Shown here: piece by piece, positions 1 through 64,000 of the stretch | Position numbering within the stretch: position 1 is the stretch's first letter | How the letters are laid out: the number at the start of each line of letters is the position of its first letter | Position numbers and translations under genes: made by a program | IMG/VR virus record: IMGVR_UViG_3300027844_001828 | Location: 124,001-188,000 of that record | Length of the DNA stretch: 64,000 nucleotides | Strand: one strand, 5' to 3' | Notes under the pieces: generated by a model | The model's input: only the letters and a program-made list of their open reading frames with translations | Database searches by the model: none | Told to the model about the DNA's origin: nothing

Positions 1-1
1 A

Positions 2-109
2 CATCCTAACGTAGTCAAGTATGATGGCACGACTGAAAGCTATGCTATAGTAAAAAACGCCATTCAAACCGCGTATGCACGAGGCCACAAGGAACCGTTG
101 GTTTTGTAA
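2..109 (+). CDS. 3' end of a gene starting upstream of the window (product unknown)
   Basis: Open frame HPNVVKYDG...KEPLVL* from window edge to TAA at 107-109. Confidence 0.45.
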   Translation, partial: HPNVVKYDGTTESYAIVKNAIQTAYARGHKEPLVL

Positions 110-125
110 AATTCCATGGATGGAC

Positions 126-153
126 TTGAAATTCGAGTTTGATGTGATATGTT
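126..153 (+). promoter_or_regulatory. sigma70-like promoter (TTGAAA-N16-TATGTT)
   Basis: Read directly upstream of the Thg1 gene; member of the 16-bp-spacer promoter family. Confidence 0.55.
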
Positions 154-190
154 ACCCGATAATATCACTTAAATTTTATGGAGTAATGCA

Positions 191-1000
191 ATGAAAAACG
201 ATGCGGATGGAGACCGTATGAAAGGCTATGAAATGGAAGAGGCTGGGCGTAGGCTCATGCCTCTTCTTCCCGTCATGGTCAGGATTGATGGTAAGTGCTT
301 TTCCAAATTCACTAATGGTCTCAAAAGACCATATGACGTCCGAATGTCTCTCCTTATGGAATATACCATGAGGAACTTGGTTAAGGAATACAATGCGCTT
401 ATTGGGTATACCCAGTCTGACGAAATCTCACTTATCCTTTATAGTGATAATGTGAAGAGTCAGATCCCATATGATGGTAGAATCCAAAAACTCGTTGGAG
501 ATATGGCTTCATTCGCCAGTCTTACGTTTAACGAACATCTTGTCGAATACATCCCCGAAAAGACAGACAGCCGCCCCAGGTTTGATTGCAGAGTGTGGAA
601 TGTTCCTAACATGATGGAAGCAGCGAACACTATTCTTTGGCGCGAACAAGATGCGACCAAGAATAGCAAGTCAATGGCCGCGAGAGCGTATTATTCTCAC
701 AGGGACCTTGAAAACAAGAGTGGTCCTGAAATGATGGACATGCTTATAAATAAGGGTGTCAATTGGAATGATTATCCGACCTTCTTCAAAAGAGGCGTCT
801 TTGTTCGTCGCGAGATCTCTTCAACTTTGTTTACTGCTGAAGAAATTGAGGGTCTTCCTGAGAAGCATGAGGCAAGGATGAATCCGCACTTGCATATTGA
901 GAGGGCGTCTATTGAAACTCTTGACATGCCCCCGTTTTCAAAGGTCATCAATCGTGTTGGTGTTATTTTCAACGGTGAGACTCCAGATGTAGAAGGCTGA
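191..1000 (+). CDS. tRNA(His) guanylyltransferase Thg1-like protein
   Basis: RIDGKCFSKFT, YTQSDEISL, FDCRVWNVP, WREQDATKNS motifs typical of Thg1/TLP family. Confidence 0.92.
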   Translation: MKNDADGDRMKGYEMEEAGRRLMPLLPVMVRIDGKCFSKFTNGLKRPYDVRMSLLMEYTMRNLVKEYNALIGYTQSDEISLILYSDNVKSQIPYDGRIQKLVGDMASFASLTFNEHLVEYIPEKTDSRPRFDCRVWNVPNMMEAANTILWREQDATKNSKSMAARAYYSHRDLENKSGPEMMDMLINKGVNWNDYPTFFKRGVFVRREISSTLFTAEEIEGLPEKHEARMNPHLHIERASIETLDMPPFSKVINRVGVIFNGETPDVEG

Positions 1001-1003
1001 TTA

Positions 1004-1180
1004 ATGAATAAAGAAATTGAAGAAATAATAGACAGCGCGAACATAATAAGATCAAACTCTTTTATAGTCAGAGAGTATCTTGATGATGGTATTTTTATTG
1101 TATGCGCAAAGTGCGAGAAAGAATTCGCCAATGACGACGGATTAAAATGTTGTGATAAGTGTGGTCACATCAACGACTAA
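1004..1180 (+). CDS. small zinc-ribbon protein (58 aa; not in ORF track)
   Basis: ATG 1004 to TAA 1180, C-terminal CAKC...CDKC pairs; fills the gap between two genes. Confidence 0.6.
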   Translation: MNKEIEEIIDSANIIRSNSFIVREYLDDGIFIVCAKCEKEFANDDGLKCCDKCGHIND

Positions 1181-1192
1181 CGGGAGATGTAG

Positions 1193-2269
1193 ATGGGAGA
1201 CATAAAGACTTCATTATCTTACAATGATGTATTGATGGTGCCAAGGTATTCAGATATGAGCACGAGTGATGGTGATTTGTGTTATCATTATAAGAATGAC
1301 TTGTCTGGGACACCGTTAATCAATGCGCCTATGGATAGAGTGTGTTCCCCTGAATTGATCCATCATCTTTCAGAAACAAATTGGTTCACCTCAATCCACA
1401 GATTTTTTGATAGTGCGTCAAGTCAGTTTAATTTTTTTATTGATTGTAAGGTTAATAAAGACAAATCCCTTTGCTTCTTATCTGTCGGAAACATTTTTAA
1501 GTGGAAGGATTGGATAAACGAGTTGATTGTAGAGTATAAGTACAAGGCGAGTGTGAAAAGGCAATTTGGATTCTTAGTTGACATGGCGAATGGTGATACA
1601 AACGCTTGTGTTGAGACTGTCAAGTACATAAGGGAGCATTGTCCGTTTGCTATTATCATGGCTGGCAATGTTGCCACCAGAAGTGGTTATCGGCATTTGG
1701 CTGAAGCCGGGGCGAATTTTATTCGTGTTGGGATTGGGGGCGGATCGATCTGTTCAACAAGATTAAACACTGGATTTGGCGTCCCCACTTTTGAATCAGT
1801 AATGCGTTGTGCAGATGTGAAGATACCTGGAGCTTACATTGTTGCTGATGGTGGAATTGAAAACACTGGTGATATAATGAAGGTTATGGCTGCTGGTGCG
1901 GACATGGTGATGATGGGCAAGATGCTCGCTTCGACTGATATGGCACCGGGCGAAAAATATGATGAGAATTTGAATGTTACGACAAATGAGGAAGAATACA
2001 AATTTATTGAATATAGGGGGATGGCATCTAAGGGTGCTCAATCTGTATTGTCAAATAAATTAAGATCAGTAGAGGGCGTTTCCGGTGCAGTGAAGTATAC
2101 AGGGAAAACAGAAGAGGTTTGCGCACAAATTGAAGCCAACATGAGAACTGCAATGACATATTATGGTGGAGCCAAAAACTGGAATGAATTTTCTCGTAGC
2201 GCCAAGTTTATTCAATTGACAAGTCAGGGCTGGATAGAATCCGGTACAAGAGTGGAGAATCCCCAATGA
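1193..2269 (+). CDS. GMP reductase / IMP dehydrogenase family protein (no CBS domain)
   Basis: LSYNDVLMVP, VDMANG, AGNVAT, catalytic loop GIGGGSICSTR, IVADGGI, YRGMAS; flap lacks the Arg-Tyr dyad of IMPDH so GMP reductase is favoured. Confidence 0.85.
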   Translation: MGDIKTSLSYNDVLMVPRYSDMSTSDGDLCYHYKNDLSGTPLINAPMDRVCSPELIHHLSETNWFTSIHRFFDSASSQFNFFIDCKVNKDKSLCFLSVGNIFKWKDWINELIVEYKYKASVKRQFGFLVDMANGDTNACVETVKYIREHCPFAIIMAGNVATRSGYRHLAEAGANFIRVGIGGGSICSTRLNTGFGVPTFESVMRCADVKIPGAYIVADGGIENTGDIMKVMAAGADMVMMGKMLASTDMAPGEKYDENLNVTTNEEEYKFIEYRGMASKGAQSVLSNKLRSVEGVSGAVKYTGKTEEVCAQIEANMRTAMTYYGGAKNWNEFSRSAKFIQLTSQGWIESGTRVENPQ

Positions 2270-2712
2270 GAAAAATAAAGAAAGTAACGTGGGCAGAGTG
2301 TGAGCAGTGGATAAATACGGCTACTGATTACTGGAATGACGAAATCATAGTCAATGAATTGGTAATAAATAATATCTATGGGATACCAAGAGGGGGGATA
2401 ATTTTTGCCACAATGCTTTCACACCAACTTGATATACCTCTTATTGCAAACAAAGAAGACATTGGAGAGTCCACTTTGATTGTAGATGACATTGCGGACT
2501 CCGGTAGCACATTTCATGATTTCATTATACCATTGAATAGAATTCAAGGCAGACACTTCCGTTTAACATCGGCAATAGTTGTAAATCAATCATCCACTTT
2601 TTTACCTCAACAATTTTCCTTTATGAATCATTGGAATGACTGGATTGAGTTCCCTTATGAAACATCGGCGTATGATCACGTTAGCAAGGTAACGGCGACA
2701 GCCCAGGCTTAA
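2266..2712 (+). CDS. type I phosphoribosyltransferase (purine salvage-like)
   Basis: GIPRGG and PRPP-binding LIVDDIADSGST; C-terminal WIEFPYE. Confidence 0.85.
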   Translation: MRKIKKVTWAECEQWINTATDYWNDEIIVNELVINNIYGIPRGGIIFATMLSHQLDIPLIANKEDIGESTLIVDDIADSGSTFHDFIIPLNRIQGRHFRLTSAIVVNQSSTFLPQQFSFMNHWNDWIEFPYETSAYDHVSKVTATAQA

Positions 2713-2760
2713 TTTATACGACAATTGAATCAAACTGTCAGATAAACAACGAGAAAGAAC

Positions 2761-3369
2761 ATGGCCGATCTTAATAAAGTAAAACAACTCCGTCAAGAAA
2801 CTGGAGTTGGGATTGTTGCCTGCAAAGAGGCATTAGAAAAAGCTCACGACGATCTTAATGAAGCGAAGATTGTTCTTCGTAAGGGTAGTGGTGAGGTCGC
2901 TGAAAACTTATCTAACAGGAATGCAACTGAGGGTATTATTGTCACATACACTCACCACAACTCAAAGGTGGGATCAATTGTTGAAATTCACTGTGAAACG
3001 GATTTTGGCGCGGCTACGCTCAAAGACTTTGGTCATGAGGTCGCCATGCAAGTCGCCGCCTCAAACCCTGAGTTTATAAGTTTCGAAGATGTTTCAGAGG
3101 AAAGGATTGCTCAAGAAAGAGCGTATTTCATTTCTCAGTCCATAAATAGCATTTGTCCGCCAGAGCTTGAGTACGATGGTGAAAGTGACGAGATTGTTAA
3201 TAAAATGGTTGTCGGTAAGTTTAAAAAGTTCAGATTAGAACACTGTCTTCTTAATCAAAGAACAATCAAGGACTCCGGTGTTTCCGTAAGAGATCTTCTC
3301 AATGACCAAGTGCAACGGCTTGGGGAAAAGATCGAAATCGCTAAGTTTGCGAGGTTTCAGATCTCATAA
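2761..3369 (+). CDS. tsf: translation elongation factor Ts (short form)
   Basis: VKQLRQETGVGIVACKEAL, NATEG, VEIHCETDF, AMQVAA.NP, LGEKIEIAKFARFQI. Confidence 0.93.
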   Translation: MADLNKVKQLRQETGVGIVACKEALEKAHDDLNEAKIVLRKGSGEVAENLSNRNATEGIIVTYTHHNSKVGSIVEIHCETDFGAATLKDFGHEVAMQVAASNPEFISFEDVSEERIAQERAYFISQSINSICPPELEYDGESDEIVNKMVVGKFKKFRLEHCLLNQRTIKDSGVSVRDLLNDQVQRLGEKIEIAKFARFQIS

Positions 3370-3401
3370 GTAGGTAGATAATAAAATTAACGAATGAAAA
3401 G

Positions 3402-3429
3402 GGCGTCCTGGAAACGGGGCGTCATTTTT
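3402..3429 (+). terminator. intrinsic terminator after tsf
   Basis: GGCGTCCTG-GAAA-CGGGGCGTC hairpin (G-U pairs) followed by ATTTTT. Confidence 0.7.
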
Positions 3430-3490
3430 GTGTCTATATAGGGAATCGGGATATTATTGTAGAATAAAATACAAACACATTGAGGTTAAT

Positions 3491-4183
3491 ATGGACACCA
3501 TTTCAAAAAACACATCTGATTTCTCAATCTTTGAGCGCATTGCTGATATTCAAAGGGCGAAGAATCTATTGGATTTACTGCCGTCTGATGTGAAGATGAT
3601 CAAGACAGCATCCTCTGGAGAGTCAGATTCAAATGAGATTGTGAAGGCTGTTATTGAAGCTTTTTCATCCATGGGGATAAAAGCCAATGTTGATATTGGA
3701 GAATTGATGAAAAAGATATCTGGGAATCCGATAAAGAAAGAGGCTATGAAGAAAGACGATAGTGAAGTACAATCTATAAAAATAGCCTCGAAGAAGATCG
3801 AAGACTCACATTATGATATTGATATAGCCAAAGATAGAATTACACGTGATGGTAAGAAGGTCATAATGGTAAGCGCCTATCTTAAAGAAGCCTACCTTGG
3901 AAGATATTTAATAAAAAGAAATTATTACTTCCTGGACGACAATGAAGATGATGCCAATTATGTTTACAATGATCTTGTTGCCAAGTCCAATAGGACTAAA
4001 GGCAGGTATTATAAGGAGATAATAGGCGTGAAGGGTATTTTTCCTGAGGTTAAAGCCTTTTTAGATGGTGTTAAAGGCGATTTGGAGCTTGATGCTACGA
4101 GTATTGGCACCACAGTCGTTAGAGAGGACACAAGGGGCCATGAGGTCAATGGTTCTCCATATGCGGCAGCGGCTCATAAATAA
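3491..4183 (+). CDS. hypothetical protein
   Basis: Long ORF; ATG 3491 preceded by GAGG preferred over the upstream start at 3428. Confidence 0.75.
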   Translation: MDTISKNTSDFSIFERIADIQRAKNLLDLLPSDVKMIKTASSGESDSNEIVKAVIEAFSSMGIKANVDIGELMKKISGNPIKKEAMKKDDSEVQSIKIASKKIEDSHYDIDIAKDRITRDGKKVIMVSAYLKEAYLGRYLIKRNYYFLDDNEDDANYVYNDLVAKSNRTKGRYYKEIIGVKGIFPEVKAFLDGVKGDLELDATSIGTTVVREDTRGHEVNGSPYAAAAHK

Positions 4184-4195
4184 GGAGATCGCTCG

Positions 4196-4681
4196 ATGAT
4201 TTTACGATGTCTTCTTTCCCAAGGCGTTCTTGATATAAGCAGTCAGGAAACATATCAGGGGAATTTTCCAGAGACGATACCTTTCAGGATAAGTATGACT
4301 CCCGGACAAACAATTGAGGTCCAGGATGAATATAGAAACCTCGCTAACATCAAAAGCGCAATCTCCGCTGGGCTACTGGAAGTTGTCAGTTATGATAGTT
4401 CAGACGGTAGCGTCACTGTTAATGCTGAAGATGATGGACTCAGCACATTGAAATTTAATGCGGTCTCGGTTGAGTCTCCAGATGGGGTGAATAAAACTTT
4501 TACTCTTCCAGGGAGCGAAGTATACGTCACTACTCAGATCAGGCCGTTTATAAATGGTCAAGCATTGAGCCCTGACGACTTTACAGAAGACGTTGGCAGA
4601 ACGTCTATTACACTTTCAGTGGATGTTCCAGCGCCAATCTCTGGAGACAAGATTACCTTCCAATATGTGGAAGAATCTTAA
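4196..4681 (+). CDS. putative virion structural protein
   Basis: AAGGAG RBS; beta-rich C-terminal domain (FTLP..Y......FINGQ.L...DFTE); heads the structural cluster. Confidence 0.55.
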   Translation: MILRCLLSQGVLDISSQETYQGNFPETIPFRISMTPGQTIEVQDEYRNLANIKSAISAGLLEVVSYDSSDGSVTVNAEDDGLSTLKFNAVSVESPDGVNKTFTLPGSEVYVTTQIRPFINGQALSPDDFTEDVGRTSITLSVDVPAPISGDKITFQYVEES

Positions 4682-4759
4682 CGCTATAAATAAAGGTTAG
4701 TTAATCTTTGGAATTGTATATATCACCAAGGGTTTTGAACATTATAATGGAGTCTAAAG

Positions 4760-6361
4760 GTGGCTAGAACATTCCTGAGACAATCGTCACAAATAAGAAC
4801 ATCAGATACTTATGACGATACCTTAACGGTTACAGATGCAGAGTCATCTGCTATAAGCCTTGAGGGTGATCTCAATTACATAAGAAGTCAGATGCTTATT
4901 TTAAGTGGAAGGACCAATTGGTACGACGCTTTAGAAGACGGGTTTGACTTGCAATCATTGCATGATAAGGCGTTGACGTATTGGGTTGGGACAACCACAG
5001 ATATAACCGTACCGTCAAGTCAGAACTATGTAATTCTTGGAACCGGTAAGCCTTCTGACAACATCGCCATCGCCACAACAGCGTTTGGGTCCATCGTAGC
5101 CCAACTATCAGGCGCTATTGGATCTCATGCTACTGATGCCGCCGCAAATAATGGCAACCTGTGTTTGATTAGAGATTCTGCGACAAACAAGCCATTAGAA
5201 GATTCTGGAGAAAATCAAATATATGGTTTGATTCAAGTTGGCAGTGGGGCGACGGATGGAAATTCATTTTCTGATTCTGGTGATGATAGGGGTCAGATAT
5301 CATTCGTTTATATAGATCCTTCAACGGAAGTTATAACTGCGGTTGCGGTTGCGGATATTGAAAACTTAACGATTGAATATGCCTATAGAAAAAGATCTGG
5401 TTTTTATGACCTTCCAGAAATCGTTGTAGAACCATCTGTAGATTTCTTTACGGGGTCAACTGGTGGTGTCGGTGGTGTCGCAGATCACGGTGCGCTAACT
5501 GGGCTCTCAGATGATGACCATAGTATTTACCCACTTCTTGCTGGCAGGTCAGGTGGTCAAACTTTGATTGGTGGTGATGCTTCGAGTAATAATTTTACTG
5601 TTAGATCTACATCTCATGCCACAAAAGGAAATGTCATTATTGAAGGGCCGCACTTCACGGATGAAGATGACGCTACAAAGATAGTCGATTTTGAAATTTC
5701 TGGTGTGACTACAGCAACTACAAGAACATTGACAATGGCTGATAGAGATCTCGATCTATCCACTCCAGTTTTTGATCAAATGACTGTTGGTACAGCAAAC
5801 AATGTTGATATTACCACAGCGGGAATTGATTATACGGGAACGGCTCGACCTCAGAAACCTTTAAGGCTAACAGCAGCTGGAGGATGGGGGTCAGTTACAG
5901 ATGGTGCGGCGGGGCCATCGGAAATTGAATTTGTAACAAATGGGGTAAATCTATATGTTTTAGATTTTGATCAGACCACTATGGAATATGCTGAATGGAC
6001 AGTCCCGTCTCCAGAGAATTGGGATGGTGGGACAATGGTCGCTAAGTTCATTTGGCTTGCCGATACGGCTTCAACAAGTAGTGTTGCATGGCGGTTTCAG
6101 GGAAGATCATTTGGAGATGGGGAAGCAATTGATCAAGCGTGGGGGACCGTACAAATCGTTGCTGATGCGAATAATGGTCAAAACCAATGGAACACGAGTT
6201 TGGAAACTTCTGCTATTACACTCGCTGGCACACCTGAAGCTGGGGAGATCCTTCAATTTAGAGTATCAAGAGACCCTTTGCATGTCGCTGATCTCTTGGC
6301 AGCAGATGCGAGGTTGATAGCGGTTTCGATAAAATACACCGTTACTAAAGAGTATCTATAA
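4760..6361 (+). CDS. putative tail/virion structural protein
   Basis: 533 aa, GTG start, Gly/Thr/Asp-rich beta-type composition, translationally coupled to the beta-helix gene. Confidence 0.6.
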   Translation: MARTFLRQSSQIRTSDTYDDTLTVTDAESSAISLEGDLNYIRSQMLILSGRTNWYDALEDGFDLQSLHDKALTYWVGTTTDITVPSSQNYVILGTGKPSDNIAIATTAFGSIVAQLSGAIGSHATDAAANNGNLCLIRDSATNKPLEDSGENQIYGLIQVGSGATDGNSFSDSGDDRGQISFVYIDPSTEVITAVAVADIENLTIEYAYRKRSGFYDLPEIVVEPSVDFFTGSTGGVGGVADHGALTGLSDDDHSIYPLLAGRSGGQTLIGGDASSNNFTVRSTSHATKGNVIIEGPHFTDEDDATKIVDFEISGVTTATTRTLTMADRDLDLSTPVFDQMTVGTANNVDITTAGIDYTGTARPQKPLRLTAAGGWGSVTDGAAGPSEIEFVTNGVNLYVLDFDQTTMEYAEWTVPSPENWDGGTMVAKFIWLADTASTSSVAWRFQGRSFGDGEAIDQAWGTVQIVADANNGQNQWNTSLETSAITLAGTPEAGEILQFRVSRDPLHVADLLAADARLIAVSIKYTVTKEYL

Positions 6362-7413
6362 TGCCCACAATTAAAACGATAAAACCAGGTGGTGGTGGTG
6401 ATTATACTTTACTCCAAACCTGGGAAGATTTTGCTGATGGTGAGGCGACAGCAGACCAGTGGGCGGAATGCTATGATGGCGGCGATCTTGGCGAGGTTGT
6501 TATATCAGGATGGTCATCAACACCAACAGCAGTTATCTACCCAAGAATTTACACTCCATTAGCAGAGAGACATAATGCCAGAGACGATGGCACAGGAGCT
6601 TTCATATCATCCACTACAGGAAATTCAATTGTTAATTATGTTAATTATGTTCAAATAGATGGTATAAGAATGGAATCAACATCTACAGCAAACTCGATAA
6701 TTTCTATGGTCACGTCGGATGGTGTTATAGTAGAAAACAATTTGTTAATTCAGAAGTCATATGCAAATACTGCCAATGCAATTTACATTGTAGATTCTAA
6801 TCCCGTTAGCAAAACATGTGATATTCAAAACAATATAGTTTTTGGAAATGGATTATTAGCTACCGGAATCCTTATATTGGGGATTGCTACAACAAACCCC
6901 GTTGAAACCGATAGCAATATTTTCAACAATACTATAATTGATGTTACTTCTTATGGGATAACTGGAACAAAAACTGAGACTTCAGACACAGTTACATTAA
7001 ATGTCGTTCTTAGAAATAATATTTGTGGAGAAGGCGGGTTGTTAGATATAAATTGGACGAACTTTGACTCGATTGTTAGCACAAACAATATAACCTCCGA
7101 TGGGACCTCTGATGACAATGGCGGTGAAGGTAATCTTGTGAACAAGCCAGGATCAAGCCAATTAATAAATAGAAACACACATGCCAGGTTATTATCTTCT
7201 GGCGAAGCGAGGGATGGCGGTGTGGCTCTTGGCAGTTTCAGCACTGATGCTTTGGGGACAACGAGAGTGGCCGGTGGAAACGTGGGCACTCCAGTTGGTT
7301 TACTGTTGTCATTAACCTTTTCGGGAACATGGGATGCCGGATCTGTTGTGCAAGAATCATTCGTGTTACCAAGAGGTCCAGGTATCTCATCTGACCCTAT
7401 TCTAATATTTTAG
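6361..7413 (+). CDS. single-module right-handed beta-helix (pectin-lyase-like) protein, putative receptor-binding/tailspike
   Basis: N-terminal TIKPGGGGDYTLLQTWE...QWAECYDGGDLG motif, repeated IENN/IQNNI/FNNTI rungs, WDAG end; paralogous to modules of 10140..14228. Confidence 0.7.
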   Translation: MPTIKTIKPGGGGDYTLLQTWEDFADGEATADQWAECYDGGDLGEVVISGWSSTPTAVIYPRIYTPLAERHNARDDGTGAFISSTTGNSIVNYVNYVQIDGIRMESTSTANSIISMVTSDGVIVENNLLIQKSYANTANAIYIVDSNPVSKTCDIQNNIVFGNGLLATGILILGIATTNPVETDSNIFNNTIIDVTSYGITGTKTETSDTVTLNVVLRNNICGEGGLLDINWTNFDSIVSTNNITSDGTSDDNGGEGNLVNKPGSSQLINRNTHARLLSSGEARDGGVALGSFSTDALGTTRVAGGNVGTPVGLLLSLTFSGTWDAGSVVQESFVLPRGPGISSDPILIF

Positions 7414-7481
7414 GGTATCATAGTATGAAGGTTTAAGCGGCGATATTTGGGTATTAATTTAAGACCGCAGGAGGAATAAGA

Positions 7482-8369
7482 ATGTTAGAAATGGCAGTTA
7501 GTTTACAGAGATCTGGAGATCTTGGAGATATAGGGAGCAAGGGGGAAACTGATTTGAAAAAAATTGGTGATGTTCTTGTTATGAAGAAGTCTCCTGCGAT
7601 TTGGTCTGAAATGGAAAGGAAATTCTTTTTAATAACTGTATTGAATGATCCGGTTTTAGAAATGGAAATGGGGTCGAGGGAAGTTTGGTCATTGCCATTT
7701 ATTAGACAAACACATACCATAATTGATGGTGAGGAAGATTTTAAGATAGAAGCAATATCCTCTTTTAGAGTGGATATCAATCTATTTACTGGGACGACAG
7801 GTCTGGACCCGTCAATTGCTGTTGCGGAACCAACCACTCCAAGTACAGGCCCAGAGTTATTATTGACAGATCTTGTGGAGGATGATATTGATCCAAATGA
7901 TAACGCGACAATACTCTTAGACTGCACTGGTAAAAAGTCTGAATTAAGCTGCCAGCTGTTACCTTCTTTGGATGTGGTTTCCAGAGCGGTTTTTAAGAAG
8001 GGGAATAAGGTTTGGAATCATGGTCATGAAATCCCCTCTGATTATGGAGTCATTTATGATGATATTAGCTTGGATGAGTTTGGTCCTGGAATATTAGATT
8101 TTCCAGGTGCATTAGAGATTGTTCAAGCAGGCCTTGGGTGGGCAAAGGGGAAGAATGTAAAACATGTTATTTTGGGAATCGTACAAGATATTCCTGGAGT
8201 TATGACAAGTATGTTAAAGTATGGTTTGAGGCCACACAGGCCATTATTGGGAAAGACGACACAAGAGGTCCTTGATTTGGTTGATGCGAACTCAATAGAG
8301 TATGACGATATCCAAATTGACGTAGGCGGAACTATCATAAATCACAGTCTGGTCAGGAGAAACATATAA
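7482..8369 (+). CDS. hypothetical protein; N-terminal ~140 aa paralogous to 9644..10072
   Basis: Shared KKxGD, PAxW, FFLITxLxDPVLExE, GLDPS motifs; extra ~150-aa C-terminal domain. Confidence 0.75.
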   Translation: MLEMAVSLQRSGDLGDIGSKGETDLKKIGDVLVMKKSPAIWSEMERKFFLITVLNDPVLEMEMGSREVWSLPFIRQTHTIIDGEEDFKIEAISSFRVDINLFTGTTGLDPSIAVAEPTTPSTGPELLLTDLVEDDIDPNDNATILLDCTGKKSELSCQLLPSLDVVSRAVFKKGNKVWNHGHEIPSDYGVIYDDISLDEFGPGILDFPGALEIVQAGLGWAKGKNVKHVILGIVQDIPGVMTSMLKYGLRPHRPLLGKTTQEVLDLVDANSIEYDDIQIDVGGTIINHSLVRRNI

Positions 8370-9622
8370 TGGCTGATTCAAACGTAGACATAACTGCGGG
8401 GTCTGGTATAAGTATAGATACCAGGACAGAAGCATCAAACGGTAATCATAGACAAGTAGTGTGTTTGGGAGATCCATCCACAAACGCTGGCGTGTGTCCA
8501 ATTGATGCGACTAATGGCGTAGCTGTAGACGTTAAAGTATTGCCAGCGTCAACAAATACTATTGAGGTTGTCGGTGACGCTGCTGAAAATGCCGCCGCTG
8601 CTGGAAATCCACTCTTATCTGGCGGAAGGTATGATTCGAGTCCAAGAACATTGGGTGATGGCGACGTTGGAGCTATTGCACTGGATGCTGATGGTGCTAT
8701 TCATATATCTGATGGTGGAAACTCTATTACAATAGACAATTCTGACATCACAACGATTGCCGGAGCCGTTTCTGGATCAGAAATGCAAGTGGATATCGTA
8801 GCTTCTTTACCCGCCGGAACAAATGCTATTGGAAAACTTTCTGCGAACTCAGGCGTTGATATTGGTGATGTTGATATTCTTAGTGTTCCTGCACCATTAA
8901 ATGTCGTAGGCTCAGGAACGGAAGCTGCCGCCCTAAGAGTTACAATGGCATCTGACTCAACTGGAGTTTTAAGTATTGACGATAACGGAGGTTCTATTAC
9001 AATAGATGGCACCGTAACCGCAAACCTTTCAGCTACTGACAATGCGGTTCTTGATAACATTGATACTAATGTTAGCACAATAGCAGGAGCCGTTTCAGGC
9101 ACTGAAATGCAAGTCGATGTTATAACAATCCCCGGACTTTCCGGTGACGTGGCTCATGACAGTGCAGACAGTGGAAATCCACTCAAGATTGGTGGTAAAG
9201 CTAAAAATCACGATGGAACAGCGCCAGGAACGGCGGTGGCTGAAGATGATCGAGTTGATTTTATAGCTGATGTATATGGTAGACAATTTGTTGAATCCTC
9301 ACATCCTAATAATTGGAGTATTGTTGACGATCAAAGTTCTGCTCAAACAAATACCGTATTAGTAGCCGCTCCAGGAGCAGGTCTTAGTTTATACATAACA
9401 GATATAATAGTGTCTAATGATTCTACTGCTGGGACAATCAAATTAGTAGAAAATACGGGAACTCCAGTTAGTGTAACAGGAGTCGTTTACATGGCTGGAA
9501 ATGGCGGATTTGTAACCAACTTAAAAACACCGATCAAACTAACCGCAAACACTAATTTAGGGTATACATCAGTGACTGTCGTCAATCACAGCGTTACAGT
9601 CACTGGATATATAGCCCCATAA
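8369..9622 (+). CDS. putative virion structural protein with internal repeats
   Basis: Repeats IxDGGNSITID/IDDNGGSITID and TIAGAVSGxEMQVD; VGDAAENAAAAGNPL / SGDVAHDSADSGNPL; in structural cluster. Confidence 0.65.
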   Translation: MADSNVDITAGSGISIDTRTEASNGNHRQVVCLGDPSTNAGVCPIDATNGVAVDVKVLPASTNTIEVVGDAAENAAAAGNPLLSGGRYDSSPRTLGDGDVGAIALDADGAIHISDGGNSITIDNSDITTIAGAVSGSEMQVDIVASLPAGTNAIGKLSANSGVDIGDVDILSVPAPLNVVGSGTEAAALRVTMASDSTGVLSIDDNGGSITIDGTVTANLSATDNAVLDNIDTNVSTIAGAVSGTEMQVDVITIPGLSGDVAHDSADSGNPLKIGGKAKNHDGTAPGTAVAEDDRVDFIADVYGRQFVESSHPNNWSIVDDQSSAQTNTVLVAAPGAGLSLYITDIIVSNDSTAGTIKLVENTGTPVSVTGVVYMAGNGGFVTNLKTPIKLTANTNLGYTSVTVVNHSVTVTGYIAP

Positions 9623-9643
9623 ATCAAATAGGAGATAATAATC

Positions 9644-10072
9644 ATGTTAGAAATATGCGCTTCATTAAGAAGATCACAAGGCGTTGGGGCCATTGCCGCC
9701 GCCGATAAAATAGAGAAAAAAGTAGGCGATATAATAGCCGTAAAAACTCAACCGGCAGTATGGGGTAGGGATGAAAAGAGATTTTTTCTTATCACGCTTT
9801 TAGACGATCCGGTCTTAGAGGCTGAGTTGACAAAGAGTGTTGTAAGTTACCCATATTGCATTTGCACAGAAGAAGATGATGGAAATGGGATGAGTAAAAT
9901 GAAAATGATTAATAGATCAAAATATAAAATAGATCTTGACATGTTCATTGGGTCTCCAGGATTAGACCCGTCCAATATGTCAGAGCCGGTCCCGCCAACA
10001 GGTGGATCTATTAACCCAACACACCTCGTGATTGCGGATCTAATTTTAGACGAAACAGATAGAACAGCTTAA
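9644..10072 (+). CDS. hypothetical protein (paralog of N-terminus of 7482..8369), possible tail-fibre accessory factor
   Basis: AGGAGA RBS; paralogy seen by eye; directly precedes the 4-module beta-helix gene. Confidence 0.7.
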   Translation: MLEICASLRRSQGVGAIAAADKIEKKVGDIIAVKTQPAVWGRDEKRFFLITLLDDPVLEAELTKSVVSYPYCICTEEDDGNGMSKMKMINRSKYKIDLDMFIGSPGLDPSNMSEPVPPTGGSINPTHLVIADLILDETDRTA

Positions 10073-10139
10073 CAATAATCACACTGAAAATACAACATAG
10101 AGAATTGGAGACATGATTATGAGATAGTAGAGAATACTT

Positions 10140-13100
10140 ATGCCCACAATTAAAACAATCAAGCCAGGTGGTGGTGGTGATTATACCACACTCCAAACCT
10201 GGGAAAGCTGGGCTGACGGCCAGGGGTCGGCGGATCAATGGGCCGAGTGTTATGATGGTGGAGATCTTGGCGAAGTAACTGTTCAATCTTGGACAGCAAC
10301 TCCTTCGCCAACTTTATATCCAAGAATATATGTAGCCGAAGGCGAAGGCCATGATGGTACAGCCGCGAGTGGTGGTGCGTATATAAATCATGATGGCTCT
10401 CAGATGACTATGTCTGAGAATTACACTCGTGTTGAAGGCCTTAGAATAGTATCTTCAATAAATGGCCGTACCATGAGTCTTGCCGGTGACGGTGGGCAAA
10501 TTTTGGATGGCTGTTTAATAATCAATGATTATGGCTCTTCCGATTCGTGGTCTGATATTTATTGTTCTGGCGTTAGAACGATACCTGTAATCGTAAGAAA
10601 CAACATTATCTATGGTAAAGATGCCACCCGTTTTGGAATATACTTTTATTCCAATGAGGCTTCCATTGATCATTATTGCGAAATCTATAACAACACAGTA
10701 GATGGCTGTCATAATTATGGAATACAAGTAAGATCAGCTGGTGCAACAGGATGGACAGCTATTGTCGAAAACAATATCTGCACAACAAACTCTACTGACT
10801 TTAGATGGTTAGTTGGGGTTATTAATGTAACCGCGAATAATAACTGTTCTGATGATGCCACCGCTGATGATCATGGTGGAACAGGAAATATAATAAATCA
10901 GACCCCGTCTGATATCTATGTTGATGAAGCTACCGACTTCAATCTTATAGAAGGGTCTCCTTGTAGAAAAACAGGTAAAGATCTAAGCGCCGATTTCACA
11001 TTAGATGGTATTGACAACACTCATGGTGGTGTTGAGGGCACATGGGACATGGGTGCCCTTGCTAAAGACGGTAATATCAAAACCATCAAACCCGCTGGTG
11101 GCGGGGATTACACTACCCTCCAGACTTGGGAAGATTTTGCAGACGATCAGACCGATGCGGATCAATGGGCAGAGTGTTATGACGGTGGGGATCTCGGAGA
11201 GGTAGTGTTTTCCGCCTGGACCGCCACAGAAGATGATGTATTCTACCCAAGAATATATACCCCAATAGCAGAGAGGCACATTGGCCAAGACGATGGCATA
11301 GCTGGTGCTGGTACTGGTGCATATATTGACAATAGCTCGGCGACCGCCAATGCTATTGATAACGCTACCGTAAAATATCTCAGTATTGAAGGTTTGAGGA
11401 TTGAAAAATCTGGAAGCACAGGTGAAAACGTTGATGTAATATCTTTTGATGGTGGAGATACGGGTGAAGGTTGTGTTGTTGACAGCAACCTTATTCTCTG
11501 GAGAAACACTGTAAGTGGAACAGCGAGTTTGATCGCTATCTCAGCAGCAGCTGCGAGTGGTGACAAAGCGACGATTCAGAATAACATTTGTGTTTGCGAA
11601 ACGGTCACGGAGAATTGTGATTACGGAATAAACTTTAGCAATGCCAACATAGATGTTGATGTTTACAACAACACTGTTGTGAAAGCCGATCTATATGGAA
11701 TATTAATAGATCATGATAGTGGTGCAAAAACTTCTATTACAGAAAACAACGCAGTGTTTGGATCGGGAACATTGGATATTGATTGGGTCAATGGTGGGTC
11801 TGCAACCAAGACAAGCAATAACAATATCACGGGTGATGCCTCAGCAGATGACGAAAGTGGAACTGGTCATTTAATAAGCAAGACAGCTACTGATCAGTTT
11901 GTTGATTATGATGACAATTGGAACTTAAAATATACAGCTGACGCTTTTGATGCTGGTAAAACAATATCAGCATTTGATTGGGACGCTCTTCATCTTGATA
12001 GTGATGATTGGCGTCCGAGGCCATTTGGTGGGGCATGGGACATGGGAGCTATGGAAGCCTCATCTTGCTCATCCTCATCCTCATCTTCCTCTTGCTCATC
12101 CTCATGTAGCTCTTCATCTTCCTCTGGAGTTTTCACCCCAGAAATTAAAACTGTAAAGCCTGATGGCGGTGGTGATTATACCACCTTGGCGCTTTGGGAA
12201 GACTATGCAGATGGACAAGCAAGCGCCCATCAATGGGCAGAGTGTTACGATGGTGTGGCAGATTTGGGACAGGTTGCTATTTTATCCTGGACAGCGACAT
12301 CAACAGCTTCTCAATACCCAAAGATTTACACTCCATTGGCAGAGAGACATGATGGAACAATAAATAGTTCTGGAGCTTGGATCGACCTTGATGCCTATGT
12401 TGACGGCGTTGCTATTTATGAAGAGTATACGAGAGTTGAGGGGATAAGATTCCATGGCGCGATAAATTCCACTGAGGGGATTTATTCTACAGTCGGCGGA
12501 TGTAGATTTGATAGTAATCTGTTTTATAGCCCATTACAGAATTATGCCGCTGCTATATATATGAGTGGATATAATGTCACCTACGTTGGGACAACATATA
12601 TTAGAAACAATTTAATTTATTCAGAATTTAATGATGGGATTTGGATAACTTTACAATCCACATCAGGAAGCCATACTCATGAAGTTGTCATTCAAAACAA
12701 CACTATTGATGGCTCTACAAATTATGGTATTTATGTCGCGGAGATAAATAGTGGCGGAGGCCCCGAAATAACTCTTACCATTGAAAATAACATTGCCACA
12801 ACATCAGGCATTAGTGATTTTGTAACGACGATTACAACTGGAACACTCAATGCGAATAATAACCTTAGTGAAGACGCAACAGCAGATGATGATGGTGGCT
12901 CTGACCACTTAATAAGTCAGAGCACAACTGGTCTTTATAAGATATTAGGTGTAGACCATAGATTGAGACCTGGTGGGGAAATCCCGAAGTCACCATCAGT
13001 TGCCATTGATGCTGGTAAAACAATATCAGCGTTTGATCATGACGCCTTGCATTTAGCCGCAGATGATTGGAGGCCACAAGGTGCATCCTGGGACATGGGT

Positions 13101-14228
13101 GCTTTAGAAGTTGTGATAGGTTCGTCTTCATGCTCATGCTCCTCATCTTCATGTTCATGCTCATCTTGTTCTTCATCTAATAATGGAACGCCAACTATAA
13201 AGACCATAAAGCCTGATGGCGGAGGAGATTATACTACTCTGGCTCTTTGGGAAGACTATGCAGATGGACAGAGTTTTGCAGATCAATGGGCTGAGTGTTA
13301 CGATGGTGTGGCAGACTTGGGAACGGTTCTTTTATCTAGCTGGGCATCAACTCCAACGGTAGATAGATACCCAAGAATTTATACGCCATTAGCTGAAAGG
13401 CATGATGGTATACATGATGGTCCGGGAGCTTGGATTGATCATACTTCTGGCAATGCAATTAATATAAGCACTGGCCTCGATTATTTTCGAGTTGAAGGAA
13501 TTAGGATCGCAATGAATGGCGGCTCTATCGCGATCCTCATTGTGGCAGATAATGTAACTATTGACAGTTGTTTTGTTGATAGTGATGCGTCTACAGGGTA
13601 CGGATATGGAATATATTCTTACAATAGTGTTGGAACCAGGACGATAAATATTATAAATAATATATTCTTTGGCCCAAGATTTTACTATGGTTGGTACATT
13701 ATTTCTAATGCTTTTTCTGGTACAGTCACCACTAATTTAAACTGCTATAATAATACCATAGATGGCTCCAATGGATATGGCACATATCTTTATGAAAGAA
13801 GTTTTTATAGTGGGACGAGTTATCTAAATATTGAAATAGAAAACAACATCATAACCAATTCACCGACAGCCGACTTCTATCTTAATGTTACAAATGGAAC
13901 AATAAATTCAAACAACAATATCAGTGAAGATGTAACAGCAGATGATCAGGGCGGTACTGATAATCTAATCAGTCAAACACCATCTGATATATTTGTAGCC
14001 GAAGGAACTAACCATAGATTAAAAGCTGGTGGTCCAGCTATTGACGCCGGTAAGACAATAGGAACATTTGATTGGGATGCATTCCACGTCGATGCCGATG
14101 ATTACAGACCAGCCGGTGGAACTTGGGATATGGGTGCCATAGAGTCCTCATCTTCATCGTCATCCTCATCTTCAGATGCTGGCGGTGTTGTCACTGGATA
14201 TCTTAACTGCATGTCTAAAATGTGGTAG
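10140..14228 (+). CDS. large adhesin/tailspike-like protein with four tandem beta-helix modules and Ser/Cys linkers
   Basis: Four copies of KTxKPxGGGDYTTL...QWAECYDG..DLG ... WDMGA; linkers such as SSCSSSSSSSSCSSSCSSSSSS. Confidence 0.8.
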   Translation: MPTIKTIKPGGGGDYTTLQTWESWADGQGSADQWAECYDGGDLGEVTVQSWTATPSPTLYPRIYVAEGEGHDGTAASGGAYINHDGSQMTMSENYTRVEGLRIVSSINGRTMSLAGDGGQILDGCLIINDYGSSDSWSDIYCSGVRTIPVIVRNNIIYGKDATRFGIYFYSNEASIDHYCEIYNNTVDGCHNYGIQVRSAGATGWTAIVENNICTTNSTDFRWLVGVINVTANNNCSDDATADDHGGTGNIINQTPSDIYVDEATDFNLIEGSPCRKTGKDLSADFTLDGIDNTHGGVEGTWDMGALAKDGNIKTIKPAGGGDYTTLQTWEDFADDQTDADQWAECYDGGDLGEVVFSAWTATEDDVFYPRIYTPIAERHIGQDDGIAGAGTGAYIDNSSATANAIDNATVKYLSIEGLRIEKSGSTGENVDVISFDGGDTGEGCVVDSNLILWRNTVSGTASLIAISAAAASGDKATIQNNICVCETVTENCDYGINFSNANIDVDVYNNTVVKADLYGILIDHDSGAKTSITENNAVFGSGTLDIDWVNGGSATKTSNNNITGDASADDESGTGHLISKTATDQFVDYDDNWNLKYTADAFDAGKTISAFDWDALHLDSDDWRPRPFGGAWDMGAMEASSCSSSSSSSSCSSSCSSSSSSGVFTPEIKTVKPDGGGDYTTLALWEDYADGQASAHQWAECYDGVADLGQVAILSWTATSTASQYPKIYTPLAERHDGTINSSGAWIDLDAYVDGVAIYEEYTRVEGIRFHGAINSTEGIYSTVGGCRFDSNLFYSPLQNYAAAIYMSGYNVTYVGTTYIRNNLIYSEFNDGIWITLQSTSGSHTHEVVIQNNTIDGSTNYGIYVAEINSGGGPEITLTIENNIATTSGISDFVTTITTGTLNANNNLSEDATADDDGGSDHLISQSTTGLYKILGVDHRLRPGGEIPKSPSVAIDAGKTISAFDHDALHLAADDWRPQGASWDMGALEVVIGSSSCSCSSSSCSCSSCSSSNNGTPTIKTIKPDGGGDYTTLALWEDYADGQSFADQWAECYDGVADLGTVLLSSWASTPTVDRYPRIYTPLAERHDGIHDGPGAWIDHTSGNAINISTGLDYFRVEGIRIAMNGGSIAILIVADNVTIDSCFVDSDASTGYGYGIYSYNSVGTRTINIINNIFFGPRFYYGWYIISNAFSGTVTTNLNCYNNTIDGSNGYGTYLYERSFYSGTSYLNIEIENNIITNSPTADFYLNVTNGTINSNNNISEDVTADDQGGTDNLISQTPSDIFVAEGTNHRLKAGGPAIDAGKTIGTFDWDAFHVDADDYRPAGGTWDMGAIESSSSSSSSSSDAGGVVTGYLNCMSKMW

Positions 14229-14269
14229 TGGTGTGAATTAACTCACCACAAAAATATTCTCAAACCCCT

Positions 14270-14297
14270 TGAATAACGCAGATTATGTGTTATATTT
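14270..14297 (+). promoter_or_regulatory. sigma70-like promoter (TTGAAT-N16-TATATT)
   Basis: Direct reading; extended -10 TG present. Confidence 0.5.
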
Positions 14298-14312
14298 TTT
14301 GTTGTTGTCCAT

Positions 14313-14726
14313 TTGAAATGGAAGTGTAACGTTCCGAGAGAGACTTTTGAGATTCAATTCGGAGATATCAATCTTGAAGTTTTTAGAACGAATCACATCC
14401 CTGACTCATCTGTCGATTGGACAACAGCTTTCGCGATCTATGGCGTATTGATTAATGGAAGAGTTTTGCATCCAGTGGATACACAATTTAATCCTAATTT
14501 AATTAATTATTACTATAACAACTATAATATTGAACATATTTTTCACGACGTTCAATTTTTTCCAGGAGCGGTTCATGCCCCTCTTGAAGATTTGAAGACG
14601 TTGCCAGATGACATTAAAGCAAAGATGTCACTTGTTCATTATTCTGATAATTATGAGGAACAAGACATCACTGGATTTTACGGATGGACCAAGCAAGGAG
14701 TTAGCTACGTGTTTGAGAAGGATTAG
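14313..14726 (+). pseudogene. C-terminal half of an MBL-fold metallo-hydrolase (5'-truncated)
   Basis: TNHIPD, DTQF, IFHDVQ, VHAPLEDL, LVHYSD motifs; no N-terminal HxHxDH in ORF or upstream; TTG start. Confidence 0.6.
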
Positions 14727-15928
14727 CCTCTGGTTAATTCTTCCACTTCACCCTTAAGATCTTCTTTGGTAACAGACATGTCGCATGCAAGCCACATGTC
14801 AATGAAATCACTTTCGGCATAATTGTATGAGACATATCCATATCCGTCATTACCCCAACGGGAGCCCCATGAGTTCTTGAACTTGAATAGTTTCTTTTTC
14901 TCGTCGTATCCAACGACACAAACTGCATGGCCACCAATTGATTTCTCACCAGGATTCCTATCTGGGACAATTCCATCCCTGTTAGTATAGAAAATTCCAT
15001 AATAGACGCGCATTCCAATAATTACTGGTCCGCATTCTTTTAAGGCGATCTTTAAGTCATCAATATTGGCGATTCTTTCATAAGACTTGATTCTTCCCCA
15101 TCTAGCAATCAAGTGAGCCCATGACTCTGGCTCACCGACTTCAACATCGCTGTATGGCCACGCTTCTTCAGTTGGGACTCCAATCTTGCTTAATACTTTC
15201 ATAGCGACTCTAATAGACGTTCCTTCACTATTAGGCCATCTATCAATTTTCTTGCAGTTGTAATAAATCCATTGTTCAGAAAGATCGTAATGGGTTTTCT
15301 CTCTTTGATCCCTTTTACCGGCGGCGACTTCATCAACGTGCTCTTTTTGCTCTTGCCATTCTTTCATGGATGCCGCCGCGAATGCTACACAGCTACCGAG
15401 TTTTCCTTGAGACTTGACTGGTGACATTTCATTCTCGTAATCATATCCGTTAATATTTTGGCTGGTTCCGAATTCGAATACATAATCTCTATCATCCTTT
15501 TCATCAAATTGAAGGTTCAAAGGAAAGTCCATGTTTAATTCCATTGGAGCATCGGAGCTTGAATAGCTGCTGCTTGAATAGCTAACCCAACTTGAACATG
15601 AAGATGAAGAGGATGATTCGACAAATTCATCTGGTGGGTTATCAGAGTCTTCTTTATATCTTGCGATTCTCCATAATTTATCTGCTGTTATTTGGGTATC
15701 TACATAACCCATTCCGCCCTGTGCAAGAAGAGCGACAATTGCCTCTTTCCATAATTGCGCCTCAGCATTAGATATTAGTATCCCACCAATATTAAGCATT
15801 TCATAATTGAACACTATCTTACCCTCATCCTCAAGATTTTGGATCACCAGAAGGATCTCTTCGTCAGTAGCGGCCTGATCGACTGTTGTGTTCTCATCGG
15901 CTAACAAGGCCATTGTGTCAAGTATCAT
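14723..15928 (-). CDS. papain-like (C1A) cysteine peptidase with unknown N-terminal domain and Ser-rich linker
   Basis: SQGKLGSCVAFA (catalytic Cys), GGHAVCVVGYD (His), KNSWGSRWG.DGYG (Asn). Confidence 0.9.
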   Translation of the reverse strand: MILDTMALLADENTTVDQAATDEEILLVIQNLEDEGKIVFNYEMLNIGGILISNAEAQLWKEAIVALLAQGGMGYVDTQITADKLWRIARYKEDSDNPPDEFVESSSSSSCSSWVSYSSSSYSSSDAPMELNMDFPLNLQFDEKDDRDYVFEFGTSQNINGYDYENEMSPVKSQGKLGSCVAFAAASMKEWQEQKEHVDEVAAGKRDQREKTHYDLSEQWIYYNCKKIDRWPNSEGTSIRVAMKVLSKIGVPTEEAWPYSDVEVGEPESWAHLIARWGRIKSYERIANIDDLKIALKECGPVIIGMRVYYGIFYTNRDGIVPDRNPGEKSIGGHAVCVVGYDEKKKLFKFKNSWGSRWGNDGYGYVSYNYAESDFIDMWLACDMSVTKEDLKGEVEELTRG

Positions 15929-16006
15929 GATTTTACCAATTGATATATTGAAATTAATGCATATTCTTTATTTCTTGATAATTTCCGATTTATCCTATGT
16001 CAGAGG

Positions 16007-16034
16007 TTGAAAAACTCGTGGTATCATGTATATT
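16007..16034 (+). promoter_or_regulatory. sigma70-like promoter (TTGAAA-N16-TATATT)
   Basis: Direct reading, divergent from the C1A gene. Confidence 0.5.
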
Positions 16035-16082
16035 GTGGGGTATGTACTACACGACTTATAAAAACTAATTTAGGAGAGCATT

Positions 16083-16256
16083 ATGCCAGAACAAGCGGAG
16101 TTCGATTTCGGTGAGGCCAGGTATAGGATTGTTGGAGTAGTTCTAAAAAAGAACGACAAGACAATGTATGTCGAAGCCACATTGCCAGAAGATTTTGGCG
16201 GCAAGACAGTCAAGATGAAGAGGCATATCGTTAAGCATAACGTTGTCATTGTATGA
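16083..16256 (+). CDS. small hypothetical protein (57 aa; not in ORF track)
   Basis: AGGAGAG RBS, ATG 16083, TGA overlapping next ATG (ATGA). Confidence 0.6.
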   Translation: MPEQAEFDFGEARYRIVGVVLKKNDKTMYVEATLPEDFGGKTVKMKRHIVKHNVVIV

Positions 16257-16696
16257 ACTTGTATGAGATCCATGACTACTGTGAAGAGCCATGGTCAAAT
16301 AAAGTGCGTTCTTACTGGAAATTCATAAGTGGAGAAGTTTGCCATGTCCTGACCGGGAAAACATATGGTAAAATATTTCTGCTACCATTGAAGCTTGATG
16401 GTGTCACTCATCATGGGCTACTATTTGAAAGACCAATAATTTTGCCAAAAGAGAGAAATATACTTTGGCATGAAAGGGGCCATGTCGTTGTTGGAAAGCA
16501 AGTTAGCTCGACTATGGATGAGTATTTCGCCGATGAATGGGCGATCAATGAGTGTCTTGAGAGAGGTTTTAATTTGATTGCTAAAGAAATAATATTGCGC
16601 TGTAAACACTGGTTATCAGTTGATAATCTACCCGTAGAATATAAAGATTCTGGAAGAATGATCGTTAAAAAATTCTCACAATATTTGACTGTATGA
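16253..16696 (+). CDS. HExxH zincin-like metallopeptidase-domain protein
   Basis: LWHERGHV followed by EYFADEWA. Confidence 0.5.
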   Translation: MNLYEIHDYCEEPWSNKVRSYWKFISGEVCHVLTGKTYGKIFLLPLKLDGVTHHGLLFERPIILPKERNILWHERGHVVVGKQVSSTMDEYFADEWAINECLERGFNLIAKEIILRCKHWLSVDNLPVEYKDSGRMIVKKFSQYLTV

Positions 16697-16754
16697 AAAA
16701 TGCATGTATAGTATGTTGTCCAAAGAACTAAATACTTAAAACACGGTTAATACT

Positions 16755-17384
16755 ATGACCAAGAAACCTTTATCCAGCAGAAGATGTCTCGTCCTTAACG
16801 CTTCATGGTTTCCTATAGCCATCGAGCCTCTTGTGAGATCTTTTCGTAAAATCATAAATGGCCACGCCTCAATTATTTATGAAGAAGAGTATGAAGGCAG
16901 TGCCTACTACCAGAACTTTTCTTTCGACGAATGGTTGGTTAAAGGTGTGGGTCCAGACAAGCCCTTCACCAGCACCAGACACTTAGATATTGAGCTTCCA
17001 GAAATCATTCAGAAGCCATATAGCAAGTTTCACGTGCAAAAGCTTCCTTTGCGGGCGAAAAATATTTTTGCCAGAGATGGATGGAAATGTTGGTATTGTG
17101 GAGAGAGAGGTAATCTCACCATGGACCACATTTATCCTAAAAGCAAAGGCGGGAAGGGCGGATGGAAGAATCTTATCGCTGCATGTAAGCCATGCAACAA
17201 TAAGAAGGGAGATATTTTTGCCGAGGAATTCTGCAAGTCAATAGACTGCCCTGTTCCCACACCAATTAATGCGTCATCCTATCCTTGGCTCAAAGATCTT
17301 GGAAAGAGCTATCCAAAATCCTGGGACAAATGGTTGACGGATCACGGAATAGGTCTCAACACCCATAGTGGAGATAAAAAATGA
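16755..17384 (+). CDS. HNH endonuclease (McrA-like)
   Basis: IFARDGWKCWYCG, TMDHIYPKSKGG, WKNLIAACKPCNNKKG; promoter TTGACT-N16-TATAGT at 16685-16712. Confidence 0.9.
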   Translation: MTKKPLSSRRCLVLNASWFPIAIEPLVRSFRKIINGHASIIYEEEYEGSAYYQNFSFDEWLVKGVGPDKPFTSTRHLDIELPEIIQKPYSKFHVQKLPLRAKNIFARDGWKCWYCGERGNLTMDHIYPKSKGGKGGWKNLIAACKPCNNKKGDIFAEEFCKSIDCPVPTPINASSYPWLKDLGKSYPKSWDKWLTDHGIGLNTHSGDKK

Positions 17385-17890
17385 CTTGCAATGATTGTAG
17401 GAATGAAATAAACGAACACCCCTTCCATATATTGAAATGTATAGTTGGGAATCTATTGGGGGATTTATTCTTGTGTCCCGGATGTTTTTTCATAAGAACC
17501 GCCGGTGAGGCAGAAATCATTGGATCTATGGGCGATGACATCATTGTATACAATGAGGGTATGAGCGCTATCGCGAAAGAGTTTTACGAGGTGCCATGCC
17601 CGAATTGTAGCACCAGCCTTAATGATATTAACACTAACGGTCTCTTCGGGTGTGAAGAATGTTATGTTAATTTTTGTGAAATGATAAACATTGCAGAAGC
17701 GAAGGGCTGTCAAAAGATTAAAAAAGACAAGCCCAAGAACATTGATAACAATTTTGAGGGCAACAAGGATGAGGCCCGCAAAAGGGTCTTGAAACAACAG
17801 CTTAAGCAGGCTGAAGAAAAAGAAAATTATGAGAAGTGCGCCGAGATAAGAGACGAATTAGCAAAAATTGATCAAGAGGGAAAACAATGA
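17381..17890 (+). CDS. mcsA: McsA-like protein (CxxC zinc motifs + C-terminal UVR domain)
   Basis: CNDC, CPGC, CPNC, GCEECY; LKQQLKQAEEKENYEKCAEIRDEL; adjacent to McsB-like gene. Confidence 0.8.
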   Translation: MTCNDCRNEINEHPFHILKCIVGNLLGDLFLCPGCFFIRTAGEAEIIGSMGDDIIVYNEGMSAIAKEFYEVPCPNCSTSLNDINTNGLFGCEECYVNFCEMINIAEAKGCQKIKKDKPKNIDNNFEGNKDEARKRVLKQQLKQAEEKENYEKCAEIRDELAKIDQEGKQ

Positions 17891-18945
17891 TTAAGGGAAT
17901 AAATGTTGATAAGCTTTTGAAGGGCGTCCCTATATGGTTGAGAAACGACTCAACTGTCAAGGAAAAATCCATAGTTCTACATAGAAATATTAAGGGGATA
18001 AAGTTCCCTCACATGGCTAGCGAGAAAGAACTCCAATCAGTTTGCGCCATGGTCGCAAAAAGAATGATGGGATTGGAAGAGTTCAATGCTTGGGAATTTG
18101 ATTTGGTTTCGTCAATAAAGAAATTAAATCGGTATATTTTGTATGAGAACAAAGTCGCAGATGAGGCTATCATACCAGTTGGAACTGATATGAATGAGCT
18201 TCCAATGGCGCTCTTTGTTAACGAAGACGGATCTCAGTCGGTATTCGTCAACTCACAAGACCATATTGAGGTGCGAGTCAAAAGCGACAAGTTGGGACTT
18301 CAAGAGTTGTTGGCGAGAGGTCACTCAATTCTTGAGAGCTTGGGATTCGATTATGCAAAGGTCGATCCATTTGGTTATGTAACAGCAAGCCCGGCTTTGA
18401 TGACCCTTGGCATGGAAGCGCAGATATTCACGCACATTCCTGGGATAATTATATCAGAAAGGAACGAAGACTTGGAAAATTTGTTGGAAAACAATAAATT
18501 AGTCGCTTCAGGTTTTTTCGGGCACAATACTCATTTCACTTGCAACTTCTATACTTTTGCAAACCAGCATATAGCAATGAGATCAGAAGAAGAGATTGCC
18601 AATACCTTAGTAGGCGTTTCGAAAAGAATTGAGGCTCTTGAAGAAGAGTGCAGGGAGGAATATGACATCGAAGATCTTAAGGACATAGTCGCTCGATCAT
18701 GGGGAACATTGAATTATGCCAATAAGGTAGACTTAATGGAATCGATAGTCGGGCTCAGTCATTTACTTATGGGCACGGAGTTAGGTCTTTTGAAAAACGT
18801 TTCAAAAGAAAAAACAAAACAAGCCTTGTCAGATGTCTTTCATTATAAAATATTAAAGCGGCATAAATGTCCACCAGACAATGTTGATTTTATTCGAGCG
18901 AAGGGGATCAAGAAAACCTTAAATGGAAAGAGGGAAGCGAATTGA
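17887..18945 (+). CDS. mcsB: McsB-like ATP:guanido phosphotransferase fold, catalytic residues degenerate
   Basis: LHRNIKGIKFP, FVNSQDHIE, GYVTASP, THIPG, ANQ...SEEEI, RSWGTL collinear with McsB; NEED, Cys and ATP-binding Arg residues replaced. Confidence 0.8.
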   Translation: MIKGINVDKLLKGVPIWLRNDSTVKEKSIVLHRNIKGIKFPHMASEKELQSVCAMVAKRMMGLEEFNAWEFDLVSSIKKLNRYILYENKVADEAIIPVGTDMNELPMALFVNEDGSQSVFVNSQDHIEVRVKSDKLGLQELLARGHSILESLGFDYAKVDPFGYVTASPALMTLGMEAQIFTHIPGIIISERNEDLENLLENNKLVASGFFGHNTHFTCNFYTFANQHIAMRSEEEIANTLVGVSKRIEALEEECREEYDIEDLKDIVARSWGTLNYANKVDLMESIVGLSHLLMGTELGLLKNVSKEKTKQALSDVFHYKILKRHKCPPDNVDFIRAKGIKKTLNGKREAN

Positions 18946-20042
18946 GCGAGACTACGACTACCACCAGAAAGGCGAGAGCTAAAAAATCAACCGGACCTAT
19001 TGATATGAATACATCAATTGATAAGATCGTTCCATTGTTTAAGAGCAAGGAACCAAAGGCAGCTATATTTATGCATCAGACCCCAGACCCAGACGCTATT
19101 GGATCAGCAGTGGGTCTCCAATATCTCCTTAAGCATAAATACAAGGTCGAAAGCGATATATTTTATGCTGGCGAGGTTTCGCATAGACAGAATCAAACAT
19201 TGATGAATGTATTGTCATTTTCATTCTATGGACCAGATCATTATGGGAAAAATAAAAAATCATATGACGCAGGGATCTGTGTTGATTGCAACCCGTCGAA
19301 TGTATTTATTGAGGGCGTCGATGACAGCACTATTGACTTGGTCATTGATCACCACAAAATAGAAACATCAAATAACAGTGTTGTGTATGATGTTAGGAAT
19401 TGCGGATCATGTGCCACTATCATTGCTGATTTAATGAGAGAGATAGATTGTCTCCCGAAAGGCGACGAAGGAAAGACTGTAGCTACCGCTATGATCGTTG
19501 GGATGCGAACAGACACAAATGATTTATTGTCGGCAAATATGACAGACCTTGATTTCGACGCCTACAAAAACATATTAGCTCTTGCAGACGGTCAAAAGAT
19601 CACAATGATTGTGAATTACCCCAAGGCATCTTATTACTTCGAACTTCTCAGTAAGGTGATTGCAGAGAGTACAATAAAGAATACAACCTACATAGCATCT
19701 GTTGGATTGATTTCCGAGGCTAAACGCGATGTTCTTCCATCTATTGCTGACGAAATTGTCAGAATGGAAGGAATCTCAACCTCAATCATATTTGGCATAG
19801 TGAACGATAGGATATCTGTTAGTGTAAGAAGTGAAGACGTAACACTTGATGTGAACGCTTTTTGCAAGAAGATATTTGGAGATGAGTTCTCAGGTGGAAA
19901 ATATGGGTCTGGTGGAGCAAGCATTCCACTTGGATTCTTTGGAGGGATAGCTTCTGAACCGGATGCTGTAAAAGACAAGACGGTAGATGCTATCAAAACA
20001 AAATTAACACATATCATTGAGAAAGAAGTCACAAGTGAGTAA
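18942..20042 (+). CDS. DHH/DHHA1 family phosphoesterase
   Basis: HQTPDPDAIGS, ICVD, VIDHH, GSCATI, DT.D, GGK.GSGG. Confidence 0.88.
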   Translation: MSETTTTTRKARAKKSTGPIDMNTSIDKIVPLFKSKEPKAAIFMHQTPDPDAIGSAVGLQYLLKHKYKVESDIFYAGEVSHRQNQTLMNVLSFSFYGPDHYGKNKKSYDAGICVDCNPSNVFIEGVDDSTIDLVIDHHKIETSNNSVVYDVRNCGSCATIIADLMREIDCLPKGDEGKTVATAMIVGMRTDTNDLLSANMTDLDFDAYKNILALADGQKITMIVNYPKASYYFELLSKVIAESTIKNTTYIASVGLISEAKRDVLPSIADEIVRMEGISTSIIFGIVNDRISVSVRSEDVTLDVNAFCKKIFGDEFSGGKYGSGGASIPLGFFGGIASEPDAVKDKTVDAIKTKLTHIIEKEVTSE

Positions 20043-20044
20043 CA

Positions 20045-20344
20045 ATGGCGAATTATTTTAAAACGAAAAGACTAAAGAAGCATATAGCAACACTTCATAA
20101 TAAACGTATCATTCATACTGATCACCTCGGAGTTCCAGGTGTAGATGCTGATAGATTTGCTTCTTATGTAATGACTAAGATTAGACCCGATGACATCGAC
20201 GATTTGACAGACGCAACAATAGCATTTATTTCAAATGTGAGAATGAATAAATCATTTGAAGATATAAGGCATAAAGCTATTGTTGCCAAGTTGTCGGAAG
20301 TTTCAGTTGAAATAGATTTAACAACCACTACAAAAAAGGCGTAG
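20045..20344 (+). CDS. hypothetical protein
   Basis: ORF tightly packed between DHH and nrdJ. Confidence 0.65.
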   Translation: MANYFKTKRLKKHIATLHNKRIIHTDHLGVPGVDADRFASYVMTKIRPDDIDDLTDATIAFISNVRMNKSFEDIRHKAIVAKLSEVSVEIDLTTTTKKA

Positions 20345-20351
20345 AAGGATT

Positions 20352-22922
20352 ATGGAGAGACACAAGTATTCTTACGATGAAGTCATTGAAAAAAGCACAG
20401 AGTATTTTAATGGCGACGATTTGGCAGCATCAACATGGGCTAATAAATATGCCCTAAGAGATTCAGACGGGAATTATTATGAAAACACTCCAACTCAGAT
20501 GTTTTCACGCATGTCCGGTGAGTTTATTAGAATTGAGGATAAAATAAACGAAAAAGCCGTTATCAAAAAGCATGGAAAAAAGTTGTCAAAATACTATCGA
20601 GAAAGGACCAAGTTAACCGAAGAATACATTTACAACATGTTTGATGGATTCAAGTACGTTGTTCCTCAAGGGTCTATCATGTCCATGCTTGGTAATGAAT
20701 TTCAAATTGGATCATTGTCAAATTGCATCGTTATTGAAGAGTTGTTTGATAGCTATGGTGGCATTTGTTACGCAGATCAACAGTTAGTTCAATTGATGAA
20801 GAGACGTTGCGGTGTTGGTCTTGATATTAGTCCATTAAGACCAGAAGGGGAAAACGTTAATAACGCTGCTAAGACATCCACTGGTGCGATATCTTTTATG
20901 GAACGATTCAGTGAAACTACGAGAGAGGTGGCACAATCGGGTCGAAGGGGAGCACTTATGTTGTCGATGGATGGACGCCATCCAAACGTTGATAGTTTCG
21001 CGACGATCAAGAATGATGACACAAAGGTCACTGGCGCGAATATCTCAATTAAGTTGATGGACGATTTTATGAGAGCGGTAGAAAATGATGGTGAATACAA
21101 GTTGCAATGGCCAGTCGAGTCTTCAGATCCAACAGTCACAAGAACTGTAAAGGCTAAAGAACTTTGGGAGACGATTATTAGTTCCGCGCATCTTCGTGCA
21201 GAGCCGGGGTTGATCTTCTGGGATCGCCAGCATTTCTATTCCACTTCATCCTTGTATCCGCAATACAAAAACATTTCTACTAATCCATGCGCTGAAATCG
21301 CAATGGGTAATGACTCTTGTAGATTAATGGCGCTCGTACTTTTTGGATTCATTGACAATCCATTTACGAATAGAGCCAGGTTCAACTACGATAAGTTTTA
21401 TGAATACGTCTATGAATCACAAAGGTTGATGGACGACGTTGTTGAATTGGAGCTTGAACATGTAAAAAGGATCATTGAAAAGATCAAGTCAGATCCTGAG
21501 CCGGATCATATTAAGCAAGTAGAGATCGCGACTTGGGAAAGGCTTTATGAGTCAGGTAAAAACGGAAGACGCACTGGATTAGGGTTCACTGCACTTGCTG
21601 ACACGCTTGCTGCGTTGGGTATCAAGTTCGATTCGAAAAAGGCCCTCAAGGTTACTGATGAGATCATGAGGGTTAAGTTGAAAGCCGAGTGGGATTCATC
21701 AATTGATATGGCGATTGAAAGAGGTCAATTTGTTGGGTTCGATAAAGAGATTGAAGATCAGTCAGAATTCATCCACATGGTTAAAAAAGAGTTCCCTGAG
21801 ATTTATGCACGTAATATGGAATATGGAAGGCGTAATATTTCAATCAGCACATTAGCTCCCTGTGGAAGCGTGTCAATCGAAGCGCAAACTTCGTCTGGTG
21901 GGGAAGCCCTCTTCGCATTGAAGTTCGGTCGTAGAAGAAAGGTCAACCCAAATGATGAAGAGGTCAGAGTTGACTTTGTGGATGAACAGGGCGATAGCTG
22001 GATGTATTTTGAAGTTGAGCATGAAAGATTAAAGCAATGGTCTGAAGTCACCGGGAATAAGAATTATGATGAGTCACCATATTTTGGATGTACCGCTCAT
22101 GATATTGATTGGAACTACAGGGTTAAACTCCAGGGTGTGATTCAGAAGTACACAACACATTCTGTTTCATCAACAATCAACTTGCCTAATGATGTTTCAT
22201 TGGAAGAGGTGTCAGATATTTATATGGCCTCATGGAAAGAGGGATTGAAAGGAATCACTATATATAGAGATGGTTGCCGTAGTGGAGTGTTGATTTTGAG
22301 CGAGACAGACGACGATGGTAGACCTGTTAACATTGTTTCCTCTCAAGCGCCAAAGAGGCCGGAATTCTTACCATGTGATATCCATGTCACAAACATCAAA
22401 GGGGTCAAGTGGGTGTTCCTTATCGGAATGTTAAATGAAAGACCCTATGAAGTGTTTGGCGGCAAATTTGATGACATCATCATTCCTGCCAAATATATAG
22501 GGGGAAGGACTGATCCTAATGTTAAATGGAAAGCAACTGACTTGACAGCAGCTATTTTTAAAAATGATGGTCATTACGATCTTAATCTTTCAGACCCGAA
22601 AAAAGTAGTTAACGATCATTCTGAATCAACTTTGATAGAAGACATCGCGTCCCATTTCAGTGTTGATTTGGGAACTCCGACAAGATTGATTTCAATGCTC
22701 TTACGTCATGGCGTTTCAATAAATAACATTTGTGAGCAGATCAAAAAGATTCCGCAGGAAGACACAATGTTGACCTTTGAAAAAGGTGTTGGCAGAGTGT
22801 TGAAGAAGTACATCGACGATAATACAAAGGCCAAGGGGACATGTCCTGAGTGCGAACGCCATTTGATTTATGAAGGCGGTTGTGTGAAGTGTTCAAGTTG
22901 TCATTGGTCAAAATGCGAGTAG
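20352..22922 (+). CDS. nrdJ: adenosylcobalamin-dependent (class II) ribonucleotide reductase
   Basis: SLSNC, RRCGVG, GRRGALM, STNPCAE, DSCRL, GRRTGLG, TLAPCGS, SSTINLP, KGITIYRDG; C-terminal zinc ribbon CPEC...CSSC. Confidence 0.93.
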   Translation: MERHKYSYDEVIEKSTEYFNGDDLAASTWANKYALRDSDGNYYENTPTQMFSRMSGEFIRIEDKINEKAVIKKHGKKLSKYYRERTKLTEEYIYNMFDGFKYVVPQGSIMSMLGNEFQIGSLSNCIVIEELFDSYGGICYADQQLVQLMKRRCGVGLDISPLRPEGENVNNAAKTSTGAISFMERFSETTREVAQSGRRGALMLSMDGRHPNVDSFATIKNDDTKVTGANISIKLMDDFMRAVENDGEYKLQWPVESSDPTVTRTVKAKELWETIISSAHLRAEPGLIFWDRQHFYSTSSLYPQYKNISTNPCAEIAMGNDSCRLMALVLFGFIDNPFTNRARFNYDKFYEYVYESQRLMDDVVELELEHVKRIIEKIKSDPEPDHIKQVEIATWERLYESGKNGRRTGLGFTALADTLAALGIKFDSKKALKVTDEIMRVKLKAEWDSSIDMAIERGQFVGFDKEIEDQSEFIHMVKKEFPEIYARNMEYGRRNISISTLAPCGSVSIEAQTSSGGEALFALKFGRRRKVNPNDEEVRVDFVDEQGDSWMYFEVEHERLKQWSEVTGNKNYDESPYFGCTAHDIDWNYRVKLQGVIQKYTTHSVSSTINLPNDVSLEEVSDIYMASWKEGLKGITIYRDGCRSGVLILSETDDDGRPVNIVSSQAPKRPEFLPCDIHVTNIKGVKWVFLIGMLNERPYEVFGGKFDDIIIPAKYIGGRTDPNVKWKATDLTAAIFKNDGHYDLNLSDPKKVVNDHSESTLIEDIASHFSVDLGTPTRLISMLLRHGVSINNICEQIKKIPQEDTMLTFEKGVGRVLKKYIDDNTKAKGTCPECERHLIYEGGCVKCSSCHWSKCE

Positions 22923-23047
22923 TGAGGGATAAAAATGGTTGACATTACAATGCATTTAGGAATGTTGGGTTTGATCATTTTGGATGACTTTATTCGCTCG
23001 GCGACTGCCGCTATCTATGTAAGAATGAAAATATCTTCCTCGCTCTC

Positions 23048-23075
23048 TTGACACCGGCAATATCCGTGCTATAGT
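23048..23075 (+). promoter_or_regulatory. sigma70-like promoter (TTGACA-N16-TATAGT)
   Basis: Consensus -35, extended TG; upstream of 23103 ORF. Confidence 0.7.
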
Positions 23076-23102
23076 AGACGAACATAACATGAGGAAACTA
23101 CT

Positions 23103-23714
23103 ATGTACTGTTTTGATATTGGGCCGATTGGCGTGACGAAGTTCGGCGAGAGAAATTTTGATCCGAGCTTTGGGCCGACGAAGATCCTTGATTTTACCCC
23201 TCTTGAATTTTCTACTCGTGTATCTTCCATGTTGGATTCTGGCCCGTCTATACCTGTTATAGATGGCTATGCTGATTTCTGCAAGCTCATTCCGTTGCCG
23301 AATTTTACCGCTGCAAGAACTGGTTCTTTGCCAATCACGATTGAGAATTATCAATACCTTCGTTCTGGATATTCTGCAAGAACAGAGAAAGAGCTTCCGG
23401 TATTGTCACGCTGGTTTGAACTTCCCCTTGGGAAGCCAAAGGCAGAGTACTTGATGATTGTGGTCTACAATTGGGAACAACTCAAGGCAGAGCATGAGGT
23501 TGACAATGTATTTGATGTACCGTTTGAATTCGACTATAAGTGGGGGATCGTGGCGATTCTTGGGCAAATGCACCCCAATGAAGAACCCATGAAACCAATC
23601 ACGATGCTCAGGAATTCCCTTGGAAAAGAAGAGGGGGGATCAGGAGTCCCGATAGATCGAGAAAGATATGATAAGTCAGTTGAATTTTGGAAAATCAACG
23701 CTACAGTAAAATGA
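23103..23714 (+). CDS. DUF3228-like protein
   Basis: DGYADFCK, LRSGYSARTEKELPVLSRWF, EPMKPITMLRN.LG.EEGGSGVP.D motifs recalled for this family. Confidence 0.75.
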   Translation: MYCFDIGPIGVTKFGERNFDPSFGPTKILDFTPLEFSTRVSSMLDSGPSIPVIDGYADFCKLIPLPNFTAARTGSLPITIENYQYLRSGYSARTEKELPVLSRWFELPLGKPKAEYLMIVVYNWEQLKAEHEVDNVFDVPFEFDYKWGIVAILGQMHPNEEPMKPITMLRNSLGKEEGGSGVPIDRERYDKSVEFWKINATVK

Positions 23715-23866
23715 ATCGTAAACAATAAGTATAGAAAAACAATGAGAATTATCGAAACAGAAGGACTTCCAATATACTGTTGGGCAGAATCTTCTTGGTT
23801 TGTCATTGATGACAGCCAGGGATTGTATTGTACAGAATAGATTTCCTAAACCATTGGAGGAATTTG

Positions 23867-24184
23867 ATGCAACTTCTTAAGGATTATCGTGACTCAATAA
23901 GTAATCTTCAAAAGTATTTTGGATGTACGGTTTTTGACTTCTCTGACCATACTGATGACTTTTGGGTTATAAGAAATGGGAAGGTTTATTTTGACGAAGA
24001 CCCGTTTCTCGATCATGAGTGTTGCCGGTATTGTCACGAGGTATATCTTGAGTGGGATGACGATGAAATAGGAAAACATCTTGAGCTTTATACACGGGAC
24101 AATTATACGATGATTCATATTAATGATGGTTGTGGCGGTGATCACTATTCAGTGTTTGACAACAAATACAGGGTGGTATTATGA
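23867..24184 (+). CDS. hypothetical phage protein
   Basis: GGAGG RBS before ATG 23867. Confidence 0.65.
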   Translation: MQLLKDYRDSISNLQKYFGCTVFDFSDHTDDFWVIRNGKVYFDEDPFLDHECCRYCHEVYLEWDDDEIGKHLELYTRDNYTMIHINDGCGGDHYSVFDNKYRVVL

Positions 24185-24366
24185 GTGAAAAGATAGATAG
24201 CGAATCAGAATATTGGTTAAGATTTTTCAAGCCAACAATCTTCTTTTTTATAAATTTACTCTTATTTGTATTACAAGTAATTCCAGCTATAATTGGATTT
24301 TTGTCTCATGTAGTTTATCAAGGATTAAAATCTGGATGGGATATTTACGGGTCGTTATTCGAATGA
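24181..24366 (+). CDS. small membrane protein
   Basis: Hydrophobic central segment; ATGA overlaps on both sides. Confidence 0.55.
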   Translation: MSEKIDSESEYWLRFFKPTIFFFINLLLFVLQVIPAIIGFLSHVVYQGLKSGWDIYGSLFE

Positions 24367-25145
24367 AAACAATTACATTGACAATTAATCCCGAACCATA
24401 TCGGCTTTCATATTTGCAGAGTACGGTGGCCTCATTAAATGCAAATAATACAGCGGGATATAGGCTTTTAATAAACATGGAGCCCGCTGGTAATTTTTCA
24501 GCACAATCTGCACAAAGATCAATGGTTGAAATTATTGAATCGATTGAGATGCCCTATGAGCTTAAAATCAATGATGAAAAATTGGGACTCGACAAAAATC
24601 TTTTCAATTGTATATTCTGGGCATTTGAGGGTGGTAGCGAGTTTAACGTCCATATTGAAGATGATGTTACCCTTTCGCCAAACGCCTTGGACCTTGCTAA
24701 TTGGTACTATGAAACATTCAAGGATAAATCCGAAGATTATTTCTCCTACGGATTACACAGTTTTGATGGCAAGGGGGCCAATGAGTGTGAAATTATTCCA
24801 ATCGAATACTTTATGGGATGGGGATGGTGTGTGTTTAAGTGTAACTGGGAGATCGACTTCGGTCCTTACTGGTTCGACTACGATTTAGCCGCTGAAGTCC
24901 TCGGAGACACCATTAAAATGGGTGATATAGATATTAAGATGAGGCATTCCTGGGACGGATGCATCTTAGCCCATTGTAAGAAAAACAATTTAAAGCAGTT
25001 GGTTCCGAGCATATCACGTAGCAGGCATGATGGAATGTTTGGAAAACATACTGATCCGAGTCTTTTTCCAGCAGATTTCGTCGGTAAAAACATAAGCAGG
25101 AAAAGTCTTAATGAGTTGCCGTCCAACTACTTCTTAAGTGAATAA
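24363..25145 (+). CDS. GT-A fold glycosyltransferase (GT13/GnT-I-like)
   Basis: HIEDD (DxD-type), YFMGWGW, SWDG, VPSISRSRHDG. Confidence 0.6.
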   Translation: MKTITLTINPEPYRLSYLQSTVASLNANNTAGYRLLINMEPAGNFSAQSAQRSMVEIIESIEMPYELKINDEKLGLDKNLFNCIFWAFEGGSEFNVHIEDDVTLSPNALDLANWYYETFKDKSEDYFSYGLHSFDGKGANECEIIPIEYFMGWGWCVFKCNWEIDFGPYWFDYDLAAEVLGDTIKMGDIDIKMRHSWDGCILAHCKKNNLKQLVPSISRSRHDGMFGKHTDPSLFPADFVGKNISRKSLNELPSNYFLSE

Positions 25146-25221
25146 AAATAACCTTGAAAAGAGGGAAGGAAACCCCTTAATAATCAAGTAAACACATAGG
25201 GTAACTGAAAGGAAAATCAGC

Positions 25222-25710
25222 ATGGCCACAGAGATAAAATATATAGAAGGAGACGCAACGTCTCCGATAGGAGATGGACAGAAATTCATTCTCCATTGTT
25301 GCAATGATCTCGGATTGTGGGGTGCTGGATTTGTTCTTGCAATAAGTAGGAAGTGGGACAACCCAGAGGCATTTTACAGATGTTGGCATGATATAAAGGA
25401 AGAAGAGTATTCTGATTTTGAATTAGGATCATATCAAGTTGTCCCTGTTGAACCAAGCATGTATGTAGTCAATTTAATTGGCCAGCATGGAGTAGGATTA
25501 GAAAACGGTCCTCCAGTACGTTATGACGCCTTAGAAACAGGAATGAAAGGCTTATGTATGATCAAGAACACTACTCCATCAATGAGTATTCACATGCCCA
25601 GGATCGGCTGCGGTTTAGCAGGCGGGAAATGGGAACTTGTCGAAAACACTATTAAGAAAACTTTTTGTGAAGCCGAAATTCCGGTTACAGTATACGATTA
25701 TAACCCATAA
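25222..25710 (+). CDS. macrodomain ADP-ribose hydrolase (Poa1/TARG1-like)
   Basis: EGDAT, HCCNDLGLWGAGF, VVNLIGQ, HMPRIGCGLAGGKW. Confidence 0.9.
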   Translation: MATEIKYIEGDATSPIGDGQKFILHCCNDLGLWGAGFVLAISRKWDNPEAFYRCWHDIKEEEYSDFELGSYQVVPVEPSMYVVNLIGQHGVGLENGPPVRYDALETGMKGLCMIKNTTPSMSIHMPRIGCGLAGGKWELVENTIKKTFCEAEIPVTVYDYNP

Positions 25711-25733
25711 CAAAAACCATCTCAGGAGGACCC

Positions 25734-26027
25734 GTGAGAACTATTACTAACGCCAACCTAAATGAACTATCGAAAACAAGTACTATGCTTATAGAGTTTT
25801 CATCTCAAAATTGTGCCCCATGCAAAATGCAAAAAGAAATTTTAACCGGCATGGAGGGAGAACGAAGTGACGTTGTTTTCGGCAACGTAAATATCGAAGA
25901 CGAATATAGTTTGGTTGATAAATTCAAAATCAACAGTGTCCCAACAATTGTCGTCATGAAAGACGGAAAAGAATCAGACCGATTTGTTGGTCTTCATCAA
26001 GAGTCGAGCATCGCTAACGCACTCTAA
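25734..26027 (+). CDS. thioredoxin
   Basis: CAPC active site, SVPTIVVMKDG; GTG start after AGGAGG. Confidence 0.88.
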   Translation: MRTITNANLNELSKTSTMLIEFSSQNCAPCKMQKEILTGMEGERSDVVFGNVNIEDEYSLVDKFKINSVPTIVVMKDGKESDRFVGLHQESSIANAL

Positions 26028-26042
26028 CATAGGGGTTAATGT

Positions 26043-26078
26043 AAAACGGGGAGTGAACAATTATTCACTCCCCGTTTT
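26043..26078. terminator. bidirectional intrinsic terminator
   Basis: Perfect 15-bp inverted repeat AAAACGGGGAGTGAA / TTCACTCCCCGTTTT. Confidence 0.8.
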
Positions 26079-26091
26079 GTGTTTCTGACAA

Positions 26092-26835
26092 TTGAACTAC
26101 GAAAATACCATAATATGTGACGAATGTGAGAACGTTATTCCAAATCTCCCTGACGATTCAGTGGATATGATTGTAACGTCCCCGCCATACAACGTCAACC
26201 TTGGAAAGAACAAGTATAACAGTCATGAGTATGATCAATACGATGATAACAAAAAGCACGATTCATATATTACTTGGTTGTGTGGAATATTAAATTCGTT
26301 CGGGCCAAAGTTAAAAATAGGCGGCAGAGTCTGCATCAATATCAATGATGGCAAGAATGGTCGAATTCCAACATGCTCAGATTTGATACAAGGCTTGAAT
26401 TACAAACCATTTGCACACATAGTTTGGGACAAGGGACATACCAGCAACCGGACAGCTTGGGGCAGTTGGTTGTCACCATCAATGCCAAGTTTCCCAACTC
26501 CTTTTGAAAGGATACTTGTATTTTCCAAAGGTGAGTATAAGTTACAGTACAAAGGGGAAACTGACTTAGAACGAGAGGAATTCATTCAGTGGGCGAATTC
26601 TATCTGGCGCTTCAAGCCAGAGAACAGAAAGAATCATCCAGCCCCTTTCCCATTAGAGCTTCCCAAAAGATTAATCAAAATGCTTTCTTGGAAAGACGCC
26701 TTTATTGTAGATCCATTTAACGGATCTGGAACCACTACGTTAGCCTGTAAAATGTTTGGACGCAGATACTTGGGGATAGACCTTTCCGAAGAGTACTGCA
26801 CAGACGCAAGAGATAGGATAGATGAATATGATTGA
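26092..26835 (+). CDS. beta-class N4-C/N6-A DNA methyltransferase
   Basis: VTSPPY before HPAPFP and VDPFNGSGTT. Confidence 0.9.
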   Translation: MNYENTIICDECENVIPNLPDDSVDMIVTSPPYNVNLGKNKYNSHEYDQYDDNKKHDSYITWLCGILNSFGPKLKIGGRVCININDGKNGRIPTCSDLIQGLNYKPFAHIVWDKGHTSNRTAWGSWLSPSMPSFPTPFERILVFSKGEYKLQYKGETDLEREEFIQWANSIWRFKPENRKNHPAPFPLELPKRLIKMLSWKDAFIVDPFNGSGTTTLACKMFGRRYLGIDLSEEYCTDARDRIDEYD

Positions 26836-27553
26836 TTGGACACGACATGAAGAATATGAGTCCTTGGAGCGGTTAAAACGTTGGCCTAAATTGATGGATA
26901 GATTTACCAGAGTGAGGATTTATTCTGGACAATGGGGAGCATATTGGCTTGGTGAAGGCAATGGACACACTGAAAATCCAAACGAATCAAACGTTTATGA
27001 CATGAAAATCGCTTTTCCCAAGACGAATCATTGTGGCCCTGAGAAACAGATTAGATTTGTTGAAGCCAATGAAGTAATAATTGATCGACCGTTATATGTG
27101 GCGATAGATTTTGACGACACTCTCAGATTCAATAAAAAGTGGGGTGGTAAGCGGGGTGGTAAAAGAGTTGATCATATAATACGTCTTACAAGAATCTTTA
27201 AGAAGCGGGGATGGACTACAATATTGTGGACATGTCGAGGCGATAAGTGTGAAGAGAGAGCTAAGAAATGGTGCTTAAGGAATGACATCCCCATCGATAA
27301 ATACAATGAGAATGAAGAGGCGAAGAGGTTGTTTGAAGGGAAAAACGGTAGTGGATGGATCTGGTCACCAAAGATATTCGCCGATGTTTACATTGACGAT
27401 AGTGCTATAAACCCATTCTTTTTAATGGCATTGGAGACCATAGATAGCATAGACATAAGCGATGATAAGTTGGAAGAGATCGTCATGTCCTTAGAAAAGC
27501 ACTGCAAACACAAATATTTTACATTTGAGAAAAATCACAAAATAAAGGTGTGA
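26822..27553 (+). CDS. unknown N-terminal domain fused to HAD-family phosphatase
   Basis: AIDFDDTL, LWTCR, ADVYIDD in C-terminal half. Confidence 0.75.
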   Translation: MNMIDWTRHEEYESLERLKRWPKLMDRFTRVRIYSGQWGAYWLGEGNGHTENPNESNVYDMKIAFPKTNHCGPEKQIRFVEANEVIIDRPLYVAIDFDDTLRFNKKWGGKRGGKRVDHIIRLTRIFKKRGWTTILWTCRGDKCEERAKKWCLRNDIPIDKYNENEEAKRLFEGKNGSGWIWSPKIFADVYIDDSAINPFFLMALETIDSIDISDDKLEEIVMSLEKHCKHKYFTFEKNHKIKV

Positions 27554-27615
27554 CCGTTTGTAATCGGCTTTTGCTGATCTACATTAGTTGCAACCAATAA
27601 CCAGAGGCGAATATT

Positions 27616-27750
27616 ATGAGTGATCCAATTGAAGTTGTCGGTGCAGTAGCCGAAGCAGTAGTGGAAATTGATCCTGTCGAGGTTGTGGGAGCAACTGTCG
27701 AGGTCGCGGGCGAATTATTTGAGTCAGCACTTGATATTTTAGGGTTTTAG
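27616..27750 (+). CDS. small acidic peptide with internal duplication (44 aa; not in ORF track)
   Basis: GAGG RBS; MSDPIEVVGAVAEAVVEIDPVEVVGATVEVAGELFESALDILGF. Confidence 0.5.
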   Translation: MSDPIEVVGAVAEAVVEIDPVEVVGATVEVAGELFESALDILGF

Positions 27751-27830
27751 AATATCTCTTCAACACAGCTTGAAAACCAGGTTTGGCGAGCTATATTCTA
27801 ACCTTAACCAAACAACAGGAGAGCATCAAA

Positions 27831-29780
27831 ATGAGTCTTACCCCCACACAATTGACTGAAGCGAGTGAACTTATTACAAAACTTAGGTTGTGGAAAAACG
27901 CCTATTACATTGATAACAAGCCAGTTGTGTCAGATCAGGTATATGATGGCGGCGAAATGCGCCTCAAGCAGTTGATTCCTGATCACCCGTTCTTCGATGA
28001 GGTTGGATCGACAGTAGATGGGTTCAAGCCTATCGACTATGTTGCCGCAGGCGGTGAAAAGATGCTCAGTCTTGAAAAAGCCTATACAGAGCCGGAAGTG
28101 ACAAAATTCGCCGGGAAGGACGCATGGGTTCCAATGGTCAAGCTTGACGGAACTTCGCTCCGAGCAATCTACAGCGGCGGTAAGATCGAACTTGCCCACA
28201 CAAGAGGTAATGGAACTGTTGGTGATGACGTTACCAACAACTTCTACTTTGTGAAAGGATCGACTCCCAAGAAATACAAATGGGACACCTTTGAAGTCAA
28301 AGGCGAAGTTTGCATGACCTTTGATGATTTCGATGCGGTTAACATCGAAAGAGAAAGGGATGGGGAAGAAGTCTTCAAAAACCCCCGGAATGCCGCCAGT
28401 GGGTCTCTTAAGCAATTGGACATGTTCGAGACCGCAAAAAGAAAATTGCAGTTCGTCGCCTACGCAATAAAAGTAGAGGGGCACAGTTTCAAGTCGAAGA
28501 CTGAAATGCTTGATTCCTTGGAAGAAATGGGCTTCGTCACGGCAAGACTCAAGATTAAATTCAATACGATTGCTGATGTCATTGATAAAGTGACGAAGAT
28601 GCGTGAAAAAATTCCGATTCCGATTGATGGTATCGTCTTCGCTCTTGATGCCGTATCAGTGAGAGAAAAGAAAGGCTATACTGGTCATCACCCGAAATAC
28701 GAAATGGCTTACAAGTTCGCATCCGAAAGCGGGATCACCAAGTTGCTCGATTACGAATGGAACGTCACGAGAACTCGTCGTATTGTTCCCGTTGGTCTCA
28801 TTGAAGACATCGAACTCTCAGGGGCTGTTTGCTCAAGAGTCACGCTTCATAATGCGAAATGGGTCCATGACAAACATATTGCTATTGGCGAAGAGATTGT
28901 TATTGAAAGAAGCGGCGATGTCATTCCTCACTTTGTCAAAACTGTGAGAGCTACAAAAGACATTCCCTGGTCCTCGAAAGACAATCTTCCGACCAAATGC
29001 CCTGCCTGTAGAACCACACTTGTCAGAGTAGGCAATGTTGACCTCGGATGTCCTAACGAACATTGCTCTGGTGCTGCTTACGAGGCGATTATGCACTATG
29101 TAGGCAAGCCAGTTGTTAATATCAAGGCGGTAGGTGACAAATTGATCGCCCAACTCATCAAAGCGAATCTTATTGAAGACCCCGCAGACCTCTTCACATT
29201 AACCAAGAGTGACCTTATGACCCTTGATCGAATGGGTGATAAGAAGGCTGAAAAGACACTCGAAGCGATTAATAAGGCAAGGACTCAAGACGTGCAAACA
29301 TTTCTCAGGTCACTTGGTGTTGAATTACTTGGAAAGGATGTGTCTGAAAAGATCGCAGACTTCGTTGATCTTGATACATTAACTGTGACACGTGATTTGA
29401 CGCATATTGATGGAATAGCTGAAACGACAGCAACAGCGGTGACAGAAGGTCTTGACAAATCCAGACCACTTGCAGATAAGTTGCGTCAATATGTCAAGAT
29501 CACAACTGGTAAAGCTGTTGCACTTGGTAATTCCCTCGAAGGAAGCGCATTTTGTGTCAGCGGGAGCGTCGAATTTGATCTCGACGGTGAAAATTATTCA
29601 GAACGTAGTCAAATTCAGAACTTGATCAAGTCATACGGTGGTAAGGTCTCCAGTTCTGTATCTGGCAGAACGAGTTACCTCGTTGCTGGCCCAGGGTCTG
29701 GAAGCAAGTCAACAAAAGCAGATGACCTCGGTGTTACAATCATCGATGGTAATAAATTGGCAGAATTGATTGAAAATTGA
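27831..29780 (+). CDS. ligA: NAD+-dependent DNA ligase
   Basis: KLDG adenylation motif, TRGNG..GDDVT, FKNPRNAASGSLKQ, IDGIV, Zn finger, HhH, BRCT; promoter TTGAAA-N16-TATATT at 27770-27797. Confidence 0.95.
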   Translation: MSLTPTQLTEASELITKLRLWKNAYYIDNKPVVSDQVYDGGEMRLKQLIPDHPFFDEVGSTVDGFKPIDYVAAGGEKMLSLEKAYTEPEVTKFAGKDAWVPMVKLDGTSLRAIYSGGKIELAHTRGNGTVGDDVTNNFYFVKGSTPKKYKWDTFEVKGEVCMTFDDFDAVNIERERDGEEVFKNPRNAASGSLKQLDMFETAKRKLQFVAYAIKVEGHSFKSKTEMLDSLEEMGFVTARLKIKFNTIADVIDKVTKMREKIPIPIDGIVFALDAVSVREKKGYTGHHPKYEMAYKFASESGITKLLDYEWNVTRTRRIVPVGLIEDIELSGAVCSRVTLHNAKWVHDKHIAIGEEIVIERSGDVIPHFVKTVRATKDIPWSSKDNLPTKCPACRTTLVRVGNVDLGCPNEHCSGAAYEAIMHYVGKPVVNIKAVGDKLIAQLIKANLIEDPADLFTLTKSDLMTLDRMGDKKAEKTLEAINKARTQDVQTFLRSLGVELLGKDVSEKIADFVDLDTLTVTRDLTHIDGIAETTATAVTEGLDKSRPLADKLRQYVKITTGKAVALGNSLEGSAFCVSGSVEFDLDGENYSERSQIQNLIKSYGGKVSSSVSGRTSYLVAGPGSGSKSTKADDLGVTIIDGNKLAELIEN

Positions 29781-30081
29781 TATTTGACAAGGTGAATTGA
29801 AACAGGTCAGGGAATAATAATTCTTGATAATGACCTCTTGCCGAGAGTTGAAAATGAGTGAATAGATTAGACGAGTTATTGAAGAAATGATCGCTTTTTC
29901 AGAGAGGTTCAGAGAACTTCCTGCTGAATTAGAAAACTTGTTAAACAAGGTGAGACATGGCGGAGTTGTCAGATAGGCAAAAGGAAATATACGAGTTTGC
30001 TATCGAAGATGGCTATACCCAAGACGTTGTATGCATTGTCGAAAATACATTGAATCTTTGGGCAAAAGCTGAATTGTAAGG

Positions 30082-31251
30082 ATGGAAATTGACATGATAA
30101 AATCAATGTTAGATTCAGATTTATACAAGTTTTCAATGCAAGCAGCAGTTCTTCACAATTTCCCCGGAGTAATTGTTGAATACCGTTTCAAATGCAGAAG
30201 TGTATGGGCGGATCTCGCCCAGCATAGGGATGAAATCGAGAGACAAATAGGTTTCCTTGGCAACCTTTACCTCACTCCCGACGAAGAGAAACAGGTTCGC
30301 GAGAAAATACCTTTCCTCAAGCCAGACTATGTTGATTTCCTTTCTGAATTCAGATTCAACCCTGATTTCGTGAAAGTTGAAACGATTTCTGATACTGAGA
30401 TTGATATTATTGTTCGCGGCCCATGGCTCCAAACAATTCCTTTCGAGGTCCCAATCCTTTCTATTGTTGAAGCAGTAGCATGCAAAGACTTAATGACTGA
30501 TGAAGCCTTGAGCATTGGCAGAAGAAACTTGGCTGACAAGATTGAAATCATCAAGGCCGTTGGTCCAGAATTCAAATTAGCAGATTTCGGGACTCGTCGC
30601 AGAGCGAGTTTCGAGCAGCAACGTTATGTTGTAGAGACACTTACGAATGAAGTTCCAAACAACTTTGTTGGGACAAGCAATGTCTCCCTCGCTTTAGATA
30701 ACAATATTAAACCAATCGGAACGATGGCGCATGAGTGGATTCAAGCAATGCAAGGTCTCACTTGGTTGCTCAATAGCCAGAAAATGGCTTTAGATATATG
30801 GATGAAAGAATATCGTGGTCAGCTTGGTATTGCTTTGTCCGACTGTCTTGGATACGCCGCTTTCCTTAGAGACTTCGATTTCCTCTTTTCGAAGAGCTAT
30901 GACGGCTGTCGCCATGACTCTGGCGATCCGTTTGAATGGGGTGAGAAGTTGATTAGACACTATGAATCAATGAGCATCGATCCGAAAACAAAGACAGCAG
31001 TATTCAGCGATGGTCTCGACATGATATTGGCCGTGAGGTTGTTTGAAAGGTTCCATGGGAGAATCAAAGTCTCTTTCGGCATTGGCACCCACTTGACCAA
31101 CGACCTTGGATTTGATCCTGTTCAGATCGTTTTGAAGATGGTCGAGTGTAATGGTCAACCGGTAGCAAAGATAAGCGACTCGTCTGGCAAGGGTATGTGT
31201 AATAACGCCGTATATCTTACCCATCTTAAAAACATGTTTGAGGTGGATTGA
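30082..31251 (+). CDS. pncB: nicotinate phosphoribosyltransferase
   Basis: LDSDLYKFSM, ADFGTRRR, GTSN, GTMAHEW, RHDSGDP, FSDGL, FGIGT, KISDS.GK. Confidence 0.93.
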   Translation: MEIDMIKSMLDSDLYKFSMQAAVLHNFPGVIVEYRFKCRSVWADLAQHRDEIERQIGFLGNLYLTPDEEKQVREKIPFLKPDYVDFLSEFRFNPDFVKVETISDTEIDIIVRGPWLQTIPFEVPILSIVEAVACKDLMTDEALSIGRRNLADKIEIIKAVGPEFKLADFGTRRRASFEQQRYVVETLTNEVPNNFVGTSNVSLALDNNIKPIGTMAHEWIQAMQGLTWLLNSQKMALDIWMKEYRGQLGIALSDCLGYAAFLRDFDFLFSKSYDGCRHDSGDPFEWGEKLIRHYESMSIDPKTKTAVFSDGLDMILAVRLFERFHGRIKVSFGIGTHLTNDLGFDPVQIVLKMVECNGQPVAKISDSSGKGMCNNAVYLTHLKNMFEVD

Positions 31252-31655
31252 TGGGTGAGATTATCTGTTTGGTAATATTCGCATTGGTGTGGGCTCATGA
31301 GCACTTCGCACCAGTAGTCAGAACTGTGGGCAAGGGTAAGATGTTTGAGACCCTTCAGGAATGGGCAGATTGGGCCTCACAGCAGAGGTTCCCTGCTCTA
31401 TGGGCTGAATGTTATGCAGGCTCTGATCTTGGATATCTTGATATCTTGACTCACGACTGCCATTGGAAATCCAAACCAAGTAAGCGTAGGTACGTGAGAA
31501 TATATGCCGTAAGAACACTTCTAGACATTTTGGGCCTTGATGCTTTTGAGCAACGATTTCTTGATAATAATGAAGATATAGCATGGGAGGAACCTGAAGA
31601 TAATGATGTACTCTATATACTGAGCCATTCATTCCTGTTAGCGGGAGTCGGATAG
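31248..31655 (+). CDS. hypothetical protein carrying a diverged copy of the beta-helix-module N-terminal cap
   Basis: N-terminal hydrophobic segment then FETLQEWADWA...LWAECYAGSDLG...YVRIYA. Confidence 0.6.
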   Translation: MMGEIICLVIFALVWAHEHFAPVVRTVGKGKMFETLQEWADWASQQRFPALWAECYAGSDLGYLDILTHDCHWKSKPSKRRYVRIYAVRTLLDILGLDAFEQRFLDNNEDIAWEEPEDNDVLYILSHSFLLAGVG

Positions 31656-31675
31656 TCGCTGTTATATCCGTTAAA

Positions 31676-31876
31676 TTGTCGGTGGTAGATCTTCCTGATA
31701 ATGTTATTTATACATTCTATGATAGGTCTGAATATGGCGAGGGGAAGTTCGGTATTCTTAATTACAAAGACCTTTTATTGATGAATAATATTCAAGTCGT
31801 TTCTGGAGAATTGGAAGCTGAATCAGTTGATAAATTGTTAGACGGAGTCATAGAAGAAGTTCCTATTGATTTCTGA
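31676..31876 (+). CDS. small hypothetical protein
   Basis: ORF track; TTG start; in + strand gene run. Confidence 0.4.
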   Translation: MSVVDLPDNVIYTFYDRSEYGEGKFGILNYKDLLLMNNIQVVSGELEAESVDKLLDGVIEEVPIDF

Positions 31877-31880
31877 ACAA

Positions 31881-32066
31881 ATGACAACCCGTCGAGGGAG
31901 AATTGAAACCCAGGCAGAAATGTGGGTTCCAATGATCAGGAAGCTAAACTTTGGAGAGACATATAAGGAAGCTCAATTGCGGGAGTATTTCGCATTCATT
32001 GGAAAGACTCATGGGGAAAATGTGTGTGAGGATATGAAAAAGATCTATAGAGAGTCAGAGAGCTAA
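31881..32066 (+). CDS. small hypothetical protein
   Basis: ATG 31881; convergent overlap with the next - strand gene. Confidence 0.5.
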   Translation: MTTRRGRIETQAEMWVPMIRKLNFGETYKEAQLREYFAFIGKTHGENVCEDMKKIYRESES

Positions 32067-32557
32067 GCCTTTATTTTGGCAATTATATCACTTGTCCCAG
32101 TGCCTTCAATATGTTTAAGCAATTCAATCTTGATTCCAAGGCCCTCAATAAACGTCCTTTCGGTCTGATTTATTGTATCCATAGTATAATCTCCGCCTTT
32201 CACATAGACCTCCGGTCTAATCTTATCAATATATGGTGTGAAGTCATCAGTATCAAATATGAATACATAGCCTACACACTCAAGAGAGGCCAACATGTAT
32301 GCACGTTCGTTTTCGCTGATAATAGGTCTGGAATCGCCCTTAAGTCGCTTAATATTGCTATCTGAGTCAATTCCGACAACAAGTAGGCTTGCAAGTTTAG
32401 AAGCTTCTTGTAAATATTTTACATGGCCACAGTGTAATAGATCAAAACATCCATTCGTGGTCACGATGGTAAAATCTTGAAGCCCCCGTCTCATAGCCTC
32501 TATTTTCCAAAAGCCTTTTTCAGTGATTATCTTTTCGGAGGGGTCTTTCATTAACAA
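32063..32557 (-). CDS. RfaE/HldE domain II-like nucleotidylyltransferase (heptose-1-phosphate adenylyltransferase family)
   Basis: TTNGCFDLLHCGHVKYL, VGIDSD.NIKRLKGDSRPI, YVKGGDY. Confidence 0.88.
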   Translation of the reverse strand: MLMKDPSEKIITEKGFWKIEAMRRGLQDFTIVTTNGCFDLLHCGHVKYLQEASKLASLLVVGIDSDSNIKRLKGDSRPIISENERAYMLASLECVGYVFIFDTDDFTPYIDKIRPEVYVKGGDYTMDTINQTERTFIEGLGIKIELLKHIEGTGTSDIIAKIKA

Positions 32558-32560
32558 TCC

Positions 32561-33577
32561 TTATGATTCGGCTTTGACCTTTGCCGCATTATACAATCCT
32601 CTGGAAACAGAATATAATGGGTCTCTCGCTAATTCAATAGAGGCAACTGGAATCGGGAATTCTTCTTCGATCTTTACCTTCATCACATCGATGAAACCAC
32701 CAACCATTGAAGTCCCACCGGCCACAACAATCTTAATAGGATCTGATATATTGGGGAGGCTTTTTGGATCGGTTGAAGAATACAACTCATTGAATTTGTC
32801 AACAATGTATTCAATCAATGATTCATAATAGATGGCAATAGCGTTCTCGACATTGTCCTTTCTATTCATAAGATCCATCCCAGCTTCTTTTCGATGCTGA
32901 ATGACGTTCATTGTTTCATTACATGCTATAGCCGCATTCTTATCAATGTAATCACCAGAACGGGCGATTGAGAAACTGAATATAGGCATGCCTAAGAAGG
33001 CGTAGCAGACATTTACCATTCCGGCACCGCATGATATTCCAATACCTGAAAAGCCTTCATCTTCCAATTCTGAATAAACAATAGCGAGGCCCTCATTCAT
33101 TTTGTAAGTATTCTTGTATCCAACGTTACTTAAGACGTTCTTTACAGTGCTTGCATGATATGTGACATCAAAATCAGCGTCGATTGGATCGGCTGGGATT
33201 GAATAGTAAACGATATCGTCTTCATTCTCAGGTTCTCCAAGGACACCCTTAATCAATTGAGAAACCATGACAGTGCTTTCGGGCTCAGCGGGATTGAGGA
33301 CACCATTTGACATCGGTCGCAAACATTCTTTATGGAATAGGTTCGCAAATTTGAAAGCGTCATCGCCAAGGATGTAAATGGTTTCGCCAATCTTGACGAA
33401 ATTAGCGCCAGATTTAATAAGCATGGATTCACCGAAATTCATTGCTGAACCGGCCATGAAGTTGCCTGGATCGATCTTGAAGAATACGTCTTTTACTTTA
33501 TGGTATTCAAACTGATCATCTTTCTTTTCTGAAGCAACAATATTACCTGTTCCAACATCTAAACCTACAAATCTCAT
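32561..33577 (-). CDS. actin-like (ASKHA) ATPase
   Basis: Phosphate-1 GLDVGTG, connect NEGLA, phosphate-2 ISCGAGMVN, adenosine VVAGGTS. Confidence 0.8.
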   Translation of the reverse strand: MRFVGLDVGTGNIVASEKKDDQFEYHKVKDVFFKIDPGNFMAGSAMNFGESMLIKSGANFVKIGETIYILGDDAFKFANLFHKECLRPMSNGVLNPAEPESTVMVSQLIKGVLGEPENEDDIVYYSIPADPIDADFDVTYHASTVKNVLSNVGYKNTYKMNEGLAIVYSELEDEGFSGIGISCGAGMVNVCYAFLGMPIFSFSIARSGDYIDKNAAIACNETMNVIQHRKEAGMDLMNRKDNVENAIAIYYESLIEYIVDKFNELYSSTDPKSLPNISDPIKIVVAGGTSMVGGFIDVMKVKIEEEFPIPVASIELARDPLYSVSRGLYNAAKVKAES

Positions 33578-33578
33578 A

Positions 33579-33884
33579 TTACTCTCCTTTTATTTGTCCA
33601 ATTCTTTTTCCGTCAAAAGAACTTGTTACTTGAAATTGTCCAATTTCCATCGGCATGTCTTCAACAACCTTTTTTCTTTTTTTCTTTTTCGAACTTGGGA
33701 TGTCGTCAAGGCTGACTTTCTCTTCTTCAGGGATAGCCCTGTTGTCAGTATTGTTCATTTTCTTTGGAAATTTATAATCAATAAACCGAATTCCAGCGTA
33801 AACTAATACAATAGTCACTGCCAAAGGAATGGCAAGGACCAATAATAATAGACCAAATAGTAAAATGTTTCCAGCGGTAAACAA
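33579..33884 (-). CDS. membrane-anchored hypothetical protein
   Basis: N-terminal TM helix, poly-Lys patch; co-oriented upstream of the actin-like gene. Confidence 0.65.
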   Translation of the reverse strand: MFTAGNILLFGLLLLVLAIPLAVTIVLVYAGIRFIDYKFPKKMNNTDNRAIPEEEKVSLDDIPSSKKKKRKKVVEDMPMEIGQFQVTSSFDGKRIGQIKGE

Positions 33885-33969
33885 TTATGACTCCAGTTTA
33901 TCTATATAATTACTTTTTTATATTAATTTAGTCCTGCTTTATATTGTACATCAAAAATTGAAAATGGGC

Positions 33970-33997
33970 TTGAATTATGGAGAAATAACGGTATAAT
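33970..33997 (+). promoter_or_regulatory. sigma70-like promoter (TTGAAT-N16-TATAAT)
   Basis: Consensus -10; divergent intergenic region. Confidence 0.65.
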
Positions 33998-34069
33998 ATA
34001 ACATGTTCAGACTCTCATTTTGGTAGAGGGTCATTATTTGTATTATTAAGAATAACGGAGAACAAGCAA

Positions 34070-34429
34070 ATGACAAATAGTATTTGTTGTGAAGAGATGA
34101 GCGAGCTTTTGAAAGGACTAACCAACGCAGAGAGGAAAGGCGTCAAGGCTCTCTTAACAGATGGTGGGTCAATTGATGAGATGGTTATTGAGGGTGATGG
34201 TTTCATTCCCAATGTCATTTTCAGATTTTGCCCTTTCTGCGGACACGAAGTGAGTGAGAAAGCAGACGTTACTAAATCCAGTCTCCAATTGGATTTGGAA
34301 AAGATCGTTGGCGAATCAATCGACGAATCAACCCCCGATTTCAAACGTGCGGCTCTTGCAGAAGACAAGGTTAGTCGTATTGGCTCCCTCATTAGTAGGG
34401 CAGCGGCAAAAGGGGCTTTCAAGAAATAG
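34070..34429 (+). CDS. hypothetical protein (CPFCG motif)
   Basis: GGAG RBS; ORF track. Confidence 0.65.
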   Translation: MTNSICCEEMSELLKGLTNAERKGVKALLTDGGSIDEMVIEGDGFIPNVIFRFCPFCGHEVSEKADVTKSSLQLDLEKIVGESIDESTPDFKRAALAEDKVSRIGSLISRAAAKGAFKK

Positions 34430-34443
34430 AGGAACAAAACACA

Positions 34444-34587
34444 ATGGCAAAGAGTAGATTACAGTATAAATTACGCTATTACTTTAGAAATTTTATGCAT
34501 CTCGTTGGGGTTTGCCCAGAATGTAGATCGAGAGTTAATTATGCACGGGGCGGATATACTGTGTGCCCATCATGTGGAGCAAGATAA
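34444..34587 (+). CDS. small zinc-ribbon protein (47 aa; not in ORF track)
   Basis: GAGG RBS; CPEC...CPSC; TAA immediately before the next ATG. Confidence 0.6.
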   Translation: MAKSRLQYKLRYYFRNFMHLVGVCPECRSRVNYARGGYTVCPSCGAR

Positions 34588-34588
34588 T

Positions 34589-34861
34589 ATGATACAATTT
34601 CTATCAATAAATTTAATGGGATGGAAGGACATTATTCCCTTAAGAGACGTTTCTTTTAGGGTGCTAAGATATAAAAAAACTTCAATAATGAAAGTTTTTG
34701 TTGGAAATCATTTGGGACCAGAAAAAAGGTTCATCACACTAAAGTTTGACACGAAAAGCGGCGCAGATGAATCCATGGATCAAATAGGTGGAGCCATAAA
34801 TCAGAATAAAGTTTTTGTGGAAGTGTCTGGCACTTATGAACTATGCTACGGAGCCAAATGA
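34589..34861 (+). CDS. hypothetical protein
   Basis: ATG 34589 preferred over the TTG at 34505, which overlaps the zinc-ribbon ORF. Confidence 0.55.
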   Translation: MIQFLSINLMGWKDIIPLRDVSFRVLRYKKTSIMKVFVGNHLGPEKRFITLKFDTKSGADESMDQIGGAINQNKVFVEVSGTYELCYGAK

Positions 34862-35244
34862 AGAATCGAGTTCTCCCAAGCGAAGAGTGCAAAGATGGGT
34901 ATTTGTATCAAATCATTGCCAGGAACGCATACGCTGGCGTTTGGGTCGCTGAGAAAAGGCTATTTATAATAAGGCGAGTCAAGTCCAAAAGCGTATACTT
35001 GTGTCAAGAATTGCATTGGGACTCTCATGATCGTCATGGGACGGCTCAACCAATTAGAGAGATTTGCAAAGCCCCAGACCTCGAAGGTCAAGAATTGATT
35101 GACTTTTTGAAAGAGACAGAAGATGATATTTGGGAAAATCACGATGCTCCATTCTGGACCCATGAAGGCACTGACGAATCCAGAGAGAAATGGGGATATA
35201 CTGTACAAAACTGGGAAAAACAGTTTGACAAACGCGATAGATAG
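34858..35244 (+). CDS. hypothetical phage protein
   Basis: ATGA overlap with the upstream gene. Confidence 0.65.
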   Translation: MKNRVLPSEECKDGYLYQIIARNAYAGVWVAEKRLFIIRRVKSKSVYLCQELHWDSHDRHGTAQPIREICKAPDLEGQELIDFLKETEDDIWENHDAPFWTHEGTDESREKWGYTVQNWEKQFDKRDR

Positions 35245-35291
35245 TCTATGTTGTTAGAATAGTCAAAAACACCGAACCCAAGATAAGTACT

Positions 35292-37226
35292 ATGACAATA
35301 CGTGGATACCACAAGATCGCTATTGCTGTACCCAAGCTCACCCTTGCAGATCCAGCCGCAAACGCTGAAGAAATTTGTAAGCAGATATCCTCTGTGCAAA
35401 ACACAGGTGTTTCAGTGATGCTTTTCCCGGAACTCTGTGTGACTGGATACTCATGTGGAGACCTCTTCCAGAGTAGAGCCTTGATAGAGGCCGGGTATGC
35501 TGCTTTAGGTAAAATCGCTGAAATGACAAAATGGGTTGACGGTTTACAAAGCGTCCCCACGGTGATTGTCGGCGCTCCCATTATAGCGTATGGAAAGTTG
35601 TATAACTGTGCTATAGTAATCTCTGATGGCAAAGTTTCTGGAATAGTACCAAAGAGTTACCTCCCCAACTACAAAGAGTTTTATGAGAAGAGATGGTTTG
35701 CTTCTGGAAAGGGGGTCAAAAACGACTCTTTGTCAGGGATTAATGATAGTCAAATAAGTTTCGGCACCGATTTGATTTTTAATTGCCGCAATGACGATCC
35801 ATTCCCCTTTGCTGTTGAAGTGTGCGAAGACTTGTGGGCTGTAAACCCTCCCAGCAATGATTACGCACTTGCCGGTGCCGAAGCTATTTTTAACTTGTCA
35901 GCGAGTAATGAACTTGTTGGTAAAGCATCTTTTAGAAAAGATCTTGTGGTTGCACATAGCGCCAAATTAATGTCTGCATATTTTTATGCCTCATCTGGAA
36001 TTTACGAGTCTGTTTCAGACGTGGTATTCGGTGGACATATGATGGCCGCAGTAAACGGGCACTTGATTAAAGAGAACGATAGGTTCAATCGTGAATCAGA
36101 AGTGATGACTGTTGCCGTTGATTTTGAAGCTATAGAACAACAACGTCGTTCCGAATCAATCTTTAGAGATTATGACACCATTGAAATGAGAGGTCAGGAT
36201 GTCAATCTTTACCGAACTGCCAATGCTGACTATTCAGATCTTGTCATTGATCCACATCCATTTGTCCCGTCTAATGAAAGTGTCATGAATGAGCGGTGTC
36301 AAGAGATTTTCACGATTCAATCAACAGCACTCGCCAATCGACTTCAACATGTCGGTGAAAATACGAAAGCGGTTATTGGCGTATCGGGAGGACTTGATTC
36401 AACACTTGCACTTCTTGTTGTTGAAAAAGCATTCAAACTCTTGGATAAAGATCTTGAAGATATCATTGCAGTAACAATGCCTGGACCCGGAACGTCAGAT
36501 AGAACCTTTAAAAATGCAAACGAGTTGTGTTTTGAAATGGGCATGGGATTAAAGGAAATAAGAATTAAAGAGGCTTGTGAACAACACTTAAAAGACATTG
36601 GACATGAATCGACAAGTGATGTGACATACGAAAACGTTCAAGCCCGTGAGCGCACACAAGTATTAATGGACCTTGCCAACAAACATGACGGTATCGTCAT
36701 TGGAACAGGTGATCTTTCAGAGATCGCACTTGGCTGGTGTACATATAATGGGGATCACATATCAATGTATGCTGTTAATTGCAGTGTTCCTAAGACCTTG
36801 GTGAAGCACTTGGTTTCATGGGTGGCTGATAGTGGTAATGTTACCACCAGAACAGGGGAAATTTTGCATGATATTGTTGATACGCCAATCTCTCCAGAAT
36901 TACTTGCGCCAAAAGATGGTGAGATCTCTCAAAAGACAGAAGATATCATCGGACCATATGAGCTTCATGATTTTTTCCTTTACTATACAATAAAGTTTGG
37001 GTTTACACCTGATAAGATTATCACTCTTGCCAAACTCGCATTCACAGAATATGAAGAGGCGGAGATTAAAACTTGTATGGAGACTTTTATCAAGAGATTT
37101 TTTGGGAATCAATTCAAACGCAATTGCATACCTGACGGGCCAAAGGTCGGTAGTATCTCATTGTCGCCTCGTGGAGACTGGAGAATGCCAGTTGAGGCCA
37201 GTTCAGCGGCCTGGATGAAAAGTTGA
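35292..37226 (+). CDS. nadE: glutamine-dependent NAD+ synthetase
   Basis: Nitrilase triad FPELC / PKSYLPNYKEFYE / VCEDLW; synthetase GVSGGLDST, ENVQARERT, GDLSEIALGW, FKRNCIPDGPKVG; promoter TTGACA-N16-TATGTT at 35225-35252. Confidence 0.96.
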   Translation: MTIRGYHKIAIAVPKLTLADPAANAEEICKQISSVQNTGVSVMLFPELCVTGYSCGDLFQSRALIEAGYAALGKIAEMTKWVDGLQSVPTVIVGAPIIAYGKLYNCAIVISDGKVSGIVPKSYLPNYKEFYEKRWFASGKGVKNDSLSGINDSQISFGTDLIFNCRNDDPFPFAVEVCEDLWAVNPPSNDYALAGAEAIFNLSASNELVGKASFRKDLVVAHSAKLMSAYFYASSGIYESVSDVVFGGHMMAAVNGHLIKENDRFNRESEVMTVAVDFEAIEQQRRSESIFRDYDTIEMRGQDVNLYRTANADYSDLVIDPHPFVPSNESVMNERCQEIFTIQSTALANRLQHVGENTKAVIGVSGGLDSTLALLVVEKAFKLLDKDLEDIIAVTMPGPGTSDRTFKNANELCFEMGMGLKEIRIKEACEQHLKDIGHESTSDVTYENVQARERTQVLMDLANKHDGIVIGTGDLSEIALGWCTYNGDHISMYAVNCSVPKTLVKHLVSWVADSGNVTTRTGEILHDIVDTPISPELLAPKDGEISQKTEDIIGPYELHDFFLYYTIKFGFTPDKIITLAKLAFTEYEEAEIKTCMETFIKRFFGNQFKRNCIPDGPKVGSISLSPRGDWRMPVEASSAAWMKS

Positions 37227-37243
37227 AAATGTCCCATATGGGC

Positions 37244-37271
37244 TTGACAAAGATCGATTTGGAACTATAGT
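37244..37271 (+). promoter_or_regulatory. sigma70-like promoter (TTGACA-N16-TATAGT)
   Basis: Direct reading upstream of clpP. Confidence 0.7.
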
Positions 37272-37394
37272 ATGCATGTTTGAGAGTAATAGAAACGATA
37301 AACAATCTTGAAGAATAGATTTCCGATCTTAATAAAAGAAACACATATCTTGCGGATTCTTTTTAAAAATCAGTAAAAATAAACGGAGGTAAAA

Positions 37395-37949
37395 ATGAGT
37401 GAGGAATCAGCGAAAATATTGACCCTAGAGGATTATCATTATCATCTATTCAACAAGGAATTCAATCGCGAAAGTACTGGTGAGGCGATGTCATTTATTA
37501 TTACCAGGAATTTGATGAAAGAAAAGAAGCCTGAAGTTTTGAAAATGGTTATCACTTCTCCAGGCGGAGATGTCAGTTCTGCTTTTGCTCTAATTGATAC
37601 AATGAAGGGATCAAAAATACCCATATACACTTATGGATTGGGAGTCGTCGCTAGTTGTGGCGTGTTAACGTTTATTGCCGGAGAAAAAGGGCATCGATAC
37701 ATTACAAAGAACACACAGATACTTTCTCATCAATATCAATGGGGAAGCTATGACAAATATCATGAGTTAATGTCAATCGTGGGTGAATTCAAAAATATCC
37801 ACAAAAGGTTCATTCGACATTACAAGAAATGCACTGGCTTATCGAAAAAGGAGATTAAGAAGTATCTTCTTCCCGCTAAGGACGTTTGGTTGACAGCACA
37901 AGACGCTGTTGATCTCGGCATGGCAGATGAAATCGTTGATTTTTATTAA
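37395..37949 (+). CDS. clpP: ATP-dependent Clp protease proteolytic subunit
   Basis: ITSPGG, VASCG (Ser), LSHQ (His), KDVWLTAQDAVDLGMAD (Asp). Confidence 0.92.
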   Translation: MSEESAKILTLEDYHYHLFNKEFNRESTGEAMSFIITRNLMKEKKPEVLKMVITSPGGDVSSAFALIDTMKGSKIPIYTYGLGVVASCGVLTFIAGEKGHRYITKNTQILSHQYQWGSYDKYHELMSIVGEFKNIHKRFIRHYKKCTGLSKKEIKKYLLPAKDVWLTAQDAVDLGMADEIVDFY

Positions 37950-37962
37950 GGGTAGGTGAATC

Positions 37963-38466
37963 ATGGAAAAAGAAGAATTTAATAAATTTTCCGAAGGGGC
38001 AGAAAAATTACAGGAATCAACTGATTATGATGATAGGGGCGGCTCACTTAAGAAGACTCTTTATCAGAAAAACGGAGAAAAGTTTTTAACTTGGGACTCT
38101 GATGGTGAGATTATTTTGTTTGAAGATGTAAATGTTAGACAACAAATGCAGGTTTTTGACGATCAATTTCGTCCAATAGCTACATTCAAAACAGGGCTCT
38201 GTGACGGAGATAAGTTTTACGCAACAATCGATTATGAAGAGGGCCTTGTCGTTTGGGGAGTCGGTTGGACTAAAAATGGCTCGTTGGTAGAGGCTATTAA
38301 ATCGTTTAGGAACACTTCAGGGTATGTAGGCTTGGTCGATGTGAATTTCGAAACTATACCATGCAGCAAGGAAGCTTACGATAAGATAGTGACTAATGGC
38401 GGTGACACAGATGTCACTAAGTATTTAATAGTCGAGGATGGTATACTTGGAGTTGTACAGACATGA
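37963..38466 (+). CDS. hypothetical protein
   Basis: AGGTG RBS; ORF track. Confidence 0.7.
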   Translation: MEKEEFNKFSEGAEKLQESTDYDDRGGSLKKTLYQKNGEKFLTWDSDGEIILFEDVNVRQQMQVFDDQFRPIATFKTGLCDGDKFYATIDYEEGLVVWGVGWTKNGSLVEAIKSFRNTSGYVGLVDVNFETIPCSKEAYDKIVTNGGDTDVTKYLIVEDGILGVVQT

Positions 38467-38551
38467 TTTACAAAGTCAGAGGGCTTAAGATGAAATACGG
38501 ATACGATGAAAAAGATCAAGTTGAAGATGAAGAAGTCACTTTCACAATCAA

Positions 38552-38785
38552 ATGTACAATGAGAAAGCGTTGGGGAATATTTCTAATCCATATGAAGGAG
38601 ATAGTTTAAGCGCTTTAGAATGTTTTAACTTAGCTGTTGAGGCTGGCGGAGTCTATCATGCTGAGAACTTCAGTGTTAAAGTTTATGAATTTTTAGATGT
38701 AGATCCCAAGTTCATAGATTTTGTAAAGAGAGAGATTGTTGATTATGATCATTCTAAACATAGTAATTTTTACATAGTGGATTAA
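38552..38785 (+). CDS. hypothetical protein
   Basis: ORF track; start uncertain (overlaps a short ORF from 38490). Confidence 0.4.
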   Translation: MYNEKALGNISNPYEGDSLSALECFNLAVEAGGVYHAENFSVKVYEFLDVDPKFIDFVKREIVDYDHSKHSNFYIVD

Positions 38786-38801
38786 AAACAAAGAGTTAGC
38801 G

Positions 38802-39119
38802 ATGAATATAACAGTCACAAAAGCAGCCAAAGATAAGATCTTGACATATATCCAAGATGGAAGTAAAGTTCTGAGAATAACTGTAGTTCCAGGCGGATGT
38901 GCTGGACACACTTTTGGAGCAGACTTGAGTTCAGCGAGCATAGATGACGAGGTTATTTATGAAGCCGGAGCAATAAAGATCGTCTCAGACCAAAAAAGCA
39001 TGTTGTTCTTCGACGAATTGTCGATAGACTATTCCCAAGACTTGATCCAATCTGGATTCAAGATCACAAGTTCTGGAGCATCAGGCTCTTGCGGATGTGG
39101 AGCAAGTTTTTCTGTGTAA
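38802..39119 (+). CDS. HesB/IscA family Fe-S cluster assembly accessory protein
   Basis: GGCAG and C-terminal SCGCGASF. Confidence 0.9.
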   Translation: MNITVTKAAKDKILTYIQDGSKVLRITVVPGGCAGHTFGADLSSASIDDEVIYEAGAIKIVSDQKSMLFFDELSIDYSQDLIQSGFKITSSGASGSCGCGASFSV

Positions 39120-39173
39120 CGACTTGCTATCCCCGAATGATGAACTATGTTATGAGTCTAAGAGGAACTAACT

Positions 39174-39557
39174 ATGTACAAAATCAAAATAACCTATGAT
39201 ACCGGAGACTCGTTCAACCATTATACTGATCAGGTTGAATATCTTGACATCACCTTCAAGGATCTCGAAAAAGCCAAATAGGCTATTTTCGAGATTGAAG
39301 AACATTACACTTTCTATATAACCTATAAGGAAGAGACAAATGTTGGCAAGAAGGAAAAGTCAAAGGCGTTACGTGATGCTGAGAAGAAGCATTGGCATAA
39401 CAGGGAGTATACATTATTTACTATTCATCTTGAAAACGATGATGGAGAAAGAGTTGACGAACATGTTTTCTGGTGCGGATATTTTGAAACACTTGGTGGC
39501 GCAGAAATTGAAGCGGAACCTGAAAGTGGAATGTCATTTAAGCCAAATAGATATTAG
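39174..39557 (+). pseudogene. 127-codon phage hypothetical gene interrupted by in-frame TAG at 39279-39281
   Basis: Frame open before and after the stop (…KDLEKAK*AIFEIEEHY…FWCGYFETL…); own promoter (39124-39151) and GAGG RBS. Confidence 0.65.
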
Positions 39558-39575
39558 CAAAGGAAATAAAAAATT

Positions 39576-40613
39576 GTGAAAAGAATGATAAAATTCACAG
39601 GCATTGGCGCGTTTAGAAACGTCATTAAAGCTGTTTGCCATCGTTCCGCCTATATTGGTATGGACGATCAAGGCGAGCCTATTTATGACGGGACCAGACC
39701 AAAGCCAACGATCACATTCAATGGTGCTGTTAAGCTTCATGGAACTAACGCTGGTGTTTCTTATGAGCATGCGACCGGAGAATTTTGGGCGCAATCAAGG
39801 AAAAATACCATCACTCCAGAGAAAGACAATGCGGGCTTTTCCTTCTTTGTCGAATCTCACAAGGATGTCTTTCTTGAAATGTTCAAGAGCCTCCCATGTG
39901 ACGGAATAACAACCATTTATGGAGAGTGGTGCGGCAAGGGTGTTCAAAGCACGGTTGCCATTACTGAACTTGATAAATTCTTCGTGATCATTGGTGTTAA
40001 AGAGAGTCCTCTTGAGCCAAGCGAAGATGAAGTTGCGATCTGGCTCCCTGATGATAAAACACAGCCGTTGTCTTCAAATGATGATAGGGTCTTCAACATT
40101 CTTGACTTTCCTACGTTCTCAATTGATATAGATTTCAAGAACCCTGAACTCTCAACGAACAGGATGGTTGAAATCACAGCAGCTGTCGAGGCAGAGTGTC
40201 CAGTTGCTAAGCAGCTTGGTGTTTCTGGAATTGGAGAAGGTGTTGTTTGGAAGTCTGACGTTAATGGAGAGAGATATATCTTCAAGGTTAAAGGCGACGA
40301 ACACGCTGGCAAGTCCAAGGTCAAGACGCTTAAGCCTGTTGACAATGAAAGGCTTCAAAGGATTAACGACATTGCTGAGCAAGTAACTCCAGTGTGGAGA
40401 CTCGAACAGGCTATTCAAGAGACCTTTGACACCAATAATGGTGGCGATATCGACAGAAAAGGTCTTGGAGATTTCCTCAGATGGGTTGTCAAAGACGTGC
40501 TCAAAGAAGAGATCGATGTTATTAGCGATGCTGGTTTCGAACCAAAAGACGTTAATAAGAAGATTTCTGAAGTTTGTAGAACTTGGTTCTTCGAAAGGGA
40601 AAGCCAGGTTTAA
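39576..40613 (+). CDS. RNA ligase, Rnl2 family
   Basis: Motif I VKLHGTN, IYGEWCG, IGEGVVW, FKVKG; GTG start. Confidence 0.88.
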   Translation: MKRMIKFTGIGAFRNVIKAVCHRSAYIGMDDQGEPIYDGTRPKPTITFNGAVKLHGTNAGVSYEHATGEFWAQSRKNTITPEKDNAGFSFFVESHKDVFLEMFKSLPCDGITTIYGEWCGKGVQSTVAITELDKFFVIIGVKESPLEPSEDEVAIWLPDDKTQPLSSNDDRVFNILDFPTFSIDIDFKNPELSTNRMVEITAAVEAECPVAKQLGVSGIGEGVVWKSDVNGERYIFKVKGDEHAGKSKVKTLKPVDNERLQRINDIAEQVTPVWRLEQAIQETFDTNNGGDIDRKGLGDFLRWVVKDVLKEEIDVISDAGFEPKDVNKKISEVCRTWFFERESQV

Positions 40614-40624
40614 CAATCATAGCC

Positions 40625-40700
40625 GGGGGACATCCGTCCCCCGATGCCTTAACTACCCCCCCCCATCGCACAGTTGGATGGGGTGTTGGTTATTTTATTT
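40625..40700 (+). terminator. two GC hairpins after the RNA ligase gene; probable terminator
   Basis: GGGGGAC-ATCC-GTCCCCC and CCCCATC...GATGGGG followed by T-rich tract. Confidence 0.45.
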
Positions 40701-41033
40701 TACAACTGTACTTAAAAGTAAGAAGGGAATTAATAACGATTTCAAAGTTGATAAGTTTGCCATAAACCTTATTGGCCATGGGTCAATAGTCGCTGGCAAT
40801 TCAGTTGATGATTTGAAAGGGATTGAATTTGTTCGTAGACCATCACCAGAATTGTTGGATAATTAAGCATGTTTTATGCAGCCTGGATGAAAAGTTTAAG
40901 ATGGTATAATAATATTGATGTTTCCCATTTCAATAATAATATTTGGGATAACAGAAACCTTTAACCAATGGAATCATTTCGGGTTAGCACTTATTGCAAT
41001 CGGATTTATTTTCATGAAAATACTGAGTGGATC

Positions 41034-41444
41034 ATGAAGGAAATTATAAAGTCAAAAGTTACGGGACATGATATGACTTCCGTTCATCTTGAAGGAAGAA
41101 AGATTAGTATCGATGTCAAGATCGTATCATTGGTCAAATTGATCGATGGATTAGAAGGTGCGGAGGTAACATCCTCGTGTCACGGTGATGCAGAGAGATC
41201 GCCATACATAAATTGGGTGTTGTATGACGAAGATGAGAACTCACAAGTAGACGACCTTATTGCTGTAATACATGGGTTCAAGCATGAGGTAGATGTTGAA
41301 TTTAACATGAGTATCATGCTCAAAGAGGGACACAGCGACATGTTGTTCACATTGACTTTTTTCGGCGGACAACCTCAAATGTTGCAGTTTTCTAGGTATG
41401 CTAAGAAAAAACTCAAAAAGAGGGTTGATATTCCGAAAAGGTGA
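41034..41444 (+). CDS. hypothetical protein
   Basis: ORF track (internal ATG 41034 likely start); TSSCHG motif. Confidence 0.6.
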   Translation: MKEIIKSKVTGHDMTSVHLEGRKISIDVKIVSLVKLIDGLEGAEVTSSCHGDAERSPYINWVLYDEDENSQVDDLIAVIHGFKHEVDVEFNMSIMLKEGHSDMLFTLTFFGGQPQMLQFSRYAKKKLKKRVDIPKR

Positions 41445-41538
41445 ACTATGATAAGGTGTGTTTGAAACCATTACAATTAAATAGTAAACTACTTATTAAT
41501 AATTTCAATCTTTATTCTCACATGCGGCTGTAAGAGCT

Positions 41539-41808
41539 TTGAGCCTGTTCAACAGGTGTGGGATATACTTACAGAGTCTGAGAAGTGATGGTTATGAGTG
41601 TGACATTATGGTTGTCAACTCATACTCTCCTAAACATTTGGTGATTGACAATTACAGAGTCCTTCATACTGTTGTACGAGTAGTAGTTGATGGTCAATAC
41701 CGTTACATTGACCCCGCAAATTTCAAGTGGTCGGAAAACTTAAATGAATCCGCCGCATTTGTCAGAGTCGTTTCCGAAGAAGACCTATTAAGAAAAAATT
41801 TTCAATAA
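41539..41808 (+). CDS. hypothetical protein, start uncertain (possibly frameshifted)
   Basis: ORF track, TTG start; a lipoprotein-like LTCGC segment lies in another frame just upstream. Confidence 0.4.
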   Translation: MSLFNRCGIYLQSLRSDGYECDIMVVNSYSPKHLVIDNYRVLHTVVRVVVDGQYRYIDPANFKWSENLNESAAFVRVVSEEDLLRKNFQ

Positions 41809-41813
41809 TTTTA

Positions 41814-41977
41814 AACAAGGCCGGTTGGCTTAGAAGCAGCCATCCCTTAATGAGTGACAAGTGAGATGTTAAGGCTGACTAAGACGTATTCGTGAAAGGC
41901 CGATGCTCACGTTGGAGAAAGTTGATTGCGCAGTCAACCAGTATCTTGAAGTCTTTGGCGTAACAGCACACCTTGTT
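41814..41977 (+). ncRNA. candidate structured RNA mimicking 23S rRNA H43-H44 (uL11/thiostrepton-binding GTPase-associated centre) with a 102-nt insert
   Basis: GGTTGGCTTAGAAGCAGCCATC (41823-41844) and GCGTAACAGCACA (41958-41970) match 23S 1058-1079 and 1091-1103; closed by perfect 7-bp helix AACAAGG/CCTTGTT; intergenic. Confidence 0.75.
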
Positions 41978-42003
41978 CCTTTTAATCTTAACAGAGAAGA
42001 GCG

Positions 42004-42306
42004 ATGAATAACGAATATAAGAAAAAAGATTTTGAACACATGGCCAACAAACGGCGCAATGCCTTGAGTGTTATTGCAGACAAACTCGGCAAAGAACATA
42101 CCATTACCAAAATGATGGGTGGTATGGCTTGGGGGCGAAATAATCCAGAGCCACATCCTGGATATGGGGCAAAGGACGCCATAAGAGGAATGGGGTATCT
42201 TGATGGTTCATTTCATATCTTGAATATTTGGGCGCGTGACAATGATCGCACGGCACAAAAAATCATGCTCGCTATTTACCCTATGAAATGGGAGTCTGCG
42301 AAATGA
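42004..42306 (+). CDS. hypothetical protein
   Basis: ORF track; chain of ATGA-overlapping genes. Confidence 0.65.
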   Translation: MNNEYKKKDFEHMANKRRNALSVIADKLGKEHTITKMMGGMAWGRNNPEPHPGYGAKDAIRGMGYLDGSFHILNIWARDNDRTAQKIMLAIYPMKWESAK

Positions 42307-42698
42307 GCGTCAAAGATTTAGTATATCACAAATTTAATAAGCGGTTCCCAAAAAAATTGTTAGAAGTTAAGTATGTGGACCTCACTCTTACAAAATCTTT
42401 TGGAAGAGGCAACGCAAGACATACCGACTCGCGCAGGAGTGGGACTTGGAAAGAAACACATGGTTGGAAATATAGGTTACCATACAATGTAGAGTCAGTT
42501 TCGGAGAAGTGGTATATCAAAAGATATATTTCCAGGAAGGTTCTTGGATTTGAATTCGTTTACAAGGAAGCGGTTGCCGAAGTCCATTTTGAAGAAATAA
42601 ACAATCACGCTTGTTTTGGTGATACTTGGCCGCAAAGAGTTTGGGACGTTTGGGAAAAACATAATTTGGTAAATCAACCAACTGGAGATACTAAATGA
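42303..42698 (+). CDS. hypothetical protein
   Basis: ATG 42303 overlapping the upstream stop. Confidence 0.65.
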   Translation: MSVKDLVYHKFNKRFPKKLLEVKYVDLTLTKSFGRGNARHTDSRRSGTWKETHGWKYRLPYNVESVSEKWYIKRYISRKVLGFEFVYKEAVAEVHFEEINNHACFGDTWPQRVWDVWEKHNLVNQPTGDTK

Positions 42699-43054
42699 AA
42701 AATCTTGATAAAATATTCTCGGAGGAAGATATCACTCTTCTCATTGAATATGCAGATGGGAGAAAGCATGATAATTTTGAATACGAAATAGAGACTTTTG
42801 ATCATGAAAATATAGGTAGGACTATGCTTCACATGAAAAACGGTCTTTGTGAACAGAGGCTTATCGCTCGTTTTCACTATCCTAAAAACGAGGGTTCTGA
42901 TGATGGTTATGGGTATCCAGAAATGATGTTGGTAATAGGTAATGATGGCGATGTTTCCTTTCAAAATTTGGGGAACTGTCGTTTCCGTCTCCACGAACCT
43001 CTCAAGGCTTATGAATTGATGTTGAGACGATTAAGACCAGAACTTTTTGAATAG
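42695..43054 (+). CDS. hypothetical protein
   Basis: ATGA overlap; ends just before the ncRNA promoter. Confidence 0.65.
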   Translation: MKNLDKIFSEEDITLLIEYADGRKHDNFEYEIETFDHENIGRTMLHMKNGLCEQRLIARFHYPKNEGSDDGYGYPEMMLVIGNDGDVSFQNLGNCRFRLHEPLKAYELMLRRLRPELFE

Positions 43055-43057
43055 GAC

Positions 43058-43086
43058 TTGACACAGGGTAAAGACTGTGTTATGTT
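43058..43086 (+). promoter_or_regulatory. promoter of ROOL-like RNA (TTGACA-N17-TATGTT, extended TG)
   Basis: Consensus -35; no downstream ORF, so it drives an RNA. Confidence 0.75.
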
Positions 43087-43091
43087 GTATC

Positions 43092-43722
43092 ATGTTAGAG
43101 ACAATTGAATATCGAAAGTTTGATGGCGTGGAGACAGGATTATGGGTAACCGTAGAATTGATGTTAACGTAGCGCCAGCAGTGGAGTGGAGACGTACCAC
43201 TATGGAGTGGAATTCATAGAAGCTGTGAGGGACACATAATAAGACTTTTAAAGAGGCTTGAGGATTAGGGCGTAACCCACTCAAGTAACTATGTAGCCCT
43301 CTCGTTTTGCCGGTCAGAAGCGATAGTGTAGACCGGTGAAAGCTGGCATTTATGCCTAAATAAATAGGGAGACCGTCTACCCGAATAAAGTCGGCACTCA
43401 GTTCCCCAGAGTTAATGGGGACGGGATTTTGGAAGCCTCCCCAGATTGGCTCTACGTTTTGCATTGTTCGGAAATTCAATGTCGTAGCTGCGCACTACGT
43501 TAGGTGGCTCCAATGCGCAATTTTTATTTTGATGCTGTGAACGTAATTAATGCGAACAAGGGAGTTGGTGTCAGGGAGCGAGGGTAACGGAATGAGTACC
43601 GGTGAACCTAGCGGATGGGGATACTTGATCAGCATCTTTGATTAACCGGATGGCGCTATCCTTAAAGTGTCGGAAAACACTATCCTTAAGTGTGGGCAGA
43701 ATATTCTTTAGGCCCTAAACTA
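43092..43722 (+). ncRNA. large structured ncRNA, ROOL-like (~630 nt)
   Basis: No coding frame; many hairpins (TTGAG..GGG-CGTAA-CCC..CTCAA, CCGGTC..GACCGG, CCCCA..TGGGG, CGTAG..CTACG, GTGT-CGGAAA-ACAC); 5' ACAATTGAATA...ATGGCGTGGAGACAGGATTATG and 3' AAAGTGTCGGAAA resemble ROOL segments as I recall them; identity needs a covariance-model search. Confidence 0.65.
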
Positions 43723-43954
43723 AAAGATTATCGACATCGGATACAGATGGGGCCTGGGGCGGCATTGAGGCTTCCTTGATAATACATATATCAAGTAAAT
43801 AAAATGTGTCGTCATGGCGTATCGCGTTAGGATAGTTTCCATACGCCTTAATTTTAGGATCTAAAGCGCCAGCAAATGTCCACCTCCATACGGGGGGTGG
43901 ACAGCGCTGGTGAGGAAATTTTGTGAAAGTTTTGAAATTTTTTCTCAAAGCGGC

Positions 43955-43982
43955 TTGCAAAACGGAAAAGTCACGGTATAAT
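43955..43982 (+). promoter_or_regulatory. promoter of GOLLD-like RNA (TTGCAA-N16-TATAAT)
   Basis: Consensus -10; followed by ~950 nt non-coding DNA and a terminator. Confidence 0.75.
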
Positions 43983-43989
43983 AAGAAGC

Positions 43990-44930
43990 ATGTTGGAAGT
44001 GGTTAACGCCGCATCTAACAGAAAGTAAAAACTGAATATTTAATTTAAGGGCAGTATGATGTCCTCCTGTTCCCTTCGGGTAACAGGTTAAGATAAGCCA
44101 TGGAAACATGGTGAAATGGGGGACCCGCTACGGGCCTCGCCAAACTCTTCGGAGAGTGGTCAGTTATGCAAACCAAGCTTCTGTGAATTTCCCTCTTGGG
44201 GAGTTATACTTGAAGGTGGAGATTAAATGAATGTGGTGGCCAACGGTGGCTATGTTCTACTAACGTTAGCGACGAGAACTTATCTTATGCCAAACATCGA
44301 AAGTTAAGAAGCAAAGGGTAGTTGTGTTGTCTGAGTTTGCAGACAAAGGCTTCACAGCAGATTGTTGGGTAACAGGAAACCATTTAACAATGGGGGACCT
44401 GAAGTCCTGTAAATCCGTCTGGTAGCCCGCAAGGCCAAAGATATGAGGTGTGTGGCATTCTACTTCTCAAAAGGAAGCGGAACCATCGAGAGCGCACATC
44501 TTGGTAGATTTATCTGTAGCTCAATAGCAGAGCTATTCCCTCATACGGAATCGGTTTTGGTGCAACTCCAAACGGATATTTTTTAACGAAAATAAAAAAA
44601 CGCAAAGACGCTCTCGGTAGTAGGTGAAAATGGCCTAATTCCAAATCCTTCGGGTAATTTGGAGACGTGAAGCTCGCAAGGCAGATCGTTTTAGGACAAG
44701 TTAAAATTTAGTGGATTAGCGTTCACGAACTGTTCATAAGGCAGGAATGGAAACGAGTTCTGATTAGCTTACTATGACGGCGCAGTCGCAGGCGCTTAAT
44801 AAAATTGCGGTCATGATCGATGTCTGGTGTCCAGCTTGCTGGCCCAGAAGGAAATTAGGGCAAGGCACGTCGCAAGCGTACTGTAATCCTGAAGAGTCGA
44901 TTATTGAAGGTGTATTTCTCAACCTTTTAA
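43990..44930 (+). ncRNA. large structured ncRNA, GOLLD-like (~940 nt)
   Basis: Bracketed by promoter and terminator; UUCG and GNRA hairpins (CCTGTT-CCC-TTCG-GGT-AACAGG, CCATG-GAAA-CATGG, CTC-TTCG-GAG, GCCC-GCAA-GGC, ATCC-TTCG-GGT); motifs GGGTAGTTGTGTTG, GTGTGTGGCATT..CTCAAAAGG, CGCAAAGAC, TTAGTGGAT, CGCAAG as recalled for GOLLD. Confidence 0.75.
44510..44580 (+). tRNA. tRNA-Met(CAT)-like element embedded in the GOLLD-like RNA
   Basis: Acceptor TTATCTG/CGGATAT (1-72 mismatch), D arm GCTC-AATAGCA-GAGC, anticodon arm ATTCC-CTCATAC-GGAAT, T arm TTTGG-TGCAACT-CCAAA; no encoded CCA; atypical T loop. Confidence 0.7.
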
Positions 44931-44935
44931 TTTTT

Positions 44936-44970
44936 TGTCAGGTGACTTCGGTCGTCTGGCATTTTTTTTT
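44936..44970 (+). terminator. intrinsic terminator of GOLLD-like RNA
   Basis: TGTCAGGTGAC-TTCG-GTCGTCTGGCA followed by T9. Confidence 0.88.
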
Positions 44971-45079
44971 GCCTATATAACATAAGGAATATGAATAATG
45001 GAGGATACAGTAAAATAATTTTTCGATGAGTTTATTAAAAAGTTCGATCTAAAAGAGTTGATCATTGATACGTTCTATC

Positions 45080-45745
45080 TTAATCGTTCCAATAATCTTT
45101 CTCGTCATCGTCGTTATCCTCAAAGGCGTGAGGGCTTACTTCCCCATCCCATTCATAATCGATATTGAAATCTTCTTGAAGCATTTCAAAGTTGTTCAAA
45201 TCATTATCTATAAGTGAATGTCCTTGACCGTGTCCAAAGACAACCTCTTGGACTCTACCTTTTGGCATTTCAACGCCAAAATATTCAATGCCATTTGGAA
45301 TTACTCCATAAACTGGTTGGTCATTTGTTAAGTGTGAGGGAGTTATATCTATAACCTTTCCATTTAATGAATTCCACCCGTGATTCCTGAAAAATGTTCC
45401 GGCATATCCTTCAACATATTTGAAGTCATTGTCATGTAACATTAATAATTGAGAAGAGTAGAAACACTCTTTGACTTCCCCGCGTTTAAAAATACTATAA
45501 AGGCTTTCAATTTTTTCCTGTTCTTCAGGGGTCAATTCAGCAGACTCATACAGTTTGCCATGGGTCAAATAGAAATATGGCATCGTAGGATAATGAAAAT
45601 CGCTTGTTTGAGAATTCATTCCTACTTGCATAATGTGTTGCATAGCCAGAGCAGTCATAATCTGGCTGTGTGAAAACTGATTTTTCCAGGCCAATAATTC
45701 AGGCGTTATGTTCTCGATCCAATTTGATTTTTTGTACCAATTCAT
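45080..45745 (-). CDS. hypothetical protein with MNWYKKS N-terminus
   Basis: GGAG RBS before ATG 45745; GYA...HGWNS..G..ID segment. Confidence 0.7.
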   Translation of the reverse strand: MNWYKKSNWIENITPELLAWKNQFSHSQIMTALAMQHIMQVGMNSQTSDFHYPTMPYFYLTHGKLYESAELTPEEQEKIESLYSIFKRGEVKECFYSSQLLMLHDNDFKYVEGYAGTFFRNHGWNSLNGKVIDITPSHLTNDQPVYGVIPNGIEYFGVEMPKGRVQEVVFGHGQGHSLIDNDLNNFEMLQEDFNIDYEWDGEVSPHAFEDNDDDEKDYWND

Positions 45746-45858
45746 AGGGTCTCCAATTCCACTTATTATTCTTAACATACACAGAAAAACCCTTCCGGCA
45801 AAGCTTACTATATGGTCATGTGGCAGTATAGTATTACATGTAACAGGAGTAATGTCTT

Positions 45859-46218
45859 ATGGGAATTGAATATAAGAGGTATTTACTCTTTGACCATCGT
45901 GCTGTAAAGTACTTAAACGAAATACTTTCTAAAACAGAGGCTAATATCGTAATAAGTTCGTCTTGGAGAAAAATCCATACTTTAGATGAAATTAGAGAGC
46001 AATTTAAGTCTCAGGGTATAATTGATGTCGATAGAGTCGTCAGTATGACAGGTGGGTCAAAAGACGGGATAAGAGGCGGAGAGATTCAAACCTGGATTGA
46101 CAATAACCCATGTGGTAATTTTGTAATAATAGATGATGACTCAGACATGATTCATCTCATGGACCATCTCGTTTTAACAAGAAACGCGACCGGCTTATCT
46201 TATCGAAACAAACTTTAA
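45859..46218 (+). pseudogene. HAD-domain (RNA-repair 'Swiss army knife'-like) protein lacking N-terminal DxD motif
   Basis: IVISSSWR, RGGEIQTWI, FVIIDDDSDM present; motif I absent. Confidence 0.5.
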
Positions 46219-46247
46219 ATTATAAGAAGATTGAAAAGGAGTTAAAA

Positions 46248-46502
46248 ATGGCGGCGACTAAAGAAAATATCAAGAAATGGATCGTCGATTCAAGCGACAG
46301 AAAAATGGATTATATGATCGTCGTTTGTGATCAATATGATTACGAAAATTTCCCAGTTTTTGTAACTTCTGAAAATCTTCACAAAGAAGCTAAAAGATAT
46401 GGGAGAGATATGCATAAGGTCATGGAGATCTATGATTTGAATGGCGACATTGAGGCCCAATTAGATATGCATAGAGCTTTTCCGCCAGGATTCCCACTTT
46501 AG
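46248..46502 (+). CDS. hypothetical phage protein
   Basis: AAGGAG RBS; YMIVVCDQYDYENFPVFV. Confidence 0.7.
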   Translation: MAATKENIKKWIVDSSDRKMDYMIVVCDQYDYENFPVFVTSENLHKEAKRYGRDMHKVMEIYDLNGDIEAQLDMHRAFPPGFPL

Positions 46503-46782
46503 CTTCCCGAACACATAGTATTAAGGAGAATAGTATGCTTACGGGATGCCGTGTATATGTTGGAAATAAATATGACGAAGGCTGCTGTGACTTTTGCTCA
46601 GATATCGATTCCAGCGGACGTTGACGATTGGATTGACTCTTTGTTGGAGGAAGCCTTGTCGGATAAAGATTTGTTGCCACAGGCCGCAATCGATCAGAAA
46701 AAGCACGATGCGAAGCAATTTCGTTAATTAAAATAACGTTGTATAATAGACAGTCAGACAACAGAAAAGTTTGCAACATCGC

Positions 46783-46810
46783 TTGCATTGTTCCGAACCG
46801 ATGCTATAGT
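46783..46810 (+). promoter_or_regulatory. sigma70-like promoter (TTGCAT-N16-TATAGT)
   Basis: Direct reading; upstream of a ~210-nt leader. Confidence 0.6.
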
Positions 46811-46824
46811 ATAGATGTTTGGTG

Positions 46825-46946
46825 TTAAGAAAGGCTATGATGGTTCTTCCTTCTAAAAAGATAATGGATAAACCAGAGTCATCAATTACCTTCTTTTTTT
46901 ACATTTCAATTTTGGAGGGCATGAAAATTTTCTCTTCCTTCTAAAA
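46825..46946 (+). repeat. leader with two exact 14-nt repeats TCTTCCTTCTAAAA
   Basis: Copies at 46845-46858 and 46933-46946, each preceded by a complementary purine tract. Confidence 0.75.
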
Positions 46947-47027
46947 CTTCATTTAATAAGAAAACTTAGAGATTTCACTTCCCTCCGATTTATTTCATAG
47001 ACAAACAAAGCAACATAAGGATACACT

Positions 47028-49082
47028 ATGAAGCACTTCATTTTTTTGAGAAACAGTCTTGTACAATTCCCGGCCCAAGCCAAGGATGACCAAGCGTCAA
47101 GAAATATCGTCGGAACGATTTGTTCCAATTTGCTTTATTATGGGTATATATTCTCAACAGAAGCCTTGCGTGAATTCAACAAGTTAAGCGATGAAAACGT
47201 CATTGCGTGGTGGGAGACCGTCGAGCCTGCATTTAAGGAAATCACTGGTGAGTCCAAGAATATGGGTGATCATGTTGTCTATAAGAACTTTCCAAAGGAA
47301 GTACTTGATAAGTCATTGGCCGAGTATTGGATTTGCCAAATCTTTATGTACCTTGGCGTTCCAAATGAATTTTTCACGACCGAAGAGGTCGAAAGAGACC
47401 AGATGTTTGAAAGTATTTCTCTTAAGACACTTCAAGTCGCAAGAGCAAATAAGGAGCAGGACATCTGTCATGAGCTTTGTTTGACTCCGGCCAGATGGAC
47501 TGATGAGCAATCAATGTTTGTTGAACATCTTATTATCAATGAGAAGTGCTATTTTAATTTGTCAAAAATCCCCTTCAAGGAAAACATGATCCAAGTCGCA
47601 GTCTTGGCCATGAATAATGGTTTGGCGGCGAGTGTCAATTCAGCCACGGATGTGTTGCGCCTTGCAATTGGATTGTCCGATGGTGACATAACCATGCGAA
47701 CCAACACGCCATTTAGAAACTTTACGCGGAAGGAAAGACGTTTCTTGCTCACCTTGATTGAAAATCAGAATGATTGTGAGGAAGACATCGCTATGGACAA
47801 GAATCGTTGGAAGAAGCTTTTAAACAGATTGCATCCAGGCGATTATAAGAATGCTTTCCCGAATGTGGTGAAGGCAAATAACAACTTGTACAACAACAAC
47901 GTTGTCAGCTTCAATTCAAAGCTTGAGAAATATCTTGAGACTGAAGACGCATACGCTCTCGTTCTTCTTAAGAGCAGACCCGGTGTCTTTGCAAGAAGAT
48001 TGTCTCACGCTATTTCAATATTTGGAAGCGCGGCCATCGACGCTTTCGCAGAAATTTGTCCAAAGCTCACGGTTATTAAACTCCTTAAGGTGAAGAAGTT
48101 CTTTTCAACCTTGAAGGAAAGAAATCATCTTGTTTATCCGCCGAAGAGTAATTGGGCCAAGTTGCAGATCGTTGAAAACTCAAAGGCGATACGTCACAAT
48201 CCACAGGTCATAACTCTTATTGGGAAGATCGACGATGCTCTTAATGAGAAGATGAGTGGAATTTCTGTCAATCTTGATTCCAGAACGAGTCTCGTTAAAA
48301 TCCAGGGCAACGACTCTGAATTAACGAACTATGGTCGTGGAACCGTGTTCCCGATTCCAGAGAATATTAATTTCATCAGAAGCGCAAGCTATTGGGAATT
48401 ACCTGACACTTTTAACAATTGGTACGACAATGGTTGGAACTTCTTTAACAAGGATTGGAAGGAAAAGGGCGCGTGTTGCTGGGCGAATATGACTTTCGCC
48501 AGAAAGGGATGCGCATTCTCTGGCGATCCAACCAACTCAAAGACTGCTGACGGAAAGGCGTGTCAAATGATCGACTTGTACATTGACAAGTTGTTAGCTT
48601 TTGGAGTACGTTATGCTGTTTGGAATGTCTTGTGCTATTCTCATAAGAAGTTCAGCGAGGCCACTGAGGTCTTTGGTGCGCTTCAATGGGGTGAGGCTCC
48701 GCAAAAGGGTAAGCTCTTCGAGCCAAGCCGTTGCCAACTCTCATTTCCAATTACTGGTGAATGCTATACCAAGTATATCGCATACATTGACTTGGAGAAG
48801 CGTGAACTTGTCTACATGGACGCTAACTTCAAGGCTGACGTTTCTTCCGCAAAGGAAAATGGTCGTATGCTTTCAGAAGTAATGCCAGCCTACATTGAAT
48901 ACTTGAATTCGTTGCCGAGCGTGTTCGATCTCTTCTCACATGCGAAGCAGGACGTGAATGGGACCGCTGTAGCCTATGACGATAGCAATATCGATATCAA
49001 GGGCACAAGTGCCTATGTATTCAATCCGACAAATGAGAACAACTCGTTCGAGCAGCTTGAAGTCGCCAAATTTTTATCTTAA
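47028..49082 (+). CDS. large hypothetical protein with C-terminal TerD-like region
   Basis: RPGVFARRL, GRGT.FP, FSGD.T, MIDL.IDKL, VRYAVWNV..YS..KF features of Ter-associated stress proteins. Confidence 0.6.
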   Translation: MKHFIFLRNSLVQFPAQAKDDQASRNIVGTICSNLLYYGYIFSTEALREFNKLSDENVIAWWETVEPAFKEITGESKNMGDHVVYKNFPKEVLDKSLAEYWICQIFMYLGVPNEFFTTEEVERDQMFESISLKTLQVARANKEQDICHELCLTPARWTDEQSMFVEHLIINEKCYFNLSKIPFKENMIQVAVLAMNNGLAASVNSATDVLRLAIGLSDGDITMRTNTPFRNFTRKERRFLLTLIENQNDCEEDIAMDKNRWKKLLNRLHPGDYKNAFPNVVKANNNLYNNNVVSFNSKLEKYLETEDAYALVLLKSRPGVFARRLSHAISIFGSAAIDAFAEICPKLTVIKLLKVKKFFSTLKERNHLVYPPKSNWAKLQIVENSKAIRHNPQVITLIGKIDDALNEKMSGISVNLDSRTSLVKIQGNDSELTNYGRGTVFPIPENINFIRSASYWELPDTFNNWYDNGWNFFNKDWKEKGACCWANMTFARKGCAFSGDPTNSKTADGKACQMIDLYIDKLLAFGVRYAVWNVLCYSHKKFSEATEVFGALQWGEAPQKGKLFEPSRCQLSFPITGECYTKYIAYIDLEKRELVYMDANFKADVSSAKENGRMLSEVMPAYIEYLNSLPSVFDLFSHAKQDVNGTAVAYDDSNIDIKGTSAYVFNPTNENNSFEQLEVAKFLS

Positions 49083-49152
49083 TTGGTTATCTGATAACCA
49101 CTTGAAATTTTCTGAAACCATGTTATGATAATAAGGTAACAGGAGGATCAGG

Positions 49153-49494
49153 ATGGGTAAAGGTAAAAAAGAAATCAGGTGATTATTCCGGTCTTCGGTA
49201 TTTAAGCGTGACGACTATACATGTGTATGTTGCAAGGTCATTGGGGATGTAGACGCACATCATATTATAGATCGGAATCACTTTCCTGACGGCGGTTATG
49301 TCATAGACAACGGGATTACCCCATGTCCAGATTGTCACATCTTGGCAGAAGTTTATCACGATGGCGATGGCAGGGAGTATTCAGAAGGGAAGCACCCTCT
49401 CGACTTGTTAAAGGCAATAGGGTCTTCATTTATAGACAACCCACCGTGTTCATGTAACAACTGTGTTGTTTGTGATCACTTTATAAGAAAGTGA
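49153..49494 (+). pseudogene. HNH endonuclease gene with in-frame TGA at codon 10 (not in ORF track)
   Basis: AGGAGG RBS; MGKGKKEIR*LFRSSVFKRDDYTCVCC..DAHHII..NGITPCPDCH; TGA at 49180-49182. Confidence 0.7.
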
Positions 49495-49501
49495 GGCTTA
49501 C

Positions 49502-51475
49502 ATGAAAAAAATTAATCGTGACGAGTTGATCGGTAAGATTAAGGAAAGAGAGTCGAAGCTTGAAAACGCTTCGATTGAACTCAAAAAACATTTCGTTGGT
49601 CTTAATCCAACAATCGATGAAATAATCGATTCAATAAGAGTCTGGTACATTATGCCAGAAATTATCACACATCCGGTAATCGTAAATCTTTGGGGAATGA
49701 CTGGAGTTGGGAAAACCGATTTGATTCGTCGCCTTGTACAGCTTCTTGATCTTAGTGATCGTTTTCTTGAAATGCCAATGGACATTGAAGACACAAGTAA
49801 CTTCCACTGGCACAGTTCAATTCAAGGTGTTCTTGGATGTAGCAGTCTTGAGCCCGAAACTCCAGGCGTTGTTCTCTTTGACGAATTCCAACGTTATCGC
49901 ACCATTGACGAGCATGGCCATGAGCGTACCGATCTTAAGAGGTTTCAAGATATTTGGACCCTTCTTAGCGATGGAAAGTTTTCAAACTCCGGCAAGGGTA
50001 AGAATGAGATCCTTGAGATGTTAATGGACACTCTTTATTATGAAGAGAGAAGTGGAGACGACGACGCCGATGTAGAGCCCCCTATTGAACATGGTAATTT
50101 GACAACTAAGAGTAAGAACAAGAAAAATAAGGAAGTCAGCACTAAGAAGCGCTTTAGCTTCAGTTTCTATTCTGCCAAATCATTAAAGAAGACTCTCAGA
50201 ATCCCTGACACCATTGAAACCATAATGAAATGGACCGCCGAAACCAAAAAGAAGAAAATCATGGAGGCAATGGAAAGAGATGATATCCTTCATGGTGAAA
50301 GCTATTCCCAACTTTTGATTTTCATTTGTGGTAATCTTGATTCTGCATTCTGGATGGCCTCCCGCGCTGAAGATGCAGATACCGATGCAGATATCTTGCA
50401 CAAGCGAAGTCTTGATATTAACACAATAGATATCCGCACTTCATTGAAAACGAGATTCAGGTATGAACAGATTGCCCGACTTGGCAATACTCATATCATT
50501 TATCCGTGCTTGTCTTCAAAATCTTACCGGGAACTTATTTCTAGAAAGATCATAGACGCAACCAATAGTTTTAAGGCAAGCACCGACATTGACATCAAAG
50601 TTGATCGTTCGGTAAACAATGTGATATACAGAAATGGGGTGTTCCCCGCTCAAGGTGTAAGGCCAGTATTTAGTACGATCAACAGTTTGTTTACAACTTC
50701 AATGCCACCATTTATCATGGCGGCGCTCTTAGAAGACTGTAATCAAATTGACGTATCCTTCAAAGACAACAAAATGGTTTGTAAAATACGCGATCAAAAT
50801 CTCAGTAAGAAGGTGACCTGTAGTATTGACAATATTAAGGGCAAGACTTCTGAGGAACAAAAGCATCTCGTGGCGTTGCACGAAGCTTCACATGCTGTTG
50901 TTTATATGTTGAAGTTTGGCGTTGCGCCATGTCAGATTAAAAGTAATATATCAATGTTCTCTGGCGGCTTTGTAATGCCACACTCTATGTTAGAGTCAAA
51001 GAATATCTTGATAAGCTTGATTCAGGTTTATCTTGCTGGCCGTCTCGGTGAAATCGCATTTTTTGGTGACGGGATGACCTCGTCAGGGTGCGCTTCCGAT
51101 CTTATGGAAGCAACTAAGTTGGCCAGTAAAATGCTCCGTCGTTACGGCATGGGTGATAGCTTGTCAGTTGTTGTGACATCTAACTTTGAAGATGCCAGTC
51201 TTCTTAATCTTGATGTTGACGGAACAAACAAAGATATTGATTTGATACTTGACAATCGAGCCAAGGAAACGTCTATTATCATTAACGAAAATTTATCCTT
51301 CATTGGCGCAATCGCTGATGAATTGATGAGAAAGAATGGTGAGATGACAGATAAAGAGGTCGCTAAAATAGCCGAAGAGTTTTGTGAAAATAAAATTGAG
51401 TGTCTCCCAGCTGATCATAAAATCACTGAGAGTTATGTTGATAAGTATAATGAGAGGCGAACGGATGAAAATTAA
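49502..51475 (+). CDS. AAA+ ATPase fused to C-terminal M41 (FtsH-type) metallopeptidase; no TM segment
   Basis: Walker A GMTGVGKT, Walker B VLFDEFQ, ALHEASHA, LAGRLGE, SDLMEAT. Confidence 0.85.
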   Translation: MKKINRDELIGKIKERESKLENASIELKKHFVGLNPTIDEIIDSIRVWYIMPEIITHPVIVNLWGMTGVGKTDLIRRLVQLLDLSDRFLEMPMDIEDTSNFHWHSSIQGVLGCSSLEPETPGVVLFDEFQRYRTIDEHGHERTDLKRFQDIWTLLSDGKFSNSGKGKNEILEMLMDTLYYEERSGDDDADVEPPIEHGNLTTKSKNKKNKEVSTKKRFSFSFYSAKSLKKTLRIPDTIETIMKWTAETKKKKIMEAMERDDILHGESYSQLLIFICGNLDSAFWMASRAEDADTDADILHKRSLDINTIDIRTSLKTRFRYEQIARLGNTHIIYPCLSSKSYRELISRKIIDATNSFKASTDIDIKVDRSVNNVIYRNGVFPAQGVRPVFSTINSLFTTSMPPFIMAALLEDCNQIDVSFKDNKMVCKIRDQNLSKKVTCSIDNIKGKTSEEQKHLVALHEASHAVVYMLKFGVAPCQIKSNISMFSGGFVMPHSMLESKNILISLIQVYLAGRLGEIAFFGDGMTSSGCASDLMEATKLASKMLRRYGMGDSLSVVVTSNFEDASLLNLDVDGTNKDIDLILDNRAKETSIIINENLSFIGAIADELMRKNGEMTDKEVAKIAEEFCENKIECLPADHKITESYVDKYNERRTDEN

Positions 51476-51635
51476 AGAACTCCAAGAATTAGTCAATGGT
51501 AGATTCATTGACGCCTTTGGCAGAACACCACTTCGGCAGCGACAGGAAGATATTTTGGGCGAGGCGATTGAACTCAAAAACGCAACAGATATTACGAATC
51601 TCAGAGAAGAGACGGGGGATTTGCTTCAACAATGA
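51465..51635 (+). CDS. MazG-like helical fragment, apparently the frameshifted N-terminus of the NadD gene
   Basis: EDILGEAIEL...NLREETGDLL; continuation (AST)MMLCSESGWSVEEL lies in another frame. Confidence 0.55.
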   Translation: MKIKELQELVNGRFIDAFGRTPLRQRQEDILGEAIELKNATDITNLREETGDLLQQ

Positions 51636-52342
51636 TGTTGTGTAGTGAGTCTGGCTGGTCAGTAGAAGAGCTTGTGCAGTCAACTCTTAATAAGACAGAG
51701 AGAAGAAAGGAGCAATACCACACGTTGGGGAGAAAGACAAAGGTCGCTCTTCTTGGTGGGGCTTTTAATCCGCCTACGATTGGCCACTTAAGGCTTGCAC
51801 AGTTCATTCTCGATACAAGTAAGAACTTCGATGAGGTTTGGTTTGTACCGTGTTATCAGCACATGTATAACAAAGAACTCGTTACACCAGAGCATAGATT
51901 GGCTATGTGTAACTTGTTATGCGCTAACGATTGCAGAATAAAGACATTTGATTATGAGATCAAAAATCAATTACGTGGTGAGACTTACCATTTTGTAAAG
52001 AGATTGCTTGATGAAGACTTTGCAAAAGACCAATATGATTTTAGTATGATAATTGGGTTGGACAATGCTAACACATTTGATAAGTGGGTGAACTACGAAG
52101 ATCTTGAGAAGATGATGCGCTTTGTCGTGGTGTCTCGACAAGGGACCGAAAGAGATGAGTCTGTAGACTGGTACTTAAAGCCACCACACATTTATCTTTA
52201 CAGTGGTGGTGATGTCCCAGAGATATCTTCAACGGAAATCAGAAGGTGTATCGTCGAAGACGACACATCACAAGCCGCTTACGTTAAAGAGTTCATGGAT
52301 GATGGGGTATGGAAATACCTTTGTGATAACGAACTTTATTGA
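51632..52342 (+). CDS. nadD: nicotinate-nucleotide adenylyltransferase
   Basis: LLGGAFNPPTIGH, HRLAM, IIGLDNANTFDKW, EISSTEIR. Confidence 0.88.
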   Translation: MMLCSESGWSVEELVQSTLNKTERRKEQYHTLGRKTKVALLGGAFNPPTIGHLRLAQFILDTSKNFDEVWFVPCYQHMYNKELVTPEHRLAMCNLLCANDCRIKTFDYEIKNQLRGETYHFVKRLLDEDFAKDQYDFSMIIGLDNANTFDKWVNYEDLEKMMRFVVVSRQGTERDESVDWYLKPPHIYLYSGGDVPEISSTEIRRCIVEDDTSQAAYVKEFMDDGVWKYLCDNELY

Positions 52343-52354
52343 ATTAAGGCATAG

Positions 52355-52387
52355 AAAAGGGGCGGCAATTACTTGCCGCCCCTTTTT
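52355..52387. terminator. bidirectional intrinsic terminator between convergent genes
   Basis: AAAAGGGGCGGCAA-TTAC-TTGCCGCCCCTTTT perfect inverted repeat. Confidence 0.88.
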
Positions 52388-52406
52388 ATTTAAGCTTGTC
52401 TTAAGA

Positions 52407-52754
52407 TTAGCTTGAGCTTGAGCTTGAACTTGAAGCAATGCTCTCTGGCAATTCAACGTCCAGGTTGGTCTTAAGTCTGAAACGATAATCAATTTCGGCG
52501 ATCATCGAATCACTAATTGTTGAATACTGCCCATTGTCCATAATCCCTTCAAGGAAAAACTTAAGACTTTGGAATCCCGCATCGACAACAGCTGTGCCGC
52601 CAACGTCAAGGTATTCATATGATGTTTGCAATTTTCCAGCGGTCACGAGGGAAGTCAAAAAAGTCACAATTTCATCGACAGTTGGACTGCTGTTGAAACT
52701 ATTGTCATTGTCATGATCAGCCATCGCTGCTAATGTGTTGTATATTAGGCTCAT
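52407..52754 (-). CDS. stand-alone homolog of the C1A peptidase N-terminal domain with poly-Ser tail
   Basis: Collinear with aa 1-100 of 14723..15928 (T.A..AD, T.dEI, GK....YE.L.vGG). Confidence 0.7.
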   Translation of the reverse strand: MSLIYNTLAAMADHDNDNSFNSSPTVDEIVTFLTSLVTAGKLQTSYEYLDVGGTAVVDAGFQSLKFFLEGIMDNGQYSTISDSMIAEIDYRFRLKTNLDVELPESIASSSSSSSS

Positions 52755-52920
52755 TCTTTAGTCTCCTTTTTAAATTAAGGCTATATAACCGTCCAATGTA
52801 TGAAATCGGTCTTCATAAAATGAATATACTCGATCAAAGTGCCTGTACCCTTTAATTAGACAAGTTTTTTCATGGTATTATAAAGGTATTGTTAAAAAGA
52901 AATTAGAAATAAATTTTATT

Positions 52921-53439
52921 ATGGAAGAACCTGAAGTACAAACCAATAAAAAGAAGTATAAAATAGTCATCTGGATAATCACAACTGTGATGCTTCCAGT
53001 CATCGGCTATCTCGCTATATTCCTTATCCAATCAACCCTTCAATTGTCTAAAGATATGTCAGCTGTTCAAACAGAGATCACTACTCTGAAAGAAGATAGC
53101 GATTCAGACAAGGCTATGTGGGCGACACTGTCCGAGCATAGAAAGAGCCTCGCGGCCATGGAAACCAAATTGGCGGTGATGAAAAGTCTTACTAAGAACA
53201 TCGATTCAAACAGAAATATCAATGTCACCATTAGTGGATTGAAGGGAAATGATTTCACCGCTTTCCCATTAGTCACACCTGATAATGCATTAATGCCTTC
53301 ACCAGAAGCGCAAGGCCCAATAGGAGACGAGTTTCCAGAAGGGCTTATTGAAAAGCTTGAAGATTTTAATATGATTCAGCAAGAATCAGAAATTGACTTT
53401 AGGCAAAGAACTATGATGGAATACGAGCAGAAAAATTAG
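52921..53439 (+). CDS. single-TM coiled-coil protein
   Basis: TM aa ~15-38 followed by heptad-rich region. Confidence 0.7.
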   Translation: MEEPEVQTNKKKYKIVIWIITTVMLPVIGYLAIFLIQSTLQLSKDMSAVQTEITTLKEDSDSDKAMWATLSEHRKSLAAMETKLAVMKSLTKNIDSNRNINVTISGLKGNDFTAFPLVTPDNALMPSPEAQGPIGDEFPEGLIEKLEDFNMIQQESEIDFRQRTMMEYEQKN

Positions 53440-53805
53440 CTATTTCAGCATCTTATGGAATGTTTCGCCATAAGTTTTCTTTGCGTAGTCAAGATAAGGC
53501 GTGATTTCATTCACTCCAACCACTTTAAGGGGCCTTCTGAATTGTTTTATCTTTGATTGGCTCTTCTTATCAAGCTTGCCCTTAATCTCTATATACTCGC
53601 CGTCTATGATGAAATCAGGGTAGTATTTACGCTTCTTACCATAGTACTTATAAACAAAGCCACGATTATTGCGCTTTATGTCGGTCCCATGATCAAGATG
53701 ATATAAGAGAAAGGCCAATTCCCAGGAGCTATCACACCAGATACGTTTATAGTATCCGCAATGCCCCCAACTCCACTTCTTTTGTCTTTTCCTATCGAAC
53801 TTCAA
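53440..53805 (-). CDS. PD-(D/E)xK (TnsA-like) endonuclease
   Basis: SSWELAF, YYPDFII, IEIKG. Confidence 0.7.
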   Translation of the reverse strand: MKFDRKRQKKWSWGHCGYYKRIWCDSSWELAFLLYHLDHGTDIKRNNRGFVYKYYGKKRKYYPDFIIDGEYIEIKGKLDKKSQSKIKQFRRPLKVVGVNEITPYLDYAKKTYGETFHKMLK

Positions 53806-53809
53806 GGGA

Positions 53810-55471
53810 TTAACCGCTTGAACTGCTTGAGCAACTACTTGAACTGCTTGAGCAACTACTTGAACTTGAACTACTGTTACATGCCGCCGCAGTTATAGTA
53901 CAGCCACCACCATATCCATTATAGGCACCAGTGGCTGGAGAGGTTCCAGAATCGAACACGTAGCAACGTGGATTATCTCCTCCGTATGAGTTTTCATTAG
54001 CAAGAATCCATAATCCACCATCATAGTCACTGTAGAACAGTCTAAATAATTCATTGTTGTCTCTATGGGTATAAATCCAACGACTTCCACCTGTTACAAA
54101 TGACAACGTTGATGTTTGCCAGTATCCTTTACCACCAGTTGCACAGTAGATTCCAGAATATTCATCTGCGGTTCCAGTGACCTTATATGCTTGTTCGATA
54201 ATTGAATCGGCAGAACTCGAACTGCATGAGCAGCTTGAGCTACTTGACGGTGAAGGGTCAAGGGACATGCTACTACTACTACTGCTTAAGCTACTTGAGC
54301 TACTTGAGCTACCACATGCTGCTGTAATTAATGTGAGGTCATCATTTCCCCAAACTCCAATTGGAGGCGAGTCGGCACTAAAAGGGATCGATACGGCTTT
54401 GTTAAAACCATTATATGTACTTGGAGCAAGAACCCATCTTCCCACTTCTCTTTCTTCATAAAATAAGATCTTGGTGGCATCGGCGGCGTTTTCATAAACG
54501 AACTTGCTTCCGCCAGCAACAAATGCACCATCTAAGAAATAGGCGACATGATCAGGGCAGTAGACGCCATTGTATCCAGAGGTTTCAAATCCGGTTATCT
54601 TATATGATTGGGCTCCAAACGGATCGACGCTGGAACTACTTGAGCTACTAACCCAACTTGAACATGAGCTTGAACTACATGAGTTTGAACTTGATGAAAC
54701 CCAACTTGAACAAGATGAGCTTGAGGAACTTGAGGAAGATGATGAGCAACTACATGAGCAACTGCTTGATGAACTTGAGGATGAGCTACCACATGTTGCC
54801 GTTGCAATTACTGCGCTCCCGTCCCATGATCCAGTGGGTGGAGTCGTTCCATTGTCTTGTATTAAATCTATTTCGTTTTGGCCGTCATATAAATCTTCAT
54901 TTGCCAATATCCACCATCCACCAGCATAATTGTTGTAAAACAAGAACAAATCATTAGTTGGATCTTGATATCTCAATCTGCTTCCACCAGATACCCATGA
55001 ACCGTGATCATAATAACCAGAGTCAAAGGCGCAATAAACACCGTTCTGAGCTTGGGTTAAACCACCAACACTAAATGCTGATACAGCAAGATTGTCGAGG
55101 GAGCTTGAAGAGCTTGAGCAGCTACATGATGAGGAAGAACTTTGGGAAACTGAGGAACATGAGCTACTTGAGCTTGAACAATCGACATTTTGTGTTATGG
55201 TAAGACCACCGTCACCCCAGACACCGGGTGGCGGCACTAAGGCGGAATGCTTCAGATTAGTGTATTGATTGAAGCCGTTGTAACTTTGAGCTATGGTCCA
55301 TCTATTAATAGTACCGTAAATCTCATAAAAAATCTGCTTGGTGGCGTCATCTCTATTGTTATAGATTTGTCTTGTCCCACCGCCAACGAAGGCTCCGCTT
55401 TCATAGTACCCTAAAGAGTCTTCACAATAGACACCATCAAAACCAGTTGAATTGCTAATTCGTATAGCCAT
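53810..55471 (-). CDS. four-repeat extracellular/virion-like protein with Ser/Cys linkers
   Basis: Four ~95-aa units GxYC...GY....FV.GG.R..Y...LFY....G.W.LA...P..G.W...IT...C separated by S/C runs. Confidence 0.8.
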   Translation of the reverse strand: MAIRISNSTGFDGVYCEDSLGYYESGAFVGGGTRQIYNNRDDATKQIFYEIYGTINRWTIAQSYNGFNQYTNLKHSALVPPPGVWGDGGLTITQNVDCSSSSSSCSSVSQSSSSSCSCSSSSSSLDNLAVSAFSVGGLTQAQNGVYCAFDSGYYDHGSWVSGGSRLRYQDPTNDLFLFYNNYAGGWWILANEDLYDGQNEIDLIQDNGTTPPTGSWDGSAVIATATCGSSSSSSSSSCSCSCSSSSSSSSSSSCSSWVSSSSNSCSSSSCSSWVSSSSSSSVDPFGAQSYKITGFETSGYNGVYCPDHVAYFLDGAFVAGGSKFVYENAADATKILFYEEREVGRWVLAPSTYNGFNKAVSIPFSADSPPIGVWGNDDLTLITAACGSSSSSSSLSSSSSSMSLDPSPSSSSSCSCSSSSADSIIEQAYKVTGTADEYSGIYCATGGKGYWQTSTLSFVTGGSRWIYTHRDNNELFRLFYSDYDGGLWILANENSYGGDNPRCYVFDSGTSPATGAYNGYGGGCTITAAACNSSSSSSSCSSSSSSCSSSSSG

Positions 55472-55565
55472 GTAAAAAATTTCCTCCGCTTGGGCTCAAG
55501 CCATTCTAAAAAGTTATAGTGTCTTAGTATTTCGCTATATTTCTGCTTGTTCCCTTCCTGAGAGC

Positions 55566-55594
55566 TTGACAGACACCACAAGTGGTGCTATATT
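55566..55594 (+). promoter_or_regulatory. sigma70-like promoter (TTGACA-N17-TATATT) with palindromic spacer
   Basis: Spacer contains CACCAC-AA-GTGGTG. Confidence 0.6.
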
Positions 55595-55641
55595 CCTCTA
55601 ATTTGTAACAATATTACGACACGACCGCTTAAGGACATATT

Positions 55642-56202
55642 ATGAAAATAAGAAAAGCCGTATATGCTGGCAGCTTCGATCCTGTGACCAATGGGTATCT
55701 TGATATCATCAAGAGAGCGTCCAAAATTTTTGATGAGGTTATCGTTGCAATTGGTATGAATCCTGGTAAAACACCAATGTTTTCTGCTGATGAAAGATAT
55801 AAATTTGTACATGAAGCCACGTCAGCGAAGAAATTTGGATCGTTGTTGAGCGTGACATATTCGAGGAAGGATTCTAAAAAGATAGAAAAATTTATTCTTT
55901 CGACTGAGGCCGGGGTAGATTACAGTTGCTTGACAGAAAGACGCCTTCATGGTCTTGACTATTCAATAATTGCAGCCCCAAGGAATATTTACGAGAAGTA
56001 CGCCAAGGCAATCGCCAGTGAATACATTGTTCATGGTGGTTGCACAATAAATGAATACGTGAATGGTAGACATAAGTTTTTGAAGAGCACAATAGAGTCG
56101 GATGTTTTCTTGACTGACGAATTTGCACCATCAGAAGCAATGGCTCAGGAAAACATGGAATGGGAAATTGAAAATCTTTATAAAATAGCGGGGTCAGAAT
56201 AA
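55642..56202 (+). CDS. chimeric ORF: CoaD (PPAT) N-terminus with HxGH motif altered, unrelated C-terminus
   Basis: [41 protein letters not shown]; similarity ends near aa 60. Confidence 0.65.
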
Positions 56203-56504
56203 TGGAATTCCCAACAGATCCAGGGAAATCAAGAATAGAAGACACAATAGGGAAGTCTTCAATAGAAAAAAAAGAAGTCGTATCATATGTTGATACTGAA
56301 CATAGTGGGCTCCCTCCTGAACATCGTCCACATCCATTGGATAGAGTCCTTGTAGATTCTTTCTCTTCGATTAGTGACTCAGAGATTAATGAATTGACTT
56401 TTTACGTTCCCATCACGGTATCATTTAAGGACGCTGCCGAAATGGCTGAAAAGATAAAATCAATTAGAACATTGTTCCCTAATTCAACCTTGGAGAAAAG
56501 ATGA
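56202..56504 (+). CDS. hypothetical protein
   Basis: TAATG coupling. Confidence 0.55.
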   Translation: MEFPTDPGKSRIEDTIGKSSIEKKEVVSYVDTEHSGLPPEHRPHPLDRVLVDSFSSISDSEINELTFYVPITVSFKDAAEMAEKIKSIRTLFPNSTLEKR

Positions 56505-56779
56505 AAACATTAGACCTCAAAAAAGTAGCTGAAAAGATCGTTAATTCAGGAGGCTCTCGTAAAATGCTCATGTCATCTAAAGATTTTTGTGAGGTGTCGA
56601 AGAATAGGGATGAGCGGTTTTGGGCTGTCCATTCTTCCTTTTGGGAAGGCGGTGAGAAGTTTGTCATGGTTTGCCCATATATTATGTTGAAAATTTTGAG
56701 CCCTCGCCCCAGACGTGTCGTAAACATGGACCCTTTCCAAGTTATAGTGAAATATTTGTCGCAAACCCCTTGGAATTAA
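56501..56779 (+). CDS. hypothetical protein
   Basis: ATGA overlap, GGAG RBS. Confidence 0.6.
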   Translation: MKTLDLKKVAEKIVNSGGSRKMLMSSKDFCEVSKNRDERFWAVHSSFWEGGEKFVMVCPYIMLKILSPRPRRVVNMDPFQVIVKYLSQTPWN

Positions 56780-56851
56780 CTTTTGCTGAGATATAGTGAT
56801 CACGTTGATATTTAATCCAAACAATTTCTAACTCAGATCGGAGAATATAAC

Positions 56852-58294
56852 ATGGGCCTCAAAGCACACAAGTTTGGCACACATCCGTTTGACACAACCT
56901 ACGATGTGATTGATTCCGCCACACTCCAATGCACTGACCTCAAGAAAGGGTCTAACAAGTTCTATCAGATGGAGTTACACAAAAACGCCTCTGGTTATTG
57001 GAGGATCTTCACAGCTAACGGGCGCACAGGCTCATACTCTACCCAATTGGAGCGTATGCCTGAAGACGAGACGGCAGGACGCGCAGAGTACGCAAAGATT
57101 TTCCGCACCAAGACCACCCGCAAGAGTCAGCCTTATACTAAGGTTGATGTTGTGAATTCCAACCTTGGAACAGATGCTGGGAACCAAGTTGTTCAATCAG
57201 ACGACTTCGATCAGAAGAACATCACCGTTGCCGACACAGGCAAAAAGAATAAATCAAAGAAGGTTATTCCAATCAAGATTTCTCAGTTGGTTTCCAGGCT
57301 CTACAGTGAAGCCGGTAACGCTTGTAAAAGCCAGCTTCATGGAAGTGTTCAAGCGAGTGAAGAGAACCCTCTTGGGACTCTTACAAAAACTCAGATTGAA
57401 GATGGTAGAGCCATTCTTCAAGAGGCGAATGCCATCTTGGTCGCTGACGCCACTCGTATTGACTCAATTGAATCTGAGGTTATCGCTATAACTGACAAGT
57501 TCTACAGCACTATTCCACAGGAAATTGCTCTTCGCCCGAAAACTAAAGCCGGAGAAGATGCCCGTGATGATTGGATGCGTGGAATTGCCCTCAACAATGC
57601 TACAATCCTTGATGATAAGTTTGATCTTCTCGACCTTCTTGGTGATGTGAAGGGAATGATGGGCGGTTTCGCCACGACAGATGAAGAAAAACGTTTGAAA
57701 GAGGCGAACTGTGAGTTTTCTGAAGTGGACAGTGCCACTTTCAAACAGGTCTGCGATCTTATTGTCAATACTCAGTCGAAGCACCACAATTGGAAGTTGA
57801 ATCCAAGGCGAATTTTTTCAATGAAAAGCAAATCTCAATCAAGTCATAAAAAAACAATGGGGGAAACCGGGAATTGTCAAGAACTTTTCCATGGATCTGG
57901 ATCTCAAAATATTTTGGGAATATGTAAACGAGGAATTTTAATACGTCCTCCTGGGGTCTATATTACTGGCGCGTTATTGGGAAACGGGGCTTATTTCGCT
58001 AATAATAGTACAAAATCAAGTCAATATTCTACTGGCAGATTTGGTGGATCTGGATCTTCCAATGGAAATACTTCATTTATGTTTGTTGCCAACGTGGCTC
58101 TTGGGAAAGTGAAAAAATTAAGCAAGGGTAGCAGTTCTATTGTCAAAGCACCGAATGGTTTTGATTCTGTTATGGGGGCTGCTAATTATACAGATTGTGG
58201 ATGGAGTAAACTCCTTCATGATGAATTTGTAGTTTATGATGTTAAACAGCATACTCTTGACTACTTGATTGAATTTGAACAATCTTATAGATAG
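56852..58294 (+). CDS. WGR-domain poly(ADP-ribose) polymerase (WGR + helical + catalytic)
   Basis: NKFYQMEL..NGRTG (WGR); LGTLTKTQIEDG..IL, FYSTIPQ (helical); LFHGS, LGNGAYFA, STKSSQYS, MFVANVALG, HDEFVVY (H-Y-E triad). Confidence 0.9.
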   Translation: MGLKAHKFGTHPFDTTYDVIDSATLQCTDLKKGSNKFYQMELHKNASGYWRIFTANGRTGSYSTQLERMPEDETAGRAEYAKIFRTKTTRKSQPYTKVDVVNSNLGTDAGNQVVQSDDFDQKNITVADTGKKNKSKKVIPIKISQLVSRLYSEAGNACKSQLHGSVQASEENPLGTLTKTQIEDGRAILQEANAILVADATRIDSIESEVIAITDKFYSTIPQEIALRPKTKAGEDARDDWMRGIALNNATILDDKFDLLDLLGDVKGMMGGFATTDEEKRLKEANCEFSEVDSATFKQVCDLIVNTQSKHHNWKLNPRRIFSMKSKSQSSHKKTMGETGNCQELFHGSGSQNILGICKRGILIRPPGVYITGALLGNGAYFANNSTKSSQYSTGRFGGSGSSNGNTSFMFVANVALGKVKKLSKGSSSIVKAPNGFDSVMGAANYTDCGWSKLLHDEFVVYDVKQHTLDYLIEFEQSYR

Positions 58295-58385
58295 AGAGGG
58301 ATTTAACTTTAAGGGTATACTATTGACGAGAGAGAGATTTCTGGTCCAGAAGTAGAGAAGAAAAAAAATATTTTTAATCCAGAGC

Positions 58386-59033
58386 TTGAATCACCGAGAT
58401 GAGGGGGTTATATTGAAAACAGTAAGAACAACAGTGGATGGAAAGACTGAGTTTGAGATGATCGAGGAAGGTGCGGTTGTGGCGGCTTGCAAATACACTC
58501 AGGGAAACGCATCGTTCATACCAACCATTTCAAATCTTAAGGTGAAGCTAAGTGAGAGAAAGAAAGGGTACGCTCGAAAACTAATGATGAAGATCATGGA
58601 AGGGTTTGGCCCTCCGATCCAACTACAGGCGATACCATTTAGAGATTTGGGAGAGAAACAAGATCCTATCACAGTTGAAGATCTAAGAAAATTTTATGAG
58701 TCATTGGGTTTTGAAGGATTGCCAGGAACAAAGTTTATGCTCTGGTATTTGAAAGACAATGATGAGAACATAGCCACGAAGCAATTCTCTTTGTATCTAT
58801 GGGAAGCGAGACTAACGAACATCGAAGGTATCTTTGGTACAGGAAAAACTGAAAAGGAATCAATTGGAGATCTTGTTTCAAGGTATCCAGTAATTTTCGG
58901 AGTCAAGAACATTGGAAAATCAGAAGACAACGATGCTTGGGCAACTGGAGATCTTGCTTCAAGGTATCCAACAATTTTCGGAGTTAAGAACATCGGAAAA
59001 TCAGAAGACAAAGAAGTGGCGGCAACTCATTAG
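58386..59033 (+). CDS. GNAT-like N-terminal domain plus duplicated C-terminal 27-aa repeat
   Basis: ERKKGYARKLM, LRKFYESLGF; repeat GDLxSRYPxIFGVKNIGKSED x2. Confidence 0.6.
   Translation: MNHRDEGVILKTVRTTVDGKTEFEMIEEGAVVAACKYTQGNASFIPTISNLKVKLSERKKGYARKLMMKIMEGFGPPIQLQAIPFRDLGEKQDPITVEDLRKFYESLGFEGLPGTKFMLWYLKDNDENIATKQFSLYLWEARLTNIEGIFGTGKTEKESIGDLVSRYPVIFGVKNIGKSEDNDAWATGDLASRYPTIFGVKNIGKSEDKEVAATH
58866..59010 (+). repeat. 81-bp-period tandem duplication
   Basis: GGAGATCTTG.TTCAAGGTATCCA..AATTTTCGGAGT.AAGAACAT.GGAAAATCAGAAGACA at 58866 and 58947. Confidence 0.9.
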
Positions 59034-59232
59034 AGTGTTAAGTGTTGAGGGAGAACTTGTTAATATTGTCATCCCTGGATTTAGTGCCACAGAAGTGATC
59101 ACCATTACAACTGATAACATTCCATCCGAAGTTTTATCAATTTTTGAACCAGACACAAGGGTTTATGCAAGAGTTAATATTGGGGTGGAAGATTCCCAAC
59201 ACCTTGATTTTTCAGATTGGAGTACATCATGA
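58912..59232 (+). CDS. hypothetical phage protein (true start uncertain, overlaps upstream gene)
   Basis: WRQLIRVLSV...IPG...IP...RVNIG...LDFSDW looks like a folded small domain. Confidence 0.45.
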   Translation: MENQKTTMLGQLEILLQGIQQFSELRTSENQKTKKWRQLIRVLSVEGELVNIVIPGFSATEVITITTDNIPSEVLSIFEPDTRVYARVNIGVEDSQHLDFSDWSTS

Positions 59233-59393
59233 GATATAGAATAACACTCTCAAACTCCACCGTCCCCTTGATTGCCAGAAAACATTTTTCAACCAGATGC
59301 CATGTTTGCAATAGTTTGTTTACCAGACATGGTTGTTCAAATTGTCCGCCAAGTCCAAGATATAACACCAAACAAAAAACAGGAGAGAGCAAG

Positions 59394-60041
59394 ATGCAAA
59401 AGACATTGACAGTAGCAGTGAGTGACGAAATCCACAATGGATTTGTAGCCAACGGCTGTGAATTCAGCGCCCATGACATCACCGTTGCCATTCGTAAAAA
59501 GATCAACGCGGGCGATTTGGAGATTCACGGTCTTCCGTTTCAAGATGTTGACGGGACTCCGAATACGCAGCGTATCGAACATGACGCTGTACGAACTGAA
59601 GTTCATGGTGTCTGTGGTGTTGATAACATCACCGGATATGCTCGCAAGTGGAACAGAACTGTCGGCTATTTTAGCTGGACCTTAGATGCTGCCACCGATG
59701 ACGATGACGATGACTTCGTAAACATTGCAACCAAGGATGGCACTTCCGTTATCTGGAATTCGCAAACACCAGCGCCCGCCCTCCCGCCAAAGACGCCGAC
59801 GATCAAGGCCAATGCGGCGGCAAATCCGAATGATCATATCGTCATCGGAAAGATCCTAAACTATGTCAATGGCAGAGTTAACGATGGTGTCAACCCCACG
59901 TTGAAGGCAACACAGAGTTGCATCAAGCGTAACCCTCTTACGGTCAGACAAATCTCTGATATCGTACAGAACAATGGTTACAAGATCAGCAATGATGGAG
60001 GAAAGGCGTACTGTTATTCCGAAATCACACCCTCAAGCTAA
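59394..60041 (+). CDS. hypothetical protein
   Basis: AGGAGAG RBS before ATG 59394. Confidence 0.7.
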   Translation: MQKTLTVAVSDEIHNGFVANGCEFSAHDITVAIRKKINAGDLEIHGLPFQDVDGTPNTQRIEHDAVRTEVHGVCGVDNITGYARKWNRTVGYFSWTLDAATDDDDDDFVNIATKDGTSVIWNSQTPAPALPPKTPTIKANAAANPNDHIVIGKILNYVNGRVNDGVNPTLKATQSCIKRNPLTVRQISDIVQNNGYKISNDGGKAYCYSEITPSS

Positions 60042-60062
60042 TTCGCGGGGTCATGGTATAAT

Positions 60063-60096
60063 AAGATGAGGGCTGCGAAAGCGGTCCTCATCTTTT
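60063..60096 (+). terminator. intrinsic terminator
   Basis: AAGATGAGGGCTGC-GAAA-GCGGTCCTCATCTT followed by TT. Confidence 0.8.
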
Positions 60097-60132
60097 GGTT
60101 ATAACTAAACTATTGCTAATATAGGTAAATAT

Positions 60133-60432
60133 ATGGATCAGTATAGAAATCAGGTAGACCGCTTCCTCATGGCATTTAATTCAATGAGTGCCCTGGTGAA
60201 GATTCATATGATAATGTTCGATGTATCAACTAAAACATTATCATTCTCTGTCTCATTAGAGATTTATGACAAGTATCTCAATGATGATAAGTATGGTAGC
60301 ATGAACAATTTCGTTCATTTGTCTCAGGCTTTTTTCGACCAAATACACGTGATTTCGAATTCATACTTCGGTGAATCTGTTGATTGGGACGAGGTCAATC
60401 AAATAGGAATGGTAAAAGTAGCTATAAAATGA
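60133..60432 (+). CDS. hypothetical protein
   Basis: ORF track. Confidence 0.55.
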   Translation: MDQYRNQVDRFLMAFNSMSALVKIHMIMFDVSTKTLSFSVSLEIYDKYLNDDKYGSMNNFVHLSQAFFDQIHVISNSYFGESVDWDEVNQIGMVKVAIK

Positions 60433-60503
60433 TGCAGGGGTTTTAGATTCAATTAATGAATAAATATCTTGTGGTTTAATTTTTATACTAGGGTCATTAA
60501 ATA

Positions 60504-62111
60504 ATGAAAATAAAAACAGTAAGAGTCGCTCAAGATGCCAATACTCAAATTAGACAAGATGCAGAAATTGCATTGGCAAACATAATTCAGTATCTTAGCA
60601 ATCAAAATGTTGATAAGGCAGTGGTTGATAATTTTTATGATGAGCTTGTCGGTGAGATCTCAAACATTGAGCTTGAAGGCAGAGAAGAAGAGATCGCAAG
60701 TATTTACATAGCGAACACTGTCTTGGCCGACCTTGTTAAAAACATTAAGATTTTAGATGCGGACAAAGATAGAGGTGCCTCCGCCGAGGATGTTGGATAT
60801 TTAATAGAGCAGACTTATGGGGCTGGTATTATTGATGCGATCAATGCAAATCCAGACAAGTTGACCCCAGCAGAGATGGATGAGAATATATCAATCGCCA
60901 CAGGCGGTCTGGATTTCACTCAGAAGTTTTTCAATCTCATTCCACATATAAGAGATTCGGCCACCACAGTGGCCGCTTACGATTTCAAGAGTGTGTTCGT
61001 GGCGTATGCCACAGAAGTAGATCTTCAAGACGGAGATAGTGAAGAACTAAAGAATATTCAATCCGTTTACCTCGCAATGTTATTGAAAGGGCATTTCAAT
61101 GCAGATGATCTAAACGCATCATTCATTAAATTAAAAGAAGTCGTGTCATCAAACAGGGCGAATCAGAGTCTTGAGCAAATCTGGTCCAGATATAATGATG
61201 CCGAAGATAAAGAAATTCCATTAAGAGATGCGATGGCGGCAATCAATGAGGCTACAACTTCACTTGAGAAATCGGTTTTTGGAACGGAAACATTTAAGGG
61301 TGAAGAAATTTCAGAACCAATGACCTTCTCTGACGAACCAATGTTCTTCTCTGACGAGCCAACGGTTGAAGAGCAATCTTCTGCGCTCGTCCCAACACCA
61401 GGGAATAAACAAGAAGAACCAGCGGCACAAGCGCCTGCGCAAGAAACGCCGCCGCCGAGTATGGACCCGTCGCCGCCGAAACCGACGCCGCCGAGTATGG
61501 ACCCACCGCCGCCGAGTATGGACCCGCCTATTCCACCTGACGTGAAAGAAGAGGAAAAGCCAGAACCACTTCCGGGCGAAACACAATCTCAGTACAATGA
61601 AAGAGCAAAGAGAATTGAAATAGCCGATGACGCCGAAGAAGAAGCGGCGATGGGTGTTATTTACAAAACGTTGAAAAGTCTTAAGATGGCGGACATGAGA
61701 ATTCGTGCCGCTTGGGAACGTTATAGATCCGGGGGAGAGTTTAACGACTTGAAGCAGGAGGTTGAAAAATATTTCTATGTAGAGTTGACGAATGTCGGCT
61801 CTGGTATTAAAGGAAAGATGAATGAAGGAGATCAGGCGGCGAAAGCGAAGGATGACCTTGGCTCTGCCGCTAACCAGAATACTCAGAATATGAATGAACA
61901 GGATATTAATGCTGACTTCAGTGCTTTCGGCTACGACACCGGATACATGGACCCAAATCAAACGTGGACAAGCGTGACTCTTAATAGGCTACCCAAAACT
62001 GCGAACTCAGGATTGGAGTTAAGACTAAGAATGGAAGACCCATTACCACCTGTCTATAGGGGGCTGATACCTTCACAGTCATCAGATTCTTTCTCTTTGA
62101 TAAGAAAATAG
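60504..62111 (+). CDS. large acidic helical protein with Pro-rich (PPSMDP)x3 hinge
   Basis: 535-aa ORF; repeats EPMxFSDEP and PPSMDP. Confidence 0.75.
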   Translation: MKIKTVRVAQDANTQIRQDAEIALANIIQYLSNQNVDKAVVDNFYDELVGEISNIELEGREEEIASIYIANTVLADLVKNIKILDADKDRGASAEDVGYLIEQTYGAGIIDAINANPDKLTPAEMDENISIATGGLDFTQKFFNLIPHIRDSATTVAAYDFKSVFVAYATEVDLQDGDSEELKNIQSVYLAMLLKGHFNADDLNASFIKLKEVVSSNRANQSLEQIWSRYNDAEDKEIPLRDAMAAINEATTSLEKSVFGTETFKGEEISEPMTFSDEPMFFSDEPTVEEQSSALVPTPGNKQEEPAAQAPAQETPPPSMDPSPPKPTPPSMDPPPPSMDPPIPPDVKEEEKPEPLPGETQSQYNERAKRIEIADDAEEEAAMGVIYKTLKSLKMADMRIRAAWERYRSGGEFNDLKQEVEKYFYVELTNVGSGIKGKMNEGDQAAKAKDDLGSAANQNTQNMNEQDINADFSAFGYDTGYMDPNQTWTSVTLNRLPKTANSGLELRLRMEDPLPPVYRGLIPSQSSDSFSLIRK

Positions 62112-62195
62112 GTCAAACAGGTTTGTAAAGCCGCATTGTTGGGTTATGGTATTGGATGCTGAGCAAATCAGCTTCAACCAAAACAGAATATAACA

Positions 62196-62468
62196 ATGAG
62201 GTGTCTGATGACCACGAACAAGCAGATCGAAGAACTTCGCGAAGAGAACCGTGCCCTCAAGGCCAATCTCGCCAGAGCCAAGGGTTTGTTTCGTTCTCTT
62301 GAGTCAATGTTGGACATCAACGCCTCAATTCTCAAGGGCGACACCACGGGGTGTCACGACGCTTGGCGTTATACGGAAAAGGCAACATTTAACCTTCGCT
62401 CATTCTTTGACAGAGTTTATGGGGTAAAAGAACTCGTGGAGAAGAGCCGTGCAGAAAACCATTCATGA
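62196..62468 (+). CDS. small coiled-coil protein
   Basis: ELREENRALKANL; promoter TTGTAA-N16-TATGGT at 62123-62150. Confidence 0.6.
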   Translation: MRCLMTTNKQIEELREENRALKANLARAKGLFRSLESMLDINASILKGDTTGCHDAWRYTEKATFNLRSFFDRVYGVKELVEKSRAENHS

Positions 62469-63021
62469 TACGATAGAGTTCAAACCGGAATTGGTGTTTT
62501 TATCTTCGAAATACGGTAAGAAAGGGGGCATCTTCTCTCTTACCAACATTCCGATTGGAGAATCTATAACGATTGGGCGAAGCCCTAATTGTGACGTTTC
62601 GCGTCCGACAAGTAGTGCCTTAAGTAAAATACACTACAAAATCGTTAGGGTGGAGACCAAAAGGTTTGTTCTTGAAGACTGTGATAGCACGAATGGAACA
62701 TTCATCAATGGTTTGCAAGCTCATGAATCAAATATTGATGCCGGTGACATTATAGGCTCCGGTGATATTGAGATCTTGTTTAATGATGGCAATCCTCTCA
62801 ACACAAAGAACAAGGCAGTAATTGATTGGACTACAGAAAGTTTCAATGCCGAAGACATGGACAGCTTGAACCCATTCAACAATGGTGATTCAGCAATCGA
62901 TAAAATTAAAAAGAAAAAGACTGACTTAACGGTTAAGGTGATTTTATTTACCTTAGTCATCATCGCTTGCTTGGTCGGCGGATCATTGCTCGCATTATTA
63001 ATCGGATTGGGGATACTCTAA
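62449..63021 (+). CDS. FHA-domain protein with C-terminal TM anchor
   Basis: TIGRSPNCD, LSKIH, LEDCDSTNGTFING, GDII..G; C-terminal hydrophobic helix. Confidence 0.88.
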   Translation: MQKTIHDTIEFKPELVFLSSKYGKKGGIFSLTNIPIGESITIGRSPNCDVSRPTSSALSKIHYKIVRVETKRFVLEDCDSTNGTFINGLQAHESNIDAGDIIGSGDIEILFNDGNPLNTKNKAVIDWTTESFNAEDMDSLNPFNNGDSAIDKIKKKKTDLTVKVILFTLVIIACLVGGSLLALLIGLGIL

Positions 63022-63546
63022 ATGGAATATAAATACAAGGCAATGGATGGGCAAGGCAAAGAGTGTAAAGGAACTGTTGCTGCCAAGAGCGAGAATGAGG
63101 CCTGTTCTCTTATCAAAGAAATGGGTCAGTTCCCAATAAGTATTACCCCTGTTGGAGCCGAAAATGGTGAGAAAGAACATAGTAAGGCTCGTAAAGGTTT
63201 CGCTCTCATTATGGACAACCTCAAAGAGGCGGTTGAGACCTGGGATGGGCCAAACAAAGATGAGCCCGAATTGTCCGATTTAGAACGGGAGACCTCAAAC
63301 GCTCTTAAACTCTCAGGGTTCGGCAAACACATAGTTGATTTTGTTTGCAAGTGCGTCAAAGACCGCAAGAATCCAAAGGAAGTTTTGCTTCACATGTATA
63401 CAGCAGAACAAGAACTCCCCATTCAATTGTTGTTCGCATGGATCGAGAATCCCACCGATGAAAATGTGAAAAAACTTGGAAAGAGATTGAATATTGACAT
63501 AGACAAGACTATCTTGAACATGGAGCAAGAAAATGCAAAGGAATGA
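63022..63546 (+). CDS. protein with PilC/GspF-like N-terminal ~45 aa fused to unrelated domain
   Basis: YKYKAMDGQGKECKGTVAAKSENEACSLIKEMGQFPISI pattern; no T2SSF TM domains. Confidence 0.6.
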   Translation: MEYKYKAMDGQGKECKGTVAAKSENEACSLIKEMGQFPISITPVGAENGEKEHSKARKGFALIMDNLKEAVETWDGPNKDEPELSDLERETSNALKLSGFGKHIVDFVCKCVKDRKNPKEVLLHMYTAEQELPIQLLFAWIENPTDENVKKLGKRLNIDIDKTILNMEQENAKE

Positions 63547-63722
63547 CACGCGAGTAATTGAACCATTCGGTTTTATGGGATTCTTTTTCTTGTTATGTTT
63601 GGAGGGGAGGCAGGTTCCCCAAGAAACAACAGACCTAAGATGAATCCGTGGTTCATTGTGTCAGTAATTTTTGCGGAGGCAATCTTAATTATAATAGTTT
63701 AACATAAACATCGAGAATTAAA

Positions 63723-63992
63723 ATGAAAAAACCTGTGCTAAAAAGATTTACATTTATTGAAATCCTTGTGGTTGCAGCTATAGTTTTTATCATAGGACCA
63801 ATGATTTTTTCTGGTGTTTATCAGAAAACTGTTTATGATAAACACAAGGCTATTAAATCTCTTTATATATTCACAATGTCAAAAGAACAGTTTTATGAGT
63901 TCTACAATGTTGACAATGATGTTATGAAAGCCGAGTTGAATGCATTATCCGAAAATAAATTGCACCCAAGGGACTCTTTACACTTTAAATAG
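63723..63992 (+). CDS. prepilin-type N-terminal cleavage/methylation-like small protein
   Basis: KKPVLKR-FTFIEILVVAAIVFII; Arg instead of Gly at -1. Confidence 0.65.
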   Translation: MKKPVLKRFTFIEILVVAAIVFIIGPMIFSGVYQKTVYDKHKAIKSLYIFTMSKEQFYEFYNVDNDVMKAELNALSENKLHPRDSLHFK

Positions 63993-64000
63993 TGGTTTCC

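Follow-up and report, generated by a model that had tools for sequence, protein, structure and literature searches.

A phage RNA family that resembles the GTPase-associated center of 23S rRNA and may act as a ribosomal stalk-base decoy

The 58-nt GTPase-associated center (GAC) in 23S rRNA (H42–H44, E. coli positions 1051–1108) folds alone and binds uL11 and thiostrepton (PMC2719339). The C-terminal domain of uL11 recognizes the 1067 stem at its minor groove, chiefly through backbone contacts, together with the U1060–A1088 pair (PMC2175356), and the bacterial toxin Tre23 ADP-ribosylates H44 at 1095–1098 (PMC8661411). RNAs outside the ribosome that copy the protein-binding sites of rRNA have been reviewed as a principle; the leaders covered are those for uL1, uL10, and others, not uL11 (PMC10931766). 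Such leaders (for example, the uL1 site upstream of rplK-rplA and the uL10 leader) are the 5' UTR of the operon encoding the bound protein and are loosely rRNA-like. To our knowledge, there is no operon leader that binds uL11. Two further phage RNAs, ROOL and GOLLD, form RNA-only cages, and we know of no indication that they are rRNA mimics. Both are structured non-coding RNAs of phages and prophages, their function is unknown, and they are often located in tRNA islands (PMC12286853). Finally, phage pseudo-ToxI, the tRNA-like domain of bacterial Y RNA, and 6S RNA are RNA mimics of cellular nucleic acid ligands that capture the partners of those ligands (PMC3475682, PMC4201824).

The element described here lies in a 64,000-nt stretch of DNA (the window), which was taken from an IMG/VR contig of 235,624 bp that represents a marine jumbo phage and has no close relative in culture. 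It is intergenic, flanked by the stop codon of ORF 41539–41808 on the 5' side and the ATG at 42004 on the 3' side, with both ORFs on the same strand. Its parts are as follows, in window coordinates, with E. coli 23S numbering for residues.

41814..41977, + strand: whole element, predicted phage GAC-mimic non-coding RNA, 164 nt; identified by covariance model R1
41814..41820, + strand: closing helix, 5' strand, H42-like; pairs with 41971–41977, 7 perfect base pairs
41821..41826, + strand: 1056–1061, 5' strand of the H43 base, U1060 at 41825; supported by 1058:1080 covariation
41827..41844, + strand: upper H43 stem and 1067 loop (1062–1079), A1067 at 41832, G1071/C1072 at 41836/41837; exact 18-mer
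41845..41855, + strand: 3' strand of the H43 base (1080–1081), junction (1082–1086), and 5' strand of H44 (1087–1090), A1088 at 41853; supported by 1082:1086 covariation
41856..41953, + strand: variable insert, 98 nt; its base helix covaries in the family
41856–41858 with 41951–41953, + strand: insert-base helix, the first and last 3 nt of the insert; pair probability 0.75 in the window copy
41954..41957, + strand: UUUG linker, family specific, joining the insert to G1091; no rRNA counterpart
41958..41970, + strand: H44 loop and 3' strand (1091–1103), A1095 at 41962; match to 23S, compensatory changes in the family
41971..41977, + strand: closing helix, 3' strand; pairs with 41814–41820

Like the 23S GAC, the phage RNA is predicted to form a three-way junction; the H43 loop, the 1082–1086 junction, and the H44 loop are near-identical in the two, and the tertiary-contact residues are common to both. 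Unlike the GAC, it is encoded outside an rRNA gene, has a lineage-specific helix in place of H42, carries a domain of 24–350 nt plus UUUG at 1090/1091 and an optional hairpin after A1077, and, at the family level, has A1101 rather than U, with A1067 kept in approximately 80%. It resembles the ribosomal-protein leaders in copying a protein-binding site of rRNA, but it stands alone among tRNAs and is almost identical to rRNA. Compared with ROOL and GOLLD, its core is much smaller, its rRNA homology is clear, and it has no Rfam match. The imitation of a cellular nucleic acid ligand is shared with pseudo-ToxI, Y RNA, and 6S RNA; the phage element differs in that the model is a functional center of the ribosome. 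An rRNA intervening sequence or self-splicing intron was considered and rejected: the sequence that carries the insert is no rRNA gene, Rfam 15 matched none of its intron families, and inserts are unrelated between lineages.

A fetched E. coli 23S sequence (L207) served as the reference for position mapping. The core is identical to E. coli 23S 1056–1103 at 38 of 48 positions, comprising 27 of 35 in 41821–41855 (1056–1090) and 11 of 13 in 41958–41970 (1091–1103), and it includes the exact 18-mer at 41827–41844 (1062–1079), for which the chance expectation in the window is 0.02 even allowing up to 3 mismatches. Judged by these sequence matches, the similarity to 23S 1056–1103 is far above chance level. 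A preliminary description of the locus had mapped it base for base onto 23S rRNA, and the fetched sequence bears this out: A1067, A1095, U1060/A1088 (41825/41853), G1071, C1072, and the pairs G1091–C1100 (41958/41967) and C1092–G1099 (41959/41966) all fall where it had placed them, position 1090/1101 is U–A (41855/41968) where E. coli has A–U, and the 7-bp closing helix between 41814–41820 and 41971–41977 is perfect. It was also right that the flanks are not ribosomal; BLAST against 5,426 E. coli genomes gave matches confined to 23S genes, with only about 30 nt of the query aligned, and the neighbors of the element are phage ORFs or tRNAs, with no rRNA sequence found in the flanks. The insert of 102 nt that it had proposed does split the match at 1090/1091, but its true make-up is 98 variable nucleotides followed by the conserved UUUG linker. 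Relative to its family, the window copy departs at two core positions, with the mismatches C1057·C1081 (C·C) and U1082·U1086 (U·U).

Two seed scans of IMG/VR viral contigs were used to find relatives, one for the exact H43 18-mer and the other, independent of the first, for an exact family-specific 3' motif (UUUG, A1101) that is absent from rRNA; both required exact matches, and all family counts are lower bounds. The 18-mer scan returned at least 118 stretches, and the 3'-motif scan at least 119. Among the 18-mer matches listed, 116 of 120 share one architecture and rRNA genes are almost absent; the shared order is a new closing helix, H43, the junction, GAGU, a variable insert, UUUG, GCGUANNAGC, ACAC, and the closing helix again. 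The four exceptions are three copies that end at a locus edge and one chance match. Covariance model R1, built from alignment A2 of 35 members, was run on candidate loci and identified 100 of 100 in one set and 88 of 89 in another; at least approximately 185 loci are confirmed by the model. It placed a single copy in the window (41815–41982, 105 bits, E = 5.5e-28) and gave the genuine E. coli GAC a score of 48 bits.

The 3' motif occurs 44 times in 185,579 species genomes, and approximately 30 of these occurrences belong to the family; nearly all of the 30 lie on MAG contigs from many phyla, and a few are in isolates. Because the motif is so rare in these genomes, the family is regarded as essentially confined to phages. 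In cultured phages, it sits in gaps that have no annotation. The carriers are Cronobacter GAP32, Pectobacterium CBB, Serratia BF, Erwinia pEa_SNUABM_12/47/50, Yersinia fHe-Yen9-04, Xanthomonas XacN1/XbC2/XaC1, Pseudomonas pf16/Milchi/Astolliot, Aeromonas 4_4572, Paenibacillus Pd_22F, and one Vibrio phage. BLAST of cultured phages with 401-nt and 20-kb window queries gave no match, and these members surfaced only with a 39-nt core query. Two copies per phage were seen in L043 (5127–5365 and 5444–5711, with one tRNA-Pro between them), L203, and L223.

Rfam 15 reported only tRNA and tmRNA, both in the window (gathering threshold, and E up to 10 on 41600–42200) and in 16 related loci (gathering threshold), where LSU rRNA, intron, ROOL, and GOLLD matches were all absent, and full-text searches of the literature turned up no account of a GAC mimic in phages. 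The preliminary description had known of no family with this architecture, and neither Rfam 15 nor the literature searches supplied one; the Rfam and BLAST searches it had proposed produced no known family, no intron or other element of which the segment could be a part, and, through the 39-nt core, homologs in cultured phages. The segment is a member of a large family of predicted phage non-coding RNAs, apparently undescribed.

Covariation in this family supports the fold. In the model-aligned set, 93.3% of pairs are formed, compared with 70.6% in shuffles, and the covariation score is 0.531, compared with 0.131 in shuffles (none of 500 shuffles scored that high, and no slid control exceeded 0.151). 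Individual pairs were tabulated by mapped position in 152 canonical members among the matches listed. The closing helix has all four Watson-Crick pair types at each position and is 76%–99% paired, compared with 38%–45% in shuffles, with agreement between RNAalifold and the structure pair counts. Watson-Crick exchanges also occur at the base of H43 and in the junction: 1058:1080 (UA 63, GC 51, AU 26, CG 8), 1057:1081 (AU 127, CG 18, GC 3), and 1082:1086 (UA 75, CG 49, AU 17). The insert-base helix of 3–4 bp covaries freely (GC/AU/UA/CG), and H44 shows rare compensatory changes at 1091:1100, 1092:1099, and 1087:1102, the last with C–G, A–U, and G·U variants. RNAalifold had instead paired the linker G with C1102, which was rejected because at least 8 lineages have A in place of the linker G with C1102 unchanged, and 1087:1102 shows swaps. 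The three-way junction of closing helix, H43 1067 hairpin, and H44 1095 hairpin is thus recovered by covariation; in thermodynamic folding of the whole window element, z is 0.06 and the minimum free energy (MFE) is no better than that of shuffled sequence.

A GAC-like fold that is kept under selection is, on this comparative evidence, almost certain, and the RNA is predicted to fold like the 58-nt uL11-binding domain (H42–H44), with the lineage-specific closing helix replacing H42. The preliminary description had read the segment as a mimic of the uL11-binding GAC domain that is enclosed by a new closing helix and split at 1090/1091 by a structured insert, and had called for a covariance model and a covariation test; the 35-member model and a score of 0.531 against 0.131 in shuffles support that reading. 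It would have abandoned the idea had homologs lost the tertiary-contact residues or the closing helix, and in the homologs the former are conserved and the latter covaries.

Residue conservation was measured with the seeds in mind: each scan fixes one motif, so each loop was measured only in members that matched the motif of the other scan. U1060 is invariant (152/152), as are A1088, G1071, A1077, A1084, A1085, G1093, and A1098 in canonical members, and C1072 is present in 151 of 152. Per position, the tertiary-contact residues (U1060–A1088, G1071, C1072, A1077, A1084/85, and G1093·A1098) are therefore kept in 151–152 of 152, and in a sample unbiased by seed motif the figure is 95%–98%. In members found via the 3' motif alone, the H43 loop has U1066 at 98%, G1071 at 98%, C1072 at 97%, A1073 at 95%, and A1077 at 96%; in the same members, G1068 is at 79%, A1070 at 84%, and position 1067 is A in 80%, G in 13%, C in 4%, and U in 3%. 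In the H44 loop of cross-sampled members, G1093 and A1098 are at 100%, A1095 at 92%, and A1096 at 75%, and position 1097 is free. These frequencies for A1067, A1095, and A1096 indicate that the exposed factor-facing adenines are under selection, less strictly than in ribosomes. The UUUG linker, in members found via the H43 18-mer alone, is U 94%, U 98%, U 92%, and G 88% (A 12%).

Position 1101 separates the family from rRNA. A1101 is found in 99% of the family, and real 23S has U1101; because real rRNAs with GAGU at 1087–1090 have U1101, A1101 is diagnostic of the phage RNAs. Genuine 23S genes on metagenome contigs (L260, L264, L268, L262, and L265) have a junction that reads CCUUUAAUGAGU-GCGUAAUAGCUCAC.

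The identity to 23S could also be read as a fragment of a host 23S gene that was captured or is in decay (a pseudogene, or an rRNA with an intervening sequence or intron), or as an assembly chimera, with no function at all. Reads of real 23S do cross-map at 41823–41856. However, the flanks are not rRNA, the new closing helix covaries in each lineage, the family invariants UUUG and A1101 are absent from rRNA, the at least approximately 185 loci are in unrelated phages and match no intron or other Rfam family, and the same DNA is present in many independent metagenome assemblies. This reading is refuted by the shared family architecture, the covariation, and the absence of an Rfam match, and we give it practically no weight. 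The comparisons instead strongly support a widespread, real class of predicted phage RNA, undescribed as far as we could find, and its identity as a GAC mimic.

Signals of expression were sought in public data. The window phage DNA recurs in many metagenomes, and in one metatranscriptome identical contigs cover the flanking genes at low depth; over 41823–41856, the same metatranscriptome yields only foreign 23S contigs, which continue into genuine rRNA. 23S contigs of other organisms, from RNA and DNA runs, map at 41823–41856 with 2–3 mismatches. A search of RNA-only runs with the element as query matched no run, and a promoter and terminator scan beside the element gave nothing above shuffles. 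Any GAC-mimic RNA would be hidden by rRNA depletion and by rRNA read filters, and 23S reads cross-map onto the locus.

The insert at 1090/1091 is the most changeable part of the family. Its length ranges from approximately 24 to approximately 350 nt (5th–95th percentile, 59–345 nt), with the shortest, approximately 24 nt, in L118, and inserts are unrelated between lineages, with modules shared within subfamilies. An apparently insert-less variant of 68 nt is present on a viral contig (L011:3712–3779; 36 bits with R1). Approximately 35 distinct members end the insert with a conserved module that includes the motif CACCCC-GUAAC-UGGUAAGG; in order, this 3'-end module (e.g., L113, L004, L008, L024, and L164) has RAAGUA, CACC, a hairpin of 3 bp whose loop is GNRA or UAAC, UAAGG, a stretch rich in pyrimidines, and UUUG. 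The window insert has merely a degenerate echo of it at 41863–41878. A search for relatives of the window insert by a lineage-specific motif, in viral and metagenome collections, found only identical copies or members with unrelated inserts. The folding energy of the window insert has z = −0.55, and the internal helices that the preliminary description drew in it are feasible but not the MFE structure (−20.5 compared with −23.0 kcal/mol; pair probability approximately 0.07). A second optional insertion, a hairpin of 20–60 nt after A1077 within the 3' strand of H43, occurs in approximately 6% of members (L121, L134, L139, L149, L150, L163, L167, L178, L182, L197, and L199). Because the insert enters H44 beside the G1071·(G1091–C1100) triple, the tertiary fold could be altered.

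Such inserts raise the alternative of a pure scaffold, in which the GAC fold is a compact, nuclease-resistant three-way junction that holds a functional insert and has no ribosomal ligand. The insert range of approximately 24 to 350 nt, the subfamilies with their own conserved modules, and the cassette-holder behavior of the closing and insert-base helices all fit. But the exposed, non-structural A1067, G1068, A1095, and A1096 are conserved at 75%–92% while helices are randomized, near-identity to rRNA is unnecessary for a mere scaffold, and the L011 and L118 members have apparently no insert or a very small one. We consider this account unlikely.

In one subfamily, the insert itself contains a second ribosomal look-alike. 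Inserts of approximately 290–350 nt carry a hairpin whose loop is AGUACGAGAGGA, or within 3 substitutions of it; AGUACGAGAGGA is identical to the sarcin-ricin loop (SRL), as checked against E. coli. At least 8 members have it (L035, L092, L095, L138, L171, L196, L275, and L276; e.g., L196:5605–6013), and its stem differs and compensates in every lineage. Chance alone would give approximately 0.4 matches over all inserts; the first pass found 5 distinct ones, and a targeted scan added more. RNAs of the SRL subfamily are thus predicted to combine GAC and SRL look-alikes. The window insert lacks the SRL motif (AGUACGAGAGGA, in which a GAGA tetraloop caps the bulged-G motif on a stem), and a blastn-short search of inserts against the E. 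coli rrn operon for further rRNA pieces gave only noise, the SRL excepted.

The genomic setting of the family is dominated by tRNAs. Among the matches listed, a tRNA lies within 50 nt of the element in 66 of 158 distinct elements and within 1 kb in 99 of 158, and in each of these 99 the nearest tRNA is co-oriented with the element. The gap between an adjacent tRNA and the end of the closing helix is mostly 0–10 nt. The window copy is not beside a tRNA; the nearest, tRNA-Met at 44510–44580, is 2.5 kb downstream and is the sole tRNA in the window, and neither ARAGORN nor Rfam found a cloverleaf at the element, which is not a tRNA or tmRNA. Phage tmRNAs and amber-suppressor tRNAs are frequent neighbors (loci L012, L020, L034, and L046; L025, L027, L034, and L064), with CUA-anticodon tRNAs in the arrays called "tRNA-Pyl" by ARAGORN. 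These tRNAs and tmRNAs hint at stop-codon recoding or translation takeover in the carrier phages.

No conserved protein partner emerged from all-against-all clustering of ORFs within 5 kb, where the largest cluster covered 10 of 158 loci, and Pfam and PHROGs searches of the neighboring ORFs returned nothing informative. No ribosomal-protein gene was seen near the element, and no defense or anti-defense gene was associated with it among the clustered neighbors. An RNA ligase gene (39576–40613) lies 1.2 kb upstream of the window element, and in Xanthomonas phage XacN1 (L253, ORF260) a gene annotated as "2'-5' RNA ligase" is immediately upstream; these may mark an RNA-repair neighborhood, not a general association across the family. 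Other genes in the window encode a NAD synthetase-like protein (35292–37226), ClpP (37395–37949), and the large subunit of ribonucleotide reductase (20352–22922).

The position of the window element, 26 nt upstream of the ATG with no terminator or strong promoter between, would suit a cis-regulatory leader for the downstream ORF 42004–42306 in the style of ribosomal-protein autoregulation. However, the downstream neighbor in the family is mostly a tRNA or an unrelated ORF, with no more than 10 of 158 loci sharing an ORF cluster, and ribosomal-protein genes are missing from the surroundings, which makes a leader very improbable. As a ribosomal-protein leader in the strict sense, the 5' UTR of the operon of the bound protein, the element was rejected, its neighbors being tRNAs or unrelated ORFs.

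We favor a model in which the element acts in trans. It would be co-transcribed with the neighboring genes, in most phages a tRNA array, and processing of the flanking tRNAs would release a discrete, stable RNA that ends at the closing helix; with gaps to the tRNAs as short as those described, 5' and 3' tRNA processing would free such an end. A discrete, stable RNA is, from the layout of the loci, probable. The RNA would then serve as a stalk-base decoy by binding host uL11 through the preserved surface of the 1067 stem and U1060–A1088, and it may also bind proteins that normally contact the 1067/1095 face, for example translational GTPases, the stringent factor, or toxins aimed at the center; ligands so bound would be drawn away from ribosomes during infection. 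Binding of uL11 is the leading expectation because the 1067 stem and the U1060–A1088 pair are both preserved, and we put it at about an even chance. That the RNA is a decoy of some GAC ligand, whichever it may be, could equally well prove right or wrong, and the overall explanation, a putative phage non-coding RNA with a GAC fold that acts in trans as a stalk-base decoy, is held with as much doubt as confidence. It is favored on three features: the preserved uL11-binding determinants, the conservation of A1067 and A1095, and the SRL module in one subfamily. Against a decoy are the variability of A1067 and the approximately 6% of members with a hairpin inside the uL11-binding 1067 stem. Further points against it are the entry of the insert into H44 beside the triple, the abundance of uL11, the distance of the window copy from any tRNA together with its two core mismatches, and an MFE that does not beat shuffled sequence.

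Among the roles suggested in the preliminary description was a narrower one, a sponge for uL11: the RNA would take up free or exchangeable uL11, ribosomes without uL11 would fail to activate RelA, (p)ppGpp would stay low during infection, and the stringent response would be blunted. RelA does depend on uL11, phage strategies against (p)ppGpp are established, and the uL11-binding determinants (the fold and U1060–A1088) are preserved. However, uL11 is about as abundant as ribosomes, so its titration needs very abundant RNA, at a ribosome-like copy number; the hairpin inside the 1067 stem of some members also fits poorly, and selection on A1067/A1095 and the SRL module of one subfamily are left unexplained. 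We regard a sponge for uL11 as improbable. That A1067 and A1095 are conserved and that one subfamily has the SRL module suggests a role for the factor-facing side of the predicted RNA as well. The SRL subfamily points less to titration of uL11 specifically than to a modular decoy or to apparent mimicry of the factor-binding site as a whole.

A modular decoy could be aimed at ribosome-directed toxins of host immunity or competitors, with the GAC core as a substrate mimic for enzymes that act on H43/H44 and inserts such as the SRL for others. Phage tRNAs are thought to counter tRNA-directed defenses, and the element is beside phage tRNAs; the SRL is targeted by nucleases or glycosidases, and its look-alike is limited to some lineages. 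An arms race would yield inserts as hypervariable and modular as these, and in this respect a decoy cassette shaped by such a race fits them somewhat better than a fixed geometry of factor binding does. There are toxins that act on H44 and on the SRL (Tre23, PMC8661411). A catalytic toxin is, however, hard to out-compete with a decoy, and the neighborhoods showed no association with defense or anti-defense genes. We know of no anti-phage system that targets the GAC. A toxin decoy in this sense is doubtful, if conceivable.

The trans-acting stalk-base decoy can be put in a more specific form, a "ribosome-in-pieces", in which a small RNA, probably bound by uL11, would reproduce the docking site of translation factors (the GAC and, in some lineages, the SRL) and capture GTPases, the stringent factor, or immune toxins. 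We offer this form tentatively. If it is true, the phages would have a new class of RNA-based host-takeover or anti-defense device in their tRNA arrays, and the insert would be an exchangeable cassette for further decoy modules.

The decoy model is directly testable because there are cultured carriers (pf16, GAP32, CBB, and XacN1) and well-developed binding assays for the 58-nt domain. If the model holds, these RNAs would provide the first known example of a virus using a decoy of an rRNA domain, and many large phages of several bacterial phyla would make an RNA copy of a highly conserved ribosomal center. A common unannotated gap in phage tRNA islands would gain a function, and host factors or immune toxins whose sites of action are the uL11 stalk base and the sarcin-ricin loop would come into view.

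What the first reader, a model, noticed from the sequence alone, without database searches (positions are those of the whole stretch)
43058..44970. ROOL-like and GOLLD-like giant RNAs in tandem, each with its own promoter
Seen: about 1.9 kb with no credible ORF, containing promoter (43058-43086), ~630-nt hairpin-rich RNA, second promoter (43955-43982), ~940-nt UUCG/GNRA-rich RNA and a strong terminator (44936-44970). Established: ROOL and GOLLD are large ornate ncRNAs of phages/prophages with unknown function, reported to form RNA-only multimeric cages. Inference: segment motifs identify these two as ROOL and GOLLD. Their adjacency, 1.1 kb from the 23S mimic, in a probable non-Firmicute jumbo phage suggests a coordinated RNA-based module, possibly translation-related.
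Basis: partly seen in the sequence, partly recalled or inferred. Interest (0 to 1): 0.85.

Follow-up and report, generated by a model that had tools for sequence, protein, structure and literature searches.

The report
GOLLD RNA plus an orphan RNA
This 1.9-kb gene-free stretch of a jumbo phage holds a genuine GOLLD giant RNA with a tRNA-Met built into it, preceded not by a ROOL RNA but by an unrelated, promoter-equipped non-coding stretch that has no relative in any database searched.

Summary
Window 43055-45079 is the largest protein-free interval in the window. It has two good sigma-70-type promoters (43058-43086 and 43955-43982) and one strong intrinsic terminator (44936-44970).

The downstream RNA is a true GOLLD. 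Rfam RF02032 matches 44445-44925 over the full model at E 1.9e-40 (148.1 bits, against a curated cut-off of 150). It has a canonical 5' domain of about 455 nt and the conserved junction motif. A tRNA-Met(CAU) at 44510-44580 sits in the inter-domain linker, a known GOLLD arrangement.

The upstream RNA ("RNA1", about 43090-43912) is not ROOL. The Rfam ROOL model gives no hit at E<=10, yet it finds the Lactobacillus salivarius ROOL at 130 bits. RNA1 has no relative in 50,697 phage genomes, 70 other GOLLD loci, IMG/VR, JGI metagenomes or GTDB genomes.

RNA1 is probably an RNA gene: it has a promoter, no credible ORF, GC content like GOLLD's and unlike ordinary spacers, the lowest folding energy in the window, and a -33 kcal/mol 3' hairpin. 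Without homologues this is unproven.

The host phage is a jumbo phage related to Xanthomonas phages XacN1 and Xoo-sp13. Verdict: new member of a known kind (GOLLD) plus an orphan RNA candidate.

The parts
43058..43086 (+). Promoter P1 of RNA1: -35 TTGACA, 17-nt spacer, extended -10 TGtTATGTT. It starts 4 nt after the stop codon of ORF 42695-43054.
43090..43912 (+). RNA1: an orphan non-coding candidate RNA of about 0.82 kb. It is not ROOL. GC is 0.45. It ends in a -33 kcal/mol hairpin at 43866-43912. The 3' end is not defined by a classical terminator, so read-through into GOLLD is possible.
43955..43982 (+). Promoter P2 of the GOLLD RNA: TTGCAA-16-TATAAT behind an A/T-rich upstream stretch. 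The predicted start is about 43988. That is 467 nt before the 3'-domain pattern, the same offset at which the flanking tRNA-Met ends in most other GOLLD loci.
43988..44444 (+). GOLLD variable 5' domain (about 455 nt). It is partly alignable to the 5' domains of Caulobacter phage CcrKarma and of IMG/VR loci L026 and L052. It ends in the conserved AGUAG-hairpin-GAAA...AU-GAGG junction.
44445..44925 (+). GOLLD conserved 3' domain (Rfam RF02032, model positions 1-416 of 416).
44510..44580 (+). tRNA-Met(CAU) embedded in the GOLLD linker. It is elongator-like or Ile2-like, not initiator-like. It has a U1-U72 mismatch, no GG in the D loop, a UGCAACU T loop and no encoded CCA.
   Evidence: and direct reading
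44936..44970 (+). Intrinsic terminator: 11-bp stem, UUCG loop, T9 tail. It starts 11 nt after the end of the GOLLD model.

Best explanation
The interval holds two RNA genes on the + strand, both read by the host sigma-70 RNA polymerase.

The downstream gene (about 43988-44961) is a GOLLD RNA. It has a variable 5' domain and a conserved 3' domain. The single-stranded linker between the first 3'-domain hairpin and the rest of that domain carries a tRNA-Met(CAU).

By homology with GOLLDs solved by cryo-EM, it is inferred to assemble into an RNA-only multimeric cage, with the tRNA tethered on the flexible linker. The tRNA could be held there (the published 'inhibited storage' idea) or released by RNase P and 3' processing, which would cut the GOLLD in two. 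Which of these happens is not shown.

The upstream gene (RNA1, about 43090-43912) is a separate, lineage-specific non-coding RNA candidate. It is not ROOL and has no detectable relative, and its function is unknown. It most likely makes a stable structured transcript from its own promoter, protected by a very strong 3' hairpin, with some read-through into GOLLD.

Shown: the GOLLD identity, the embedded tRNA, the promoter and terminator motifs, the absence of a ROOL match and the absence of homologues. Inferred: transcription, cage formation, the fate of the tRNA, and that RNA1 is functional.
For: GOLLD:
- RF02032 scores 148.1 bits, E 1.9e-40, over the full model.
- A 69-nt block is 81% identical to Caulobacter phiCbK-like phages. 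There the region is also a GOLLD (171 bits) with an embedded tRNA-Lys.
- The junction motif is conserved across 13 GOLLDs.
- The embedded tRNA lies at +55, the same site as in eight other distinct loci.
- The predicted start at -467 matches the usual 5' boundary of -421 to -485.
- Published work reports cage formation, tRNAs in the linker, and the storage hypothesis (10.1101/2024.12.08.627333; PMC12990946).

RNA1:
- It has a near-consensus promoter.
- It has no credible ORF.
- Its GC is 0.450, equal to the GOLLD domains (0.451 and 0.445). Ordinary spacers in this window are 0.275-0.414.
- It has the lowest MFE of 44 tiles, with z = -4.0 to -5.2.
- It ends in a -33 kcal/mol hairpin.
Against: - The GOLLD score is 1.9 bits below Rfam's curated cut-off. 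Two other tRNA-bearing GOLLD loci also fall below it.
- RNA1 has no homologue anywhere, so there is no covariation support. All copies found are 100% identical.
- Its folding z-score is matched by some coding tiles, and its local z-scores are ordinary.
- It has no classical terminator of its own.
- No expression data were available.
Confidence: 0.7

Rival explanations
1. RNA1 is a very divergent ROOL. On this view the phage carries both cage-forming RNAs in tandem.
For: - The context fits: ROOL and GOLLD share the niche of phages and tRNA islands (PMC5737381).
- RNA1 contains GGUGAAAGCUGG preceded by a helix, which resembles the conserved ROOL stretch GGUGAAAgUUGG (direct comparison).
- Phage K is reported to have two lncRNAs that resemble GOLLD and ROOL by position (PMC9241854).
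Against: - RF03087 gives no hit at E<=10 in 6 kb or in 1.1 kb, on either strand. The same tool finds the L. salivarius ROOL at 130.4 bits.
- The other conserved ROOL motifs are absent or out of order.
- The interval is about 830-870 nt, against a ROOL mean of 581 nt.
- There was no ROOL within about 138 kb around 11 GOLLDs.
Confidence: 0.05
2. RNA1 is not a separate gene. It is a long 5' leader or extension of one 1.9-kb transcript that starts at P1 and ends at the only strong terminator. P2 would be an internal or secondary promoter.
For: - There is no classical terminator between P1 and P2. The strong hairpin at 43866-43912 is followed by its U-run only after about 9 nt.
- There is a single strong terminator, at 44936-44970.
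Against: - P2 is as good a promoter as P1 and has an A/T-rich upstream region.
- Its predicted start coincides with the canonical GOLLD 5' boundary seen in more than 50 loci.
- No other GOLLD locus has an RNA1-like extension.
Confidence: 0.15
3. The RNA1 interval is not a functional RNA. It is either decayed or junk spacer DNA, or it encodes small proteins such as the 129-aa or 81-aa - strand ORFs.
For: - It has no homologue and no covariation.
- The 81-aa ORF has a codon score (0.155) within the range of real genes.
- Folding z-scores do not discriminate here: the true GOLLD scores only -1.5.
Against: - The phage is densely coded, and its other spacers are 415 nt or shorter and AT-rich, whereas RNA1 is 0.87 kb with GC 0.45.
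- A near-consensus promoter points into it.
- The 129-aa ORF scores -0.108, below antisense background.
- Both ORFs start with TTG, and no Shine-Dalgarno motif is visible upstream of the 81-aa ORF.
- Both are opposite in strand to their neighbours and were not called by the public pipeline.
- Neither has a Pfam or PHROG hit.
Confidence: 0.2

Closest known systems
GOLLD RNA (Rfam RF02032), especially members with a tRNA in the inter-domain linker: Mycolicibacterium GOLLD with tRNA-Phe, and Caulobacter phage CcrKarma GOLLD with tRNA-Lys
   Same: - Full-length match to the conserved 3' domain.
- A variable 5' domain of about 455 nt ending in the conserved junction.
- A tRNA inserted at the same linker position (+55).
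- A phage context and a terminator right after the 3' domain.
   Different: - The score is 1.9 bits under the curated cut-off.
- It is not in a tRNA island: the embedded tRNA-Met is the only tRNA in 64 kb.
- It has its own sigma-70 promoter at the point where most GOLLDs abut a tRNA-Met.
- The host phage is an XacN1-like jumbo phage with no close sequenced relative.
ROOL RNA (Rfam RF03087)
   Same: Only the context: a large non-coding RNA candidate in a phage next to tRNA and GOLLD. One 12-nt look-alike motif is also shared.
   Different: - No covariance-model match at all.
- The interval is longer than ROOL.
- The other conserved ROOL motifs are absent.
- No homologues exist, so a ROOL-like architecture cannot be tested by covariation.
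The pair of abundant lncRNAs near tRNA genes in Staphylococcus phage K (Kayvirus), described as resembling GOLLD and ROOL by position (PMC9241854)
   Same: Two large non-coding RNAs lie side by side in a large lytic phage, in tRNA-associated territory.
   Different: No sequence relationship to RNA1 was found, and the Kayvirus RNAs have expression data, which RNA1 lacks.

Membership tests
GOLLD (RF02032) | Covariance-model match to the conserved 3' domain (P14-P27, including the pseudoknot) | tested here: met
   148.1 bits, E 1.9e-40, model positions 1-416 of 416. This is 1.9 bits below the curated gathering score of 150. Two other tRNA-bearing GOLLD loci (L053, L030) also fall below it.
GOLLD (RF02032) | A variable 5' domain of about 420-480 nt directly upstream, ending in the conserved junction (AGUAG, GNRA hairpin, GAAA..AU-GAGG) | tested here: met
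   There is 81% identity over 69 nt to CcrKarma, and nhmmer hits to L052, L011 and L026. The distance from the predicted start to the 3' domain is 467 nt, against 421-485 nt elsewhere.
GOLLD (RF02032) | Association with tRNA genes, either flanking or embedded in the linker | tested here: met
   tRNA-Met(CAU) at 44510-44580, which is +55 in the linker. Eight other distinct loci have a tRNA at the same site. This arrangement is described in PMC12990946 and 10.1101/2024.12.08.627333.
GOLLD (RF02032) | Phage or prophage context | tested here: met
   The contigs are 235-253 kb IMG/VR viral contigs. The neighbours include RNR, an RNA ligase and a PARP-like protein. The best-matching named phages for the 684-aa neighbour are XacN1 and Xoo-sp13.
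GOLLD (RF02032) | Self-assembly into an RNA-only multimeric cage (14-mer or 10-mer in solved members) | not testable with these tools
   This needs cryo-EM or mass photometry of the transcript.
ROOL (RF03087) | Covariance-model match to the ROOL consensus (574 positions, six multistem junctions, three pseudoknots) | tested here: not met
   No hit at E<=10 on either strand for 40500-46500 or for 43000-44100. Positive control: the L. salivarius pMP118 ROOL scores 130.4 bits against a gathering score of 99.1.
ROOL (RF03087) | Length near 581 nt | tested here: not met
   The distance from the P1 -10 box to the P2 -35 box is 868 nt, and no internal terminator supports a 580-630 nt product.
ROOL (RF03087) | Located in phages or prophages near tRNA genes | tested here: met
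   RNA1 lies next to the GOLLD and its tRNA-Met. This is context only and is not specific to ROOL.
ROOL (RF03087) | Homo-octameric cage formation | not testable with these tools
   This needs a structural experiment.

The most novel reading that the evidence does not exclude
RNA1 is the first seen member of a new class of large structured phage RNAs that works together with GOLLD. It might be a second self-assembling RNA, or a partner that regulates or loads the GOLLD cage and its tethered tRNA. On this reading it forms part of a translation-directed RNA island together with the 23S GTPase-centre mimic 1.2 kb upstream.
Probability: 0.12. Interest if true: 0.75.

Novelty: new member of a known kind. 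Interest (0 to 1): 0.4.

Why it matters
GOLLD is one of the few natural RNAs known to build protein-free cages, and its function is still unknown. This copy is useful for three reasons.
- It has its own clean promoter and terminator.
- It carries a single tethered tRNA-Met and sits outside any tRNA array. That makes it a simple construct for asking whether the linker tRNA is stored, displayed or released.
- It extends GOLLD to an XacN1-like jumbo phage lineage.

The correction also matters: there is no evidence for a ROOL-GOLLD tandem. The upstream RNA is an orphan, worth a transcript check but not yet a new family.

Tried and rejected
- **Rfam at permissive thresholds on RNA1.** Only chance hits appeared, to snoRNA, CRISPR-repeat and lncRNA models.
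- **blastn (word size 11) of RNA1 against 50,697 phage genomes at E<=10.** Only 22-38 nt chance matches.
- **nhmmer of RNA1.** No hits against 70 other GOLLD loci, and none against 84 non-self loci (824 kb) at E<=100.
- **Degenerate-pattern scans using the two - strand ORFs as probes.** IMG/VR, JGI metagenomes and GTDB genomes returned only identical copies of the same phage.
- **Microdiversity among the phage's own contigs.** All copies are 100% identical over 3.7-6.4 kb, so there are no compensatory changes to read.
- **Synteny through neighbouring proteins.**
  - The upstream 119-aa protein is an ORFan.
  - The 684-aa neighbour has relatives only at about 52% identity or less, and their loci and XacN1/Xoo-sp13 lack the RNA island.
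  - The three weak relatives of the downstream 221-aa protein have no adjacent RNA gap.
- **rRNA mimicry inside RNA1.** Only 11-nt chance matches to E. coli 16S and 23S.
- **Internal repeats or copies elsewhere in the window.** None of note.
- **RNA1-GOLLD duplex search with duplexfold.** Uninformative on sequences this long, and no better than shuffles.
- **Sliding 200-nt folding z-scores.** They do not single out RNA1, nor the true GOLLD.
- **An exact junction pattern (GCAAGGCNAAAGATATGAGG) in IMG/VR.** It found only this phage and CcrKarma.

Full report
**What is in the interval.** Window 43055-45079 is the largest stretch of the 64-kb window without a plausible protein gene.
- On the + strand no ORF exceeds 41 aa.
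- The two longer - strand ORFs (43090-43479, 129 aa; 43715-43960, 81 aa) both start with TTG and have no Pfam or PHROG match.
- A public pipeline that annotated an identical contig did not call them, and they have no relative in IMG/VR, JGI metagenomes or GTDB genomes.
- The 129-aa ORF has a codon-usage score of -0.108. That is below the mean of antisense ORFs inside real genes (0.053) and of real small genes (0.153).
  - TTGACA-17-TATGTT with an extended -10 TG at 43058-43086.
  - TTGCAA-16-TATAAT at 43955-43982.
  - An 11-bp UUCG-looped stem followed by T9 at 44936-44970.
- Sites matching 10 of 12 promoter positions number 28 on the + strand and 8 on the - strand of the window, and many lie between genes. 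The phage therefore plausibly uses host-type promoters.

**The downstream RNA is GOLLD.**
- At the curated threshold Rfam reports only a tRNA.
- At the E-value threshold, RF02032 GOLLD matches 44445-44925 over all 416 model positions with 148.1 bits and E 1.9e-40. This is 1.9 bits short of the gathering score.
- The shortfall probably reflects the 71-nt tRNA insertion. Two other tRNA-bearing GOLLD loci also fell below the cut-off, while nine others passed.
- Independent support comes from blastn. The only phage hits for the whole interval are a 69-nt block (window 44391-44459) in Caulobacter phiCbK-like phages. In CcrKarma that block lies in an unannotated GOLLD (171 bits) with a tRNA-Lys in the same linker position.
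- A pattern taken from the first 3'-domain hairpin retrieved 73 IMG/VR loci. The nine scanned loci that passed the cut-off score 161-242 bits.
- Aligned with 12 of these loci, the window shows the conserved junction that closes the 5' domain. Parts of its 5' domain match L052, L011 and L026.

**The tRNA and the boundaries.**
- ARAGORN and Rfam agree on a tRNA-Met(CAU) at 44510-44580. It begins 55 nt into the 3' domain.
- Eight other distinct loci carry a tRNA at this site: Lys (three loci), Leu, Pro and His, among others. Embedded tRNAs in the GOLLD linker are described in the literature, with an 'inhibited storage' idea (PMC12990946) and a display model (10.1101/2024.12.08.627333).
- Read directly, the tRNA is not initiator-like. 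It has C11-G24 and lacks the three G-C pairs in the anticodon stem. It also has a U1-U72 mismatch, no GG in the D loop, a UGCAACU T loop and no encoded CCA.
- In most loci a tRNA-Met ends 421-466 nt before the 3'-domain pattern, and the 5' domain follows it directly. Here the start predicted from P2 is at -467. P2 therefore sits exactly at the canonical 5' boundary, and the upstream RNA is not part of GOLLD as the family defines it.
- This GOLLD is unusual in lying outside any tRNA array. Its embedded tRNA is the only one in the 64 kb.

**The upstream RNA is not ROOL.**
- RF03087 gave no hit at E<=10 on either strand, whether 6 kb or only 1.1 kb was searched.
- As a positive control I located the published L. 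salivarius lncRNA (LSL_1885; PMC5643018) on pMP118. The same tool scored it at 130.4 bits against a cut-off of 99.1.
- RNA1 has one 12-nt look-alike of a conserved ROOL stretch (GGUGAAAGCUGG against GGUGAAAgUUGG). The other conserved motifs are missing or out of order, and the interval (868 nt between promoter boxes) is much longer than the 581-nt ROOL mean (PMC5737381).
- No ROOL was found in 138 kb around 11 diverse GOLLDs either. Nothing here supports a ROOL-GOLLD pairing.

**What RNA1 is.**
- It has no relative in 50,697 phage genomes, in 70 other GOLLD loci or 824 kb of fetched loci, or in IMG/VR, JGI metagenomes or GTDB genomes probed with degenerate patterns.
- All copies of the phage are identical. 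The flanking genes are ORFans or have only distant, non-syntenic relatives. Covariation, the usual proof of a structured RNA, is therefore unavailable.
- The case for an RNA gene is circumstantial but coherent:
  - A near-consensus promoter fires into it.
  - It is 0.87 kb without a credible ORF in a tightly packed genome.
  - Its GC content (0.450) equals that of the two GOLLD domains (0.451, 0.445) and of the 23S-mimic spacer (0.446). Eleven ordinary spacers range from 0.275 to 0.414.
  - It has the lowest folding energy of 44 equal-length tiles, with z = -4.0 to -5.2.
  - It ends in a -33 kcal/mol hairpin.
- Against this, some coding tiles reach z = -4.4, local z-scores are ordinary, and the true GOLLD itself scores only -1.5. 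Thermodynamics decides nothing here.
- I put about 55-60% on RNA1 being a functional RNA. The alternatives are a leader of a single long transcript (about 15%) and non-functional or protein-coding DNA (about 20%).

**Mechanism.**
- Shown: the motifs, the family membership and the tRNA.
- Inferred: host RNA polymerase transcribes both genes. The GOLLD folds and multimerises like its solved relatives (D7 14-mer for env-38; decamer for the S. agalactiae 3' domain). The tRNA-Met rides on the linker, either protected until needed or cut out by RNase P and 3' processing, which would split the RNA into two pieces.
- The neighbourhood contains an RNA ligase (39576-40613) and a HAD domain of the 'Swiss Army Knife' RNA-repair type (45859-46218). 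That fits a theme of keeping tRNA or translation working during infection, but it is only context.

**The wider module idea.**
- The '23S mimic' is real. Window 41824-41844 is 21/21 identical to E. coli 23S 1059-1079, helix 43 of the GTPase-associated centre.
- Similar 33-50 nt segments occur in 33 phage records, mostly in unannotated DNA. In Pseudomonas phages pf16 and UNO-G1W1 the segment lies between tRNA genes inside tRNA arrays. In jumbo phage GAP32 it lies in a spacer a few kb from tRNAs.
- The mimic and GOLLD thus share a preferred niche. However, none of the other sampled GOLLD loci carries the mimic, so their adjacency here is not a recurrent pairing.

**Verdict.** The interval is a new member of the GOLLD family, in an XacN1-like jumbo phage, with an embedded tRNA-Met. 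Next to it lies an orphan RNA candidate that is not ROOL.

Noticed in passing
window 41808-41905 (core 41824-41844); also L099:5001-5034, L100:5001-5053, L098:5001-5038: A mimic of helix 43 of the 23S GTPase-associated centre (the L11/thiostrepton region) is 21/21 identical to E. coli 23S 1059-1079. It lies just upstream of ORF 42004-42306. Similar segments occur in 33 phage records, mostly in unannotated DNA. In Pseudomonas phages pf16 and UNO-G1W1 they sit inside tRNA arrays, and one is present in jumbo phage GAP32. This looks like a recurrent small phage RNA element. No Rfam family reached its curated (gathering) score there; the only hit was a weak archaeal LSU rRNA match (17.3 bits, E 0.062).
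   Followed up: partly
L001:3055-3541 (Caulobacter phage CcrKarma, JX100811.1 about 102856-103342): phiCbK-like Caulobacter phages carry a GOLLD (171 bits) with an embedded tRNA-Lys. The GenBank record does not annotate it. A permuted tmRNA lies next to it on the opposite strand.
   Followed up: partly
L031:11704-12037, L036:5476-5873, L001:2228-2546: tmRNA genes lie within 0.5-2.5 kb of GOLLD in 3 of 12 loci examined with Rfam. GOLLD, tRNA arrays and tmRNA seem to share one RNA island.
   Followed up: no
IMG/VR loci L015-L083: In more than 50 of 73 GOLLD loci, many of them near-duplicates, a tRNA-Met(CAU) ends at a fixed 421 or 466 nt before the 3' domain, directly abutting the 5' domain. Several arrays also contain tRNAs with CTA anticodons (called Pyl; suppressor-like) and odd four-base anticodons.
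   Followed up: no
window 44774-44980 (+): A public pipeline called a 68-aa gene here (L007:3747-3953). It lies wholly inside the GOLLD 3' domain and terminator, so it is almost certainly a false gene call.
   Followed up: yes
window 39576-40613 and 45859-46218: An RNA ligase (PF09414, phrog_548) and a HAD_SAK_2 domain protein (the 'Swiss Army Knife' RNA-repair HAD) flank the RNA island.
   Followed up: no
window 27783-29780, 35292-37226, 51632-52342, 56852-58294: A cluster of NAD-related genes: an NAD-dependent DNA ligase, a glutamine-dependent NAD synthase, a cytidylyltransferase-like (NMNAT-type) protein, and a eukaryote-like WGR-PARP_reg-PARP protein. XacN1 and Xoo-sp13 also encode the PARP.
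   Followed up: no
window 39120-39533 and 49083-49497: Two further spacers of about 415 nt. The first has a local folding z of -4.2 (39201-39400) and lies upstream of the RNA ligase. The second has GC 0.414 and a TTGAAA-16-TGnTATGAT promoter at 49102-49129, upstream of the FtsH-like gene. Either could be a leader or a small RNA.
   Followed up: no
window 43168-43176 and 43867-43875: The 9-mer GCGCCAGCA occurs near both ends of RNA1. Either copy can pair with GCGCUGG at 43904-43910, which suggests a choice between a long-range closing helix and the local 3' hairpin.
   Followed up: no

What the first reader, a model, noticed from the sequence alone, without database searches (positions are those of the whole stretch)
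44510..44580. tRNA-Met(CAT)-like cloverleaf embedded inside the GOLLD-like RNA
Seen: a complete cloverleaf with CAT anticodon, 1-72 mismatch (initiator-like), T-loop TGCAACT instead of TTCRANT, anticodon stem without the three G-C pairs of initiators, and no CCA. It lies between conserved-looking GOLLD blocks (…GCGCACATCTTGG and CGCAAAGAC…). tRNAs nested in GOLLD variable regions are known in general. This one is degenerate, so it may be a cargo, processing signal or decoy rather than a working tRNA (Met or lysidine-modified Ile).
Basis: partly seen in the sequence, partly recalled or inferred. Interest (0 to 1): 0.65.

Follow-up and report, generated by a model that had tools for sequence, protein, structure and literature searches.

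The report
tRNA-like domain built into GOLLD RNA
A marine jumbo phage makes a very abundant ~870-base GOLLD RNA that carries, in its internal linker, a tRNA-shaped domain with a methionine anticodon; it stays attached to the big RNA and differs from the phage's ordinary tRNA genes, which bears on what these cage-forming RNAs are for.

Summary
ARAGORN and Rfam (49.1 bits) call a 71-nt cloverleaf with anticodon CAT at 44510-44580 (+). It lies in the variable linker of a full-length GOLLD match (44445-44925, 148.1 bits against a cut-off of 150, E 1e-40). The window comes from a 235.6-kb marine phage.

The element stands apart from the phage's 10 other tRNAs. It alone lacks CCA, lacks GG in the D-loop, and has T-loop UGCAACU and a U1.U72 mismatch.

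Across 142 distinct related GOLLDs, 98 have a tRNA-sized insert at this spot.
- D, anticodon and T arms covary strongly (97% paired).
- Only the inner 4 acceptor pairs are kept.
- CCA is rare: 8/78, against 385/454 free tRNAs in the same loci.
- The anticodon loop changes about 6 times faster than the body.

The odd T-loop is not decay. UGC T-loops always co-occur with AG, not GG, in the D-loop (5-6 cases, at least 2 origins). This gives an A18/G55 elbow that keeps G19-C56.

Four seawater metatranscriptomes hold an abundant RNA contig from about 44054 to 44900 that runs unbroken through the element.

Best reading: an integral, non-excised tRNA mimic of the GOLLD cage RNA. Embedded tRNAs are already known, so this is a new variant of a known kind.

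The parts
44054..44925 (+). GOLLD RNA, about 870 nt: 5' domain 44054-44444, conserved 3' domain 44445-44925
   Evidence: RNA contigs from four seawater metatranscriptomes cover 44054/44055/44064/44091 to 44895-44901 at depth 89-850, while the flanks are at 0-2.6. In run X11 an adapter sequence abuts 44054. Rfam GOLLD matches 44445-44925. The lengths either side of the linker (449 and about 324 nt) match the solved env-38 GOLLD (PMC12286853).
44445..44502 (+). Conserved hairpin just 5' of the linker (Rfam GOLLD model positions 1-62), ending in GCACAUCUU
   Evidence: cmscan alignment. The block is shared with Caulobacter phiCbK-like phages and was used as the search pattern.
44503..44601 (+). 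Variable linker of GOLLD (J13/15 in the published numbering), about 98 nt, holding the tRNA-like domain
   Evidence: Boundaries come from the conserved flanks in 138 homologues. The literature places this linker in the cage interior (PMC12286853; PMC12990946).
44510..44580 (+). tRNA-like domain, 71 nt, anticodon CAT at 44542-44544
   Evidence: ARAGORN; Rfam tRNA 49.1 bits.
44511..44516 (+). Acceptor stem 5' strand. It pairs with 44573-44578 (6 pairs). Position 1 (U, 44510) faces U72 (44579) as a U.U mismatch; the discriminator is U at 44580.
   Evidence: ARAGORN drawing. In context its predicted pairing probability is only 0.04. In the family only pairs 4-69 to 7-66 are conserved.
44519..44533 (+). 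D-arm: stem GCUC/GAGC, loop AAUAGCA (A18 G19 in place of G18 G19)
   Evidence: Pairing probability 0.93. The arm covaries in homologues.
44535..44551 (+). Anticodon arm: stem AUUCC/GGAAU, loop CUCAUAC (U33 and A37 canonical)
   Evidence: The same stem carries 13 different loops in 15 homologues.
44556..44572 (+). T-arm: stem UUUGG/CCAAA, loop UGCAACU (G55 in place of U55)
   Evidence: The loop is identical to the T-loop consensus of Rfam's Tymo_tRNA-like family. It covaries with the D-loop.
44581..44601 (+). U/A-rich spacer after the discriminator, with no CCA, leading into the conserved ACGCAAAGAC block
   Evidence: Sequence. It can form a weak all-A-U hairpin that competes with the acceptor stem.
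44936..44970 (+). Intrinsic-terminator-like hairpin followed by a run of T, downstream of GOLLD
43955..43982 (+). Promoter-like site (TTGCAA-16-TATAAT), 72 nt upstream of the observed RNA 5' end; its role is uncertain
   Evidence: compared with the RNA contig starts.

Best explanation
**What it is (shown).** The element is the tRNA-like domain that a large subfamily of phage GOLLD RNAs carries in the internal linker between the 5' and 3' domains. It is transcribed as part of an ~870-nt GOLLD RNA that is highly abundant in seawater. It is present, uncut, in that RNA.

**How it most likely works (inferred).** It is not matured into a charged tRNA.
- It folds into an L-shape held by a remodelled elbow: T-loop UGCAA with an intercalating A18, and the G19-C56 pair kept.
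- It keeps a canonical 7-nt anticodon loop, CUCAUAC.
- It stays tethered to GOLLD by a short, weak acceptor stem.
- GOLLD assembles into 12-14-mer cages whose linkers face the interior (published structures). The cage would therefore hold about a dozen tethered Met-anticodon tRNA mimics.

**Likely purpose (speculative).** It may bind or titrate a factor that reads the tRNA body and anticodon loop, for example a host anticodon nuclease or another tRNA-targeting enzyme. The anticodon loop would be the part that sets specificity.

**Confidence.** That it is the GOLLD-linker tRNA-like domain: about 0.95. That it stays attached and acts as a mimic: about 0.55. The figure given is for the whole statement.
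For: **Location and kinship**
- Same position as embedded tRNAs in Caulobacter phage Karma and phiCbK GOLLDs, which score 171 and 165 bits.
- Same position in 98 of 142 distinct GOLLDs recovered by pattern scans.

**The structure is under selection**
- In 88 distinct linkers, the D, anticodon and T stems are 97% paired.
- All 14 pairs show double changes.
- The covariation score is 0.734, against 0.195 when shuffled and at most 0.16 when slid.

**It differs from normal tRNA genes**
- In this genome the other 10 tRNAs all have UUCRANY T-loops, GG in the D-loop and an encoded CCA.
- In the same loci, free tRNAs have CCA in 385/454 and a 7-bp acceptor stem in 380/454. Embedded ones have CCA in 8/78 and a 7-bp stem in 2/78.
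- Acceptor pairs 1-72, 2-71 and 3-70 are at background level.
- The genome encodes no CCA-adding enzyme.
- It holds a canonical tRNA-Met(CAT) elsewhere.

**The elbow is remodelled, not decayed**
- AG/UGC occurs in 5 linkers, plus L223.
- GG/UUC occurs in 72.
- No mixed combinations occur (Fisher 1.5e-7).
- At least 2 and up to 4-5 origins are needed on the backbone tree.
- UGNRA T-loops with an intercalating adenosine are the standard non-tRNA T-loop type (10.1101/2022.12.26.521914). In tRNA, G18 intercalates and G19-C56 caps the elbow (PMC4810234).

**It is retained in the RNA**
- Contigs from 4 metatranscriptomes span 44054-44900 without a break.

**The anticodon loop is the variable part**
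- In 19 independent close pairs the loop differs at 47/137 sites and the body at 51/914 (odds ratio 8.8, p 2e-19).
- U33 is kept in 65/69 and R37 in 63/69.

**Published support**
- The linker lies inside the cage, and embedded tRNAs have been reported.
Against: - The RNA evidence is from assembled contigs. These cannot show ends, proportions or a small excised species, and standard libraries miss 70-nt RNAs. Partial release is not excluded.
- This copy has 6 acceptor pairs, better than the family norm. It also has U at -1 and an intact G19-C56 elbow, so RNase P or RNase Z could in principle act on it.
- One free phage tRNA (L131) with a full acceptor stem and ACCA carries the same A18/G55 elbow. 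That elbow therefore does not by itself rule out tRNA function.
- About 30% of related GOLLDs have short linkers without any tRNA. The domain is therefore dispensable for the RNA as such.
- No binding partner is known, and the decoy idea rests on inference only.
- The covariation statistics are not fully corrected for relatedness.
Confidence: 0.55

Rival explanations
1. It is a working phage tRNA gene (elongator Met, or Ile after lysidine modification). GOLLD serves as its precursor or store. RNase P and RNase Z release it, and the host CCA-adding enzyme completes it.
For: - It passes Rfam's tRNA cut-off, with a canonical anticodon loop.
- It has 6 of 7 acceptor pairs.
- The G19-C56 elbow pair is kept.
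- The same elbow variant occurs in a free, CCA-ended tRNA.
- A few embedded tRNAs (8/78) do end in CCA.
- Rapid anticodon change with U33/R37 retained would also fit selection on decoding.
- A review proposes 'inhibited storage' of embedded tRNA (PMC12990946).
Against: - It is the only one of 11 tRNAs in this genome without CCA, without GG and with G55.
- It has a U1.U72 mismatch.
- At family level the outer 3 acceptor pairs are lost.
- Embedded loops of 6 and 8 nt occur.
- The abundant RNA is uncut across the element.
- The phage has no CCA-adding enzyme.
- A canonical CAT tRNA exists elsewhere in the genome.
- In Mycolicibacterium aubagnense no product of the embedded pseudo-tRNA was seen by northern blot (PMC6582537).
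Confidence: 0.2
2. It is a processing signal. The tRNA shape recruits RNase P and/or RNase Z to cut GOLLD into separate 5' and 3' domain RNAs, as tRNA-like elements do in MALAT1/mascRNA and in mitochondrial transcripts. The small product is a by-product.
For: - It sits exactly at the boundary between the two structural domains.
- The tRNA body and elbow, which are the parts RNase P reads, are conserved, while the acceptor end is not.
Against: - RNA contigs in four samples bridge both junctions.
- Full-length GOLLD assembles into cages with the linker intact.
- A third of relatives lack the element.
- A weak, short acceptor stem is a poor RNase P substrate (established knowledge, not tested here).
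Confidence: 0.1
3. It is a functionless relic of a tRNA gene captured in a tolerant linker and is now drifting.
For: - The linker is the variable, disordered part of GOLLD, and many GOLLDs do without a tRNA.
- This copy deviates from the tRNA consensus.
- Its fold energy is barely better than shuffles.
Against: - Stems are kept by compensatory changes in 88 homologues.
- The D- and T-loops change together.
- U33 and R37 are retained.
- The sequence is identical in RNA contigs from four different samples and in two other viral contigs.
Confidence: 0.1

Closest known systems
tRNAs embedded in the GOLLD variable linker (J13/15): noted for GOLLD in general, tRNA-Phe in Mycolicibacterium GOLLD, and a 'pseudo-tRNA' in M. 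aubagnense GOLLD
   Same: Same RNA family, same insertion point between the 5' and 3' domains, same phage and tRNA-rich context.
   Different: - It comes from a marine jumbo phage rather than a mycobacterial tRNA array.
- It has a CAT anticodon.
- It has an A18/G55 elbow.
- There is direct environmental RNA evidence that it stays in the full-length RNA.
- The class traits found here were not found described in the papers read: a 4-bp conserved acceptor stem, no CCA and fast-changing anticodon loops.
Plant-virus tRNA-like structures of the tymovirus type (Rfam RF00233)
   Same: - The T-loop UGCAACU is identical to that family's consensus, and the region gives a weak match (23.3 bits, E 0.08).
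- Both are tRNA-shaped parts of a larger viral RNA.
- The TYMV element keeps a tRNA-like D/T elbow (PMC4810234).
   Different: - The tymovirus element is 3'-terminal, ends in CCA, has a pseudoknotted acceptor arm and is aminoacylated.
- This element is internal, has an ordinary (weak) acceptor helix and has no CCA.
- It scores below the family's cut-off of 40 bits, so it is not a member.
tRNA-like domains of larger bacterial non-coding RNAs (tmRNA, YrlA Y RNA)
   Same: A tRNA-mimicking module that is kept as part of a bigger functional RNA and is used to engage tRNA-binding machinery.
   Different: Those lack an anticodon arm. Here a full cloverleaf with a canonical anticodon loop is kept. There is no sequence relationship. 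This comparison rests on general knowledge and was not tested here.
mascRNA/MALAT1-type tRNA-like processing signals
   Same: A cloverleaf inside a long non-coding RNA that lacks an encoded CCA.
   Different: Those are efficiently cleaved out by RNase P and RNase Z. Here the abundant species spans the element.
Ordinary phage-encoded tRNAs
   Same: A cloverleaf that passes the tRNA models, encoded by a phage that also carries 10 other tRNAs.
   Different: No CCA, no GG in the D-loop, G55, a U1.U72 mismatch, and a position inside another RNA gene.

Membership tests
GOLLD RNA (Rfam RF02032) | Match to the family covariance model over its whole length, at or above the curated score | tested here: inconclusive
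   The full model (1-416) is aligned, E 1.3e-40, but at 148.1 bits against the cut-off of 150. Clear relatives found with the same flanks score 150-192 bits.
GOLLD RNA (Rfam RF02032) | Phage or prophage origin, size of about 800 nt or more, with a variable 5' domain, a linker and a conserved 3' domain | tested here: met
   It lies in a 235.6-kb virus record. The RNA is about 870 nt, with 449 nt before and about 324 nt after the linker. This matches the published env-38 layout.
GOLLD RNA (Rfam RF02032) | Assembly into a multimeric RNA-only cage | not testable with these tools
   Known from cryo-EM of other members only.
GOLLD-embedded tRNA (linker J13/15 insert) | A cloverleaf placed between the hairpin ending GCACNNCUU and the A-rich/GCAAAG block | tested here: met
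   It starts 8 nt after CUU. 75 of 98 long linkers in homologues give an ARAGORN tRNA at offset 5-15.
Canonical bacterial/phage tRNA (Rfam RF00005) | Cloverleaf that scores above the family cut-off | tested here: met
   49.1 bits against a cut-off of 29; ARAGORN tRNA-Met(CAT).
Canonical bacterial/phage tRNA (Rfam RF00005) | Seven-pair acceptor stem with a free 3' NCCA, either encoded as in the phage's other tRNAs or added after 3' processing | tested here: not met
   It has 6 pairs plus a U1.U72 mismatch, a discriminator U and then UUUUU. All 10 other tRNAs of this genome encode CCA. Post-transcriptional CCA addition could not be tested.
Canonical bacterial/phage tRNA (Rfam RF00005) | G18 G19 in the D-loop and U54 U55 C56 in the T-loop | tested here: not met
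   It has A18 G19 and U54 G55 C56. Among free tRNAs of related loci, 430 of 454 have GG with UUC.
Canonical bacterial/phage tRNA (Rfam RF00005) | Released from its precursor as a separate ~75-nt RNA | tested here: inconclusive
   The full-length RNA spanning the element is abundant. Contigs cannot show whether a small species also exists.
Bacterial initiator tRNA-fMet | C1xA72 mismatch, three consecutive G-C pairs (29-41, 30-40, 31-39) in the anticodon stem, and A11-U24 in the D-stem | tested here: not met
   It has U1.U72, an anticodon stem AUUCC/GGAAU with only two G-C pairs, and C11-G24. The 1-72 mismatch is common to embedded tRNAs of every anticodon.
Tymovirus-type tRNA-like structure (Rfam RF00233) | Match above the cut-off; 3'-terminal position with CCA; pseudoknotted acceptor arm | tested here: not met
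   23.3 bits against a cut-off of 40. The element is internal and has no CCA. Only the T-arm is shared.

The most novel reading that the evidence does not exclude
GOLLD cages are displays of tethered tRNA mimics. The embedded domain is a scaffold with a fixed body and elbow, and its anticodon loop is swapped rapidly. Lys anticodons are strongly over-represented, and this window carries the Met CAU loop. In this reading the mimics bait or soak up host enzymes that attack particular tRNAs, such as anticodon nucleases. GOLLD would then be a phage counter-defence RNA. The remodelled A18/G55 elbow would keep the mimic out of normal tRNA processing and modification.
Probability: 0.15. Interest if true: 0.85.

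Novelty: new variant of a known kind. Interest (0 to 1): 0.58.

Why it matters
GOLLD is one of the largest bacterial/phage non-coding RNAs. It was recently shown to form hollow RNA-only cages, and its function is unknown. The linker that faces the cage interior is the obvious place for a payload.

- **This case.** In the sea, the tRNA-shaped payload is part of a highly abundant full-length RNA.
- **The family.** The payload is a distinct class. It has a conserved tRNA body and elbow, a stunted acceptor end, rarely CCA, and an anticodon loop that changes far faster than the rest.
- **What follows.** A vague note ('tRNAs are sometimes present in the linker') becomes a testable idea: the cage presents anticodon arms rather than storing ordinary tRNAs.
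- **Structural interest.** The paired A18/G55 change is a natural swap between the two known T-loop types inside a tRNA fold.

Tried and rejected
- **blastn against phages.** Searching 43000-45200 found only a 56-69-nt block in Caulobacter phiCbK-like phages. It served as a lead, but sequence similarity alone does not find the family, so pattern scans were needed.
- **Thermodynamic folding.** Folding the element alone and inside the 870-nt RNA was ambiguous. The D and T arms are predicted, the acceptor stem is not, and z is -1.8. It neither proves nor refutes the cloverleaf. No pairing with the GOLLD core was seen.
- **Initiator-tRNA reading.** Rejected; see the membership test.
- **Partner for the anticodon loop.** I looked for a second site in GOLLD that changes in step with the loop. 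Karma and phiCbK differ at 22 sites in 1300 nt: 5 in the loop, and a second cluster about 490 nt upstream that is not complementary to either loop. No partner was found.
- **Complement or duplicate of free tRNAs.** I asked whether embedded anticodons complement or duplicate the free tRNAs of the same locus. Six of 28 are duplicates, about what chance gives, so this is uninformative.
- **tRNA completion and repair genes in the genome.** No CCA-adding enzyme and no RtcB were found. An RNA ligase and a HAD 'Swiss Army Knife' RNA-repair domain lie nearby. This is suggestive context only.
- **ORFs under and beside the RNA.** The ORFs 43090-43479 (-), 43715-43960 (-) and 45080-45778 (-) have no Pfam or PHROG family.
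- **Paper not held.** The Morgado 2020 paper on mycobacterial GOLLD is not in the library. It is cited only through the review that quotes it.
Full report
**1. The observation**

ARAGORN reports a single tRNA in the window: tRNA-Met(CAT), 44510-44580 on the + strand. Rfam's tRNA model matches the same 71 bases end to end at 49.1 bits (cut-off 29, E 1.8e-7).

- position 1 (U) faces U72;
- pairs 2-71 to 7-66 form, one of them G.U;
- the D-arm is GCUC/AAUAGCA/GAGC;
- the anticodon arm is AUUCC/CUCAUAC/GGAAU;
- the T-arm is UUUGG/UGCAACU/CCAAA;
- the discriminator U is followed by UUUUU, not CCA.

At the curated threshold Rfam reports no GOLLD. With E-value reporting, RF02032 aligns over its whole length (1-416) to 44445-44925 at 148.1 bits, two bits under the cut-off of 150, with E 1.3e-40.

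**2. Where the window comes from, and expression**

The window is bases 124001-188000 of a 235.6-kb virus record, estimated 93% complete. The same contig was found in a metagenome collection (L181).

Public runs that hold the stretch are marine or seawater samples, and nine are metatranscriptomes. Laying four of them on 42800-45800 gave one RNA contig per run:
- X11: 44054-44896;
- X13: 44064-44895;
- X14: 44055-44901;
- X16: 44091-44898.

Their word depths are 89-850, while neighbouring DNA is at 0-2.6. There are no differences and no joints. In X11 an adapter sequence abuts 44054.

So an ~850-870-nt RNA is far more abundant than the neighbouring phage transcripts, and it runs through the cloverleaf. 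The lengths before and after the linker (449 and about 324 nt) fit the solved env-38 GOLLD, whose linker is nt 497-538 of 833.

Caveats:
- These are contigs, so they cannot show exact ends, proportions or a small excised RNA.
- The contigs stop about 25 nt before the end of the Rfam model. This may only reflect poor 3'-end coverage.
- A promoter-like site (43955-43982) lies 72 nt upstream of the observed 5' end.
- A terminator-like hairpin follows at 44936-44961.

**3. Comparison with the phage's own tRNAs**

The whole genome has 11 tRNAs. The other ten, including a second tRNA-Met(CAT) at genome position 218173-218248, all have UUCRANY T-loops, GG in the D-loop and an encoded CCA. The GOLLD-embedded one is the single exception on all three counts. 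No CCA-adding enzyme gene was found in the genome.

**4. Relatives**

blastn found only a short block shared with Caulobacter phiCbK-like jumbo phages. There Rfam finds GOLLD at 171 bits (Karma) and 165 bits (phiCbK), with a tRNA at the same place in the linker. GenBank annotates these as ordinary tRNA-Lys and tRNA-Gly and does not annotate GOLLD.

Pattern scans built from the conserved hairpin recovered 229 loci from viral, metagenome and genome collections, of which 142 are distinct.

Linker length is bimodal. Forty linkers are 30-69 nt without a tRNA, and 98 are 70-119 nt. Of the 98 long linkers, 75 give an ARAGORN tRNA starting 5-15 nt after CUU, and most of the rest show recognisable D- and T-arms. 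Rfam confirmed GOLLD in every relative I spot-checked.

**5. Is the cloverleaf maintained?**

I used a MAFFT alignment of the 88 distinct long linkers (A1) and projected the window's D, anticodon and T stems onto it.
- 97% of cells are paired.
- All 14 pairs have changes on both sides.
- The covariation score is 0.734, against 0.195 for shuffles (0 of 500 reached it) and at most 0.16 for slid registers.

The acceptor stem is different.
- Pairs 4-69 to 7-66 form in 83-94% of sequences, against 41-66% when strands are shuffled between sequences.
- Pairs 1-72, 2-71 and 3-70 form in 50, 33 and 57%, which is background.

As a control I took free-standing tRNAs in the same loci.

| | Free tRNAs | Embedded tRNAs |
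|---|---|---|
| Seven acceptor pairs | 380/454 | 2/78 |
| CCA | 385/454 | 8/78 |

The embedded elements are thus a class of their own: a tRNA body with a stunted acceptor end. The window's copy has 6 pairs, so it is at the better end of this class. Its U1.U72 mismatch is a class trait, not an initiator mark. It also lacks the initiator's G-C run and has C11-G24.

**6. The odd T-loop is half of a paired change**

In alignment A1 the two D-loop positions that are normally G18 G19, and the first three T-loop positions, combine as follows:
- GG with UUC in 72 sequences;
- AG with UGC in 5 sequences (window, L041, L130, L150, L200);
- L223 has the UGC T-loop and no GG in its D-loop, but its D-loop is poorly aligned, so it counts as a probable sixth case;
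- no mixed combinations (Fisher 1.5e-7, not corrected for relatedness).

On a tree of the GOLLD backbone with the linker removed, the UGC type needs 4-5 changes, and at least 2 are forced by well-supported branches. L130, for example, is sister to the UUC-type L050 at 99%. The window sits on a long branch, so its own placement is unsure.

Published work gives the structural logic.
- In tRNA, residue 18 intercalates between T-loop positions 4 and 5, and G19 pairs with C56 (PMC4810234).
- T-loops outside tRNA are mostly UGNRA and use an adenosine as the intercalator (10.1101/2022.12.26.521914).

G18/U55 to A18/G55 is therefore a switch from the tRNA-type to the general T-loop type, with G19-C56 kept. 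The same loop, UGCAACU, is the consensus T-loop of Rfam's tymovirus tRNA-like family.

One free tRNA in a related locus has the same AG/UGCAA elbow together with a full acceptor stem and ACCA. It lies in L131, about 600 nt downstream of that locus's GOLLD linker, and looks like an initiator tRNA-Met. The elbow variant therefore does not by itself exclude tRNA function. It is simply much commoner among embedded elements (6 of 88) than among free ones (1 of 454).

**7. The anticodon loop is the fast-changing part**

Embedded anticodons are diverse. Lys (CUU/UUU) makes up 23 of 78, against 20 of 454 free tRNAs (odds ratio 9; not corrected for relatedness). Met CAU occurs twice (the window and L082). 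Several loops have 6 or 8 nt.

In 19 independent pairs of closely related elements, the loop differs at 47 of 137 sites and the D-to-T body at 51 of 914 (odds ratio 8.8, p 2e-19). Karma and phiCbK differ at 5 of 7 loop positions and at none of 67 body positions.

U33 is kept in 65 of 69 seven-base loops and a purine at 37 in 63 of 69. The loop's architecture is therefore constrained while the triplet turns over.

The window's anticodon stem AUUCC/GGAAU is shared by 15 elements that carry 13 different loops. The window's CAU loop is thus one variant on a common scaffold.

**8. Folding in context**

Folding the whole 872-nt RNA keeps the region locally paired. Pairing probabilities are D arm 0.93, T arm 0.66 and anticodon arm 0.42. 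The A-U-rich acceptor stem is not favoured (0.04), because short local hairpins compete with it. On its own, the element's centroid structure is the cloverleaf, with z -1.8. Nothing pairs it with the GOLLD core.

**9. Surroundings**

The flanking small ORFs have no family. Within a few kb lie an RNA ligase (39576-40613, PF09414) and a HAD domain typical of 'Swiss Army Knife' RNA-repair proteins (45859-46218, PF18143, E 3e-21). Further off are an NAD-dependent DNA ligase, NAD synthase, Clp and FtsH-like proteases. The RNA-repair genes hint at tRNA damage and repair conflicts, but they are context, not evidence.

**10. Interpretation**

Shown:
- The element is the GOLLD-linker tRNA-like domain.
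- It is homologous in position and body to those of many phage GOLLDs.
- It is structurally maintained.
- It is atypical for a tRNA gene.
- It is present in the abundant full-length RNA.

Taken from the literature: the linker faces the interior of a 12-14-mer cage.

Inferred: it stays tethered and acts as a tRNA mimic whose anticodon loop sets what it engages. A decoy for tRNA-targeting host enzymes is the most attractive purpose, but it is untested.

Rivals are a releasable tRNA, a processing signal and a relic. They are weighed in their own sections. The first cannot be excluded with contig-level RNA data.

**11. Novelty**

tRNAs in the GOLLD linker are already on record, so the kind is known. 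What is new here:
- the A18/G55 elbow variant and its covariation;
- the environmental RNA evidence that the element is retained;
- the class-level traits, namely the short acceptor stem, the rarity of CCA and the hypervariable anticodon loop.

I did not find these described in the papers I could read.

Noticed in passing
L040:4754-4863 (+) (= L132), L217:12951-13057 (-), L219:351-457 (+) (= L227): In these GOLLD linkers the insert is a circularly permuted tRNA. The order is T-arm, 3' acceptor strand, (A)CCA, a short loop, 5' acceptor strand, D-arm, anticodon arm. The 7-bp G-C acceptor stem is capped, and the module joins GOLLD through the variable-arm position. After rotating the L040 linker at the CCA, ARAGORN calls tRNA-Ser(TGA); the native order gives nothing.
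   Followed up: partly
Alignment A1 (88 GOLLD linkers), e.g. L002:2613-2703 vs L003:2600-2690: The anticodon loop of embedded tRNAs changes about 6 times faster than the D-to-T body (47/137 against 51/914 sites in 19 independent close pairs). U33 and R37 are nevertheless kept. Phages Karma and phiCbK differ at 5 of 7 loop bases and at none of 67 body bases.
   Followed up: partly
Embedded versus free tRNAs in loci L002-L238: Lys anticodons (CTT, TTT) make up 23 of 78 embedded tRNAs but only 20 of 454 free tRNAs in the same loci (odds ratio 9, not corrected for relatedness).
   Followed up: partly
L131, oriented coordinates 8029-8104 (about 600 nt downstream of that locus's GOLLD linker): A free-standing tRNA-Met(CAT) that closely resembles a bacterial initiator: acceptor GCGGGG, A11-U24, loop CUCAUAA, ACCA end. 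It differs in having a U1xU72 mismatch and the same A18 G19 / UGCAA elbow as the window's element.
   Followed up: partly
window 43055-44053: About 1 kb upstream of the GOLLD RNA has no ORF with any Pfam or PHROG family and no Rfam match. It has its own promoter-like site (TTGACA at 43058). Only trace RNA contigs (depth about 2) cover 43493-43720.
   Followed up: partly
window 39576-40613 (+) and 45859-46218 (+): An RNA ligase (PF09414, E 4e-11) and a HAD domain of 'Swiss Army Knife' RNA-repair proteins (PF18143, E 3e-21) flank the GOLLD locus within 4 kb. Neither RtcB nor a CCA-adding enzyme is found in the genome.
   Followed up: partly
window 44445-44925; also L223:467-1043: Rfam's curated cut-off for GOLLD (150 bits) misses full-length members with E 1e-36 to 1e-40 (148.1 bits here, 137.5 in L223). 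Default annotation therefore overlooks them.
   Followed up: yes
L002 (Caulobacter phage Karma, JX100811) 2555-3041 and L003 (phiCbK, JX163858) 2542-3028: The GenBank records annotate the embedded elements as ordinary tRNA-Lys and tRNA-Gly and do not annotate GOLLD. The phiCbK loop has G at position 33. A permuted tmRNA and two tRNA-Met genes lie just upstream on the other strand.
   Followed up: yes
L210:4758-4848, L213:3239-3325, L218:6453-6541: A third elbow type: D-loop AUUGUA (no GG) together with a 6-nt T-loop GUCAAA or similar.
   Followed up: no
window 44896-44925: RNA contigs from four samples all stop at 44895-44901, about 25 nt before the last conserved GOLLD hairpin and 40 nt before the terminator. 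This is either 3' trimming or the usual loss of coverage at RNA 3' ends.
   Followed up: no
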